From positions 130,696,001 through 130,760,000 of the forward strand of contig OX597819.1 of NCBI GenBank assembly GCA_951406725.2: a stretch of 64,000 nucleotides of DNA. Reading direction: 5' to 3'. A model generated the notes under the pieces. It did no database searches, was not told the DNA's origin, and saw only the letters and a list, made by a program, of their open reading frames with translations. The stretch comes from Octopus vulgaris (lineage: Eukaryota). The translations under genes and the position numbers were made by a program. Each line of letters opens with the position of its first letter. Position 1 is the stretch's first letter. This document shows, in pieces, positions 1 through 64,000 of the stretch.

Positions 1-1121
1 TTTGACCATTCTTCAGCTAAAACAGTCTCCAGTTCTTGTAGTGATGATGGTGGAGGATATTGACTCCTTACTTGTTTTTCTAAAATGCACCATAAATGTT
101 CAGCAATATTGAGATCTAAGGACTGTGGTGGTCAGATAAGATGTTCACCTTCACTAGAATGTACCTCGTACCATTCAGTAACAACTTTAGCTGTGTGAAT
201 TGGTCCATTATCATCCTGAAAGATTGCGTTTCCCTCCGGATACAGTTCCGAAACCATAGGATGAATTTGATCAGACAAAATGCTTGAATAATCTTCACTA
301 TTAATTCTGCCTTGAAGGGAAACCATTGGGCAGCGAATTTCCAAGATATAGCCCCACCAGATAATCACAGACCCTTCTCCATGTTTAACAGTTGGAAGAA
401 GACAGTCTGGGTTAAATGCTTCTTTTAGCTGTCTCCACGCGTATACTCGGCCAGAGGTCGGAAATAAAGTAAAGAATGACTCGTTCGAGAAAATAACATT
501 TTTCCACTGCTTTAGGGACCAATTCTGTAGATATTTACTCAACTCTCAACGCTTTGCAACGTTTGTTTTTGAAAGGAGTGGTTTTCTGATTGCAGCCCTC
601 CCGGCAACTCCGGCTTTGTGCAGCTCCTGGTGAACAGTTTTTGTGGAAACTGGGTTCTCGAGGTGGTCATTAAGCTCTGCAGTAATTTTGGGAGCTGTAC
701 TTTTGTGATCCTTTCTAACAATTCGCGTAAGAATCCGACAGTTCCTATCTGAAAGTTTTGGTTTTCTTCCGGAGTTCTGTTTCGACCAGGAGGTTTTCCC
801 TCTTTCTCAAAGGCTGTCATTACTTTCACGACAGTAGTTCTTGATACACCAAACATTTCAGCTGTTTTTGTTACGCTAACGCTTGCCATACGAACACCAA
901 AAATTTGATCTCTTTGAAAGTCCGATAGATTTGTCATTTTAATGAATTTTAATTACCTTTTTCTAATGATATCTGAAAAGAAACAGCAATTTTAGCAAAA
1001 CATATTAAGCAACACTAATAATAAATCAAAAAACAAAAATAAGCAAGCTTCTGGCGGTTTTATAGATATTATAAAATTATGATGCCATGATGCTAGGTGT
1101 TTCCATTATTTTGTCCAACCC

Positions 1122-1124
<3 letters not shown>
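1..1124 (-). mobile_element. Tc1-family DNA transposon, decayed; 3' part runs off the window
   Basis: ORF 539-937 gives a Tc1-type HTH N-terminus (LSDFQRDQI...TAEMFGVSRTTVVKV). ORF 132-542 has WKNVIFSNES (first D mutated), VKHGEGSVIIW and FQDDNGPIH, followed by frameshifted PPQSLDLNIAEHLW. TIR-like end at ~1096-1124 reads CAAGGGTTGGACAAAATAATGGAAACACC on the minus strand. Confidence 0.9.
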
Positions 1125-1193
<69 letters not shown>

Positions 1194-1226
1194 GTATGTA
1201 TGTATGTATGTATGTATGTATGTATA
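1123..1226. repeat. (TG)n/(TATG)n compound microsatellite
   Basis: Direct reading. Confidence 0.95.
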
Positions 1227-1749
1227 TCAGATAACCTTATTTCTGCATTGAAATAACTTTCCTAGTGGATAACAATGGCTGTCTATAAAGCTGGAGGTTG
1301 TTCAGAACATATCGATAACACTAAGACATTATATCGCCCAATAAAGAATCTTTTAAGATACAGATCGATTATTAATTATTGTTGTTATGTCTTAATAGAG
1401 GACTTCTTCATTTAATGCAATTAATTTTTTAAAGAAGGGTCAGCATGAAACCGCGTGACACAGAGTCATCTAAGGTTAAGATATTAGGTATTACATTAGT
1501 CTCTCTCTCTCTCTCTCACCACCATGTCTCCCGTGGAAATAAGTAATATTAGACCAACAGATCGCAATGAGACGGAATTAGTAAGTATGCCGATACCAAT
1601 ATCATAGTATACGGCAGTAATCTAAACTAACATCACAGTAGACCACAATAAGCTAATACACACACACACATACACACACCACCACCACCACCACCACACA
1701 AATACATGTAAGAGTTTATTCGCGTCTTACCTTTACTCTTAGTCAAGAA

Positions 1750-1915
1750 GCGTAGCTTAGTGGTTCGGCTAACGATCGTAACATCGTGAGTTCGATTCCC
1801 GGCACCGCGTTATGTCTTTGCGCAGAGTACTTTATTTCCCGTTGCTCCAATCTACTCGAATGGCAAAAAATGAGTAGTAGCTGTATTTCAAAGGGTCAGC
1901 TTTGTCACATTCTTT
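1750..1915 (+). mobile_element. Degenerate tRNA-derived SINE (family B-related)
   Basis: Box A-like TAGCTTAGTGG and box B GAGTTCGATTCCC; body resembles the copies at 25690 and 36961. Confidence 0.65.
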
Positions 1916-1960
1916 GTAATGCTTATGTGTGAGTGAGTGCATATACATACATGTATATTA

Positions 1961-2190
1961 GGCGGCGAGCTGGCAGAAACGTTAGCGCGCCGAGCGAAAT
2001 GCTTAGCGGTATTTTCTCTGTCGTTACGTTCTGAGTTCAAATTCCGCCGAGGTCGACTTTGCCTTTCATCCTTTCGAGGTCGATAAATAAAGTACCAGTT
2101 CCGCACTGGGGTCGATGTAATCGACTTAATCCCTTTGTCTGTCCTTGTTTGTCCCCTCTGTGTTTGGCCCCTTGTGGGTAGTAAAGAAAT
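1961..2190 (+). mobile_element. tRNA-derived SINE, family C (GGCGGCGAGCTGGCAG head)
   Basis: Box A GAGCTGGCAGAAACGTTAGC, box B GAGTTCAAATTCC, tail ...GTGGGTAGTAAAGAAATA. Near-identical copies at 7348, 21667, 25444 and 54785. Confidence 0.9.
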
Positions 2191-2634
2191 ATATACATAC
2201 ATGTAAACATGCATGCATGCATGCATCCATTCATCCATCCATCCATTCATACATACATACATACATACATACATACATGCATACATACATACATACGTAC
2301 ATACATACATAATCCCATTTGATAGTTTTATATGCTAGCTATAATATATTCGTGCTTTATTGTTCACAATAGATTTAATTCTTCCTGGAGATATCTGCTA
2401 CAATTCGTAAGTTTTATTCTCAATTCCCATGTCCCATTATCAGCCCTTATTCTGCTCCCTTGAATTGTACCCACCAACTTCTAATCCCTACTTTGCACCA
2501 GGATCTAACTATTCCGATGAACCCATATTTCTTTTTTTATTTCCATGTGTCTCTTTTCTAAGTTAGTCATTATATTATTTTATGTTAGTCTTACACTGTT
2601 TTATTTCCTTCTTTACCTGATTTTGAACGAGAAT

Positions 2635-2910
<276 letters not shown>

Positions 2911-4106
2911 AAGACAAATTAGATTAGATACGTACAGAACATAAAAATTGGGTGTCGAATTGGCAGTCACCAGAGTGTTGGATAGAATGCCTCGCGGTTT
3001 TGTTCAAACTCTCCGCTCTGAGTGTAAATCTCTCCGAGATCAACCTTTCATTTCGTACTTTTGGCGTCAGTAACAATATAACAATCTAGGACGGGAGAAT
3101 TGCGAAATTGGGAACGAGTCGGACAAGGTACCTTGCGATACCTTTTCCTGTTCTTTGCATTCTACAAAGAATGTCACTGACGAAATTGATGCCAAGTTGT
3201 ATAGGTCCAAGACGATAATCTTTGACTTGGATAAATAAATCTCGCTCAGGCTTGCGCGTATGTGTAGAGGCATGGTTAACAATGGCTGATATACGAACTA
3301 CAAAATAGCAAGAAAGATTAATAAGAGGGATATAAATCAACGAATGTATGTTTACGAGCGTGTGCATACATATTTATGCCATGTGCGTTTAAAAACGAGA
3401 GAATCGAGCACATAATCCATGATGTAGAGTTAACGGGAAACAATTGGTGACTTACTCCGTTGTTACTCAGAGTTTCAGACGTAAAGTATAAGTTTTAGCA
3501 AAGTTAGTTGGTTCCCATTGGTTAAGTAGTTTTTATATTTTCATATGCGTAGGAGTGGTTGTGTGGTAAGTAGCTTGCTTGCGCATGCGTTGGTTAGTTG
3601 CTTCCAATGTCGAATGATGTCAAGACGTGCTTATGTAGTCGTCCTGAATTGAAGAAATATTGAAGGCGCGACTGTAAGGTAGGTATCTGTTTGGGGAGGG
3701 ATTCAGTTGAGTTTTGTTGCTTGATATTGTTTTTCTTTTTTCGAATAAGAAATCCTCACTGGGTCCCGGACATTTGTCTGCCTGCAGTTGTGCTAAGTGA
3801 CTCACTTAGCTGTGAGAATTGGTGTTTGGTGGGCGTGTCTCGCCACCAAAATTTGTGAAAATTTTGAAAATGCGACCGATTTGTGGAGGATTTTTTGTGT
3901 GTTCCTGCTGCTACTGTGACCTGGAGTACCTGTGCAGAGTACCATTTTTGGAATACATGTGGGCCAGGATTACCGAGTGGCCGGAATTGTGTTGCCGTGA
4001 CTTGAACTGTCTTCCTTCGTTCTTTTTCTCTGATCTGTATTTCTGCACTTTTTGTTTATTTTTGACTTTATTTAGACATTTTGTTTGAACTCTCTTTTCT
4101 ACAAGT

Positions 4107-5127
4107 ATGGCAAAAATGCAAACACTGTGTTGGAGTGGGAGAGTGTATCTCTCCAAGCAGTGGGTAAAAGACTTCAACGAGAGAACGGTGGTGTTGAGGA
4201 CGTATTCCAAGTCTCTCGACACCATCAATGCGTTTCTTCAAATTGAAATAGAAAAAGAGTTGACAGAATATCTGTATATTGCCAGGGGTGTCAAGTTTGC
4301 AACGGTGTGGTTGCTATATGACACCCATAAGGAGGTTCGCAATTTTTCGAGCCAGCCCTTAGAAGGGCAAAAAATTCTGTTTCTTCCCACATATTGTGGG
4401 AAGAAATTAACAAGAGCTTGGGTCTGTAGGCTGCCACCAGGGATAGAACCCGAGTGGATAGAAGACACTATCCGCAGGGGTCTGGGTGGCAGCGGAGCCA
4501 AGCTCCTAAATGTTAAAATTCTGCATGCGGTTGACTGGGTGGGGTCAAGAGCGGTTTTGACCCTATGGACCCAATCAGCCAATAATCTGGTTTTCTCAGA
4601 TTTTTTGAGAATGGCCGGTTCTAGGTATCCGATGATTCTTGAGGGACGCCCCCACCAAGTGTTACCTGTGCCTGGAACCAGGCCACATTAAAAAGAACTG
4701 CCCCCAGGACCAAGGTAAGGCCTTGGAGCAGTTAATAAAAGTAGCGGCCCTCACTCCCCCATTGGAGGGAGAGATGGAGGTAGTCGAGGAGGTGGAAACC
4801 TCCTCGAAAAAAGGAAAGAAAAGAAAGAAGGTGGGCAACAATGGTTGCCGACCGAACGACCCTAAAGCTGCGGGAGGGGAGGAAGATTCCCCCTTAGCAA
4901 AGGGGAGAAAAAGAAAAAAGGAAAAGAACGGGACATTGCCGGCAATTGACGATGCATTGCCGGCATGCTCTGAAACTTTGTCGGTAGGAAGTGTGCCACC
5001 GACAGAGGAACCTGTGACCCCTCCCAGAGCGACGAGAAATGAATTTGTTATCTTCTTCCATAAGGGAGGGGCAATACAGAGCTTCTTAAGGAAGCTAGAG
5101 GGCCGGACGGAGGAGCCCATGCCCTGA
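4107..5127 (+). pseudogene. gag-like ORF1 of a non-LTR retrotransposon (L1/Tx1-like) with CCHC zinc knuckle; one frameshift
   Basis: ORF 4107-4691 ends ...RYPMILEGRP. Removing one C in CGCCCCCACC (~4647-4656) joins it to TKCYLCLEPGHIKKNCP (CX2CX4HX4C) in ORF 4639-5127, followed by a basic KKGKKRKK-rich tail. Probable 5'UTR from ~3590. Confidence 0.75.
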
Positions 5128-5340
5128 ACTGAAGACCCGGATTGAACTCCGCAGGTGACTTCGGGGGGTCAGATCGGAAGTCGATATTTTCAGGGTGTTG
5201 GACTCCTTCCTGAAGGAACAGTTTATGTAGTACGTAGATATTCATCCTTACAGGCATATATATATATGCCTGTATGGATGATTATCTACGCACTTACATA
5301 CATACATGCATATATATAAATATATATAATTATATATCTA

Positions 5341-5396
<56 letters not shown>

Positions 5397-5398
<2 letters not shown>

Positions 5399-6488
5399 CA
5401 GAATACCGCTAATAACTCAGGGGCGAAATTTAGGATTTCTCGGTTTTCTGTGAATCGATTTTGAGAAAACTTTTCTCATCTGGTTTGCACACTATGGCAA
5501 CACCATTGTTATGTTTTCGTTATTCTGTGTAACGTCCTTTCTGAAACTGCCTCCTTTAACGCCCCATCACAGGAGTTAGAGGCTTCGATGGGCCCAAAGG
5601 CACATGACGTTAGACATGAGTTGTGTTCTGTTCACTGAAGAAACCAGGACGTCCCTTGACGAACCTGACGGTTGTGTCTATTTGGGAGAAGAGTGTCACC
5701 AACGTTTACGTGGTATCATTGGGGACAGACTTGTTAGCCCAGTCAGAATCTGAAGGGTTTAATATGAGTGCTGCCGCCTACTGCAATCTCCTGAAGGAGG
5801 TCTTGGACATGACATACCGTTGTTACTTCTAAGGAATCTCGTGTTCATGCATGACAACGCTCTCTCTCCCACTCTGCTAGGGCCACCCAAATATTTCTCG
5901 GGTCTTTCGGTATACAAAGTGAAAGTTTGATGGTGTGGCCGCTAGCATCTCCGGATCTCAAACCTATCGAAAATCTTTGGTCCATTATTAAATAAGACGT
6001 TTATGCCGATGGTCGCCAATTTACATCGAAAATGCCTTATAGGCGACCATCAAAGCTGCAGCAGAGTCAGTCCATCCTGCTAATATTAAGAAATTTATAG
6101 ATTCCATGACTAATAGGGTTTTTGAAGTTATCCGGCACATTTAGTCACATGACGCTCATGTGACTAAATAATTCATTATGTCAATAAATGTTATTATGGT
6201 TTTCTGTTAAATATATACTCAAGGTATGCTTAATATGTATCGTCACCCTTCAATTTCAGGAAAAAAATGTCTAGATGGGCTATTTTCATTCAAAAGCTAA
6301 TGGTGTGGTTTGCCAAAAAACTGAAGAATCTGAAATAATCTTAAAGAACGTTACACTGAACAGTGAAAAACATAACAATGGTGTTGGCACAGTGTGCCAA
6401 CCAGGTGGGAAAAGTTTTATTAAAATCGTTTCACAGAAAACCGAAACATCCTAAATTTCACTCCTAAAGCAATTAGCGTGGTTCTAGG
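5397..6488 (+). mobile_element. Internally deleted Tc1-family transposon with long (~150 bp) TIRs
   Basis: TA|CCCAGAATACCGCTAAT... at 5397 matches the reverse complement of ...ATTAGCGTGGTTCTAGG|TA at 6488 over ~150 bp. Internal LVFMHDNA (~5838) and VWPLASPDLKPIENLWSII (~5933) are DD34E motifs. Confidence 0.9.
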
Positions 6489-6523
6489 TATATATTTATA
6501 CATACATACATCCATACATACAT

Positions 6524-6604
<81 letters not shown>

Positions 6605-7347
6605 CATATATATATATACATATGTATATACAAATATATAAATACATATACATACATACGTTTATATATGTGTGTGTGTGTATGTGTGTATAGATATATA
6701 TAAATATAAAGACGACACACACAACACACATATGTATGTAGTGCAAGCAATCGCCAATAAGTTTAGTAAATATATTTGGGTTTTTGTTTTAATTCACCAG
6801 TTATCCATTACTTGGAATCTGGAGCCAAAGAGAAGATCATTAGAAGGTTTATCAATGAGGAAATTTTTCAAAATACTCCATCCCAGTAACTAATTATTAC
6901 TAGGAACCTCGGAGTTAGACTTACGGTTAGAGTTAGGTAATAATGAACATAGAATTATAATTATATATCAAGTTTCTTGTCAGCCAAGTACAAAACAATT
7001 ACGAATGTGTGTGAGAGTGCGCGTGCTTCTGTATATGTGTATGAATGTGTGTATATGTGTGTGTGCGTGTGCGCGTGAAGTATGATATTTACAAAGATTT
7101 CCACGTACAGTAATGTTAGACATTGTAAAGCCTAATATGAGAAAAGAGAAACAAGCTGAAACGGGCGTCCCTTTGCAAATGAGTGAAACTAATCTAGTAT
7201 TATAAAAGACAAGCAGACTTCCGTGTCTCTCTGTCCGTAAGAACATTTATATTAGGGAGGGAAAGAAGTGGGGTAATCAAAATATATGTCACACTGCATT
7301 CTTAGAAAAAGGGAAGGAGAAAAAGCTGTTGTTGAGAGAGAAATACC

Positions 7348-7578
7348 TATTTCTTTACTACCCACAAGGGGCTAAACACAGAGGGGACAAATAAGGACAG
7401 ACACACGGAATAAGTCGATTATATCGACCCCAGTGCGTAACTGGTACTTAATTTATGGGCCCCGAAAGGATGAAAGGCAAAGTCGACCTCGGCGGAATTT
7501 GAACTCAGAACGTAGCGGCAGACGAAATATCGCTAGACATTTCGCCTTGCGGGTTAACGTTTCTGCCAATGCACCGCC
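7348..7578 (-). mobile_element. SINE family C with ~18-bp TSD
   Basis: Reverse complement of 1961-2190; flanked by TTGTTGAGAGRGAAATAC at 7329-7346 and 7579-7596. Confidence 0.92.
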
Positions 7579-7989
7579 TTGTTGAGAGGGAAATACAATT
7601 AGTGAGAGATAGAGAGGGGGTGAGTGTGTCAAAGGTGGCCAGGTAGTGTTGTCACCATCGTAACTAGCAAATTTTGAAAGAAATATGGTTTCTTTTGGTT
7701 GTCTGTGTGTGGGAGTTTATCTGTGTGTATGCGTGTGTGCGCGCACGCGCGTTTCAGTGTCCTTCAACATATAGAAGACGCAATACAGACTTTAAATAAA
7801 AGAAAGGGCAAGAAAATGTTGTTATTGAGTGAGAAATACAGTAGAAGAGACATAATGTGTATGTGTGCATGTGCAAGACCGGTAGATAGATAGGTATTGT
7901 TGTCACCATAGTAACTAATAAGGTTTGATTAAAAATGCGGGAATTTTAAGTGCAAGTCAATACAACGGAACACAAATTTCTAAAAACGA

Positions 7990-8053
<64 letters not shown>

Positions 8054-8060
8054 GTATATA

Positions 8061-8952
8061 TTTTTTTTCTAGTTTCAGCTCAGAGCTGCGGCCATGCTGA
8101 TGCACCGCCGTTTTGTGCTACACTGTTATTACGACGAACCTCGTCTAATATGTGGCACTTGGTGAAGAATGGAGTTTGATATAGCTACTCTCATTTGCAC
8201 CTCTTGCCGTGAGGTAGGTTCATCTGGGACTCTTGACAGGAAGATGTCCAGCTTTGATATAAAAACCGATACATCTACTTTGTGCAAGTTCCTCAGACTC
8301 TTTAGGAGAATATTAAAAAGCTGTGGGCCCTTGAAACCCAGGCTGTTGCAGTAACTGGTCCTGAAGCATGATGGCATTGCTGGGATCTTTGGCACTATGC
8401 AGTGTCGTCCCGTTCTAGCATTGGTGTAGCTTACAATGCCAAATTTGGCACAATTCCTTCCAGGATCTTCCAGACATATATTACTGCATACCTCTCCCGT
8501 CTTCTCTCCAGGGAGTAGAGACTTAGCTGTTTCAACCTTTCCCAGTAGATGAGCTGTTGCAAAGAGATGATCTTCTTTGTGAATCTTCTCTGGATTGCTT
8601 CAAGGTCCGCTGTTAATTTTACACTGGTGGGTGACCATAGCTGTGAGCAGTAATCCAGGCGACTGAGGACGAATGTCCGCCAGAGGACCATCATGGTTTC
8701 CTTCTCTCTGGTTCTGAATGTTCTTAGGATCCACCCAAACAGCCGTCTGCACTTTGTCGCCATCCTGGTAATGTGCACTTGGAAAGAGGTATCATCAATC
8801 ATGTCGATATCCAGGTCCCTCACAGACTTAGGCTCTGGAATTGAAATTCCCTGTGGACCGGTGTATCCTGTAAGTTTAATATTCAGTTTTGGATGCTGGT
8901 AGCGCAGAGCCTGGAAATTTTCAGCATTAAAATGCAGATTATTATCCTCAGC

Positions 8953-8955
<3 letters not shown>
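8061..8955 (-). mobile_element. 3' fragment of CR1-type LINE (RT C-terminus plus 3'UTR)
   Basis: ORF 8431-9027 (FRTREKETMMVLWRTFVLSRLDYCSQLWSP...SLERRRERY) and ORF 8129-8395 match the C-terminus of the 56024-58447 ORF. 3' end GGCGGTGCATCAGCATGGCCGCAGCTCTGAGCTGAAACTAG. Confidence 0.92.
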
Positions 8956-9026
<71 letters not shown>

Positions 9027-9141
9027 TACATGTAGATATTTTTCTTTTCCTTTCTCTGTGTGTGTGATGTGTATGTGTCTGTGTAATCTTTCAGCATACA
9101 GGCAAGGCAATGCAGGCTACAAAAACATAACTGTATATATA

Positions 9142-9210
<69 letters not shown>

Positions 9211-9225
9211 GTATATGTAAAAAAA

Positions 9226-9560
9226 TACAAACTCAGACAGAACGCAAGACACTTAGAAGTTCATACAAAAAAGACGGACGGCACATTCGAAGACTTCAAT
9301 CTTCAGTCAAGAACCGGATCATCTTCGCAATTTCGGCGGTTTAATCTTGAGATTGCTCCGATCTGGCCAGCCCCAACGGGAAAATCTAAACCAAGCGCAT
9401 TAGATTCCTTGGAAGAAAGCCCCAAATGTCTACAAAACAAGGACGGAAAAACGGACGATGTTACACGAATAAGAATACAAACAAAAGTAAAAACAATAAT
9501 GGTAATAATAATAGAAAAAAACAGGACGTCACAGACAGGACGAGTAAATTATTAGCTGGC
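9226..9560 (-). mobile_element. Unclassified interspersed repeat next to (TA)n, possibly a Penelope-like terminus
   Basis: Reverse-complement homolog at ~30890-31140 (GGATCCGGTTCTTGACTGAAGATTGAAG...). Both copies abut AT-rich microsatellite. Orientation is uncertain. Confidence 0.6.
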
Positions 9561-9577
9561 GTGGTAGAGAAATGCCT

Positions 9578-12500
9578 TATCTCTCAAATCCTCCCCAACA
9601 TTCCTCCCCTTCACCTCTCAAATCCCCCCCTCTGGAATGTAAAACATTCCTCCCTCCCCTTCCTCCCCTTCACCTCTCAAATCCCCCTCTCTGGAATGTT
9701 CAACATTCCTCCCTCCCCTTCCTCCCCTTCACCTCTCAAATCCCCCTCTCTGGAATGTTCAACATTCCTTCCTCCCCTTCCTCCCCTTCACCTCTCAAAT
9801 CCCACTCTCTGGAATGTTCAACATTCCTCCCACCCCTTCCGACCCTTCATCTCTGAAATCCCCCTCTCTGGAATGTTCAGCATTCCTTCCTCTTCTTCCT
9901 CCCCTTCACCTCTCAAATCCCCCTCTCTGGAATGTTCAACATTCCTCCTTCCCCTTCCGACCATTCAACTCTCAAATCCCCCTCTCTGGAATGTTCAACA
10001 TTCCTCCCTCCCCTTCCTCCACTTCATCTCTGAAATCCCCCTCTCTGGAATGTTCAACATTCCTTCCTCTCCTTCCTCCCCTTCACCTCTCAAATCCCCC
10101 TCTCTGGAATGTTCAACATTCCTTCTTCCCCTTCCGACCCTTCAACTCTCAAATCCCCCTCTCTGGAATGTTCAACATTCCTCCCTCCCCTTCCTCCCCT
10201 TCATCTCTGAAATCCCCCTCTCTGGAATGTTCAACATTCCTCCCTCCCCTTCCGACCCTTCACCTCTCAAATCCCCCTCTCTGGAATGTTCAACATTCCT
10301 CCCTCCCCTTCCTCCCCTTCATCTCTGAAATCCCCCTCTCTGGAATGTTCAACATTCCTCCTTCCACTTCCGACCCTTCAACTCTCAAATCCCCCTCTCT
10401 GGAATGTTCAACATTCCTCCCCCCTTCCTCCCATTCACCTCTCAAATCCCCCTCTCTGGAATGTTCAACATTCCTCCCTCCCCTTCTTCCCCTTCACCTC
10501 TCAAATCCCCCTCTCTGGAATGTTCAACATTCCTCCCGACCCTTCCGACCCTTCACCTCTCGAATCCCACTCTCTGGAATGTTCAACATTCCTCCCACCA
10601 CTTCCGACCCTTCATCTCTGAAATCCCCCTCTCTGGAATGTTCAGCATTCCTTCCTCTTCTTCCTCCCCTTCACCTCTCAAATCCCCCTCTCTGGAATGT
10701 TCAACATTCCTCCTTCCCCTTCCGACACATTCACCTCTCAAATCCCCCTCTCTGGAATGTTCAACATTCCTCCCTCCCCTTCCTCCACTTCATCTCTGAA
10801 ATCCCCCTCTCTGGAATATTCAGCATTCCTTCCTCTCCTTCCTCCCCTTCACCTCTCAAATCCCCCTCTCTGGAATGTTCAACATTCCTTCTTCCACTTC
10901 CGACCCTTCAACTCTCAAATCCCCCTCTCTGGAATGTTCAACATTCCTCCCACCCCTTCCTCCCCTTCATCTCAAATACCCCTCTCTGGAATGTTCAACA
11001 TTCCTCCCTCCCCATCCGACCCTTCACCTCTCAAATCCCCCTCTCTGGAATGTTCAAAATTCCTCCCTCCCCTTCCTCCACTTCATCTCTGAAATCCCCT
11101 CTCTGGAATGTTCAACATTCCTCCTTCCAATTCCGACCCTTCAACTCTCAAATCCCCCTCTCTGGAATGTTCAACATTCCTCCCTCCCCTTCCTCCCATT
11201 CACCTCTCAAATCCCCCTCTCTGGAATGTTCAACATTTCTCCCACCCCTTCCGAACCTTCAACTCTCAAATCCCCCTCTCTGGAATGTTCACCATTCCTT
11301 CCTCCACTTCCTCCTCTTCACCTCTGAAATCCCCTACATGGAATGTTCAGCATTCCATCCTCCCCTTCCTCCCCTTCACCTCTCAAATCCCCCTCTCTGG
11401 AATGTTCAACATTCGTAACGCCACTTCCTAACCTCCACCTCTCAAAGACCCCTCTCTGGAATGTTCAACACTCCAACCTCACCTCCCTCCTCTTCTCCTC
11501 TCAAAACCCCACACTAGAATGTTCAACATTCCTTCCTCCCCTTCCTCCCCTTCACCTCTGAAATCCCCCTCACTGGAATGTTCAACATTCCTCCTTCCCC
11601 TTCCGACACTTCACCTCTCAAATCCCCCTCTCTGGAAAGTTCAACATTCCTCCCTCCCCTTCCTCCCCATCACCTCTCAAATCCCCCTCTCTGGAATGTT
11701 CAACATTCCTCCTTCCGCTTCCTCCCCTTCAACTCTCAAATCCCCCTCTCTGGAATGTTCAACATTCCTCCTTCCCCTTCCGACACTTCACCTCTCAAAT
11801 CCCCCTCTCTGGAATGTTCAACATTCCTCCCTCACCTTCCTCCCATTCATCTCTCAAATCCCCCTCTCTGGAATGTTCAACATTCCTCCCTCCCCTTCCT
11901 CCCCTTCACCTCTCAAATCCCCCTCTGTGGAATGTTCAACATTCCTCATTCTCCTTCCGACACTTCATCTCTCAAATCCCCCTCTCTGGAATGTTCCACA
12001 TTCCTCCCTCCCCTTCCTCCAAATCACCTCTCAAATCCCCCTCTCTGGAATGTTCAACATTCCTCCTTCCTCTTCCTCCCCTTCACCTCTCAAATCCCCC
12101 TCTCTGGAATGTTCAACATTCCTCCCTTCCCTTCCTCCCCTTCACTTCTCAAATCCCCTCTCTGGAATGTTCAACATTCCTCCTTCCCCTTCCGACACTT
12201 CACCTCTCAAATCCCCCTCTCTTGAATGTTCAACATTCCTCCCTTCCCTTCCTCCCCATCACCTCTCAAATCCCCCTCTCTGGAATGTTCAACATTCCTT
12301 CCTCCCCTTCCTCCACTTCATCTCTGAAATCCCCCTCTCTGGAATGTTCAACATTCCTCCTTCCACTTCCGACCCTTCAACTCTCAAATCCCCCTCTCTG
12401 GAATGTTCAACATTACTCCCTCCCCTTCCTCCCCTTCACCTCTCAAATCCCCCTCTCTGGAATGTTCAACATTCCTCCCTCCCCTTCCTCCCATTCACCT

Positions 12501-15136
12501 CCCAAATCCCTCTCTTTGGAATGTTCAACATTCCTTCCTCCCCTTCCTCCCCTTTACCTCTCAAATCCCCCTCTCTGGAATGTTCAACATTCCTCCCTCC
12601 CCTTCCTCCACTTCACCTCTGAAATCCCCCTCTCTGGAATGTTCAACATTCCTCCCTCCCCTTCCTCCCCTTCACCTCTCAAATTCCCCTCTCTGGAATG
12701 CTCAACATTCCTTCCTCCCCTTCCGACTCTTCAACTCTCAAATCCCCCTCTCTGGAATGTTCAACATTCCTTCCTCCCCTTCCTCCCCTTCACCTCTCAA
12801 ATCCCACTCTCTGGAATGTTCAACATTCCTCCCACCCCTTCCGACCCTTCATCTCTGAAATCCCCCTCTCTAGAATGTTCAGCATTCCTTCCTCTTCTTC
12901 CTCCCCTTCACCTCTCAAATCCCCCTCTCTGGAATGTTCAACATTCCTCCTTCCCCTTCCTCCCCTTCAACTCTCAAATCCCCCTCTCTGGAATGTTCAA
13001 CATTCCTCCTTCCCCTTCCGACACTTCACCTCTCAAATCCCCCTCTCTGGAATGTTCAACATTCCTCCCTCCCCTTCCTCCCCATCACCTCTCAAATCCC
13101 CCTCTCTGGAATGTTCAACATTCCTTCCTCCCCTTCCTCCAGTTCATCTCTGAAATCCCCCTCTCTGGAATGTTCAACATTCCTCCTTCCACTTCCGACA
13201 CTTCAACTCTCAAATCCCCCTCTCTGGAATGTTCAACATTCCTCCCTCCCTCCCCCTCCCTCTCACCTCTGAAATCCCCCTCTCTGGAATGTTCAACATT
13301 CCTCCCATTCACCTCCCAAATCCCTCTCTCTGGAATGTTCAACATTCCTTCCTCCCCTTCCTCCCCTTCACCTCTCAAATCCCCCTCTCTGGAATGTTCA
13401 ACATTCCTTCCTCCCCTTCCTCCCCTTCACCTCTCAAATCCCCCTCTCTGGAATGTTCAACATTCCTTCCTCCCCTTCCTCCCCTTCACCTCTCAACACC
13501 CCTCTCTGGAATGTTCAACATTCCTTCCTCCCCTTCCGACTCTTCAACTCTCAAATCCCCCTCTCTGGAATGTTCAAAATTCCTCCCTCCCCTTCCTCCC
13601 CTTCACCTCTCAAATCCCCCTCTCTGGAATGTTCAACATTCCTTCCTCCCCTTCCTCCCCTTCACCTCTCAAATCCCCCTCTCTGGAATGTTCAACATTC
13701 CTTCCTCCCCTTCCTCCCCATCACCTCTGAAATCCCCCTCTCTGGAATGTTCAACATTCCTCCCTCCCCTTCCTCCCCTTCACCTCTCAAATCCCCCTCT
13801 CTGGAATGCTCAACATTCCTCCTTCCCCTTCCGACTCTTCAACTCTCAAATCCCCCTCTCTGGAATGTTCAACATTCCTTCCTCCCCTTCCTCCCCTTCA
13901 CCTCTCAAATCCCACTCTCTGGAATGTTCAACATTCCTCCCTCCCCTTCCTCCCCTTCATCTCTGAAATCCCCCTCTCTGGAATGTTCAACATTCCTCCT
14001 TCCACTTCCTCCCCTTCACCTCTCAAATCCCCCTCTCTGGAATGTTCAACATTCCATCCTCCCCTTCCTCCCCTTCACCTCTCAAATCCCCTCTCTGGAA
14101 TGTTCAACATTCCTCCCTCCCCTTCCTCCACTTCATCTCTGAAATCCCCCTCTCTGGAATGTTCAACATTCCTCCCATTCACCTCCCAAATCCCTCTCTC
14201 TGGAATGTTCAACATTCCTTCCTCCCCTTCCTCCCCTTCACCTCTCAAATCACCCTCTCTGGAATGTTCAACATTCCTTCCTCCCCTTCCTCCCCTTCAC
14301 CTCTGAAATCCCCCTCTCTGGAATGTTCAGCATTCCTTCCTCCACTTCCTCCCCTTCACCTCTCAAATCCCCCTCTCTGGAATGCTCAACATTCCTCCTT
14401 CCCCTTCCGACTCTTCAACTCTCAAATCTCCCCTTCCTCCCCTTCACCTCTGAAATCCCCCTCTCTGGAATGTTCAACATTCCTTCCTCCCCTTCATCCA
14501 CATCACCTCTCAAATCCCCCTCTCTGGAAAGTTCAACATTTCTCCCTCCCCTTCCGACATTTCACCTCTCAAATCCCCCTCTCTGGAATGTTCAACATTC
14601 CTTCCCTCCCCTTCCTCCACTTTACCTCTCAAATCCCCCTCTCTGGAATGTTCAACATTCCTCCTTCCCCTTCCTCCCCTTCACCTCTCAAATCCCCCTC
14701 TCTGGAATGTTCAACATTCCTTCCTCCCCTTCCTCCCCTTCACCTCTCAAATCCCCCTCTCTGGAATGTTCAACATTCCTTCCTCCCCTTCCTCCCCATC
14801 ACCTCTGAAATCCCCCTCTCTGGAATGTTCAACATTCCTCCATCCCCTTCCTCCCCTTCACCTCTCAAATCCCCCTCTCTGGAATGCTCAACATTCCTCC
14901 TTCCCCTTCCGACTCTTCAACTCTCAAATCTCCCCTTCCTCCCCTTCACCTCTCAAATCCCCCTCTCTGGAATGTTCAACATTCCTCCCTCCCCTTCCTC
15001 CAGTTCATCTCTGAAATCCCCCTCTCTGGAATGTTCAACATTCCTCCCTCCCCTTCCTCCACTTCATCTCTGAAATCCCCCTCTCTGGAATGTTCAACAT
15101 TCCTCCTTCCACTTCCGACCCTTCAACTCTCAAATC
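9578..15136. repeat. 59-bp tandem satellite/minisatellite, roughly 90+ copies, truncated by an assembly gap
   Basis: Unit TGGAATGTTCAACATTCCTCCCTCCCCTTCCTCCCCTTCACCTCTCAAATCCCCCTCTC (59 nt); strongly C/T-rich on the plus strand. Confidence 0.97.
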
Positions 15137-15236
15137 NNNNNNNNNNNNNNNNNNNNNNNNNNNNNNNNNNNNNNNNNNNNNNNNNNNNNNNNNNNNNNNN
15201 NNNNNNNNNNNNNNNNNNNNNNNNNNNNNNNNNNNN
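15137..15236. other. Assembly gap (100 N)
   Basis: Run of n characters. Confidence 1.
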
Positions 15237-15423
15237 ATCTTTTCGTCGACCTCTATGTATGCATCTATTTATGTATAAATAGACGGATACATAGATATAT
15301 ACATACATACATACATACATACATACATACATACATACATACATACATACATACATACATACATACATACGTACGTACGTACGTACATACATACATATAT
15401 ACATACATACATACATACAAACA

Positions 15424-15457
<34 letters not shown>

Positions 15458-15610
15458 CATACATACATACATACATACATACACGAATAGACAGACAAAC
15501 ACACACAGACAAACAGTCAAAAAGACAAACAGACAGACAGATAAATATAGGATAGAATGATAGAAAGACGTATACATATATATGTATGTATATACACATG
15601 TATCTGCATA

Positions 15611-16861
15611 CATTGGGTCATCCCATAAATAATGCGGTTTTTGTACTTTTATTTTTCAAAATTAAGATAAATATCTTTTTTGATCAAAAATATACTCTCC
15701 TTCATTCTCTACAATGCTCTTCCATCTATCTGGTAGACTTGCGAGGCCCCTCTTCCAAAATACATTTGTCCCTGACGAAAAATATTCATCCAGTATTGTT
15801 TTGACCTCGTCTACAGAATTCATATTTTTTCCGTCCAAATGATTTTGAAGACTGCAGGATAAATGATAATCAGATGGGACAATGTCCGGCAAATAGTGGG
15901 TAAGGGGAACATCGTTTCCCAATCAAACTGCTCCAGCCTTTGGAATATCATCCTCGATGTATGTGGCCGAGCATTATCCAGATGGAAGAACACCTTTCGT
16001 CTTGAAAGCAAAGATGGTCGTTTTCCTTCTAGCGCTGACTTAAGCTGGTCGCGGTAGATCTTTCTTATCGTTCGGTTTGGGTTTAAAAGTTAAATGGGCT
16101 AAACCTTTCATATCCCACCAAATAGTTAACAACACCTTACGTAGGTGAAGACCTTTTTAGCCTGGGGTGCCGGTGTTTCTCTTTTCTCTTTTCTTTAGAG
16201 CTTGATATCTTATAGAGAGCACAATTCTCGTCACCAGTCACTATTCGGTCGGAAAACGGTTCATTGGTGAGATGTGACAGCAAAGAAGAGCACACATTCA
16301 CTCTCTACGCTCGATTAGACCCGGAAAGTTTGTGAGGAACCCATTGACACAATTTGCTGGCTTTTTCGATGGCACGCAGGTGTCGATCAATGGTTCAATG
16401 ACCAAAACCTAGCTTCTCTGCTAGCTCCTCAACAGTTACGATGGATATTTTGGTCCACTAGGTTTTGCCGGACGTCCTCATCGAGCACTACAGATCTTCC
16501 AGGACGAGGCTTGTCTTCTATACTGTACTTTCAGACTCAAAATTTCTGGAACCACCATTGTCACTGGCTTACGCTAATTGTCCGACCACCATTTACTGCA
16601 TTAATATTCCTCGCACTTTCCGTTGCGTTGTTGCCTTTATTGAATTCATAAATCAAAATATGCCGAATATGCTCCTTTATAACATTGAAAAATATCTGTT
16701 AAAATTGAACTGCACGCTTCAGAACTTGCACTACGAATAAGGACAAGGTAAAATTACTACCTGATTTTATAGCAAGTTGATACGGGTACTTTAGCCCGTC
16801 CCTCTCTGACTTTTAGTTCATGCTTTTGAAAAGACGGTATTATTTATAGGATGGCCCAGTA
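15611..16861 (-). mobile_element. Full-length decayed mariner (DD34D) transposon
   Basis: ~30-bp TIRs CATTGGGTCATCCCATAAATAATGCGG and its inverse at ~16833-16861, TA-flanked. Minus-strand motifs QWVPHKL (~16340), RIVTGDE (~16235), HLDNARPH and YLPDIVPSDYHL. Many frameshifts; ~1.25 kb. Confidence 0.92.
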
Positions 16862-17462
16862 TATGCAAAAGGTAGACGTACATATACATACATACACATA
16901 TACATACATGGGCACACGCACACAAAAATGCGTGTAGTGTGGGGTGTATACATACATACACCCAAACTGTCTCTCTTGTTCTCTCTATGTATCCATCCAA
17001 AACAAGTTTCTCTCCCTCCTCCTTTCCTTCTTGCTTATTTTCTCCCTCTTCTTCTTTATCTTTCTTCCTCACTCTCTCTTTCTCTCTCTCCCTCTCTCTC
17101 TCCCTCTCTCTCGTTCTCCTCCTCTTTCACCTTTATTTGTTTCATCTATATTTGTATTTCCATCGTTATCACTTCCTCCATATTCCTGTTTTCCTTATTT
17201 GAATGATTTTTGTACGCATGTGGGTGTATATACATATGTGTGTATATACATATACGTGAGCCGATTCTATGCGTGCATATTTATGCTTATGCAATGCGCA
17301 CATAGACACATATACATCTACACTATATGCATCTACACTATATGCATACAGATATACATACATGCACACGCACATGCATACACGCATAGTATATACACAC
17401 CCACACAGCACATATTTATGAAAATATATATATATTCATTTATTACCACAGCCACTCACACA

Positions 17463-17542
<80 letters not shown>

Positions 17543-17610
17543 GCATATATATATATTTATTTATATATACATATATATATATATACATACATACTAGCAT
17601 GCATACAAGC

Positions 17611-17660
<50 letters not shown>

Positions 17661-18459
17661 TGTATGTATGTATGTATGTATGTATGTATTTTGCATGTAT
17701 GTATATGATCTCAACAATACAACACAATTAAAAACCACATGCAAAAAAAGGACACTCATACAAAAACAACAGAAGACGTGAACTCGTGCATCGCACCTCA
17801 CACAGGCACCCACCCACCCACCCACAGACACGCTCTTATACATCTGCAAAAACGCCCACATATACACTAGCAAGTTCACTCTATGCACACACACTCACAC
17901 ACATACACATGAAGCACTGAGCTCCACCACGGCCGCCGCCACCGCAACCACCACCACCACTATTACGCTTTTGTTTTCTATGGATCTGTAAGTCAAACAA
18001 TCAGACGCTGTCTTCAAATACATTTGACGTCATTATCTGAGCTGCCCCCAGGGTTGTCACCATAAACTTGCTTACAAGAAGCTTTTATTTCCTGTTCGCC
18101 GTTTTAACGCTTGCGATGAGGAAATCTGTGCACATACCTATGCTTCTATATATATATATAGTGTGCGACTAAGTATGTGCACATGTGGGCTTGTGTGTGT
18201 ATGTGTTGCTAAGTGCCTGTGTGTATGTTTTTCTAAGTGTAGGTGTTTCTAATTGTGTGTGTGTGTGTGTACGTGTGAGTGTGTATTTGTGTGTGGTGTG
18301 CGCAGATTGAACTTGCGAGTGTATATGTAGACGTTTTTGTACGTATATATATATGAGTGTGTGCTTGCGTATATGTGTGTATGTACGAATGTATTTTTGT
18401 TTGTACCTGCACGTGTATGTGTAGGTATGTTCGTGAATATATGCATGCGGCTGTTTCTG

Positions 18460-18506
<47 letters not shown>

Positions 18507-18787
18507 TGTACCTGCATTGTTGTATGGCTACGCCTTTGATTGCATGTTTCATTGTTGCAATGTGTGTTTTGTGTGAGAGTGCGTGGGTATTTTTACATGG
18601 CAGTGCGAGAGGAAGTGTTTATGCGTCTGTGTGTGTGTGTGTAATTGTGTATGAGTGCATCTGTGTGCATGCGAGTATGCACAAGCGTGCGTTCTCATGT
18701 TGCTCAAACATTGTGCATATATCTCTCTTTAAGTATGTATACATATGTATGTTTTTGTGTACGTATATTTGAGAATGTATATGTACA

Positions 18788-18825
<38 letters not shown>

Positions 18826-18833
18826 TGTATGTA

Positions 18834-18877
<44 letters not shown>

Positions 18878-19080
18878 CATACATACATACATACATACAT
18901 ACATACATACATAGACAGATATATGTATAAACTTATATACATATACATATACATATATATATGTATACACATTATATGCATATAAACACACACACACTCA
19001 CACATATATATAAATATATACAGTATATGCATATATACACACACACACTCATGCACATATATATGTATACACGTTATATT

Positions 19081-19276
19081 CTTTTACTTGTTTCAGTCAT
19101 TTGACTGCGGCCATGCTGGAGCACTGCCTTTAATCGAGCAAATCAACCCCAGGATTTATTCTTTGGAAGCCTAGTACTTTATTCTATCGGTCTGTTTTGC
19201 CGAACCGCTAAGTTACGGGACGTAAACACATCATCATCGGTTGTCAAGCGATGGTGGGGAGACAAACACGGACACA

Positions 19277-19363
<87 letters not shown>

Positions 19364-19508
19364 GACGGGCTTCTTTCAGTTTCTATCTATCAAATCCACT
19401 CACAAGGCTATAGTAGAAGACACACGCCCAAGGTTCCACGCAGTAGGACTGAGCCCAGAAATATGTGATTGGTTAGCAAGCTACTTACCACACAGCCACT
19501 CCTGCGCC
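19081..19508 (-). mobile_element. tRNA-derived SINE family A (GGCGCAGGAGTGGCTGTGTGG head, internal TA/TG microsatellite)
   Basis: Reverse complement of the 59875-60322 copy, with a small internal deletion. Confidence 0.9.
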
Positions 19509-20085
19509 TAAATATATATGCATATCAAAGGGAAATGGAAATTAATTAAAATTTACATTTCCAGTGGTCTAACGTGTAAAAAATTTAGTCAAAAATACTA
19601 TATATTAGTCATACGATATAGTGTATATTTAAACACATAAGGAATCCACTAAATGGGAATTCAGCACGCTAGAAAGAACAGCTAGGTTCTATAACCACAA
19701 AAATTAGGGATAAAATTCGACAGGAACGAATTGAAAAAAACGTGTTGAATTCCTATATATGCATATATATATTTATATGTATCTATACTATTTATTTATA
19801 TATGAATAAATATTTACGTCAGTAAGATAAGATTGGTATTAATAATTGTACATACTAAGTTTTGGTGCACAATTGTAGCTTACATGTATTAAATTGCTCG
19901 TGCATGCAGAAATGTATATAAGCAAATAACTATGGATGGGTATCTAACTGTTTTTGTTGCAGATGTTCGTGTGCGTATGTCTATATATACATATGCACAT
20001 ATATAAATAAATAAATATATGTGTGTGTCAGTGTGTGTATAAATACACATACGTATACACATATATTTATCTATGTATGTATATA

Positions 20086-20123
<38 letters not shown>

Positions 20124-20833
20124 TGCGTGCGTGTGTGTGTGTTCAATGAGTGAGAAGATGTTAATAAATGCATAGAATAGATAAATACGGTGTTAACGCT
20201 CGAAAGGTTAAAAACCAACTTCCAAATAGGGGTAAAGATAATTCTGCATAAAGTGAGTTAGCTATAAGACCAGTCAGATCGAGCGTGTAATGAAACGGTA
20301 AAAACGATGGACAGACGCGTATATATAAGATTATATCATGTATGTCATTTCCGACTGATATAAACATAAATATCTAGCGATGCAAACACGTATCATTGTT
20401 AAGACTTTACAGCTGTTTCAAAGATTGAACAATGTGTATGACGCAACAATGTGTATACACATCAAGCAAATAGAAATTATGACGAGCATATAAAGGTAAA
20501 ATCTCAGTGTATCTAAGGCAGTGACTTCGAAGGACCGATGTTTTATTTCTTCAGAAGGATCTGCTTTGATAGTAATACTTATGGTTGTACATATCTATGA
20601 CATCTTTTGTAAATAATATAAATGATGTGTCATACATGTGTGTTTGCCCGTCTCTTATCTTTACTTATGTGTGCGTTCTAGTGTGTGTGTATGCAGGTAC
20701 ACACAAGTATCCCCGCACACACTCACATGCATATATATACCTGTTCATATGCATATATATATATATATATATATATGCACATATACATATATATATTTGG
20801 TTGTATATTTTCATATATATGTGTGTGTGTACG

Positions 20834-20889
<56 letters not shown>

Positions 20890-20965
20890 GAGCAGACCTA
20901 GGTCTGCTCAGGACTTAGTACTTGCTTTTTCCATGGGTATGAGTAAGTATTTCACTTATATCTCG

Positions 20966-21036
20966 CGTATTTATCTCTGAAGAGGGGACAATTCTTATGA
21001 ATTAACCCCGAAATTTGGACCAATACGGTAATAACG
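20966..21036 (+). ncRNA. Putative degenerate type-I hammerhead ribozyme
   Basis: CTGAAGA (20977) - GGGG...CCCC stem II - GAAA - TTGG/CCAA stem III; stem I is imperfect. Confidence 0.45.
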
Positions 21037-21290
21037 GATTTTTTAGAAATTTCTATCGGTTTGTTTCGAGACGCATAAATTATAATGGTTATTGACAATT
21101 TTGTCTTTTTTTTCGACATATTTGGCATTAGAATTTTTCTTTTGCCCTTATTTTGTAAATTATTTATAAATTTAACCTTTAAAGGTATTTTTTGATATGC
21201 TGGCCATTGATAAAAAATTTTTCTCGAAAAAAATTTTTATCCTACATTAGTTATATATATATATATATATGTACTTTCTTGTTTGGATTA

Positions 21291-21361
<71 letters not shown>

Positions 21362-21666
21362 TTGCTTATGTGAAACTATCGTAGGTCCAAATTTGGACAA
21401 ATGCGGTCTTTTTTTTTTTTCAATATTTTTTTTTGCTTGCAATACCCGGTTCTTTTGGTCAAACTATCTTATCGCCAGCTGTTTCAGATGCCAAGATATC
21501 AAAAATTGTCAAAGTTTAGTTCAACAATTTTGCTATGGAATGATGAAATAATTTTTTCGTTTTCTGAAAAGCAACGTTTTGGACTTACGACACTTTTGCA
21601 TAATATCAACGATATATACAGTATAGTATAGACGCAGTCATAGCTGTGTGGTAAGAAGCTTACTTC

Positions 21667-21893
21667 GGCGAGCTGGCAGAAACGTTAGCGCGCCGGGCGA
21701 AATGCTTAGCGGTATTTCGTCTGCCGTTACGTTCTGAGTTCAAATTCCGTCGAGGTCGACTTTGCCTTTCATCATTTCGGAGTCGATTAAATAAGTACCA
21801 GTTACGCACTGGGATCGATGTAATCGACTTAATACCTATGTCTGTCCTTGTTTGTCCCCTCTATGTTTAGCCCCTTGTGGGCAATAAAGAAAT
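21667..21893 (+). mobile_element. SINE family C nested in a family A head, 14-bp TSD
   Basis: TSD AAGAAGCTTRCTTC at 21653-21666 and 21894-21907; family A head sequence continues on both sides. Confidence 0.92.
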
Positions 21894-21954
21894 AAGAAGC
21901 TTGCTTCGCAAACACATGGTTCCGGGTCGCCAGTCCATCGCAGCGTTACTCAAG

Positions 21955-22149
21955 AAACAGGAAGAGAGAGTGAGAGAAAATTGTGGCGAAAGAGTACCAC
22001 AGGGGTCGCCACCACCTCCTGCCAGAGTCTCGATGAGCTTTTAGGTGTTTTCGCTCAATAAACACGCACAACGCTCTGTCTGGGAATCGAAACCGCGATC
22101 CTCCGACCGTGAGTCCGCTGCCCTAACCACTGGGCCATTGCGCCTCCAC
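21955..22149 (-). mobile_element. tRNA-derived SINE family B (5' part)
   Basis: Head GTGGAGGCGCAATGGCCCAGTGGTTAGGGCAGCGGACTC...GGTTTCGATTCCC, same as the 36172-36559 copy. Confidence 0.88.
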
Positions 22150-22404
22150 ATGTTAATGTAGCTCTATACAAATATGCTTACATTTATGCTCATATATATG
22201 GGTGTGCATGCGTTAGTGCGTGTGTGAGTGTGTGGACGTATGTTTATGAGTGGCTGCGTTCTTCGTAACTCGATGGATTTACATTGAACAGTTTCGAAAC
22301 CTTGGCACAATCGTCGGGCGTTCGACTCGAAATTTTAATGTATTCACTTCTCTCTTACTTGAATGCTCTTGTTTATCTCTAGACTGTGAGAGTCAAATTG
22401 AATG

Positions 22405-22604
22405 CGTGTGTGTGTGTGTATGTGTGTTTGCGTGTGTGTGTGTGAATGTGTTGTGTTTGCGTGTGTGTGTATGTGTGTGTGTGTGAATGTGTTGTGTGTG
22501 TGTATGTGTGTGTGTGTGTGAATGTGTTGTGTATGTGCGTGTGTGTGTGTGTATGTGTGTGAATGTGTTGTGTGTGTGTATGTGTGTGTGTGTGTGTGAA
22601 TGTG

Positions 22605-22639
<35 letters not shown>

Positions 22640-22700
22640 TGTGTGTGTGAATGTGTTGTGTTTGCGTGTGTGTGTCTGTGTATGAGTGTGTGTGTTTGTG
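22405..22700. repeat. (TG)n-based minisatellite with recurring GAATGTGTT
   Basis: Direct reading. Confidence 0.85.
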
Positions 22701-22788
22701 CGAGTGTGTATTGTGCCAGTAGTTTTATATGATTATGTCTCATTATAATTGTTTCATTGTTACATTGCTTCTGTCTCTCTTTCTTCCC

Positions 22789-22828
<40 letters not shown>

Positions 22829-23057
22829 CTCTATCTCTCTCGCTTGCTCACTGGCTTATGAATTAACTTACAGAGATGAACTTTGAAAAGTAATTTAAAA
22901 TCAACTAATGGAAATAAGCGTTTCAATACATACATATGTACACACACACACACACACACACTATACACACACATACACGCACACACATATATGCATACAT
23001 ATATGTGTGTGCATATGTATGTATGCATATATATATTTACATACACACATATATATA

Positions 23058-23097
<40 letters not shown>

Positions 23098-23099
23098 AA

Positions 23100-23184
23100 G
23101 CATATACATACATACATACATACATACATACACACACACATACATACGTACACACATACATACATACATACATACATACATACA

Positions 23185-23215
<31 letters not shown>

Positions 23216-23473
23216 GCACACATACATACATACGTACATACATACATACATACATACATACATACATACATACATACATACATACATACATACATACATA
23301 CATACATACATACATACATACACACACACACATACATACATACATACATACATACATACACACATACATACATACATACATACATACATACACACACACA
23401 TACATACATACATACATACATACATACATACATACATACATACACACATACATACGTACACACATACATATAT

Positions 23474-23508
<35 letters not shown>

Positions 23509-23597
23509 TATATACATACATACATACATACATACGTACACACATACATACATACATATATACATACATACATTCATACATACATACATACATACAT

Positions 23598-23628
<31 letters not shown>

Positions 23629-23709
23629 TACATACATACATACATACATACATACATACATACGTACACACATACATACATACATATATACATACACACA
23701 TACATACAT

Positions 23710-23740
<31 letters not shown>

Positions 23741-23845
23741 TACATACATACATACATACATACATACATACATACACACATACGTACACACATACATACA
23801 TACACACATACATACATACATACATACATACATACATACACACAT
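23100..23845. repeat. Long (CATA)n microsatellite
   Basis: Direct reading; source of the spurious HTYI/MYVC ORFs. Confidence 0.97.
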
Positions 23846-24518
23846 ATAAATACGTAGGTGTACAAACGACTGGAGGTTAAATTGAGGTATTTACTGCTTC
23901 CGTCTGTTGAGCATTACTCGAAGTTTCGAAGACAGAACCAAATTAATTCGATCCCACAGAGTCGATTATGAAACCTTAAGTAATCCGAAGAAATGAAAAA
24001 TATATACACACATGTATACATTCATACATACACTCCTATGAACACACACACACATACACACATTATTACATACTGGTTTTCAAATAAATTCACCCGTTCT
24101 TTTTCTTTTTGTTTGGTATTTTGTTTGGTATTTTTGGTATTTTACTTGTTTCAGTCACTGGACTGCGGCCATGCTAGGGCACAACCTTGAAGAATTTTAG
24201 TCGAACGAATCGAACCCAGTATCCGTTTTTTTTAAAGCCTAGCATTTATTCCATCGGTCTTTGTGTAAGTATATATAAAGTCGTGGACTGGCTTGGTGAT
24301 TCGCCTTCAACCCAAGCGGGTACGTGATGCTGACAAGCCACAAAAATGGCGAAACATCGATGTCCATCACTCCAAATGAGATCGAAGGTGATTTATCTCA
24401 CCTGTATAGAACTAAGGTGTTTTAACATCGGCAGAGTGAGAGTTTATATATTCCGCTGCGCCATGGCAGCCACCGGAAAATACACAAAGCATAGACGTAA
24501 GTATATGTATTTAATTTC

Positions 24519-24637
<119 letters not shown>

Positions 24638-25443
24638 CAAGATAAGGGCAGAAGAAAAATTCGAATTTTTTAGAGATTTATATCGGTTTGTTTCGAGACG
24701 CATAAATTTAATGGTTATCGACCATTATATACACGACGGGCTTCTCTTAGTTTCCACCTAGAAAATCCCGCACAAGGCTTTGGTCTGCACAGGTTTATAA
24801 TAGAAGACACTTTGCCCATGGTGCCACGTATTGAACTGAGCCCGGAACCATGCGGTTGCGATGCAAACTTCTTACCACACACATATCTGGAAAAAGATAA
24901 AATCTATTCAAATTTCGAAAAGTTTTTGAAGAAGAACAGAGCTTCAGAATAAGTGAACATAAAAGACTGCCATAAATTCTTTATTCTGTTAATCCAAATA
25001 ACTTTGGAAAAGAAAAGAAAAGAACGAACGAATTTGTCAGACAATAGAGTATATACACGTAGGTATAACTATACATTCTTCTCGTCCGATTTCTTATTTC
25101 TTTTTCCCTCTCAAAATAAAAATATAAATGTCCCGCCATTTGTCCTACATTGGATATAGTTATCCACAACGTAATTTAGTAATGTATTCTCTGATGATTT
25201 GTTGTGGTTAAATATTTAAACGCTCTTGGAACACCTATAACATGGCTCCACGCAACCACAGCAGTGAAACGGCCGTAAGAACTATGATTTAGACTTGTGA
25301 TTATCCTTATTTCTCCGATATAGATATGCCTATACATACGAGCATACATACGTATATATACATACATAGGTGTGTGTTTTTGTGTGTGTATGTGTGTATT
25401 TAGTGATGTATGCACATTAAATATATTTATATGTGTCTCCTAG

Positions 25444-25659
25444 GGCGGCGAGCTGGCAGGACCGTTAGCACGCCGGGCGAAATGCGTAGCCGTATTTCGT
25501 CTGCCGTTACGTTCTGAGTTCAAATTCCGCCGAGGTCGACTTTGCCTTTCATCCTTTCGGGGTCGATAAATAAAGTACAAGTTACGCACTGGGGTCGGTG
25601 TAATCGACTTAATCCGTTTGTCTGTCCTTGTTTGTCCCCTTGTGGGTAGTAAAGAAATA
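25444..25659 (+). mobile_element. SINE family C
   Basis: Matches 1961-2190; TSD-like TGTGTCTCCTT on both sides. Confidence 0.9.
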
Positions 25660-25689
25660 TATATTTGTGTGTGTCTCCTTGTGTGTGTG

Positions 25690-25985
25690 AAGGCACGTTG
25701 CTTAGTGGTTAGGGTATTCGGTTCACGATCGCAATGTTGTGAGTTCGATCCCCGACGCCGCATTGTGTCCTTGAGCAAGACACTTTATTCCATTTTGCTC
25801 TTAGTATTTGTTACATTTAGTGTCACGCTGAATATCCTTGAGAGATACAAATTAGTTGTACCAGTAATTCAAAGGGCCGGCCTTGTTGCATTCGATGCTA
25901 TGCTGAATTTCCCTGAGAAATACGCCTAAGGGTACGCATGTCTGTGGAGTGCTCAGCCGCTTGCACATCAAATTCAAGGCTGGCT
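25690..25985 (+). mobile_element. SINE, family B-related variant
   Basis: TTGCTTAGTGGTTAGGG (box A), GAGTTCGATCCCC (box B); body shared with 36172-36360 and 36961-37287. Confidence 0.75.
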
Positions 25986-26067
<82 letters not shown>

Positions 26068-26516
26068 ATCTTGCATGACCATACCTTTCGCTAGTGTCTT
26101 TTTATGTGCCCAAGCAGTAGCGGGAGCTGTTACCAACGACCCCAGAGAAATGTGAACCTCGTCGGAATTATAAATTAGAATGTAGAAATATTTCAACGCA
26201 CTTTGTCCGATTCTCTAACGATTGTGCCAATTGATCACCATTACATACATGTTCATACATACATACATACATACATACATACACACATACATGCATACAT
26301 ACATATATACACACATACATACATACATACATACATACACACATGCATACACACACACACACATACATACATACATACATACATACATACATACATACAT
26401 ACATACATACATACATGCATGCATCCATGCATGCATACATGCATACATACATACACACATACAAACATACATACATGCACACACGCATACATACATTCAT
26501 ACATACATAGAGAGAG

Positions 26517-26649
<133 letters not shown>

Positions 26650-27281
26650 TACAGCGTGTTATGAATATATATATATTTATATATGTGTGTATGTATGCAT
26701 ATATACCTATATATGTATATACAAATGTATGTATGTATGCATGTACGTACGTATGTATGTATCTATTTGTGTATGTATTTATGTATGTATGTATGTATGT
26801 ATGTATGTATGTATGAGTGTGTGTGTGTATGTATGTATGTATGTATGTACACAAGTGTACAGACACGCACATTTCTGTCAGTTCCTACTCGATCAAGCGG
26901 CACTCTGATTGGTTCTGTCATTCTTCATAAGGCACATATTTATGGTTTTCGAGGCAGTCGTAAGTCGTAGGATGCGAGACAATTGTCTAATCTACCTGAA
27001 AGCTTGAAACCAGTGAAATGTTACGGATTTAATGTTGTTGAAGTTTTAACCGTCGTCGCTGCTCTCCGACATTGGCTAAGATTCGTTAATAAACTATATA
27101 CACCGAGTTGCGAGAGACGCGTTCTCTTCGTTTGCCGTTTCCTTTGGACAATTTAATGGTATTCAGAAAATTACTTTATATATATATGTATTTATATGCA
27201 TGTATGTATGTATGCATGTATGTATGTATATATATATATTGTTGTATTTCGGGATGGTCATTTTGCCAGTTTAGCCAATAA

Positions 27282-27372
<91 letters not shown>

Positions 27373-27585
27373 CACGTCTTTATTATTGCTACTGAATTCG
27401 ATAGGATTATTTTCTTCTTTGATCATCTGATAATTTTATATTATATGATCGATCTGATATATAATTATCAGATGGATGTAAATGCTTGGTTAGAGAGTCC
27501 AACTATAAATCTCCGTGCTTTCCCACTTAATCCCTTCTCTTGGTAATACTCTATAGTACCAAGTGTGTTTCTCTTCCGTATCTAC

Positions 27586-27681
<96 letters not shown>

Positions 27682-27685
27682 GTAA

Positions 27686-27950
27686 GTTTCTTTATTGGCC
27701 ACACAGGGCTGCACACAGATGGGACAAGTTACAAGGGAGAGCTTTTCTTTTGGGGGATGAAAAAAACAAAAAACAAAAAAACAAAAGAAACAAAAAAAAG
27801 GTGGCGTAGGTTTTTCGATCAAAAGGGATCGTAAAAGGGGAAAAAAAAAGAACAAAAAATAAGATGAAAAAAAAGAAAAAAAGGAAAAGGAACAAACGAA
27901 AAGAGAAATGAAAAAAAGATAGATTGGACTCTCCCGTCAGTTTTTGCCGA
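27686..27950 (-). mobile_element. 3' UTR fragment of an unidentified retroelement whose terminus resembles the SINE C tail
   Basis: Minus strand ends TGTCCCATCTGTGTGCAGCCCTGTGTGGCCAATAAAGAAA then (CTAT)n; homolog at 35883-36140. Confidence 0.6.
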
Positions 27951-28263
27951 CCGACCTGCACAAAAGATCCGCTTATTGTGATCAAACGTTTGGACTGTGT
28001 AGATGTGTTTTTGTGAGTTGCTAGTTCTTACTGCGTTTGTATCTATTTTGCTGAGACTGCTTTGTTGACTGTTACGTTTTTGCTTGTATTCGAACACAAT
28101 AACTACCTAGCAGGGAATTTCTTCTTGTGAAATTCCTCCTTTTGAAGGGGTGAAATTAATTATTTTGTTATTTTGGCAGACAATATAAACGCGCACACAC
28201 ACCTATATGTGTGTGCGTGTATGTATGTATGTATGTATGTATGTATGTATGTATGTATGTATG

Positions 28264-28316
<53 letters not shown>

Positions 28317-28321
<5 letters not shown>

Positions 28322-28412
28322 TAATCCAAACAAGAAAACACAAAAAAACACAGCAACGCGAGGACGTGGAACAAATAAAGTATTATTGGACGCTCAGGAA
28401 AGAAGGGAAGAA
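28317..28412 (-). mobile_element. Short copy of the (TA)n-embedded element seen at 59356-59725
   Basis: AAAGTTAATCCAAACAAGAAA...GAGGACGTGGAACAAAT...GGACGCTCAGGAAAGAAGG shared with 59356-59447; a third stub lies inverted at ~21272-21296. Confidence 0.8.
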
Positions 28413-28415
28413 GGA

Positions 28416-28475
<60 letters not shown>

Positions 28476-28572
28476 TATATATATATACATATATGCTATA
28501 TATATATATATATAGATATATATATAGATAGATATATATACATATATGCATATATATATACATATATATATG

Positions 28573-28630
<58 letters not shown>

Positions 28631-28639
28631 TCTGTGAAT

Positions 28640-29190
28640 GTTTCAAATATGGAGGCTCACGCCATGGAAGGCTGTTGAACGAATTGTATGAAGAAGTGTT
28701 CCCCTCCCTTCCCGACAGTGTGCTGGAGGAAGAAAACAACTCTAAGAAACAATAAACATGGCTACAAGGACCGACCAATAAAAAATGAAAAAAAGTGAAC
28801 TTTGCATCAATAACTATTGTCAAGGAAGATCTTTTAGACGTCAGCATAACAGAACTAGAGAAATTTAAAACTGTGTTGAAAAAGAACGGAATTAGCTTAA
28901 AACTGACCCCAGCCGTTCTTCTAGGCCTGGAGGATAAAATAACCCTCCAGCAGGTCGCCAAACTACACCAGCGAAACTGGTGGGGCCAAGGCCTGGATAT
29001 CTTAGTCCAGGCCACTCAACAGGACCTCAATGAACTGCCGGATTTCATACAAGTATCAGACGACATCCAGGCCACTCAACTGTCGGATTTCAAACAAGTA
29101 TCAGACGACATCCACACTGCGCGTTATGGTGGAGGGTCGCAGGCCACACTACAAGTGTGGCCAAAAAGGCTACATTAAAGCCGAGTTGGT
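28640..29190 (+). pseudogene. Second decayed gag/ORF1-like relic with degenerate zinc knuckle
   Basis: LRVMVEGRRPHYKCGQKGYIKA resembles the ILEGRP-(T)KCYLCLEPGHIKKNC motif at 4640; internal ~45-bp duplication at 29030-29113. Confidence 0.55.
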
Positions 29191-29227
29191 ACGTATTCTG
29201 TTGCTTCAATAATAATAGGTTGTATTA

Positions 29228-29825
29228 CAAGATGGTCAACCCATGTGTAGATATTTCTTTTACTTAAATTCAATTAACATTTCTTTTCTTATTTCAGAAA
29301 TTTAATACTCTTAACATTTAAGGTAGTATTGAAGCTAATTTATACGTGAAGATAGTATGAGTGAAATAAGTAAAGCAATTGAAAAGCTATTCAAGAAAGG
29401 GAAAACTCCTAGTGAGATTTTCAAGATTTTGAAACCCACTGTCAGCAGATCAGGAATCTATAAAGTAACCAAACGGATAAAAGAGACCGGTTCTTGGCTA
29501 CCAAGAGTGAGAACTACTACCCCTCGACCACTGAGAACTCAAAAACTCATCAAAAACACCAAAGAAAAGATCGGGCGCCAACCATAAACTAGCTTCAGAA
29601 GCTGGTACAAGCTATGGAACTATGCATAATTTGTTGAAGAATGATCTTCAGTTATTCCCATTCAAGATACCAAAAGAAAGTCTTTTGTCTGAAGCCACAA
29701 GGAAAAAGACTACAAAGAGCAAAGCTTCTTCTGCAAAAGCTAAGAAATGGCACGCAGCCACCAATACTGTACACATGATGAAAGGTTATTCAGTGTGCAA
29801 GCGTGCCACAATCCACAAAATGATC

Positions 29826-29863
<38 letters not shown>

Positions 29864-30496
29864 TATAAATCAAGAGGACATTCCTGTTGAACAAAGATTA
29901 TCCTTTCGGCGTCACAAACCTGTACTCATAATGGTGTGGGCAGGTGTGACCTCAAATGGCTTAAAAACTCCTCTAATCCTCATTGAAGCTAATGTGAAAA
30001 TCAACCAATATGTTTATTTGGACGTGTTAAAAGATAGAGTAGTCCTTTGGGTTATTGCAACAATGGGGGACAAAGGTGTAACTCTCCAACAAGATGGCGC
30101 AACATCTCATACGGCTAAAACGTCCCAGAATGGTGTCAAGAGAATTTCAAGGCGTTCTGGTCGAAAAAGTTCACCCCCCCCCCTTCCCTTTTCACCCGAC
30201 CTGAATCCGATGGACTTTGGCATATGGCCTATCCTTTGTGTTAATTCTCACACAAGTCTCAGAGCTCTTGAACACCATATGCGAAAATACTGGGACGAAA
30301 TATCCGAAGAAACTGTTCGCACCACTTGCTCCCAAGCTGTTCCTAGACTCCGCCAAAGGTGGATGTATTGAAAATTGAATATGTCATCTGAATCTACATT
30401 TTTTGGGCTTTATTTGGGCATATTTAAATTTGATATATCATTTTGTATCGAGATGTTATTTGAATAAATATGTCTCCACTTCATCTGATCACCCTG
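29228..30496 (+). mobile_element. Decayed Tc1/mariner-superfamily transposon, probably DD37D (maT-like)
   Basis: HTH N-terminus in ORF 29357-29587. THDE, IMVWAGVT, QQDGATSHT and SPDLNPMDFGIW motifs (third catalytic residue D). Weak TIRs TA|CAAGATGGTCA... and ...TGATCACCCTG|TA. (AT)n inserted at ~29827-29861. Confidence 0.85.
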
Positions 30497-30830
30497 TATA
30501 TATGCATGCATGTATGTATGAGGAGGAAGAGAGGGAAGAGGAGAAGAACGAGAAAATGACTGAGTACTCACTCATGAGAGGAATTATATAAATGAGAAAT
30601 TTATTCTATTTAATTCTATTTAATTGTATTTAAAGGTAATAAATATTTTTCTTTTGAAAATTTATATTCGTTTCATAATTTTGTATAAGCAACGAGAAAT
30701 GCATGTATTTCTTATTGCGATAGCGACCATAGTATACTCACAAAATTATCCGTCATATGAGTGCCACTTAAGTACATACATACATACATATATATATATA
30801 TCGAAAGACACCTGCTGTGATGTCCTGTTA

Positions 30831-30889
<59 letters not shown>

Positions 30890-31137
30890 GTATTTTTATC
30901 GTGTAACATCGTCTGTTTTTCCGTCCTTGTTTCGTATACATTCGAAGCTTTTTTTCCAAGGAATCTAATGCTCTTAGCTTAGTTTTTCCTTTGGGTTGGC
31001 CAGATTGGAGCAATCTCAAGATTAATCAGCCGAAATTGCGAGGAGGATCCGGTTCTTGACTGAAGATTGAAGGCTTCGAATGACCCGTCCGTGTTTTTTG
31101 TATCGTCTTCTGAATGTTTTGTGTTCTTGTCCCATTT

Positions 31138-31140
<3 letters not shown>
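30890..31140 (+). mobile_element. Copy of the 9226-9560 repeat
   Basis: Reverse-complement similarity over ~250 bp. Confidence 0.7.
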
Positions 31141-31173
<33 letters not shown>

Positions 31174-31257
31174 GGTCCCGGGTTGATTCGGGGTTAACCA
31201 CAGTAAATAAGGTACTCAATACATAGCAGATTAAAATTAATTTATTATATAGAAGGA

Positions 31258-31306
31258 GCTTCTACAGGACTAGAACTGTTTCATTCAAGAGAAATCTTCA
31301 GGAAGC
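31258..31306 (-). ncRNA. Type-I hammerhead ribozyme
   Basis: GCTTC-CTGAAGA-T-TTC/tctt/GAA-T-GAA-ACAG/ttctagtc/CTGT-A-GAAGC: complete core, stems I-III, GUA cleavage triplet. Confidence 0.8.
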
Positions 31307-31359
31307 ATTCCTGAAGATTTCTCTTGAATGAAACTTCCTGAAGATTTCTCTTGAATGAA

Positions 31360-31408
31360 GCTTCCTGAAGATTTCTCTTGAATGAAACAGTTCTAGTCCT
31401 GTAGAAGC
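31360..31408 (+). ncRNA. Type-I hammerhead ribozyme (inverted copy)
   Basis: Same sequence as 31258-31306, read on the plus strand. Confidence 0.8.
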
Positions 31409-31532
31409 TCCTTCTATATAATAAATTAATATATATATATATATATATATAATAATAAATATTAGGGAATAAATCCAAATTTACAGGGAAAAAATCAGAT
31501 TTAGGATTAAATCCAATTTTATAGTAAATATT

Positions 31533-31663
31533 ATATAATATTATTAGAGACAAAACCACTATTTTGCAAAACAAACAAGGAAAGACTTAATCAATACATA
31601 AAATTTTATGTATTGAAAAAGTCTTTCCTTGTTTGTTTTGCAAAATAGTGGTTTTGTCTCTAA

Positions 31664-31674
<11 letters not shown>
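31533..31674. repeat. ~140-bp near-perfect palindrome ending a (TA)n-embedded element
   Basis: TATTAGAGACAAAACCACTATTTTGCAAAACAAACAAGGAAAGACTT..TCAATACATAAAA|TTTTATGTATTGA..AAGTCTTTCC...GTCTCTAATA. Adjacent 31451-31530 has an inverted homolog at ~59095-59175. Confidence 0.9.
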
Positions 31675-31725
<51 letters not shown>

Positions 31726-32311
31726 TATGTAATTGTAGATTCAAGGATCTAGGTGCAGGAAGTTCAGTAAGTGTCGTGCAGTCTGTAGTGGGTATAAAGA
31801 CAACTTTCAGGAACTATAATAGTCTATTGGCGTAGAATTTGTAGGGTTTTTTTTCCCATATCGATGTTCGAGAAGCTGAAAAAGTTTCATGGGGTTAGCA
31901 ACTAGTGTTGCTATGAATGCGAATAAAAACTGAAATTGAGGGAACGGAGCAAATAAAATGCCGGCTACTTACGTTTCCTGGCTATATAAACCTGAGGCAG
32001 ACAAGGGAGTATCACTTAGTGGTTTGTACTGCGATTTCACTAACTGTTTAGGTGGCAGTGTAACCGCAAACAGACATAAACCACTTTGATCCAGGGGAAT
32101 ATGGGAATTGCAAGCGCTGGGGTATTGAGGGTTGTTTTAACTCATGGCTGGCCCTTAATTTCTGCCGAGTAAACTGGATCAGACGAAATAAAATGATGTA
32201 ATCAAGGGCTCAACGCTAGACCCGGTTAAGAATCGAACCCACAGCTTTCATAATTGTGAGTCGAGCATCTTAACCATTAGGCCACGTGTCTTTAAACACA
32301 TAATTAGTTAA

Positions 32312-32581
<270 letters not shown>

Positions 32582-33634
32582 TGGTAGATAAAACATAGGC
32601 ACGCCAATATAAATATCTGTAAATGTGCATAGGTATAAAATATATGCGTGTGTGTGTATGAACATGCATACATGCACACATACACATATACATATATACA
32701 TTATGTATATATTTATGCGTGTGTAAGCATACATATATGCATACAAGTAAAATTTACACGTATGTATATATGTACAAACATGCAATTACATGTATATACG
32801 ATTTATACATGTATGAATATGCATGTATTTATGTATTCACACATATACATTATATATATGTGTGTATATGCATGCATATATATACATATATACAAACATG
32901 CAAGTACTTGTATATATTCATATATACGCATGTTTATATGCATATGCATACCTGTTTTTGTATGCGTATAGACATATGTATATGAGTATGTATATGGATG
33001 TGCGCATGCAGTAATACATATATATTTGTGTGTGTGAGTGTATGTGTGTATGCGCGTAGTTGTGTGTATGTGTGTGTGTGTGTGCAGGTGTGCGTATGAG
33101 TGTGTGTGTGTGAGTGTGTATGTGTGTGTGTGTGTGAGTGTGTATGTGTGTGTGTGTAAGAAGAGTTTGTGTGTGCTTGTTACCATACCTCCTGATATTT
33201 ATGTGTCGGTGATTATGCGGTGTATGTACAGGTGTGTAAGTGCACGCACTCGCGTGTAGAAATAGCTATTTTTACTGTGACAAATATAGCATATAAGCTT
33301 CAGAAATATCACTAATTATTCCACAAACATTTCAAGATTTTAATGTAATAAACGTGAAATACTCGAGGACTTGTATTTTTTCCGTGAAAGACATTTTTAT
33401 TTCTTTGTAGCAGTTTGTTCAATATCGTACGTTTATGTATACGCCAATGTGTGAGTGCGTGCGTGTGTGTGTGTCTGTGTGTTTCTACCTATATATAATA
33501 AACATCTATAAACATATACATGAATGTTTATGCACTTAGCTATATACATGTATATGTATATGCAGAGAGATATATGAGTATGTACGCATGTATGTATGTA
33601 TCTATGTATGTATGTATTTATCTATCTATTTGTA

Positions 33635-33675
<41 letters not shown>

Positions 33676-33795
33676 CATTATTTAGTTTTATTTCAAGATT
33701 TCTTGCCAATAGAGAAAGAGCTGGTTTCTAACCTAGATCCAAGGCTCCTTCATTCCAATTTCAACATCAACAGAGTATTTTTGTATGTAGGTATA

Positions 33796-35074
33796 CGAGG
33801 GACGTTCAATAAGTAATGCCTCTGACCCACTTGCAGTTGTTTGATCTAGCTGAAATTTTGCATGTGCAATTATTTATAGATTAAGTGGCAAATTACAGCG
33901 CTGAGCTAATTGTGGTTTCTGATTTACAGGTGTTTGAACTGAGTCAAGTGTGAAATGGAGCCTGTTGAGTGTCGAGCAGTGATCCGGTTTTTGTATTTGA
34001 AAGGACGCACACCACGAGAGACTTTTGATGAAATGAAAGTAACTTATGAAGATGATGCCCCATCATATGACCTTGTAAAACGCTGGCATCGTGAATTCAA
34101 ACATGGTCGGAACTCTGTGGAAACAACTCCCAGATCTGGTCACCCCCTTCTGCCATTGATGAGGCATCTGTCCGTCAAGTTGAGGCTGCCATTTTGGAAG
34201 ATCGATGCATAACTATTCACCAAATAGCCCATAAGGTCAAGATTAGTACCGGGTATGTGGAAACTATCATTCATGACCATTTGCATATGCAAAAGGTGTC
34301 TGCCAGATGGATTCCCAGGCTGCTCACACCTTTCCAGAAGCAAGAACGCGTCGAGTGCTCGAGGATGAATTTGGAGATGTGCCAAGAAGATGAGTCAAAA
34401 TTTTTCAAAAGACTGATTACACAGGATGAAATCCGGGTCCATCACTATGATTCAGAGACCAAAGCCCAGTCAATGCAGTGGAAGCACCGTGACTCACCTC
34501 CTCCAAAGAAGGTAAGGGTGCAGCCCTCCGCTGGCAAGGTCATGCTCACCGTCTTCTGGGACCAGGACGGAGTAGTGATGACAGATTTCCTGGCAAAGGG
34601 TACCACAATTACAGGAGCCTATTATGCTTCACTTTTGAGGAAATTATGAGAAGCTATCAAAATCAAGAGGTGGGGCAAGATCAGCAAAGGCATCCTCCTC
34701 CTGCAGGACAACGCTCCGGTTCACAACTCGCGTGTCGCCAGATCAGAAGCACAGGCGTGCTGCTATGAACTCCTCCCCCATCCCCCTACGCTCCTGACCT
34801 TGCACCCTCTGATTTTCACCTCTTCCCAGCCATGAAGTTTTGAAAGGAAAGCATTTCACAGATGATGCAGCCTTGATTTCTGACGTCACGTCGTGGTTGG
34901 AGGACCAAGCTGGGGTCTTCTACAAAAACGGTCTCCAGAGCTGCATCAAACGATGGGAGAAATGCGTCACTCTGGGTGTTTCCTATGTAGAAAAAAACTA
35001 ATAAGTGTGCCAAGTTTCGTTGCTCTACTGCTATGGGAAGTGGGTCAGGGGCATTACTTATTGAACGCCCCTCG
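33796..35074 (+). mobile_element. Full-length mariner (DD34D, irritans/Himar1-like) transposon, pseudogenised
   Basis: TIRs TA|CGAGGGACGTTCAATAAGTAATGCCTCTGACCCACTT and inverse ...CCCTCG|TA. ORFs MEPVECRAVIRFLYLKG, SARWIPRLL, ITQDE, PSAGKVMLTVFWD; after a TGA stop, LLQDNAPVH and PDLAPSDFHLF. Confidence 0.95.
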
Positions 35075-35225
35075 TATATGTATACATGTATGCATGTATG
35101 TATGTATGTATGTATGTATGTATGTATGACACTGTTCAGTTTTATTTCAAGATTTCGTATGTACGTATGTATGCAAGTACGCACATAGTGTATATATGTG
35201 TGTGTGTATACACACACACACACAG

Positions 35226-35275
<50 letters not shown>

Positions 35276-35316
35276 AGATAGATAGATACATAGATATATA
35301 TACATACATATATACC

Positions 35317-35347
<31 letters not shown>

Positions 35348-35882
35348 TATTTATAAATATATTTATATGTTATGTATAAATATTTATATATATTACGTAT
35401 GTATATAGTTATATATGTTGTGTTGATTTGTGTGTGTTTGTGTAAGTATACTTTAATACATTCAAACGTACGCACACACGTAGATGCATACATGCATTTA
35501 TACGTACATATATTTATATATATTCGCATATGCATGTGTATGCATAGATACGGGTACATGCGTACACATTAATGCGTGCTTGTGTGTGTGTGTTTGTGCG
35601 TATGTTTGTCTATCTGTGTCAGTGCACCTGTGTATTTATAATGTAATGGAAGAAAATGCAAAATATGCATGGCTTTGCAGTGATAGTTCTTTTCTTTTAC
35701 TGATGAGATTGAATAAGCAATCGAAACACAATCGTTTCTGATGCGAAATGATATTGATTTTAATAGCTGAACTTCTAAGTGTATTTTTCATGTATATCAT
35801 TGTGTCCATTTTATAATAGTTCTAAGTTACAGGGCACTGTGATTAATGCAGAAAGCTGTAGCGAAAGTTATAAACATATATA

Positions 35883-36140
35883 AATTTCTTTATTGGCCAC
35901 ACTGGGCTAAACACAGAGGGGTCAATTACAATGTAGAGATTTTCTTTTCGAGGGGGGAAAAAACAAAGGGAAAATAGTGGGGGGCAACGATCAAAATGGA
36001 TCGAAATCGTTGGGGATATATGCAAAAAATGTCGAAATAGTACAAAAAGTTCCCAAGAAATGAGGAGGTTTATCTCTGGAAAGAAAAACCTACGAAAAGA
36101 CCACAGTAACCTCAGGCAATTACGTCACATATTAACATTT
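35883..36140 (-). mobile_element. 3' UTR fragment of the retroelement sharing the SINE C tail
   Basis: Minus strand ends TGACCCCTCTGTGTTTAGCCCAGTGTGGCCAATAAAGAAAT; homolog of 27686-27950. Confidence 0.6.
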
Positions 36141-36171
36141 ATTTACAAATAAGTAACTCTCAGATAGATGG

Positions 36172-36559
36172 ATGGAAGCACTCCGTCGGTTACGACGATG
36201 AGGGTTCCGGTTGATCCGAATCAACGGAACAGCCTGCTCGTGAAATTAACGTGTAAGTGGCTGAGCACTCCACAGACACGTGCACCCTTAACGTAGTTCT
36301 CGGAGATATTCAGCGTGACACAGAGAGTGACAAGGCCGGCCCCTTGAAATACAGGTACAACAGAATGAGGAAGTAAGAGTAAGAGAGAAAGTTGTGGTGA
36401 AAGAGTACAGCAGGGATCGCCACCACCCCTGCCGGAGCCTCGTGGAACTTTTAGGTGTTTTCGCTCAATAAACACTCACAACGCCCGGTCTGGGAATCGA
36501 AACCGCGATCCTATGACCGCGAGTCCGCTGCCCTAACCACTGGGCCATTGCGCCTCCAC
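36172..36559 (-). mobile_element. Full-length tRNA-derived SINE family B
   Basis: tRNA-like head with A box TGGCCCAGTGG and B box GGTTTCGATTCCC; 3' end ...GTAACCGACGGAGTGCTTCCA. Confidence 0.9.
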
Positions 36560-36960
36560 TCTCAGATAGATAGAGAGAGAGAGAGAGAGAGGGGGGGAGA
36601 TGTACATAATTCTCTTAGAAATCTAGAAACTGGACAGTTCAAATGATGCACAAGAAAAGTTATGAAGGAATATTACAGAAACCATAAATTAATGCTTAAA
36701 GCAGAACTAAATGTCAAAGAAGGCAATAAGCATCGATATTCTTGATAACTCAGTGAAACTATTTTAATGTTTTCGATTCGATTGGACGTGAAACGAACTA
36801 AAGAGAGTGAGAAAGAAAACAATGGCAGCATTTAGAAAATACAACTAATACTACCAATGTTGGTTTTCAGGTATGACAGACTTTGGTTTTATATTCACAG
36901 ATGAATATTCCAGTATTATGAAATGCTAAGAGAAAAGAGATTGTGATATAAACATATATT

Positions 36961-37287
36961 GGCACGGCACTCCGTTGGTTACGACGGCGAGGGTTCCCGT
37001 TGATCCGATCAACGGAACAGCCTGCTCGTGAAATTGACATGCAAGTGGCTGAGCACTTCATAGACATGCATTCCCTTAACGTAGTCCTCGGGGAGATTCA
37101 GTGTGACACTGAGTGTGACAAGACTACTCCTTTTTTTAAAACACACGCATTACTAATTTTTGCCAGCTGAGTGGACTGGAGTAACGTGAAATAGTGTTTT
37201 GCTCAAGGACACAACGCGCCGCTGGGAATTGATCTCATGACCCTACGATCGCGAGCCAAATCCTCAATCTACTAAGCCACGCACCTA
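36961..37287 (-). mobile_element. SINE, family B-related variant (same tail, different head/middle)
   Basis: Tail CACTCCGTTGGTTACGACG...GATCAACGGAACAGCCTGCTCGTGAAATT shared with 36179-36248. Confidence 0.8.
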
Positions 37288-37429
37288 CAGTCATATAAAC
37301 ATAGATATGAAAAGATCACCAAATATTAAAGACAACGCGGCTTAACTCTGGGATTTTGCCAATAAACAGAAACAAGATAATGTTATTCGCTTAAATATGT
37401 TTTGTCAAGGACCACCAGAAAAGAATTTG

Positions 37430-37962
37430 CCTCGTAATCGAAGCTTTGAGACTTTTCCTGGAGAGGCATTCATTCATTTCCAAAAAGTACAAAACTCTGT
37501 CTTTCAAAGTAAGATTCTTTGACTTCAACCCTCTTGTTGTAGCATACCAGCCACTTCGTGAAGGCCGCGTGGAAGCCTTCCAAAGTGAAGGGGCCCAGGA
37601 TCCTTGTCACAGCTTTCATCTTCTCCTCTATGTCTTCAAACTGACTGTCTCTCAAGTTCTGCTTCAGCGGGGTAACAACCAAAAATTACAGGAGCAAGGT
37701 CTGAATAGTACAGAGGGTGCGGGATAGTTTTGATGCCCATTTTAGTCAAGCAGTTCGTTACCAGGGTGGAATTATGACAATCGGTGTTTAGTATGGTGTG
37801 TTCAAACTGCTGTTGTAGCCGTCTCCTTCAATCTGGAATAACAAAGGTTGACAGATCAGCTTATTAAGATGCATAGACAATGATATACTAAAATTACACT
37901 AAGCTGGAATAATTGTAACTGTCTCTCCTTAAAAGTCTCAAAACTTCTGGAATGCACCTCCT
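37430..37962 (-). mobile_element. Internally deleted mariner-like relic
   Basis: ORF 37470-37682 resembles a mariner transposase C-terminus (LKQNLR..FEDIEE...FTKWLVCYNKRVEVKESYFE). Partial TIR GAAGYTTTGAGACTTTT..GGAGAG at both ends. Confidence 0.6.
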
Positions 37963-38164
37963 ATATGTCCCAACAGAGGATAACGATCTCTAAGAGAAAT
38001 GAAGAAAATATCCAAATGTAAATATCTCGAAATAGAGAACTGCGATGGTTGAGAAAAGAATCACGCCTACTATTTTAGGTGTTTGGAGAATCACCAATAC
38101 CTGTATACGGGCAAATACATAAACAAAAACTGCAGGTACTGGCTACTTCGCCATATTACTTCAC

Positions 38165-38430
38165 AACTGTTCATCATCATTGTTCGACTGTGGCCAAGAC
38201 AATGGAATTTACTGTTACGCCAGACTTCACGGTCCATCATAGCATTACGGAGGTCCTGTTGCTGGATGCCTGTACCCCTGCAGATTACATCAGGGTAGGA
38301 GAGTGTGCGCCCTCTGGTATCGCGAGCAGATGGCTTCCAGAGGAGAAGAGTAAAAATCACCTCGTTTTCAGCTCTACAGCAATGTCCAACAAACTGGACC
38401 CTTCTACCTTTCACAAGAGATGACACCAGT
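38165..38430 (-). mobile_element. RTE-clade LINE ORF2 C-terminal fragment
   Basis: RRVQFVGHCCRAENE...LLLWKP...RGRTLSYPDVI..TG.....LRNAMMDREVWR is the typical RTE C-terminal signature. Confidence 0.75.
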
Positions 38431-38904
38431 TGCTCCAAGTCCATCTCCTGTGACATATCCTTCAAGAGATTCCTCATCCCATTTATGTTGAACAAAGGAA
38501 GAGCTCATTCGATACATTCGTCATTGTAGAGATCCTCTTCGCCTCATATTCACTGTAGAATTGGGAAGCCACAGAACTGGTGCAGTGTCCGTTGTTTCCG
38601 GCATTCAGCCCGGTGCTCTACATTGGAAGTACTTTTTCGGTCTGTGCTATTGAAAGGATTTGGAATGTTCGAAGATTCTTGCCGACAGACTTGTACATCT
38701 CCTTCTCTGCAAGCGATATAAGACCCTGACCCACGATATTCTTCCTATGATTCTCTCAGTGCCCCGTTTATGGTTGCCCCAGGCATAATCTCCTGGTTCT
38801 TCCTATTTCAACAAATGCTCATGGGGTTTTGCAGCTATTCTCGTATCTTTATTGTTCGCGGTGGTATTATTTGCGGTTTTATCAGAATTCTTGTTGTTGT
38901 TGCT

Positions 38905-39280
38905 GTTTGTTTGTTTGTTTGTTTGTTGAGCGAAGCGGCCTCCGTCCCAGTGCTCGCAGTAGGAGAAGTCCGAAACGTGGTCCTTTGCTATTCGTAAGAC
39001 CCGCAGAAGAGAAAGCAGGTCAACCCCCGACACCGAGAGCATCGATGGATGGATGAATGCACATCCAGGCTCAGCGGTTGCGTAGGAAGTCGGGGACAAG
39101 AAACAGGAAGAAAGAATGAGAGAAAGTTGGGGCGAAAGAGAACGACAGGGGTCGCCACCACCTCCTGGCGGAGCCCCGTGGAGCTTTAGGTGTTTTCGCT
39201 CAATAAACACACACAACGCCCGGTCTGGGAATCGAAACCGCGAGTCCGCTGCCCTAACCACTGGGCCATTGCGTCTCCAC
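38905..39280 (-). mobile_element. SINE with family B head and a different 3' half ending in (CAAA)n
   Basis: 39105-39280 matches the B head; 38925-39100 is unrelated to the B tail. Confidence 0.8.
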
Positions 39281-40423
39281 TCGCTGTTGCTGTTGTTGCT
39301 ACTGTTGTCGCTACAGCTAATATTGCTTCTGTTGTCCCCCGCTGCTCTGCCGATGTTCTGGATCATCACATTTGCATTTCCATGGCCCAAATATTGGAGC
39401 ATAGATACACGGTTCGGCCTGTTCCTCACAATTTTTAACTTGCCTCTTCGCTCATTGTTCCATTCCAGATTTCAGACAGACACACCCGTAAGTATTCAGC
39501 AGTGGATAGCAAATACTTCTCCCTATGAATCGGATAAGCCTTCTACCAGCTATTGTTTTTTAAGGTAACTGAAGGCTTTCACCATTATTCAGTGAACACA
39601 CATAAGTGACTATCCTCTTTCACATTTCTTGGCAAAGATGCACAGTTTCGTTTCACATTGTTTCGCAAGACTACTTTCTTTTACGCGTGTTGAGTCATGT
39701 CCAGGTGTCCTGTTGAGCTAGTAACACTGATAAAAGTACCAATCGCGAAAAAACTTGGTTTACATTTCTGATTAATATGTATATGTCCCAGGATATACAC
39801 AACGAGCACAAACTGACTCAAACTCGCTCCTACACATGTCAAAATTAAGCAGAGAATACAGCCTGGCAACCACACCAGACTCTGAGGGTGGAGTCTTCGA
39901 CTTGGCCTGAGCATGGACTCAAACCCAAATGAAATGAAATGAATGCCGTTGTAATTGTTATTGTTACGACTAGTAGTTTCGCTCCCATTTTGTGTGTCAA
40001 TATTTTTAATGTCCATCAAATAACTATTTTTATTCCTTTTTTTTTTCTTTCGATTATTGCGTGTTTATGCAATCAATAATATACATTTTTTTTAAATGTG
40101 CTCTATTCATTGGTACTTTTGGGGACGTTCCCGTTTGTTGCTGCAAAGGTAGACGCCATGTTTTGTTATGCGTTTGAAAGCTAGATATAAAAAAATAAAT
40201 ATCTAAAATGAAAAAAAGGCCGACTTTAAAGCCACCCCCACCCCCAGTATGTGGAATGTTCCTCTGGGATTTTCAATAAGGTTCTCTTGTGAAATAATCC
40301 GGAAAGGAATAATTCACATTCATTAACATCGCGATAATAATCCAAAGTCTTCAGAGATGGTAAAAACGCGACTTTCCAAACAACGATGACGACGGCGACG
40401 GAGACAAACAACGTTAACGGCGG

Positions 40424-40461
40424 TGATGACGACGATGATGATGATGATGGTGATGATGATG

Positions 40462-40516
<55 letters not shown>

Positions 40517-40595
40517 CGACGACGATTATGATGACGATGATGATGATGATGAGGAGGAGGATGATGATGTCGATGATGATGATGAGGATGATGAC

Positions 40596-40630
<35 letters not shown>

Positions 40631-40631
40631 C

Positions 40632-40666
<35 letters not shown>

Positions 40667-40724
40667 CGACGACGACGATTATGATGACGATGATGATGAG
40701 GAGGAGGAGGATGATGATGATGTC

Positions 40725-40759
<35 letters not shown>

Positions 40760-40817
40760 CGACGACGATGATGATGATGATGATGATGATGACGATGACG
40801 ATGATGATGACGATGAC

Positions 40818-40849
<32 letters not shown>

Positions 40850-40873
40850 CGATGATGATGATGATGATGATGA

Positions 40874-40906
<33 letters not shown>

Positions 40907-40919
40907 TGATGATGATGAC

Positions 40920-40952
<33 letters not shown>
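40424..40952. repeat. (GAT/GAC/GAG)n trinucleotide array
   Basis: Direct reading; internal block GACGATTATGATGACGATGAT..GAGGAGGAGGATGAT..GTC is duplicated. Confidence 0.95.
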
Positions 40953-40953
<1 letters not shown>

Positions 40954-41697
40954 AAACACTAAGTTGATTGATAAATTAGATAAATAATATTATGTAAAGT
41001 AGTCTCTCGGATAAATGTAGGTTTTTGTCGCCCTAATCAAATATGCGCCGATTGGAAAGCAGTCTTTTGCCTGTTACAATTTAAGAAAACCTACAACAAC
41101 AACAACAACAATAACAAACGAAAATTGTACGCCTTTCTTACTCTCTCTTCACAAGCCATTCTCTTACGACGACCACCACTGCTGACAACAGCAACAACAA
41201 TAACACGATCACCGCCATCGAATCTCAGGTTTATTTCTTGTAGCTAAATATTCCATTATCTCTACGTATTCTATATAAAAAAACAAAAAACAGAAACGGA
41301 AAGTTTCCAGAGAAGTTGGCAGATAATGAAATAATTATTTAAGAAAATCGAAAACTAGACATGCAAACGTACGCAAATCGAAATAGACATACACACACAT
41401 ATGCGTTTTTATGTGTATTTGAGTATATAACACGTACATACATATACGATAGGTGTGTCCGTATATGTATGTGCGTGTATATGTATGTGTGTATGTATGT
41501 ACGTATGTATGTATGTAAGTATGTACGTATGCATGTATGTATGTACGTATCTATGTATGTATGTATGTATGTATGTATGTATGTACGAATGTATGTATGT
41601 ATGTATGTATGTATGTATGTATGTATGTATGTACGAATGTATGTATGTATGTATGTATGTATGTATGTATGTATGTATGGGGGTATGTATGTATATA

Positions 41698-41744
<47 letters not shown>

Positions 41745-42050
41745 GTGTGTGTATGTATGTGTGTATGTATGTGTGTATGTATGTATGTATGTATGTATGG
41801 GGGTATATAAGTATATATATACGTGTATGTGTGTGTGTGTATGTTGCGTGTGTGTATCAGTCAGATGAATCGAAATACGATTTTGTTATTCTCTCGCAAT
41901 TTGTGAGTAAACTTTGTAATATAAAACTACAAACTCTGCCCTCAAACGCGTTGAGTACTTTTTTCAAATGCTACCACCGTCCTACCACTTTCACAATAAC
42001 CATACCTGTGTTGCTATATGTGTGGGCATATACGTATATGTAGGTTTAGG

Positions 42051-42141
<91 letters not shown>

Positions 42142-42322
42142 GGATAGATAGATAGATAGAGAGAGGGGGAGGGGATAGAGAGGGAAGAGTTTTTTTTTCA
42201 GACAACTTGCAGATGTAAGTGCTATCAGTTCGAAACTCCATGTAACAGATGCTAGCAAGCTTATGGGGCCATCAGGAGAGAATGCGCATTGTTTCTGGAC
42301 CTTCAGAAAGACAGACAGACAA

Positions 42323-42391
<69 letters not shown>

Positions 42392-42392
42392 C

Positions 42393-42478
<86 letters not shown>

Positions 42479-42860
42479 GACAAAAATTACTCTGGTAGTT
42501 GAAAAAAATTGGAATGTTTATCACATATGATGCCTGGATGTGAAATAAATATATCCCGTGCATCACATGTGATAGACAGGCGCAAATAGTTGCTGTAGAG
42601 ACATAATTAAATGCCTTATAAACTGTGGTGTTGGTCCCGAGATAGCAAAGGAGGTGCTTTCTCGAAGCGAATACCGCAGTTTGTACGGCTTTCAACGATA
42701 TCTCTGCTTTATGTATGTAACATAGATTGCTATTTTGAACTAATACTGCTTATCTCGCCCATAACGAATATGTTTGTGTGTGTGTGTGTGTGTGAGTATG
42801 TATGTAGATTTATATATATACATGTGTGTATATGAATGTACACATTTTATTATTATTGTA

Positions 42861-42922
<62 letters not shown>

Positions 42923-43210
42923 CATCATCATCATCATCATCATCATCATTATTTCGCTTAGGCATAACGATACTAATAACTTGGTGTTGGATTTCAAAAT
43001 ACATATGCTTCAGAACGGAGCCTCAGTCAAGTACAGAGCAGTAATAAGAAATTACAATGACATGATTATAAGAAATTATGCCCGGAACTTCATTAGCTTA
43101 CAGCTGTTTCTGCTATAAAATGCAATGCACTCATAGTTGAATATTTGTGCTTCATCGGAACTTCAAAACTGCAATTGTATTTGAGAAAGCGTTTACATCT
43201 GTCTGTGTGT

Positions 43211-43300
<90 letters not shown>

Positions 43301-43444
43301 AGAAAAGCATTACCAACGGGAAAAGCATAAATGAATTAAAGCGTAAAATGACGGCGCATGAGGTTCGGCTCAGTCGAGAAGACAGAACAATTCTTAGTCA
43401 AATTGAAATTGCTAAAGGTTAACAGTAAGCGCAACTAGTTGGCC

Positions 43445-44121
43445 TAGAAAAACATAGGCGGCTGACCGGATGGATTCTTAGAACTTTCAGAACAGAGACC
43501 AGGAAACCATGAGGGTCTATCTGGAGGACACTTGTCCTAAAGCCACTTTGACTATTGCTCTCAGTTATGGTCACCATCCAGTGTCAAGTTGATCACAGAA
43601 CGTAGGAGGCGACAACGAAGCTACACAGAAGAAGATAGCCTCTGTGCAGCATATAAGCTACTGAGAAAGACTCAAGAGATTGAGACTCTATTCCTTAGAG
43701 CGTAGGCGAGAAAGATATGCCATAATATACATCTGGAAGATCCTAGAAAGACTTGTCCCAAACTTTGGCATCGAGTTACACAAATGCCAGAACGAGGCCA
43801 CTGCATAGGCCAAGGACTCCAAATTTGCCATCAAGATGTAGGACAAGATACTGTGATAGCCTGGGCTTTCAGGCCCACAGCTCTTCAATATCCTCCCGAA
43901 GAACCTAAGAGACCTGCATGGGGTAGATGCAGATGTCTTTAAAATGAAACTGGATCTCTTCTTGTCAGGTGTCCCAGATGAACCAACTTCACGGCAGGAG
44001 GGGCAGATGAGGGCAGCTGCATCGAACTCTCTCATGCACCAAATGGCAATTGCTAAAAAGCATTCGTGAAGTAAAATCATGTACCAACACCAAATGGCGG
44101 TGCCCCAGCATGGCCACAGCT
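43445..44121 (+). mobile_element. Degenerate 3' fragment of the CR1-type LINE
   Basis: Colinear with 57890-58555, with multiple indels. Confidence 0.9.
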
Positions 44122-44574
44122 AGTGTTGATCGGATCAACCGGAACCCTCGTCGTCGTAACCGACGGAGTGCTTCCATGTACAAATAGTTGTGTGCAACAT
44201 AATTTCTTCAACTTAGAAGGACGACTACAGGTGATCCTCGTGAAATTGATATTATTTTGAGCAACGCAAAGACGAGGATCGCTACTCAAGCCCGTGTTTG
44301 ACCGGGTTGGAAAATATATATAAAATATACATATTTCATTTTTATCTTTGATTTCTTTCATGTCATAAGACAGCAAGTATACTGTGAAGAGATTTGTTGG
44401 TTGAACAAATCGACCCCAGTGCAGGTATCAGCCTGGTGTTTATTCCGTCGGACACTATTTGCCGAACCGCTACTTTGCACACGGCGTAAACAAACAAGCA
44501 ATGGTTGTAAAGCGGCGATGGCGGGCAAGCACAAACATAAAGACGCAATCACACACACAAACAAACACAGAGAA

Positions 44575-44620
<46 letters not shown>

Positions 44621-44716
44621 TGTGCCATTGTCAATAATGATCTGCAGAAGTACTCGATACCAATACACTCAGCAGATGTGTATTAAAGCAGGCCCAGCGC
44701 GACTGCTAAAAAGACG

Positions 44717-45180
<464 letters not shown>

Positions 45181-45182
45181 TG

Positions 45183-45234
<52 letters not shown>

Positions 45235-45476
45235 AGTATGTGTACATATGTATATGTTTTTATGTGTACATATGTATGTGTATGTATGTATAAATATATA
45301 TATATACACACACATATATGTGTGTGTATGTATGTGTGTATATGTATGTATGCATGTGTGTGCACACACATATATACAGATATATATATACATATATATA
45401 TATATTTATGTTTATGTGCATGTATCTGTATATATATATATATGTATAAATATACATACATACATACATACATACA

Positions 45477-45522
<46 letters not shown>

Positions 45523-45638
45523 CATAAATATATGTGAATTTGGTATACATCACAACTGTCCGACGAACCGGAGCGTTGAACTCTGAGCAACAGTTCTGTG
45601 ATAATTTTTCCGCTTTCATAGAAGTATATATATATAAA

Positions 45639-45928
45639 TGACGGAAACTGAAAGAGGCCTGTCGTATATATGTACATATATATATGTGTATATATATATG
45701 TATTTGTGTGTATGTTTGTGTCTGTGTTTGTCCCCCTAGCATTGCTTGACAAACGATGCTGGTGTGTTTACGTCCCCGTCACCTAGCGGTTCGGCAAAAG
45801 AGACCGATAGAATAAGTACTGGGCTTACAAAAGAATAAGTCCCGGGGTCGATTTGCTCGACTAAAAGGCGGTGCTCCAGCATGGCCGCAGTCAAATAACT
45901 GAAACAAGTAAAAGAGAGTAAAAGAGAG
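45639..45928 (+). mobile_element. SINE family A (5'-truncated)
   Basis: Body and tail match 59875-60322. Confidence 0.88.
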
Positions 45929-45972
45929 AATATATATATGTATATGTGTATGTACATATATGTATATATATA

Positions 45973-46057
<85 letters not shown>

Positions 46058-46584
46058 ATATATGTCTTTTTGTGTATGTACCTATATATATATATGGTGG
46101 GGTTGTGAAATTATCCATACAAAAAGTATATCCTGCATTTGAATATCATTGTGTATAATGTGAACACTTATCAAAATTGACAGAAAGAGGATAAAAAATC
46201 TTTGTGCATACGTCTGTGTATCGATGTATATAATACGTATATATATATATACATACATACATACGTATATATATTAATACGCATAAATATATGTAAATAC
46301 ATATGCATATTTATTTGTATTATATAGTATTATATATTTTATATTTTACATATATTAATATGTACATACTCATCCAGTTTTCTGTATATGTAAGTATATA
46401 CACGTGTACAGACATGTGTGCGCACGCACGTGTGTATGTAGACAGATAGATATATATAAGAAGGCACAGAGATAAATACATGGATAGCTAGATACCTTCT
46501 TGCGTACGTACTTACATTCATACATACATGTTTCTATCCATACATACATTCATGCATACATACATATATACATGCATCTAACAG

Positions 46585-46673
<89 letters not shown>

Positions 46674-46807
46674 CAGGGGTGAACCGAGCCGCCGGTCAAT
46701 CGGGCACTGTCCGAAGGCCCGAAGCTCTAAGGGGGCTCGCACTCTACATGTTAAATCAATGCAAAACAGTTGCGCCCGAGAGCCCTTAATACTCTCAGTT
46801 CGCCCCT

Positions 46808-46808
<1 letters not shown>
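46674..46808. mobile_element. 135-bp MITE, hAT-like
   Basis: TIRs CAGGGGTGAACCGAG / CTCAGTTCGCCCCTG; 8-bp flanks GTATGTAT / GTATATAT. Confidence 0.75.
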
Positions 46809-46893
<85 letters not shown>

Positions 46894-47307
46894 CATAAAT
46901 GTATGATTACCTTCATACATACATACAAACATACTTATATATATTCAAATATACATACATGCATACGTAATTATATACAACGCATTGCTGAGTTGTTCGT
47001 ACACAAACAAACGAGCATTCATTGAAGGTTCCAGAAAAAAAAACTCACTCTTTATTACGGAAAAATTCGAAAAGTGCGCATCAAAACCTAGCTATGATAT
47101 ATAAGCTTACATAAAAATTTACAGGTGTGTATGTGTGTGTCTATGTATGTGTACCCACATATGTACATAATATGATATATACACATACCTATACATGTGC
47201 TTGTACATAAATACATAAAAAGATATTATTCACGATCGTGTATACGTACATACATATATTAATATATACATATACATATATTTACAAATATTTATATATA
47301 TATATAC

Positions 47308-47339
<32 letters not shown>

Positions 47340-47347
47340 CTGCGTGC

Positions 47348-47404
<57 letters not shown>

Positions 47405-47449
47405 CATGTATGTATGTAAGTATATACATGTATATATATGTATATATGC

Positions 47450-47484
<35 letters not shown>

Positions 47485-47687
47485 GTTTCATTAGAGCAAG
47501 TTATTTTTCGAAATAGTGTTATGTTGCCTCCATAATAATATTATTTCGTATATACACACACACGCACATATATAGATAGATAGATAGATAAATATATACA
47601 TACATATCCAACACGCAAAACACAAATCAATATATACACATATTTATCCTAATATATAGGTATATAAATGTGTATGTAAATAGATAA

Positions 47688-47720
<33 letters not shown>

Positions 47721-47857
47721 CGTGTGTGTATATATATATATATATATGTATATACATATATATATATATATACATACATACATACATACATACATACATA
47801 CACACGCACACATACACAGATATATTTATCTCTTTATAAGTATTAAGCATAAATACA

Positions 47858-47893
<36 letters not shown>

Positions 47894-47980
47894 GAGTAAG
47901 GATTTAAAAAAAGTCCTTCCCGAACCATAAGCTCTTAAAAGTGGTTTCTGGGACTCTGTAGCTGTCTAGACACACACAAA

Positions 47981-48520
<540 letters not shown>

Positions 48521-48534
48521 AATATATATGACCA

Positions 48535-48904
<370 letters not shown>

Positions 48905-48907
48905 CAT

Positions 48908-49312
48908 ACTCTTTTACTCTTTTCTCTTTTACTTGTTTCAGTCATTTGACTGCGGCCATGCTGGAGCACCGCCTTTAGTCGAGCAAATCGACCCCGGGAC
49001 TTATTCTTTGTAAGCCCAGTACTTATTCTATCAGTCTCTTTTGCCGAACCGCTAAGTGACGGGGACGTAAACACACCAGCATCGTTTGTCAAGCAATGCT
49101 AGGTGGACAAACACACACACATACACATATATATATATATACATATATACGACGGGCTTCTTTCAGTTTCCGTCTACCAAATCCACTCACAAGGCATTGG
49201 TCGGCCCAGGGCTATAGCAGAAGACACTTGCCCAAGATGCCACGCAGTGGGACTGAACCCGGAACCATGTGGTTGGTTAGCAAGCTACTTACCACACAGC
49301 CACTCCTGCCCC
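48908..49312 (-). mobile_element. SINE family A, young copy
   Basis: Nearly identical to the reverse complement of 59875-60322. Confidence 0.93.
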
Positions 49313-49578
49313 TAGATATGTATATTTATTCATTTATACATATTTATTCATTTATATTTTATATGTGCACACCGGCTTTTGGTACACTCAACTATCTATG
49401 AATGCGTATTGGTTTCCACGTATGTATAAGATGTATATATAGGTATGACTACGTATATGGAATTATATAAATTTCTAGAAATTTTCAAATGTATATTTAC
49501 ATTTATGTGTATAAATAGAATATTTAATAATTAATATATATACAAATATACATCTTATATATACATACATAAATATAA

Positions 49579-49618
<40 letters not shown>

Positions 49619-50744
49619 TTAATATACATTAATATAGATTTTGTTTGCGTGTATGTGTGGCTATATACATCTGTATATGGTTATATATGTGTTTGTATGC
49701 AAATACGCTGTGAAACGCATACATTTACTTGCGTCCATAGATTTATATATACATCAACACGCACGTATTTATATACATCTATCCATGTGTATGTATGCAC
49801 GTATGTATATATCTAAGTATGTATGTGTGTATGTATGTATGTATGTATGTATGTATGTATGTATGTATGTATGTATTCGCCTTTTTCCTTGCTTGTTTGT
49901 GTGTGCCTATGTGTTTGTGTTAAAGGATTGTAGTGTATATTTATATACTCATTTAACACCCAACAGTGGTCAGCCATTCACTTCCAGTCTGCGCAGGTTC
50001 GTTTCCTTGAAAAGTTTTTTTTTGGGGGCCCATTAAGTAATTCTAATGCCAAGCCCAAAACCTGAAGGCGACCGCTTAATTTATTGATTGGAGAAGAATG
50101 AGGGACAAATGTGATTTGCAGAGAGTTCGAAAGGCACAAAAACGTACGGCATTTTTCTGAGTCCCACAAATATATATATTACTGTTTACTTTTGTATGTG
50201 AATAAATACAGGGAAAGGGGAGAAAATGGGACAAAACGACAGAGAGAGAAATAAGTATATAATGTATGTGTAAATGTGTATACATGTATTATATATAGCC
50301 CTTTTGTATATATTTCACCGTCTTACTGAGTGATATTCCTTGGTGTGTGTACTATTGCGCATTCAAGCAGCCGTTCAATACACATACAAACGCAAACATA
50401 CACACACGTAATCACTATATATATGTAAAGTATATATGTTGTATGTATACTGTGTATATATATATATATACTTTATATATTGGCCCATATATCTAACAAT
50501 AGCACCACCTATATATATATATATAGCATATATATATATATATATACACCTATATATATATATATATGTATGTATATATGTATATATATATATACTATAT
50601 ATACTGTATTCATATATATATATATATATATATATATACTATATATATATATATATATGCATAATATGCATATTTACATACAGATAGATAGATACATACA
50701 TATATGCATATATGCTTATATATATACATATATATATATGTATG

Positions 50745-50805
<61 letters not shown>

Positions 50806-50901
50806 TATATATGTGTGTGTGTGTAAGGAATCTTGTAATAAGCTGAATAATGATATACGTACATTGACAGACAGGTAGATAGATTTCATAGATATATATA
50901 C

Positions 50902-50938
<37 letters not shown>

Positions 50939-51658
50939 TATATATTGTGTATGCATATCTGTGTGTGTGTGTGTGTGAGCGCATGTGTGTTTAAATACAT
51001 GTATGTAAGTATATATGTACCTAGAAACATAGATATATATATACATATACGTATTTCTGTTCCTCTACGTGTATATGTATACAATTTTGCACATTCAGTA
51101 GGTGCATTGTATGTATATAACTACGCATAGTTGTGCATCTCCATTATATAACAATACTAATGGAGAAAAACTGGTAAGGCAGGATTTTCGTCCTTTGAAG
51201 AATTTCTTCTTCCATATACAGACGCGCGTGAGCGCACGTTTCCGCACGTGTAAGCACGAGCACCCAGAAACACACACAAGCACACACTTTCACATATTTC
51301 TATGTGTATATGTGTATATGCGTAGATGTGTGTGTGTGTATGTATGTATGTGATGTGTGTATGTATGTATGTATGTATGTATGTATGTATGTATGTATGT
51401 ATGTATGTATGTATGCATGCATGTATGTGAATATATAAAATTATGTATGCACACACAATTATGTATACATATATATAAAATTATATATATATTAATAAAT
51501 ATATATATATATATATATATATATTAATATATATATATATTAAAATATATATATTTGTATATATAGACACATATACATATATATCTACCTATATTTATGT
51601 GCGTGTGCATGCATTTACATGCATAGTTATATATATTTATATATATATATAGTTATAC

Positions 51659-51692
<34 letters not shown>

Positions 51693-51779
51693 GTAGGTCC
51701 CAGGTTGATTCGGGGTTAACCACAGTAAGTAAGGTACTCAATACATAGCAGAGTAAAATTAATTTATTATATAGAAGGA

Positions 51780-51828
51780 GCTTCTACAGGACTAGTACTG
51801 TTTCATTCAAGAGAAATCTTCAGGAAGC
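51780..51828 (-). ncRNA. Type-I hammerhead ribozyme
   Basis: AGCTTC-CTGAAGA-TTTCTCTTGAAT-GAA-ACAG/tactagtc/CTGT-A-GAAGCT. Confidence 0.8.
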
Positions 51829-52343
51829 TATTTAACAAGAATTGTATTAGCATTTATACATTTAGGCAGGTTTAAAGGAGTGGTGGTGGGGGACTTTTTG
51901 GGGGTAGGCATAGCGCAAAATATCATACTTGGGGGAGTGGTCAAGGAGTCATTGGTAAGTTAGATGAAAGAATAGATAAATAAAAAAATAAATAAAAAAA
52001 ATAAAAAAAAAAAAAAAATAAAAAAAATAAAAAATAAAAAATAAAAGAATAAAAAAATATATAAAATAAAAAAAAATAAAAAAAAAATAAATAAAATAAA
52101 TAAAATAAAATAAAAATATAAAAAATATAAAAAATATATATAAAAAATATATATATAAAAAATATATATATAAAAATATATATATATAAAAAAAAATATA
52201 TATATATAAAAAAAGGGGGGATAGAGTTATAGGTAAATGAGGAGATTCTCACTTATACCAATGCACACATGTATACGTATCTACACACACATACATACAT
52301 AACATATATATACACACACATATATATACATACATATATATAC

Positions 52344-52376
<33 letters not shown>

Positions 52377-53206
52377 CACACATACATACATATCTACATA
52401 CTCGCATACATACACCCGCCCGCATATACAAATTTATACACATGCACATGCCTATACCTGTCTACACATACACACACGTATATATGCATACACTCACTCC
52501 CATGCATGCACGCATACACACATGTATATATATATATATATATATATACCCACGACCACATATACATATATACACATAAAAAAAGTGGGAGTGAGTGTAT
52601 GCATATATACGTGTGTGTATGTGTAGACAGGTATAGTACATGTGCATGTGTATAAATTTGTATATGTGCAGATATGTATAGTATGTAGATATGTATGTAT
52701 GTGTGTATATATATGTATGTATATATATATATATGTATATATATGTATGTATATATATGTGTGTGTATATATATGTGTATGTATATGTGTGTGTAGATAC
52801 ATATACATGTGTGTATTGGTATAAGTGAGTCTCTCATTTACCTATAACTCTATCCCCCTTTTTTATATATATATTTTTATATATATATATTTTTATATAT
52901 ATATTTTTTATATATATTTTTATATATATATTTTATATTTTATATTTTTATTTTATTTTTATTTATTTTTTATTTTTTTTATTTTTTTATTTTATATATT
53001 TTTATTCTTTTATTTTATTTTTATTTTTTTATTTTTTTATTTTTTTTTTTTATTTATATTTTTTTATTTATCTATTCTTTCATCTAACTTACCAATGACT
53101 CCTTGACCACTCCCCCAAGTATGATATTTTGCTATGCCTACCCCCCCACCACCACTCCTTTAAACCTGCCTAAATGTATAAATGCTAATACAATTCTTGT
53201 TAAATA

Positions 53207-53249
53207 GCTTCCTGAAGATTTCTCTTGAATGAAACAGTACTGTAGAAAC
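53207..53249 (+). ncRNA. Minimal type-I hammerhead with palindromic stem III
   Basis: GCTTC-CTGAAGA-TTTCTCTTGAAT-GAA-ACAGTACTGT-A-GAAAC; one mismatch in stem I. Confidence 0.7.
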
Positions 53250-53448
53250 TCCTTCTATATAAATATATATATATATATATATCTTACATACATACATAAA
53301 TACATACATACACACATATGCATACATCAATGTTATATACCTATAGATACATGGGTAAATAGATGTAATAGATGAATATTTATACATATATTATATATAT
53401 ATAAATATATATATATATATACATGCATATATATATATATGTATATTC

Positions 53449-53480
<32 letters not shown>

Positions 53481-53485
53481 CTGTG

Positions 53486-53531
<46 letters not shown>

Positions 53532-53533
<2 letters not shown>

Positions 53534-53910
53534 CGCAGGTATGATCGTGTGGTAACAAGTTTGCTTTCTGACCATATCATACCGTGTTTAGTCCCACTGC
53601 GTGGCACTTTGAGCCAAGACCCACGAAAGCTTTGTGAGTGAATTTGGTAGACGCAAACTAAGAGGAACCGTCATGTGTGTGTGAGTGTTTGTGTGTGTGC
53701 GCGCATGAGTGTGTGTGTGTTCCCGACTACCACCTGACAACATGTGTCTGTTTGTTTACGTCCCAGGAGCTAGCGGGTCGGCAAAAAATAAAACGATAGA
53801 ATATGTACTCGGCTACAAAAATTACTAGGGTCGATTCGTTTGACTATAAACTTTTCAAGGCGGTGCCCCAGCATGGCTGCAACCCAAGGACTGAAACAAG
53901 TAAACGATAA
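53532..53910 (+). mobile_element. SINE family A, older diverged copy
   Basis: GGCGCAGG head through GGCGGTGCCCCAGCATGG...CTGAAACAAGTAA tail. Confidence 0.8.
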
Positions 53911-54620
53911 AATATATATATACATATACATGTATATACATATACACATATATATATATATGTATATACCTATGTATGTATGTATGTATGTATGTATGTA
54001 TGTATATACGTATGTATGTATGTATTTATGTATAGGTGTGTGCCTTGAGATGCGTGGTCTAGTCGTTAGAGCGTTGTACTCATGACTGTACGACCGAGGT
54101 TTCGATTCCTTCTCCAGGCACCAGTTTTACCTTCGTTCATCCTGCAACAGATTGCCGTTCTGCTCGGTGGAGTGTCTTGTTTCCGCAATCGCTTAGCGTC
54201 ACAGTAACCGAGGCCAACAGCAGCCTAGCGGTCCTGGGCGCTTCAAATAAACTTTCCTCTCAGTATAGGTTTCATATAGACAGATTTGAAAAACTATATT
54301 TGTGTGTGCGTGTACACCTATGTATATATGTATGTACGTATGCATGTATTTACGCATGTATCTATGTATGTGTGTGTATGTTTATGTATGTATGTATTTA
54401 TGTATGTATGTGTGTATGTATGTCACAAAGTTTATAAATGATATGCACACATACACAGAAACACCCACACATACATACACACGCACCTTACACACATATA
54501 TATATATGTGTGTGTATATATTAATGTGATATATATATGTGTGTGTGTATGTATGTACGTATGTATAATTATATATATATTTATGTATGTATGTATGTAT
54601 ATATACATATATATAAATGT

Positions 54621-54654
<34 letters not shown>

Positions 54655-54784
54655 TGATAGATAGACAGACATAGACAGATATGCCTATATATATACATAT
54701 AAATATAAAGATATGTGTGCATAAGTGTGTACAAGTATATATGTATGTGTGCACACCTGTGTATGTATGTATCTATACACGATG

Positions 54785-54938
54785 TCAAATTCCGCCGAGG
54801 TCGACTTTGCCTTTCATCCTTTCGGGGTCGATAAATTAAGTACCAGTTACGCACTGGGGTCGATGTAATCGACTTAATACCTTTGTCTGTCCTTGTTTGT
54901 CCCCTCTGTGTTTAGCCCCTTGTGGGTGGTAAAGAAAT
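54785..54938 (+). mobile_element. SINE family C (5'-truncated)
   Basis: Matches 2037-2190. Confidence 0.9.
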
Positions 54939-55505
54939 ATATACATGATGTCATAAAGCTTCCTATACACACACATACTTGCTTGCGCAAACACACACAC
55001 ACACACGCACACACACACACGCACACACATTAACACGTGTCTATAGACAAGCAGTCCGACTAACAGTAAGACAGGGCGTGAGAAAAATATCGATGTATAG
55101 AAATACATATATATATATATATATATATATGCATAAATATTTAAATATTTAGTACTGTTAAATACAATATTCAATATCACTCAATTTCGCTTGTCACTTC
55201 CAGTTCGATTTGCATGTTTTTTTAACAGTAACATGGGATCAATTTTTTTTCTTTAGCTGTGTGTGCTCGATTGGATGCATGCATGCATGTATGTATGCAT
55301 GTATATACATTTATATGTGTAGTCATGTTTTGTACACTTCCGCTCATTACGACGCAAAAAGACACGCGCTTATATATAGATATATATAATATATATATGT
55401 CTGTAAGCATAGAGAGAGATTTGCTTAAATATATTTTCATAATTCTTATTTTCTTTCTCAGTCGCGTGAATCGATACGCCGGTTTATAATTCATATACCG
55501 ATAGG

Positions 55506-55550
<45 letters not shown>

Positions 55551-55552
<2 letters not shown>

Positions 55553-55715
55553 CGCAGGAGTGGCTGTGTGGTAAGTAGCTTGCTAACCAACCACATGGTT
55601 CTGGGTTCAATCCCACTGTGTGGCATCTTGGGCAAGTGTATTCTGCTACAGCCCCGGGCCGACCAATGCCTTGTGAGTGGATTTGGTAGACGGAAACTGA
55701 AAGAAGCCTGTCGTA

Positions 55716-55784
<69 letters not shown>

Positions 55785-56012
55785 AGTATGTGTGTGTATA
55801 TGTTTGTGTGTCTGTGTTTGTCCCCTTAGCATTGCTTGACAACCGATGCTGGTGTGTGTTTACGTCCCCATCACTTAGCAGTTCGGCAAAAGAGTACGAT
55901 AGAATAAGTACTGGGCTAACAAAGAATAAGTCCAGGGTCGATTTGCTCGACTAAAGGCGGTGCTACAGCATGGCTGCAGTCAAATGACTGAAACAAGTAA
56001 AAGAGTAAAAAG
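55551..56012 (+). mobile_element. SINE family A, full length
   Basis: A box TGGCTGTGTGG, B box GGGTTCAATCCC, internal (TA)n, tail GTAAAAGA repeats. Confidence 0.93.
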
Positions 56013-56023
56013 TATATATATGA

Positions 56024-58447
56024 ATGACAAGATGTGAACGAGGACAGGCGAGGTCCCTCCTGAACGTCATCAACACCCTGTACATGGAGCAGGTAATACT
56101 CCAACCAACCAGGGCAGGTAACACACTGGATCTCTGCTTCACAAATGACATGGATCTCATCCATAATGTGAAAGTGACACCGACACTACTCTCGGATCAC
56201 AACATGATAGAGCTGACCATGTACGGGCCAAAAGAGAGCACGGACATGCAGCCTACAAGAAACCCTCAAAATCTTTCCAGCTTGAACTACCATAAGGCAA
56301 ACTGGAAACAAATTGAGAAAGAGATCCTCAAACAAAACTGGCCTAAATGTCTCTCCTCGCCAGACATCGACGTGAAACTTCAACAATTCATGTCTGTAAT
56401 GCAAGCCATATGCTACAAATGTGTCCCAGAGAGAAAGGCCACTGTACACAAGAACAAAATCCCCAGAGAGAGGAAAATTTTAATGAGACGGCGTACGAAA
56501 TTTTCAAATCGCCTAAACAAACAGATTGAAAGCAGTGAAAAGTCCCGCCTAAAAATAAAAATAAAACTGTTGGAAATCGAAAAATGTCTGCAACTCTCCC
56601 ATGAAAAAGAAAGAGCAGACAAAGAAGCCTGGGCTATAGAAAACATAAAATCTAACCCCAGAGCTTTCTACAGGTATGCCAAAGAAACAGCTACAGTGCA
56701 CTGTAGAATAGGGCCACTCCTCGAAAAGGATGGCACACTTACAGGAAAACCAATGAGGGTAAGTGAAATACTGAATGAGCAATTCAAGAGTGTTTTCACT
56801 CCACCCCTTGGGCATCTCCAAATCACCAATCCAACTGACTTTTTTACCACTGCAGATATAAAATCAGAGGCGGCGACGATAGATTACATCGATATAAAGG
56901 AAGACGATGTAACCAAGGCTATAGATGAAATGAAAACAGACTCAGCTACTGGCCCCGATGGATTCCCGGCAATCCTCCTAAAAGCATGTAAGAGAGTCCT
57001 AGCAAGACCACTGCAGTTCCTCTTTCAGAGCTTCCTTGCAGCTGGCAAACTTCCAGGAAAACTGAAGGAAGGTAAAATATGCCCCATTCATAAAGGAGGT
57101 AGCAGAGCGGAAGCCAAGAACTATAGACCTATCTCTCTGACCTCACACATCAGCAAGGTCATGGAACGAATAGTCAGAAGGAAGCTGATCACCTTCCTTG
57201 AAGAGAATGACTTGCTGCCCGACACCCAACATGGTTTCCGACCAGGGAGAAGCTGTTTAACTCAGCTCCTACAACACTATGACTGGGTGCTGAAACGGCT
57301 GCTCAACCACTCAAATGTGGAAGTGATATATCTCGACTTTGCAAAGGCCTTTGATAAAGTCGATCATGGAATGATATGTCACAAACTGCGTGATCTCAAC
57401 ATAGTTGGAAAAATGGGAGAATGGCTTCATGACTTTCTGAAGGATAGAAGTCAGGTGGTAGTAGCCAATGGGGCCACCTCCATTAACACACAAATAGTGA
57501 GCGGTGTTCCGCAGGGCACTGTTCTGGGACCACTACTGTTCATAATGGCCCTCTCAGACATGCCCTCAGCCACGCAGAGAGCCACGATCACAAGTTATGC
57601 AGATGATACAAAAGTTTCACAGGAAATACAGAACCCTGAGGACACTAAACACCTGCAATGTGAGCTGGACGAAATATACAAGTGGGCTGAAAAGAATAGC
57701 ATGCAGTTCAATGCTGGAAAGTTTCAAGCTTTATACTATCAGTATGCAAAACTGAATGCAATACCCAATGAATACACTGGACCCGGAGGGATTGCAATCC
57801 CAGAGGCACAATCAGTGCGTGACCTGGGTATTCACATGAGTGATGACGCGACCTTTCATGTACATGTTGCTAAACTGACAATGAAATGTAGACGGCTGAC
57901 TGGATGGATTCTTAGAACCTTTAGAACAAGAGAACAAGAAACCATGATGGTCCTCTGGAAGACACTTGTCCTAAGCCACTTTGACTATTGCTCTCAGCTA
58001 TGGTCACCATCCAGTGTCAAGTTGATCACAGAACTTGAGGCGATCCAACGAAGCTACACAAAGAAGATAGCCTCTATGCAGAATGTAAGCTACTGGGAAA
58101 GACTCAAGAGATTAAAATTATATTCCCTGGAGCGTAGGCGGGAAAGATATGCCATAATATACATCTGGAAGATCCTGGAGGGAAGTGTCCTGAACTTTGG
58201 CATCGAGAGTTACGCAAATGCCAGAACTGGGCGCCACTGCGTGGTGCCTAGGACTCCAAACCTGCCTTCAAGATGTAGGACAAGATTCTGTGATAGCCTG
58301 GGCTTCCGAGGCCCACAGCTCTTCAATATCCTCCCGAAGAACCTGAGAGACCTGCATGGGGTGGATACAGATGTCTTTAAAATAAGCTGGATCTCTTCCT
58401 GTCAGGTGTCCCAGATGAACCAACTTCACGGCAGGAGGGACAGATGA
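56024..58447 (+). CDS. LINE ORF2: C-terminal part of the APE endonuclease plus complete reverse transcriptase
   Basis: PTRAGNTLDL...SDH (APE end), GPDG, NYRPISLTS, QHGFRPGRSC, YLDFAKAFDKVDH, GVPQGTVLGPLLF and YADD. 807 open codons, with a probable 1-nt frameshift near 58385. Confidence 0.92.
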   Translation: MTRCERGQARSLLNVINTLYMEQVILQPTRAGNTLDLCFTNDMDLIHNVKVTPTLLSDHNMIELTMYGPKESTDMQPTRNPQNLSSLNYHKANWKQIEKEILKQNWPKCLSSPDIDVKLQQFMSVMQAICYKCVPERKATVHKNKIPRERKILMRRRTKFSNRLNKQIESSEKSRLKIKIKLLEIEKCLQLSHEKERADKEAWAIENIKSNPRAFYRYAKETATVHCRIGPLLEKDGTLTGKPMRVSEILNEQFKSVFTPPLGHLQITNPTDFFTTADIKSEAATIDYIDIKEDDVTKAIDEMKTDSATGPDGFPAILLKACKRVLARPLQFLFQSFLAAGKLPGKLKEGKICPIHKGGSRAEAKNYRPISLTSHISKVMERIVRRKLITFLEENDLLPDTQHGFRPGRSCLTQLLQHYDWVLKRLLNHSNVEVIYLDFAKAFDKVDHGMICHKLRDLNIVGKMGEWLHDFLKDRSQVVVANGATSINTQIVSGVPQGTVLGPLLFIMALSDMPSATQRATITSYADDTKVSQEIQNPEDTKHLQCELDEIYKWAEKNSMQFNAGKFQALYYQYAKLNAIPNEYTGPGGIAIPEAQSVRDLGIHMSDDATFHVHVAKLTMKCRRLTGWILRTFRTREQETMMVLWKTLVLSHFDYCSQLWSPSSVKLITELEAIQRSYTKKIASMQNVSYWERLKRLKLYSLERRRERYAIIYIWKILEGSVLNFGIESYANARTGRHCVVPRTPNLPSRCRTRFCDSLGFRGPQLFNILPKNLRDLHGVDTDVFKISWISSCQVSQMNQLHGRRDR

Positions 58448-58596
58448 GGGCAGCTGCATACTCTCTCATGCACCAAATAGCAGTCGCTAGAAAGCCTCCA
58501 TGAAGTGAAACCAAGTAGCAACACCAAATGGCGGTGCCCCAGCATGGCCACAGCTCATAAGCTGACACTAGAATCAATCAATCAATCAATCAATCA
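56030..58596 (+). mobile_element. 5'-truncated CR1-type LINE with 15-bp TSD and (AATC)n tail
   Basis: TSD TATATATGAATGACA at 56015-56029 and 58615-58629; 3'UTR ends CTGACACTAG(AATC)n. Confidence 0.93.
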
Positions 58597-58625
58597 TATA
58601 TATATATATATATGTATATATGAAT

Positions 58626-58810
58626 GACAGAGTATCTTATGAACTTCATTACCTTACAGGTGTTACAGTTATTTCCGAACTGCTGAAGTACATCTCATGT
58701 TTGAAGCTCGGTTGAAGCTCTAAGATGCTATTCAGGCACTCAGCTATGAGTCAACTGCGTCTTATATCCGAAACAGCTGTAAGCTAGTGAAGTCCATAAG
58801 ATAACTGTCT
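58626..58810. mobile_element. Short element with ~39-bp inverted ends and a decayed hammerhead-like motif
   Basis: GACAGAGTATCTTATGAACTTCATTACCTTACAGGTGTT is the inverse of AACAGCTGTAAGCTAGTGAAGTCCATAAGATAACTGTC. GAAACAGCTGTA forms a palindromic stem III. Related stub at 43084-43110. Confidence 0.6.
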
Positions 58811-59170
58811 ATTGCTTTGTCTTTTCAATTTTCTGTTACCGTTCGGAACCCGACAAACGCATCGTCCTGTAACATATGTATAGTGAGTTCTACCCCAGGT
58901 TATTATTATCCCAATGCCTAAGCGATATATATATACGTTTTTATTATTTTTTTTTTGCAACTTACTTAATCATCGGTATATTATTGTTATTTTAATTTTA
59001 ATATTTCTATTATATGTAATTTTCTAGATGCTGTAATTTAATTATTCATTTTGAATTGGCAAAAGGTGGGGTTTTTCTAATTTATATATATATATTATAT
59101 TGTGTGAAATTTGATTTAGTATTTCTAAATTGAATTTTTCCCTGTAAGTTAGGATTAATATTCCCTCAAA

Positions 59171-59207
<37 letters not shown>

Positions 59208-59288
59208 ACATGTTACATTTATAGATAAATTTCCTCTATTTACATAATATTGAGGTCTCTTTCTTTCTTTTGTTATCTTACCGTTTTA

Positions 59289-59355
<67 letters not shown>

Positions 59356-59360
<5 letters not shown>

Positions 59361-59725
59361 TAATCTAAACAAGAAAGCACAAAATAACATAACAACGCGA
59401 GGACGTGGAACAAATATAGTATTATTGGACGCTCAGGAAAGAAGGAAAGAAGGAGGGTTTAACGTTTCGAGCGGAGCTCTTCGTCGGAAACATAGGAAAA
59501 GGAAAGATCCAGAGAAAGGAAGACAGAGGAAAAAAATCGCCAACGATACACATGCGGTCACATTTTGAAAGACTGGAAGGAAATGAGTGAAGAAAGGTTT
59601 TTTCAAAAGTCGGGCATGTTGAGAAGTAGTGAATGTCTGTGTAGGTGTAAGTGGTGGCGACACAAGTGGAAAAGCGGAAGTAGAAGAAAGGTAAAAGAGG
59701 ACGAGGAAAAAGTGGAAGAGTCACG
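59356..59725 (-). mobile_element. (TA)n-embedded Penelope-like terminal fragment
   Basis: Shares its end with 28317-28412 and carries a hammerhead-like motif. Confidence 0.65.
59457..59491 (-). ncRNA. Minimal hammerhead variant
   Basis: GTTT-CCGACGA-A-GAGC/tcc/GCTC-GAA-ACGT-T-AAAC; U4C change and a non-optimal GUU triplet. Confidence 0.5.
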
Positions 59726-59874
59726 GACAAATTTTTTTTTATATATATATATATATATCACAGTTGTCAATTGTGGAACATGACTGTCACTACTGTTACA
59801 TAATCCCGATGATTGTGTAACACATGAAAGTACTAGTTTTATCACAATAATTATATATTCTATTATCAAACATA

Positions 59875-60036
59875 GGCGCAGGAGTGGCTGTGTGGTAAGT
59901 AGCTTGCTAACCAACCACATGGTTCCGGGTTCAGTCCCACTGCGTGGCATCTTGGGCAAGTGTCTTCTGCTATAGCCCCGGGCCGACCAATGCCTTGTGA
60001 GTGGATTTGGTAGGCGGAAACTGAAAGAAGCCTGTC

Positions 60037-60104
<68 letters not shown>

Positions 60105-60322
60105 GTGTGTTTGTGTGTCTGAGTTTGTCCTCCTAGCATTGCTTGACAACCGATGCTGGTGTGTTTACGTCCCCGTCACTTAGCGGTTCGGCAAAAGAGA
60201 CCGATAGAATAAGCACTGGGCTTACAAAGAATAAGTCCCGGGGTCGATTTGCTCGACTAAAGGCGGTGCTCCAGCATGGCCGCAGTCAAAATGACTGAAA
60301 CAAGTAAAAGAGTAAAAAGAGT
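59875..60322 (+). mobile_element. SINE family A, full length, young
   Basis: Head GGCGCAGGAGTGGCTGTGTGGTAAG, B box GGGTTCAGTCCC, internal (TA)n, LINE-like tail. Confidence 0.93.
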
Positions 60323-60443
60323 ATAATACTGTAAAAAATAATACGTGAAAATCAGACTCTGTTGGAATTTCATTGATTGATATATTCTTCTATACACAAT
60401 CATACACACTCGGATATACATACATATACATACATATACATAC

Positions 60444-60485
<42 letters not shown>

Positions 60486-60489
60486 TGTA

Positions 60490-60865
60490 TAATACATTTC
60501 TAAATATCTCAGAGAGATATATGCAGTAGTGGTACCATATCGCTGAGATATTTAGAAATGTATTATTTCAATTTTTGTAATCAGTGGATTTATTTCCCCA
60601 GAATTCTTATATGTTTACAAGAGCTAGATAGGCATCTCCAACTAGCAAGCCATGCTACTCCAGACTGATGACGAGCAAAGACTCAGAAACTAGTCTCTGG
60701 GTGCAGGCTTAGCTGGGTGGGGGTGCTTATCTCCCCTTTGTAAATATAAGGACACAGGAAATGTGTGAAGGCCGACAGGAAGCGTTGCTGCTTCCTAGGG
60801 CTAAATAGCAGTAGTGTGATTCCCTTCATGGGACTGTCACATTAAGTTGACAGTATACAACTACT
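60490..60865 (+). mobile_element. Structured non-coding hammerhead-bearing element between (TA)n tracts
   Basis: 5' inverted repeat AATACATTTCTAAATATCTCAG/CTGAGATATTTAGAAATGTATT, a central hammerhead, and 3' hairpins AGGAAGC/GCTTCCT and ACTGTCA/TGACAGT. Confidence 0.65.
60660..60700 (+). ncRNA. Minimal type-I hammerhead ribozyme
   Basis: CCAGA-CTGATGA-C-GAG/caaaga/CTC-A-GAA-ACTAGT-C-TCTGG: canonical core, palindromic stem III, GUC triplet. Stem I can extend (AAGCC/GGCTT). Confidence 0.8.
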
Positions 60866-60891
60866 ATATATATATATATATATTTTTTTAA

Positions 60892-60937
60892 TCTAGTTTC
60901 AGCTCACGAGCTGTGGCCATGCTGGGGCACCGCCATT
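60892..60937 (-). mobile_element. Isolated ~46-bp 3' terminus of the CR1-type LINE
   Basis: AATGGCGGTGCCCCAGCATGGCCACAGCTCGTGAGCTGAAACTAGA. Confidence 0.85.
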
Positions 60938-61503
60938 ACATATATATATGTATGTATATATGTGTATATGTATATATACAAGCAACCATGTGGTTGCAAA
61001 GCGAGTTTATTAATCACGCTACTACCACATGCTGTTTACGATTTTTACTACCGTTGTCTGCAATTCTGCAACGAAATAAGTATTCAGTTGGAGTTAAATT
61101 ATTTTTATTAAATATTTTATGAACCATATAAGCTTATGGAAACTGTTTGTGTAACATATAAAAGCAGTTTTAAGCGATTCGTGTATTTACATTGGGGCAT
61201 TGAAACAAATGATATATTTACTAATGCTAAGTGTCTGGAAATGGATATTATCTATATAACTAATTTTATTGTTAAATCCGCTTTGTTTTAAGGCTACATT
61301 ATAATAAGGAGCTGCTTTATTAAGGACAGACCTCTTGGATGATGTACTGTACAACCGTTCAGAACCCGATGTTTATTTTTCATTTGTAAACTTACTTATT
61401 TTATGATTAACAATTTTGAATGCTTGATGGCAAAAATCATGGACAAAGAAATATATTCCACCAACTACGTCCATAGCTTATTGTAGCAATTTAGCTCAAG
61501 AAA

Positions 61504-61844
61504 TCTCTCTATATATAAACGGCAAAATGGCTGTCTTTGTGTGAGTCCTTTATACAAATCCACAATTTTTCAGTTAGAGGGTTCACACTTTCTGTGGTCA
61601 TTCAAAGTCGTCCAAGGGTGGTCGTGCACATCTTTACATTTCCCCAGTTACCCCGTAAAGCCATTAAAAAATCATTAGAAGTGACTTTTTTGTGAATTTT
61701 CTATCCAAAACCCAATCAAAATGCCCGAAACTTGATACGCCAATTGAATGCCAGCTAGCTGTATGTGATTGGTCGGAGATTTGGACAGTACTCGCGTGTA
61801 TGTGCGCACGCACGCAGCTGTATACGCCGGGTCATAGTGATAGT
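61504..61844 (+). mobile_element. Probable non-autonomous Helitron
   Basis: 5' A|TCTCTCTATATATAAA start; 3' ACGCCGGGTCATAGTGATAG|T resembles a CTAG|T end with one mismatch. Confidence 0.45.
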
Positions 61845-61999
61845 AGAAGATAATTTTTATTTACGTACTAAAAAATTTTTCAGTCAAACTGATAATATTA
61901 ACTCAAGAAACATATTATTTATATTATTATTTATATCATTTATAGCTGGTTTTATTTCTCAAAATTGATTGAAATTTTATGGCAAAGAACTTACCATAG

Positions 62000-62239
62000 G
62001 TAGGTGCCATGGACCCCCTTTGATCCCTGTTTTATTCTTCTTGACTTCCAGAGCCATTCAATGTATATAAATAAATCTTAGTGTATTTTTATAATTAAAT
62101 ATTATTAGGAATTGTTTTAAAAAATTAAAATGTTTTGTTTATTGTAGAAAGTATTACGTTTTAATTGCACATAAATTTCAACAATAAACTCTTTTATGGA
62201 ACCTCCAAGGGCCATATGAACCTTGGCTGAGAACCACTG
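62000..62239. mobile_element. Degenerate hAT/Charlie-like MITE end
   Basis: Right end reads CAGTGGTTCTCAGCC on the minus strand; CCATGGACCCCC near the left end. Confidence 0.4.
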
Positions 62240-62349
62240 ATTTAAATGCTTCATAATTCCATCCCATTTTGATTCCTTCGCCTTTCGTTTCTTTTCTTGG
62301 TACATTCTTGGTCCACCAAGGGGGACACAAGAATATTCAGCAATTCGGT

Positions 62350-62700
62350 TCTAGAATAAAAAACCAAATATGTCTTCTGCAGTGATTAAAGGTGTGTCCT
62401 TTTGACATACTTTTTCAACTTCAATTTTAATTGGTTGCCATAACACAATGAATAGCATTAAATTCCTTGTCTGGTAAGACGAAAGATTGTATCATATCGA
62501 AAATGACCTTTGCAATACAGCTTTTAAGGAACAAGAATCGTTCATCCTGTCTTCACACCATCGATTAATTATCTTTCATGACCTGTCTCCTCTTTAGCAT
62601 ATTTCTTAAGTATTTCATTGTTTTCTTAGAGACAACGAAATTAACTGACAACTCTGCTCAGTTTTTCTTAATGTCGTCGCCAATTTACTTCAACAGAAGT
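62350..62700 (-). pseudogene. Highly decayed hAT-like transposase fragment
   Basis: Piecewise minus-strand translation NEILKKYAKEETGHE..LIDGVKT (cf. DxKTRWNS) and QPIKIEVEKVCQKDTPLITAEDIFGFL; many stops and frameshifts. Confidence 0.5.
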
Positions 62701-63504
62701 ATCTTCTGTGACTGGAGATATTTAATTAAATTCAATTTACTGCTGATCGATATGTTTATTAACCGCATTCATTACAGTAGAATCTAAATTTTGAACATCA
62801 TCTTCGAGTGACCCGTCCAACTTAGACGTCGCCGTCGATGCACGGATCATTACTTAAAATAGCTTCGTCACATTTTGATTCAGTTTTCTTGCCAAGAACA
62901 TCAGAGACGACTGCGATGACGAACGTAGCGACAGGACGACGACGACGACCGCAGTAACAGTAAAGATGAGTTTGGGAGGTTTTGATTTTCTTTTTAAAGG
63001 GAATTGTTTGTGTTTTTGTTTTCCTCTTTTCCTATATTTTTTCTTGTGTTCTTCCCCCTTGCTCCATTTCCTTTTGCTCGCTGCCTCTGCTTTAAAATTG
63101 GATTGCGAGTGTTTCGGCATAAGGAGCAGTCAAGAACTGGGCTCGATTTAGTCGGCAACACACCTCTCCTTACCGAGGGCCTACATTCAAGATCATTGCT
63201 ATTATAAAGTAGTCGTGATTTGTAGAAGACTGAATGGCTGAGAGATTCGCTTCGCTGTCAAAAGATACGGAGTTCGATTCCACTATGTAGTGGCATCTTG
63301 TGAAAATGCCTTCAGTTATGGTTTCAAACTGGACACACGGAATCTGAATGAAATGCCATACAAGAGGCCAATCTTATTACGCTTATCATGTCTTGGCCAA
63401 GTGTCTTCAGCTATATCCCCAGGCAGGTCTAACTGGAGTTGGTAGACGGAAACTGAAAGAAGCCCATCGTATAGATAGATAGATTTATATATATATATAT
63501 ATAT

Positions 63505-63720
63505 ATTCTTTTATTCTTTTACTTGTACCAGTCATCTGACTGCAGCCATGTTGGTGCACCGCCTTAAAGGGTTTTGGTCGAAGAAATCAACCCACAGGAC
63601 TTATTCTTTGTAAACCTAGTACTTATTCTATCAGTCTCTTTTACCGAACCGTTATGTTACGGGGAGATAAACACACCACCATTGGTTGTGAAGCGGTGAC
63701 GAAGGACAAACATACGCAAA
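63505..63720 (-). mobile_element. SINE family A 3' half
   Basis: Tail match. Confidence 0.8.
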
Positions 63721-63845
63721 GAAACAAGCACATACATACATATGTATACATATATACATATACATACATACACACACACACACATACATACATACATACA
63801 TACATACATACATACATACATACATACATACATACATACATACAT

Positions 63846-64000
63846 ACTCTTTACTCTTTACTATTTTACTTGTTTCAGTCATTTGACTGCGGCCATGTTG
63901 GAGCACCGCCTTTAGTCGAGTAAATCAACCCCGGAACTTATTCTTTGTAAGCCCAGTACTAATTCTATCGGTCTCTTTTGCCGAACCGCTAAGTGACGGG
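63846..64000 (-). mobile_element. SINE family A 3' end, continuing beyond the window
   Basis: Tail match. Confidence 0.9.

Follow-up and report, generated by a model that had tools for sequence, protein, structure and literature searches.

Introduction

Insertions of Penelope-like elements (PLEs) that are inverted, truncated at the 5′ end, and equipped with a tail on one side only have already been described in print (PMC8557442, Fig. 2; PMC3846280). How PLEs form such inverted insertions was named as an open question by Craig et al. 2021 (PMC8557442). Pairs of hammerhead motifs on opposite strands, separated by 100-700 bp, were reported in Schistosoma by Cervera and de la Pena 2014 (PMC4209133). 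The hammerheads of the Hydra clade of PLEs, collected in File S2 of PMC8557442, have a short stem II, a short palindromic stem III, and the same core spacing as the motifs described below. Self-priming of a folded-back antisense RNA has been proposed as the origin of head-to-head palindromes (Arkhipova et al. 2013, PMC3846280). In experiments in vitro on PAc, an anole element, both target strands were reported to be cut and extended, and reverse transcription was reported to start at two internal sites that bound the tail (PMC11167929). Non-LTR retrozymes are composed of units of 150-400 nt that repeat head to tail, with a type I hammerhead in every unit (PMC7229834), and the link between PLEs and retrozymes has so far been argued from co-occurrence and trees (preprint 10.64898/2026.07.22.740005).

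Here we analyze a fold-back element in a 64,000-nucleotide stretch of the Octopus vulgaris genome (contig OX597819.1, positions 130,696,001 to 130,760,000), which we call the window. The original prediction from the letters of the window had placed the element in a non-coding ribozyme retroelement family. Its sequence proved instead to form the 3′ terminus of an element of ~5.1-5.55 kb, which has an open reading frame (ORF) for a reverse transcriptase (RT) and a putative endonuclease. The window copy is almost certainly a 5′-truncated, inverted insertion of a Hydra-clade PLE. The overall explanation that we find best, and very likely correct, is that of a truncated Hydra-clade PLE with a tail-less second arm, which likely resulted from priming on both cut strands of the (TA)n target. 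The window copy itself is dead, has lost the ORF, and has an ordinary layout that is already known. The family to which it belongs is young and protein-coding and includes thousands of near-identical copies. These copies, with their two allele classes and fixed ends, enable the family to discriminate between models of inversion.

Structure of the fold-back

The window contains the expected 1.5-kb fold-back with ~700-bp arms and a spacer that had been put at ~85 bp and measures 83 bp. Local alignment within the window positions the inverted arms at 51767-52502 and 52586-53262, with 661 matches, 13 mismatches, and 65 gap columns, which corresponds to 98% identity over the aligned part. The gap columns are mostly bases absent from the right arm. 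The spacer (52503-52585, minus strand) contains main-arm sequence without a partner and ~3 junction bases (52583-52585) that match neither arm. As predicted, both ends of the element are embedded in (TA)n, which extends over 51660-51691 on the left flank and over 53263-53282 on the right flank (no strand for either); a target-site duplication is unreadable within the TA run at the right flank. The region is simple-repeat DNA, and the longest ATG-started frame in the element has 147 codons, in agreement with the anticipated absence of an ORF.

The main, tailed arm (51692-52582, minus strand) represents the last ~890 nt of the element. It comprises a microsatellite- and T-rich 3′ UTR, truncated on its 5′ side at about 52582, followed by a hammerhead motif and a tail. 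The ~70-nt tail (51692-51762, minus strand) is unpaired in the arm alignment and belongs to this arm only. Its outer end at 51692 is the putative first start site of reverse transcription, and the start codon of the ORF is located 45 nt after the tail end in full-length copies. The type I hammerhead motif of the main arm (51779-51829, minus strand), identified from its core and stem pattern, is the family-typical copy, and 51829 presumably corresponds to the transcription start in full-length elements. The inverted tail-less arm, which spans 677 bp in the arm alignment (52586-53262, plus strand), carries private deletions and ends at the second fixed 3′ site of the family. It contains a second, mutated hammerhead motif (53206-53250, plus strand), which is distinguished by a 6-nt deletion in loop III and a G>A change at 53248.

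A second, independent insertion of the same PLE family is present in the window as a mini-palindrome at 31170-31430 (no strand). It consists of a tail and a hammerhead followed by a hammerhead without a tail, joined at the 5′ edge of stem I. The junction contains two extra ~27-bp duplications of the core, and the loop III allele is the other one of the two. Adjoining this insertion, in TA-rich DNA, is a separate near-perfect palindrome of ~170 bp (31520-31687, 94%), with related sequence near 59070-59204 and downstream in locus L154; it is possibly a mini fold-back of another TA-targeting element. Further repeats of the window include a 5.5-kb C/T-rich tandem array (9601-15136) with a 59-bp unit and ~78 copies in its main block. 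A 234-bp inverted pair (49121-49354 and 55509-55742, 91%) of another dispersed repeat flanks the fold-back at 6 kb, and additional copies of this repeat are located at 18716-19525, 44882-46096, 59873-60326, and 63470-64000.

The parent element

The original prediction had suggested searching the genome with positions 51692-51960 for linkage to a Penelope ORF. Searching the 2.8-Gb assembly (227 contigs) with these 269 bases identified 936 first-look candidates, and the 40 that were scored are all 99-100% identical to the query. The best genomic copies, fetched from 30 loci, all stop at the same base, and the TA run that adjoins their tail end is the (TA)n target of the Hydra clade. Twenty of the 30 copies, chosen mostly for long matches, were extended. 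An inverted hammerhead is located upstream in 18 of them, and the remaining two run unbroken through ~3 kb of microsatellite-rich DNA into DNA coding for RT and endonuclease, which establishes the suggested linkage. A search with the coding DNA yielded 30 ORF-anchored loci, ten of which have a hammerhead just upstream of the ORF. The full unit measures 5.1-5.55 kb from hammerhead to hammerhead and is ordered as hammerhead and tail, a 713-residue RT-endonuclease ORF, a ~3-kb 3′ UTR, and again hammerhead and tail. One natural copy has the 713-codon frame open; the full frame was present in 1 of 16 fetched ORF starts, with one more cut by the edge of its locus.

The predicted structure of the 713-residue protein has a pLDDT of 92, and its top matches in the PDB are telomerase RTs (Foldseek E 6e-9), in line with the telomerase-related RT that characterizes endonuclease-bearing (EN+) PLEs. 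All the Hydra-clade motifs of PMC8557442, followed motif by motif and by eye in the alignment of its supplement, are present in the ORF: DKT, YRDD, CxCX5C, CxxC, CxH, and RWR in place of RWK. The putative endonuclease forms the C-terminus, where CxxC and CxH are positioned around its E and N. Scoring of 8,000 candidates identified 1,086 homologues of the protein; the 120 listed are 37-52% identical to it, and nearly all are unnamed. The GIY-YIG endonuclease family PF01541 is assigned to 2 of these 120, and the C-terminal motifs were aligned with the Hydra endonuclease by eye; these motifs and the two homologues point to the endonuclease assignment. In the 713-residue protein itself, Pfam returned two sub-threshold, unrelated matches only, and a PDB sequence search with a 92-protein profile of the ORF gave nothing relevant.

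The family shares further traits with EN+ PLEs, namely pseudo-LTRs formed from partial tandems, an optional inverted 5′-truncated copy, and a one-sided tail. The motif and stems of a type I hammerhead are present in the pseudo-LTR, in a layout similar to those of File S2 of PMC8557442. At 5.1-5.55 kb, the element does not have the short length of the Hydra clade (generally <3 kb), which is given in PMC8557442 as a general trait and not as a diagnostic one, and the excess is the 3′ UTR. Hydra-1_Obim was ruled out as the identity of the family because its protein and hammerhead, as given in the supplement of PMC8557442, are different, and four short probes of the family had no match in that supplement. 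No paper on the family was found in the open full-text literature, and a catalogue such as Repbase or Dfam may already include it.

In most ORF copies, a run of C just before the linker is one base short of the frame (for example, L085:6070-6080). The short run was counted in about three quarters of the first 100 of 178 ORF copies, and the longer run is also in the minority in short-read contigs (10-33% of the depth, three runs). Since the in-frame C run is in the minority, a frameshifted master may be mobilized in trans, or the site may be recoded. None of the public runs is on record as RNA; contigs of four, guessed to be of RNA, cover the hammerhead and tail and, sparsely, the ORF, and transcript starts, ends, strand, level, and editing are not readable from contigs. 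An older Hydra-like family is represented by L046:7967-9884 (minus strand), with a 638-codon open stretch that includes DKT and YRDD. It has 1,052 first-look candidates with copies 92-97% identical, and the PLE family of the window has inserted into its 3′ UTR. In a search of the 1.5 kb that follow the query at 14 loci, of which several were misoriented or truncated, no hammerhead of this older family was detected.

Abundance and ends of the family

The genome contains 3,911 exact copies of the 27-nt hammerhead core and 2,886 exact tail motifs. The reversed control pattern of the core has 0 matches; therefore, the motif is not a product of chance. Ordered by position, the first 100 cores fall into 58 clusters, of which 39 are outward-facing pairs, 0 are inward-facing pairs, and 19 contain a single core; several of these 19 turned out to be imperfect palindromes once fetched. 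The two cores are separated by 40 bases or fewer in 21 of the 39 pairs. The inverted pair is the majority outcome of insertion in the family. The core-to-core distance is different at every locus, from hundreds of bases to >8 kb. Therefore, the fold-back is not a moving unit.

Exactly one tail is present in each of the 35 long pairs examined. Among 56 pairs (16 unselected long pairs, 19 selected long pairs, and 21 mini-palindromes), the tailed arm ends at the same base, equivalent to 51692 of the window, in 55, and the tail-less arm ends at most 5 nt from one site, ~70 nt upstream, also in 55. Single tailed and single tail-less insertions are both present in the genome. Short-read contigs from three public runs have loose ends at the tail end (three runs), the tail-less end (three), and the stem I edge (two).

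Origin of the inverted arms

Substitutions shared by the two arms of a locus exceed those in shuffled pairings. The 16 unselected long pairs have 46 shared substitutions versus 11.7 after shuffling (0 of 2000 shuffles reach 46), the 21 minis have 11 versus 6.3 (0 of 2000), and the 19 selected pairs have 2 versus 0.19 (6 of 2000). The loop III allele is concordant between the arms in 55 of 56 pairs, L097 being discordant. Therefore, the two arms of a locus derive from a single template or a single source. The tail-less arm exceeds the tailed one in length in 6 of the 16 unselected long pairs and in 3 of the 19 selected ones, clearly so in L049, L126, L127, and L128; arm lengths are approximate at junctions obscured by simple repeats (gaps of 499-6777 nt in L119, L125, L131, and L132). 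Copy-back of the tailed cDNA would be unable to yield a tail-less arm of greater length. In the window copy, the tailed arm is longer (cDNA arms of ~890 nt tailed and ~680 nt tail-less). The observations suggest that the arms of each locus were copied separately from the same RNA.

Priming from two strands is probably the route to the inversion. The endonuclease would cut both strands of the (TA)n target, and the RT would start at two fixed internal sites of the RNA, as measured in vitro for PAc of the anole. Each cDNA would stop independently, and the cDNA ends would be joined head to head with little or no homology. Both cDNAs would be copied from one RNA molecule; alternatively, their similarity could stem from the activity of only one source locus in the cell concerned, or from conversion of one arm by the other at a later time. 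Two-strand priming as a source of PLE inversions was not found in the open full-text literature.

The same element could have been inverted by another route, in which the cDNA or an antisense RNA primes itself by folding back, so that the second arm is a copy of the first. We consider this unlikely. Self-priming, which is in print for head-to-head palindromes (PMC3846280), accounts for the sharing of alleles between arms without further assumptions, and copy-back predicts a longer tailed arm such as that of the window copy. Small products resembling snap-back exist as well: nine loci with a single core are folded back on stem I, and among 20 fetched loci that start close to the predicted scissile bond, 11 fold back on a local hairpin. 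However, the tail-less arm reaches further upstream in 9 of the 35 long pairs, which a copy of the tailed cDNA cannot do, and a copy of the tail-less cDNA cannot generate the tail. From the single tail-less insertions, it is evident that the second site can prime by itself. The shortened mini junction is present in both mirror orientations relative to the tail among 41 fetched minis (6 and 10 cases; the second batch of 20 was partly picked for uneven junctions), which also argues against self-priming. The family sample favors two-strand priming, in line with the in vitro study of a PLE (PMC11167929).

Stem I edge and mini-palindromes

About half of the 3,911 cores (1,947) retain their natural upstream bases. 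At 737 loci, mini-palindromes of ~200 bp are joined at the first bases of hammerhead stem I. The first 50 junctions listed include 16 that are perfect, 16 that are one base shorter, and 18 of other forms, and this variation indicates that mini-palindromes arise anew. The shortened junctions could also be read as one-base deletions at the centre of a palindrome.

Non-inverted junctions with the whole stem carry an extra G before stem I in 24 of 29 cases (counted by hand in the first 100 of 139 rows; a duplicated locus accounts for two of the 24). At the position of this G, the element template has T and the target has T or A. One of the insertions (L234) begins with the extra G and continues into the ORF. 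In L1 insertions, copying of the mRNA cap is recognized by an additional G at the 5′ junction (PMC11702581). We therefore favor, as the likely interpretation, that the G originates from an RNA cap and that the first base of hammerhead stem I is the transcription start in the family. Reverse transcription from the upstream repeat would then run off the capped 5′ end after ~135 nt and give rise to the 737 mini-palindromes. Alternatively, the extra G could have been added by snapping back over one base of stem I; longer products of this kind are few, namely the nine loci mentioned above. The open full-text literature yielded no capped start at stem I for PLEs. In locus L176 (5323-6461), the sequence starts with the tail, proceeds as far as the stem I edge, continues at ORF position ~740, reaches the stem I edge again, and is then inverted, which looks like template jumping at the 5′ end of the RNA.

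Hammerhead motifs

The two outward-facing hammerhead cores that had been predicted, one on each strand, are present. The left motif (51829-51779, minus strand) has its core from 51823 and a predicted scissile bond between 51785 and 51784, and the right motif (53206-53250, plus strand) has its core from 53212 and a predicted scissile bond after 53244. The left hammerhead is formed by a 6-bp stem I, a 3-bp stem II, and a 4-bp stem III with a near-palindromic 8-nt loop, and its core has a U after A9 and before G12, as in Hydra-clade motifs. Stem III of the right copy is reduced to a palindrome, as the original prediction had noted: the perfect 10-nt palindrome was left by the 6-nt deletion of loop III, which has one exact match genome-wide, that of the window. 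The G>A change at 53248 breaks one pair of stem I. The hammerhead folds of the left and right copies score -7.3 and +2.1 kcal/mol, respectively.

The proposed search with hammerhead models was negative: Rfam reported no hammerhead family at E<=1 on 48000-57000 or at E<=10 on 51692-51960, and its scans of the element gave low-complexity microRNA matches only. Folding of the isolated motif gave no excess stability over shuffled sequences (z 0.28). Because Rfam and the shuffled folding provide no signal, the ribozyme call is based on the pattern of core and stems, which agrees with the Hydra-clade hammerheads that PMC8557442 tabulates in its File S2. The earlier attribution to a Penelope-type motif, in elements that insert inverted, agrees with the hammerheads and layouts given in that paper. 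Across 112 arms, which are near-identical and were chosen by exact core, the stems have scattered changes and one common loop III variant; stems that differ around the same core are found across the families in File S2 of PMC8557442.

In the folded full-length transcript, 50 of 51 hammerhead bases of the plus strand and 45 of 51 of the minus strand are paired with the far arm, and the computed hairpin has about -920 to -940 kcal/mol. A fold-back transcript would, according to this model, bury the ribozyme in a duplex, and the predicted self-cleaved 3′ end is unlikely for the window copy. The idea that the transcript would be a long dsRNA and a substrate of ADAR is structurally plausible from the modeled fold. 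If transcribed, the hundreds of fold-back loci, with lengths reaching several kb, would supply perfect dsRNA in large amounts.

Pairing of stem III between two copies was calculated at -15.2 kcal/mol, and at -13.4 kcal/mol for the right-arm variant, which fits the dimer model for PLE hammerheads (PMC4209133). Despite this possible dimer pairing, the two motifs of the window element are on opposite strands. Insertions that start near the predicted scissile bond were found at 38 loci versus 23 at a control site 7-13 bases away, and the former number is inflated by the local hairpin, on which 11 of 20 fetched loci are folded back, with five being plain TA joins. Eight palindromes are joined at or near the scissile bond, versus 737 at the stem I edge. 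As a genomic footprint of cleavage, insertions at the scissile bond are thus in no clear excess over the control site. Because few insertions start or join at the scissile bond, most of the inserted cDNA was probably copied from uncut RNA. The hammerhead is probably a weak ribozyme that depends on dimerization or protein.

Tandem arrays

Exact junctions between the tail and the ORF occur 50 times in the genome, and 35 of them are in two tandem arrays. One array is built from 277-bp units (L171:1813-5713, C2:64.63 Mb) and the other from 333-bp units (L172:1422-9268, C5:37.48 Mb), which span the hammerhead, the tail, and the start of the ORF. The units begin 44 or 94 bases ahead of the core, reach about 57 or 64 bases into the ORF, and contain one hammerhead each. 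Both arrays are folded back and end at the two fixed sites of the family in (TA)n. The 277-bp array has 5 and 7 full units, and the 333-bp array has 19 and 2 full units and one garbled unit. Each array junction is known from one locus only. Back-splicing was rejected as the source of the array junctions, since GT/AG ends are absent at both. The arrays appear to have been made from the repeat-ORF junction, and reverse transcription around a circular or multimeric RNA would best explain them. They represent a concrete case of retrozyme-like repeats derived from the repeat-ORF junction of a named PLE. We propose tentatively, and with slightly less than even confidence, that the family is a genomic record of PLE integration and retrozyme birth, in which a capped RNA, priming on two strands, head-to-head joining, and the copying of short circular or multimeric RNAs into arrays would each play a part.

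A reading of the window element itself as a retrozyme-like fold-back, non-coding, capped by hammerheads, mobile as a unit, and transcribed into a self-cleaved dsRNA hairpin, is very improbable. The window copy does lack an ORF and has two hammerhead motifs, and non-coding derivatives of the family exist in the form of the two tandem arrays and the 737 mini-palindromes. Nevertheless, no two loci agree in junction and length, the collinearity of the sequence with the 3′ UTR of a coding element shows that the family is not a non-coding one, and the hammerhead would be buried in the duplex. Starts at the cut site (38 loci) are not clearly above the control (23 loci). Retrozymes are head-to-tail repeats and not inverted pairs (PMC7229834), and head-to-tail repeats of 150-400 nt were found in the two arrays only and not in the window element. 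The preferred assignment of the window copy thus remains that of a truncated, inverted PLE.

Integrity of the assembly

Palindromes are error-prone in long-read assembly. The right arm lacks 18 bases in a ~210-nt unique block, compared to 0-4 private deletions in other tail-less arms; therefore, some of its private changes may be errors. At most 53% of the sampled words of the right arm are present in any public run, and its 6-nt deletion is not listed in contigs of four further runs on a family copy, contigs being prone to drop rare variants. However, an assembly or chimeric-read origin of the inverted arm is very improbable, since the arm ends at the family-wide tail-less site, unlike a random chimera, the same fixed ends occur in short-read contigs of public runs, and the layout is common to 39 of 58 sampled clusters. 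The loose ends in the short-read contigs make it unlikely that the architecture is a long-read artefact, an argument that does not extend to every private change of the right arm.

Discussion

The octopus family can be compared to the Hydra-clade PLEs Hydra-1_Obim, Penelope-13_HM, and Penelope-1_SK described in PMC8557442. As in these elements, a single ORF of ~700 residues encodes an RT followed by a predicted GIY-YIG-type endonuclease, with DKT, RWK-like, CxCX5C, CxxC, and CxH motifs, the targets are (TA)n, and a type I hammerhead with the same core spacing is located near the 3′ end. Penelope-13_HM is listed with an inverted 5′-truncated copy, as in the window, and the natural stem III of Penelope-1_SK is equivalent to the short palindromic stem III of the right copy. 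The family differs from the Hydra-clade set of that paper by its length of 5.1-5.55 kb, with a ~3-kb microsatellite-rich 3′ UTR, whereas Hydra-clade PLEs are generally <3 kb. It also differs by its tail of ~70 nt, compared to 30-40 bp, and by its thousands of near-identical copies.

Head-to-head repeats, a one-sided tail, and palindromes at junctions are common to the octopus family and to EN-bearing PLEs (PMC3846280, PMC4209133). Self-priming is the mechanism proposed in PMC3846280, whereas the evidence presented here favors two primed strands on sense RNA. The closest mechanistic likeness is to PAc, a Poseidon element of Anolis (Frangieh et al. 2024, PMC11167929), which has two start sites bounding the tail, similar to those inferred here, uncut RNA as the main template, and an AT-rich target. 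PAc belongs to another clade, and its ORF begins inside the hammerhead, in contrast to ~130 nt after the hammerhead in the octopus family. Inverted joints, a capped start at stem I, and tandem arrays are not treated in the accessible text of the PAc paper.

Non-LTR retrozymes (PMC7229834; 10.64898/2026.07.22.740005) have a type I hammerhead and no ORF, as does the window copy. They are head-to-tail arrays, whereas the window element is an inverted pair and part of a coding element (PMC7229834). It is the 277- and 333-bp arrays of the family that fit retrozymes in size and layout (PMC7229834; 10.64898/2026.07.22.740005).

Follow-up and report, generated by a model that had tools for sequence, protein, structure and literature searches.

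A candidate solo retrozyme-like element carrying a canonical type I hammerhead motif between (TA)n runs in Octopus vulgaris

What kind of element is the short repeat that carries a hammerhead-like core between two (TA)n runs in the 64-kb stretch of Octopus vulgaris DNA analysed here (contig OX597819.1; hereafter the window)? A preliminary description had proposed a canonical CUGAUGA/GAAA core with a GUC triplet, a palindromic stem III and an extendable stem I. We located a type I hammerhead on the plus strand at 60659-60701, with cleavage predicted between 60695 and 60696; it is called here, after the start of its core, the 60665 motif. The GUC triplet is present, C17 being position 60695, as is the palindrome ACTAGT that makes up helix III (60689-60694), and stem I proved extendable, the 6-bp helix I (60659-60664 with 60696-60701) continuing into a rod of about 60604-60751. 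Both core strands were also found, CTGATGA at 60665-60671 and GAAA at 60686-60689 (GAA at 60686-60688), but helix II (60672-60675 with 60682-60685) has a C·A mismatch at its base in place of the G10.1-C11.1 pair, only three of its four positions pairing, and the core is therefore not fully canonical. Loop 2 is the hexaloop CAAAGA (60676-60681), and internal loop 1 consists of a 5' strand at 60652-60658 that ends in UAC (IL1.C8 at 60658) and a 3' strand UGCA at 60702-60705 (IL1.U1 at 60702). The locus thus shows the CUGANGA, GAAA and NUH elements of a canonical type I hammerhead, its geometry of a 6-bp helix I, a four-position helix II and a hexaloop 2, and all three docking nucleotides, IL1.U1, IL1.C8 and L2.A6.

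One explanation would be a chance hammerhead-like string in an old DNA fold-back. Using descriptors written after the motif had been seen, we observed that the one combining a palindromic helix III with five Watson-Crick helix I pairs matched the window at the 60665 site only, and that the palindromic-helix-III descriptor matched none of 300 block-wise dinucleotide shuffles of the window. A descriptor of canonical geometry alone gave 11 matches in 300 shuffles and none once six loop-docking letters were added; the loop pattern matched none of 100 shuffles, and the chance of the six tested docking letters, calculated from composition, was 2.7e-4. The loop letters also agree with an independent published motif. 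What speaks for chance is the mismatched base of helix II together with the silence of Rfam, which returned no hammerhead match at the gathering score over the whole window or at E<=10 over segments of 601 and 91 nt. The RF00163 Hammerhead_1 gathering score was not reached, plausibly because the Rfam model expects helix III to be 4 bp long and includes the G-C pair that the 60665 motif lacks. Rfam matches to microRNA and snoRNA families were rejected as low-complexity or hairpin noise. These data show that the hammerhead motif is real and far beyond chance, and the chance explanation is essentially refuted.

The motif had also been described as a minimal hammerhead, a reading that had to be given up, as it contains the loop 1-loop 2 tertiary nucleotides that the minimal hammerheads of Penelope-like elements (PLEs) lack. 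Minimal PLE hammerheads have a short helix I, a long helix II, an extra base after A9 and a conserved G10.1-C11.1 pair (PMC4209133), and metazoan PLE hammerheads are described, in the accounts cited here, without tertiary loops (PMC6155905, PMC7761336). The palindromic helix III of the 60665 motif is a feature of the minimal type; it also occurs in canonical metazoan motifs (PMC4209133) and therefore is not diagnostic. Judged by its sequence, the motif falls outside the PLE minimal-hammerhead definition and is instead a standard animal canonical type I hammerhead.

The closest likeness of the docking loops is to Schistosoma, whose structure has loop 2 CAAAUA and loop 1 UCCA:GUAC, with key contacts at U1, C8 and A6 of loop 2 (PMC2632901). 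Six of eight letters in loop 1 and five of six in loop 2 are shared with the octopus motif, including U1, C8, L2.C1 and L2.A6, and loop 1 of the latter (UGCA:CUAC) differs from the schistosome version by a compensatory swap. Helix lengths are those of Schistosoma SM-alpha (RF00163), except that helix III has 2 bp and a 2-nt loop in the 60665 motif and 4 bp in the Schistosoma-type hammerhead. Unlike SM-alpha, the octopus element has no G10.1-C11.1 pair, Rfam match, Pol III B box or homology outside the core.

A second, unrelated canonical type I hammerhead lies in the window at 24264-24510 (+; core at 24330). Its loop 1, GUAC:UCCA, is exactly of the schistosome type; it has loop 2 CAAAAA, a G10.1-C11.1 pair, a 10-nt palindromic helix III and a core change of G8 to A, and its unit of 232 nt, with a 10-nt direct repeat at its ends (24265-24274 and 24497-24506), sits inside a SINE-like repeat. 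This unit is a cleaner candidate for a retrozyme monomer than the 60665 element. When the two motifs are aligned, both partners differ in 9 of 14 pairs and pairing is kept in 27 of 28 cells, a comparison of two sequences only. When the loop pattern was run against bacterial assemblies it retrieved 18 loci, 13 of which contain Rfam Hammerhead_1 matches (15 places, 13 of them above the gathering score). Searched with a model built from the 60665 and 24330 motifs, 12 of the 18 loci yielded matches at E<=0.01, 13 in total, and all but one of these coincided with Hammerhead_1 places; the test is partly circular because the loci had been chosen by a related pattern. In this comparison, which rests on loop and helix II columns only, position 10.1 is G in every one of the 15 comparator motifs that Rfam recognises, and C·A at 10.1-11.1 occurs in none of them; two of the 18 loci share with the 60665 motif a loop 1 whose 5' strand has a C facing G. 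Apart from two short matches, 26 and 28 nt long with E values of 0.002 (at the core pattern) and 0.09, no homology to these loci was found.

Hammerheads in bacterial assemblies call for a remark of their own. In five marine bacterial assemblies we noted eleven contigs of less than 500 bp in which Rfam Hammerhead_1 motifs recur every 336-339 nt, accompanied by weak tRNA-like sequence; they resemble schistosome-type SM-alpha repeats, and contamination is the most likely source. Two decayed type I hammerheads 6.6 kb apart on a contig of a Nitrospirales MAG, one of them beside a (TCTG)n run, are possibly eukaryotic sequence in the bin.

Would the 60665 copy cleave? In the best predicted monomer fold the core pairs with the helix III strand and C17 is buried, the pairs of helix I having probabilities of 0.04-0.45. 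An active-like monomer fold lies 4.3 kcal/mol above this one. Pairing of ACUAGU between two molecules would contribute -4.8 kcal/mol, but the active dimer did not emerge when two copies were co-folded without constraints. The buried cleavage site of the monomer and a helix III of 2 bp round a 2-nt loop support, in these models, the dimer-type regulation that had been proposed, and cleavage as a dimer is plausible. A U·U pair at the base of helix II is tolerated in the cleaving axolotl ribozyme HHR_Amex2 (PMC7229834). Only one of nine Xenopus dimers tested was reported to cleave (bioRxiv 10.64898/2026.07.22.740005). With a single hammerhead, a C·A at 10.1-11.1 and a favoured inactive monomer fold, we would expect weak cleavage, or cleavage only with a partner in trans; as modelled, the copy is probably weakly active or dead.

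We then considered the element around the motif, which measures 377 nt (60489-60865; about 350-377 nt), has 41% GC and lies between (TA)n runs at 60446-60481, the putative insertion target, and 60865-60883. Its 5' edge is an inverted repeat that had been given as 22 bp and is in fact a perfect 24 bp (60489-60512 with 60543-60566), possibly a cDNA fold-back at the 5' junction; unlike the rod, it has no wobble pairs. The first bases of its 30-nt spacer (60513-60542) form a micro-repeat of 60545-60551. An AT-rich linker of 30% GC (60567-60603) leads to the long imperfect rod of about 150 nt (~60604-60751, 46% GC), which holds the hammerhead at its tip. Two 3' hairpins had been announced; at least two are there, though up to four small ones are predicted: one at 60770-60802, with a 7-bp inner stem (60777-60783 with 60790-60796), and hairpins 2-3 at 60812-60862, with an alternative 7-bp hairpin at 60833-60854. 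The 3' end is AC-rich and finishes in CTAC beside the TA run. The right run passes into an unrelated short interspersed-repeat tail (60880-60938), which has 10 other matches in the window, and beyond the TA runs the flanking sequence consists of ordinary dispersed repeats.

Folding of the 385-nt region gave a z score of -8.95, and of -6.48 on the plus strand and -3.66 on the minus strand when the inverted repeat was left out. The rod folds with a z score of -5.6, at -72.7 kcal/mol on the plus strand versus -57.2 on the minus strand; the 3' part scored -3.1 on the plus and -3.7 on the minus strand. The 75 columns of the rod arms comprise 51 Watson-Crick pairs, 8 G-U, 4 A-C, 6 other combinations and 6 gaps, so that the excess of G-U over A-C (8 versus 4), taken from the sequence, is weak. 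Terminal redundancy or a clear target-site duplication was not found, the only internal repeats being one of 7 and one of 9 nt. The TGA of the hammerhead core closes an open frame of 54 codons. The idea that its product is a GIY-YIG C-terminus found no support in Pfam, homologue and Atlas searches: the 54-aa frame, whose shortness makes this a weak test, had no Pfam match, no credible homologue and no Atlas match above 0.78, and its one weak, unnamed match (E 3e-4, 34%) falls in four mid-protein stretches.

How far the element reaches upstream depends on the reading of its 5' part, since GC steps from 28-30% over 60489-60603 to 46% over 60604-60865 and the 5' boundary of the ribozyme element is therefore uncertain. 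We infer, from contiguity only, that 60489-60603 belongs to the same element as the ribozyme. The GC step would also suit a composite, in which a ribozyme unit of about 260 nt (60604-60865), itself still retrozyme-like, came to adjoin a distinct AT-rich fold-back fragment (60489-60603), either through template switching or by separate insertions into one and the same TA site. In its favour, the other canonical element of the window has a unit of 232 nt, and the 5' part compared with the AT-rich element end at 59070-59177 beat 1989 of 2000 shuffles. Against it, an nhmmer profile of the AT-rich ends failed to recover the 5' part at E<10, each of the 25 best among 2556 background windows scored above it, and the rod may reach 60592. 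The similarity is borderline, and we did not accept the 5' part as the 3' end of another family of the window; a composite seems improbable.

The element at 58615-59177 to which that AT-rich end belongs is itself (TA)n-flanked and has a 40-nt fold-back (58633-58672 with 58764-58803); relatives lie at 42950-43140 (-) and 31452-31560 (-), and its AT-rich 3' end is 76% alike in a fold-back element at 31450-31675.

Which known class does the element resemble? Retrozymes are units of 150-450 nt, below 50% GC and highly self-paired (PMC7229834), and the octopus element agrees with this description in size, GC and self-pairing and has no protein-coding capacity as far as the weak negative searches on the 54-aa frame tell. 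With the metazoan non-LTR retrozymes of Acropora, Mytilus and axolotl, as described in the same source, it shares a type I hammerhead with a 6-bp helix I and docking loops, a weak palindromic helix III, a non-coding character and coexistence with PLE-type hammerheads. It differs from them in having no head-to-tail tandem repeats at the locus, no terminal redundancy and a C·A at the base of helix II, and its 24-bp 5' fold-back and (TA)n flanks are not among the retrozyme features described in the accounts drawn on here (PMC7229834; bioRxiv 10.64898/2026.07.22.740005). Solo monomers are a recognised, evenly dispersed class of retrozymes (bioRxiv 10.64898/2026.07.22.740005), and with no tandem at the locus we therefore do not file the element as a non-LTR retrozyme, treating it only as a candidate solo copy.

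We think it fairly probable that the element is a solo copy of a small, non-autonomous retrozyme-like element of the metazoan non-LTR type. The schistosome-like docking loops, the paired changes against the 24330 motif (in two sequences), the coincidence of the two-motif model with Hammerhead_1 places (partly circular), the U·U precedent and the agreement in size and composition all favour it, as do the junctions: PLEs characteristically favour microsatellites and have inverted 5' segments (PMC8557442), an AC-rich stem-loop start and AT-rich targets are known for PLE reverse transcription (PMC11167929), and further (TA)n-flanked fold-backs occur in this repeat-rich window. The suggestion that the element is retrozyme-like or Penelope-linked is supported. 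Several observations weigh against the solo-copy reading. By blastn there was no second copy of 60489-60865 and no tandem repeat within the 64-kb window, so that the second family which had been proposed is putative. In classical PLE inversions it is the 3' end of the element that is copied, whereas the inverted arm here derives from internal 5' sequence. The Rfam miss, a C·A seen in no comparator, the failure of co-folding to give an active dimer and the weak G-U excess count on the same side, as does the outcome of the protein scan: the 147 ORFs scanned, out of 347 that passed the filter in the window, and 3 more gave no PLE protein.

The matches of that scan were LINE-type reverse transcriptase (RT), Tc1/mariner pieces and a zinc knuckle. 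An 807-codon LINE-type RT ORF lies at 56024-58447 (+), its best named relative being from Argonauta hians (59% identity), and a fragment of such an ORF at 8132-9090 (-). Broken Tc1/mariner-type transposase remnants occur at 135-952 (-) and 33943-34646 (+), both with Pfam matches, and at 29535-30368 (+), by eye. A 59-bp C-rich minisatellite of about 90 copies occupies 9601-15136, next to a 100-N assembly gap (15137-15236).

The main rival, which we regard as possible but unlikely, is that the element is the 3' end (pseudo-LTR, pLTR) of a heavily 5'-truncated autonomous PLE carrying a canonical hammerhead, the AT-rich 5' part being the end of an ORF or 3' UTR. PLEs account for 6.83% of the Octopus vulgaris assembly and fall into 190 families, according to a report whose main text does not mention hammerheads (PMC13282606). 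Most PLE copies are 5'-truncated. Retrozymes have been proposed to derive from PLE pLTRs (bioRxiv 10.64898/2026.07.22.740005). Both the (TA)n target and a 5' inversion are PLE signatures (PMC8557442), and the element does have (TA)n on both sides, a 24-bp inversion and an open frame running up to the ribozyme TGA. It shares a microsatellite target, and perhaps a 5' inversion, with EN+ PLEs such as Neptune and Poseidon, and type I topology and a palindromic helix III with their pseudo-LTR minimal hammerheads (PMC4209133). EN+ PLEs may also bear a tail of 30-40 bp at one end. The core, moreover, can be read in PLE style, as CUGAUGA-C, a G-C closing pair, an extra A and GAAA; this reading, with its extra nucleotide after A9 and G10.1-C11.1 directly before GAAA, requires one more inserted A, and one row of a published minimal-hammerhead alignment does have AGAAA (PMC4209133 supplement). 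The tertiary loops, with which metazoan PLE hammerheads are not described, argue against a truncated PLE, as does the 54-aa frame with its single weak match. Unlike in EN+ PLEs, the inversion is short and of internal sequence, not of the 3' end, and no RT or GIY-YIG sequence was found attached to the element or upstream of it, which a very short truncation could hide.

Another alternative is a hammerhead repeat resembling Schistosoma SM-alpha, SINE-like and driven by Pol III, or else a single-copy ribozyme domesticated for a regulatory role. The closeness of the loops to the schistosome motif and the single copy in the window would fit. In searches with the general A- and B-box consensus both strands lacked a B box, and the A-box-like strings all carried one mismatch; there was no tRNA, nothing relevant came from the sigma-70 search, and the surroundings of the insertion are those expected of a recent mobile copy. 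We consider both versions very improbable.

If the element is a solo retrozyme-like copy, its origin can be sketched by analogy with published families, in which read-through transcription, dimer cleavage and RtcB circularisation are described (PMC7229834, PMC7761336). Source copies elsewhere, in tandem arrays or PLE pseudo-LTRs, would be read through; adjacent hammerheads would use their ACUAGU palindromes to build an intermolecular helix III, with cleavage after GUC; and an RtcB-type ligase of the host would close the monomers into circles. A PLE reverse transcriptase/GIY-YIG protein might then nick a TA microsatellite and prime cDNA at the AC-rich 3' end, and a short snap-back at the end of the cDNA might leave the 5' inverted repeat. 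PLE reverse transcription is reported to start in an AC-rich stem-loop with AT-rich DNA as target (PMC11167929); inverted arms with a one-sided tail belong to the PLE traits, and octopus Naiads prefer (TA)n (PMC8557442 and its supplement).

The element had been said to share its architecture with a hammerhead family at 31 and 52 kb while being unrelated to it in sequence. The lack of relationship was confirmed, blastn finding no similarity; of the common architecture the (TA)n target and fold-back stood and the rest did not, the other family having long inverted copies, a PLE-like one-sided tail and a different hammerhead. Its 3' end is likewise AC-rich and ends in CTAC beside a TA run, a likeness that is suggestive only. 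This PLE-like family (51693-53262 and 31172-31430), with inverted arms, one-sided tail and (TA)n flanks, carries hammerheads at 51823(-), 53212(+), 31301(-) and 31365(+), in which U·U stands at the base of helix II, and the 31 kb copy has local 27-nt duplications.

A relaxed census returned five palindromic-helix-III hammerhead-like motifs in the window (24330, 53212, 59806, 60665 and, on the minus strand, 59487), against a shuffle mean of 0.21; beyond these there are the 31/52 kb copies and a decayed motif near 58736, seen by eye within the (TA)n-flanked element at 58615-59177. The 60665 element has no homology outside the core to the segments at 24.3, 52, 58.7 and 59.8 kb. At 59487 (-), within a (TA)n-flanked element of about 59355-59720, lies a textbook PLE minimal hammerhead with the extra base after A9, the G-C pair, GAAACGUU and a U4-to-C change; partial copies of this element are at 28316-28415 and 21270-21296. 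A decayed hammerhead with an AGTACT palindrome (59759-59875, +; core 59806) lies 860 nt upstream of the 60665 motif on the same strand. At least five hammerhead-bearing repeat types besides the 60665 element are thus present, and such motifs are therefore common in the host genome.

The element belongs to a known and abundant class and is ordinary in kind: hammerhead-bearing repeats number thousands in many animal genomes, and several unrelated ones lie within these 64 kb. We found no description of cephalopod retrozymes in the openly accessible literature; the family may already be catalogued in subscription papers, Repbase, Dfam or supplements. The host genome seems to hold canonical retrozyme-type hammerheads that Rfam misses. 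We also raise, tentatively and as a doubtful proposal, that this is a canonical-hammerhead retrozyme copy with a Penelope integration scar (TA target, AC-rich 3' start and 5' cDNA fold-back), possibly including a template switch onto a PLE 3' end. Mobilisation of retrozymes by PLEs has so far rested on co-occurrence and pLTR phylogeny. If the pattern recurs across copies, the junctions of this one could link retrozymes to the Penelope machinery; were the proposal true and the scar and 3' end shared by most copies, the family would be a first from cephalopods in the sources searched, marked by C·A in helix II, and the shared features would be a direct genomic footprint of PLE enzymes mobilising animal retrozymes in trans.
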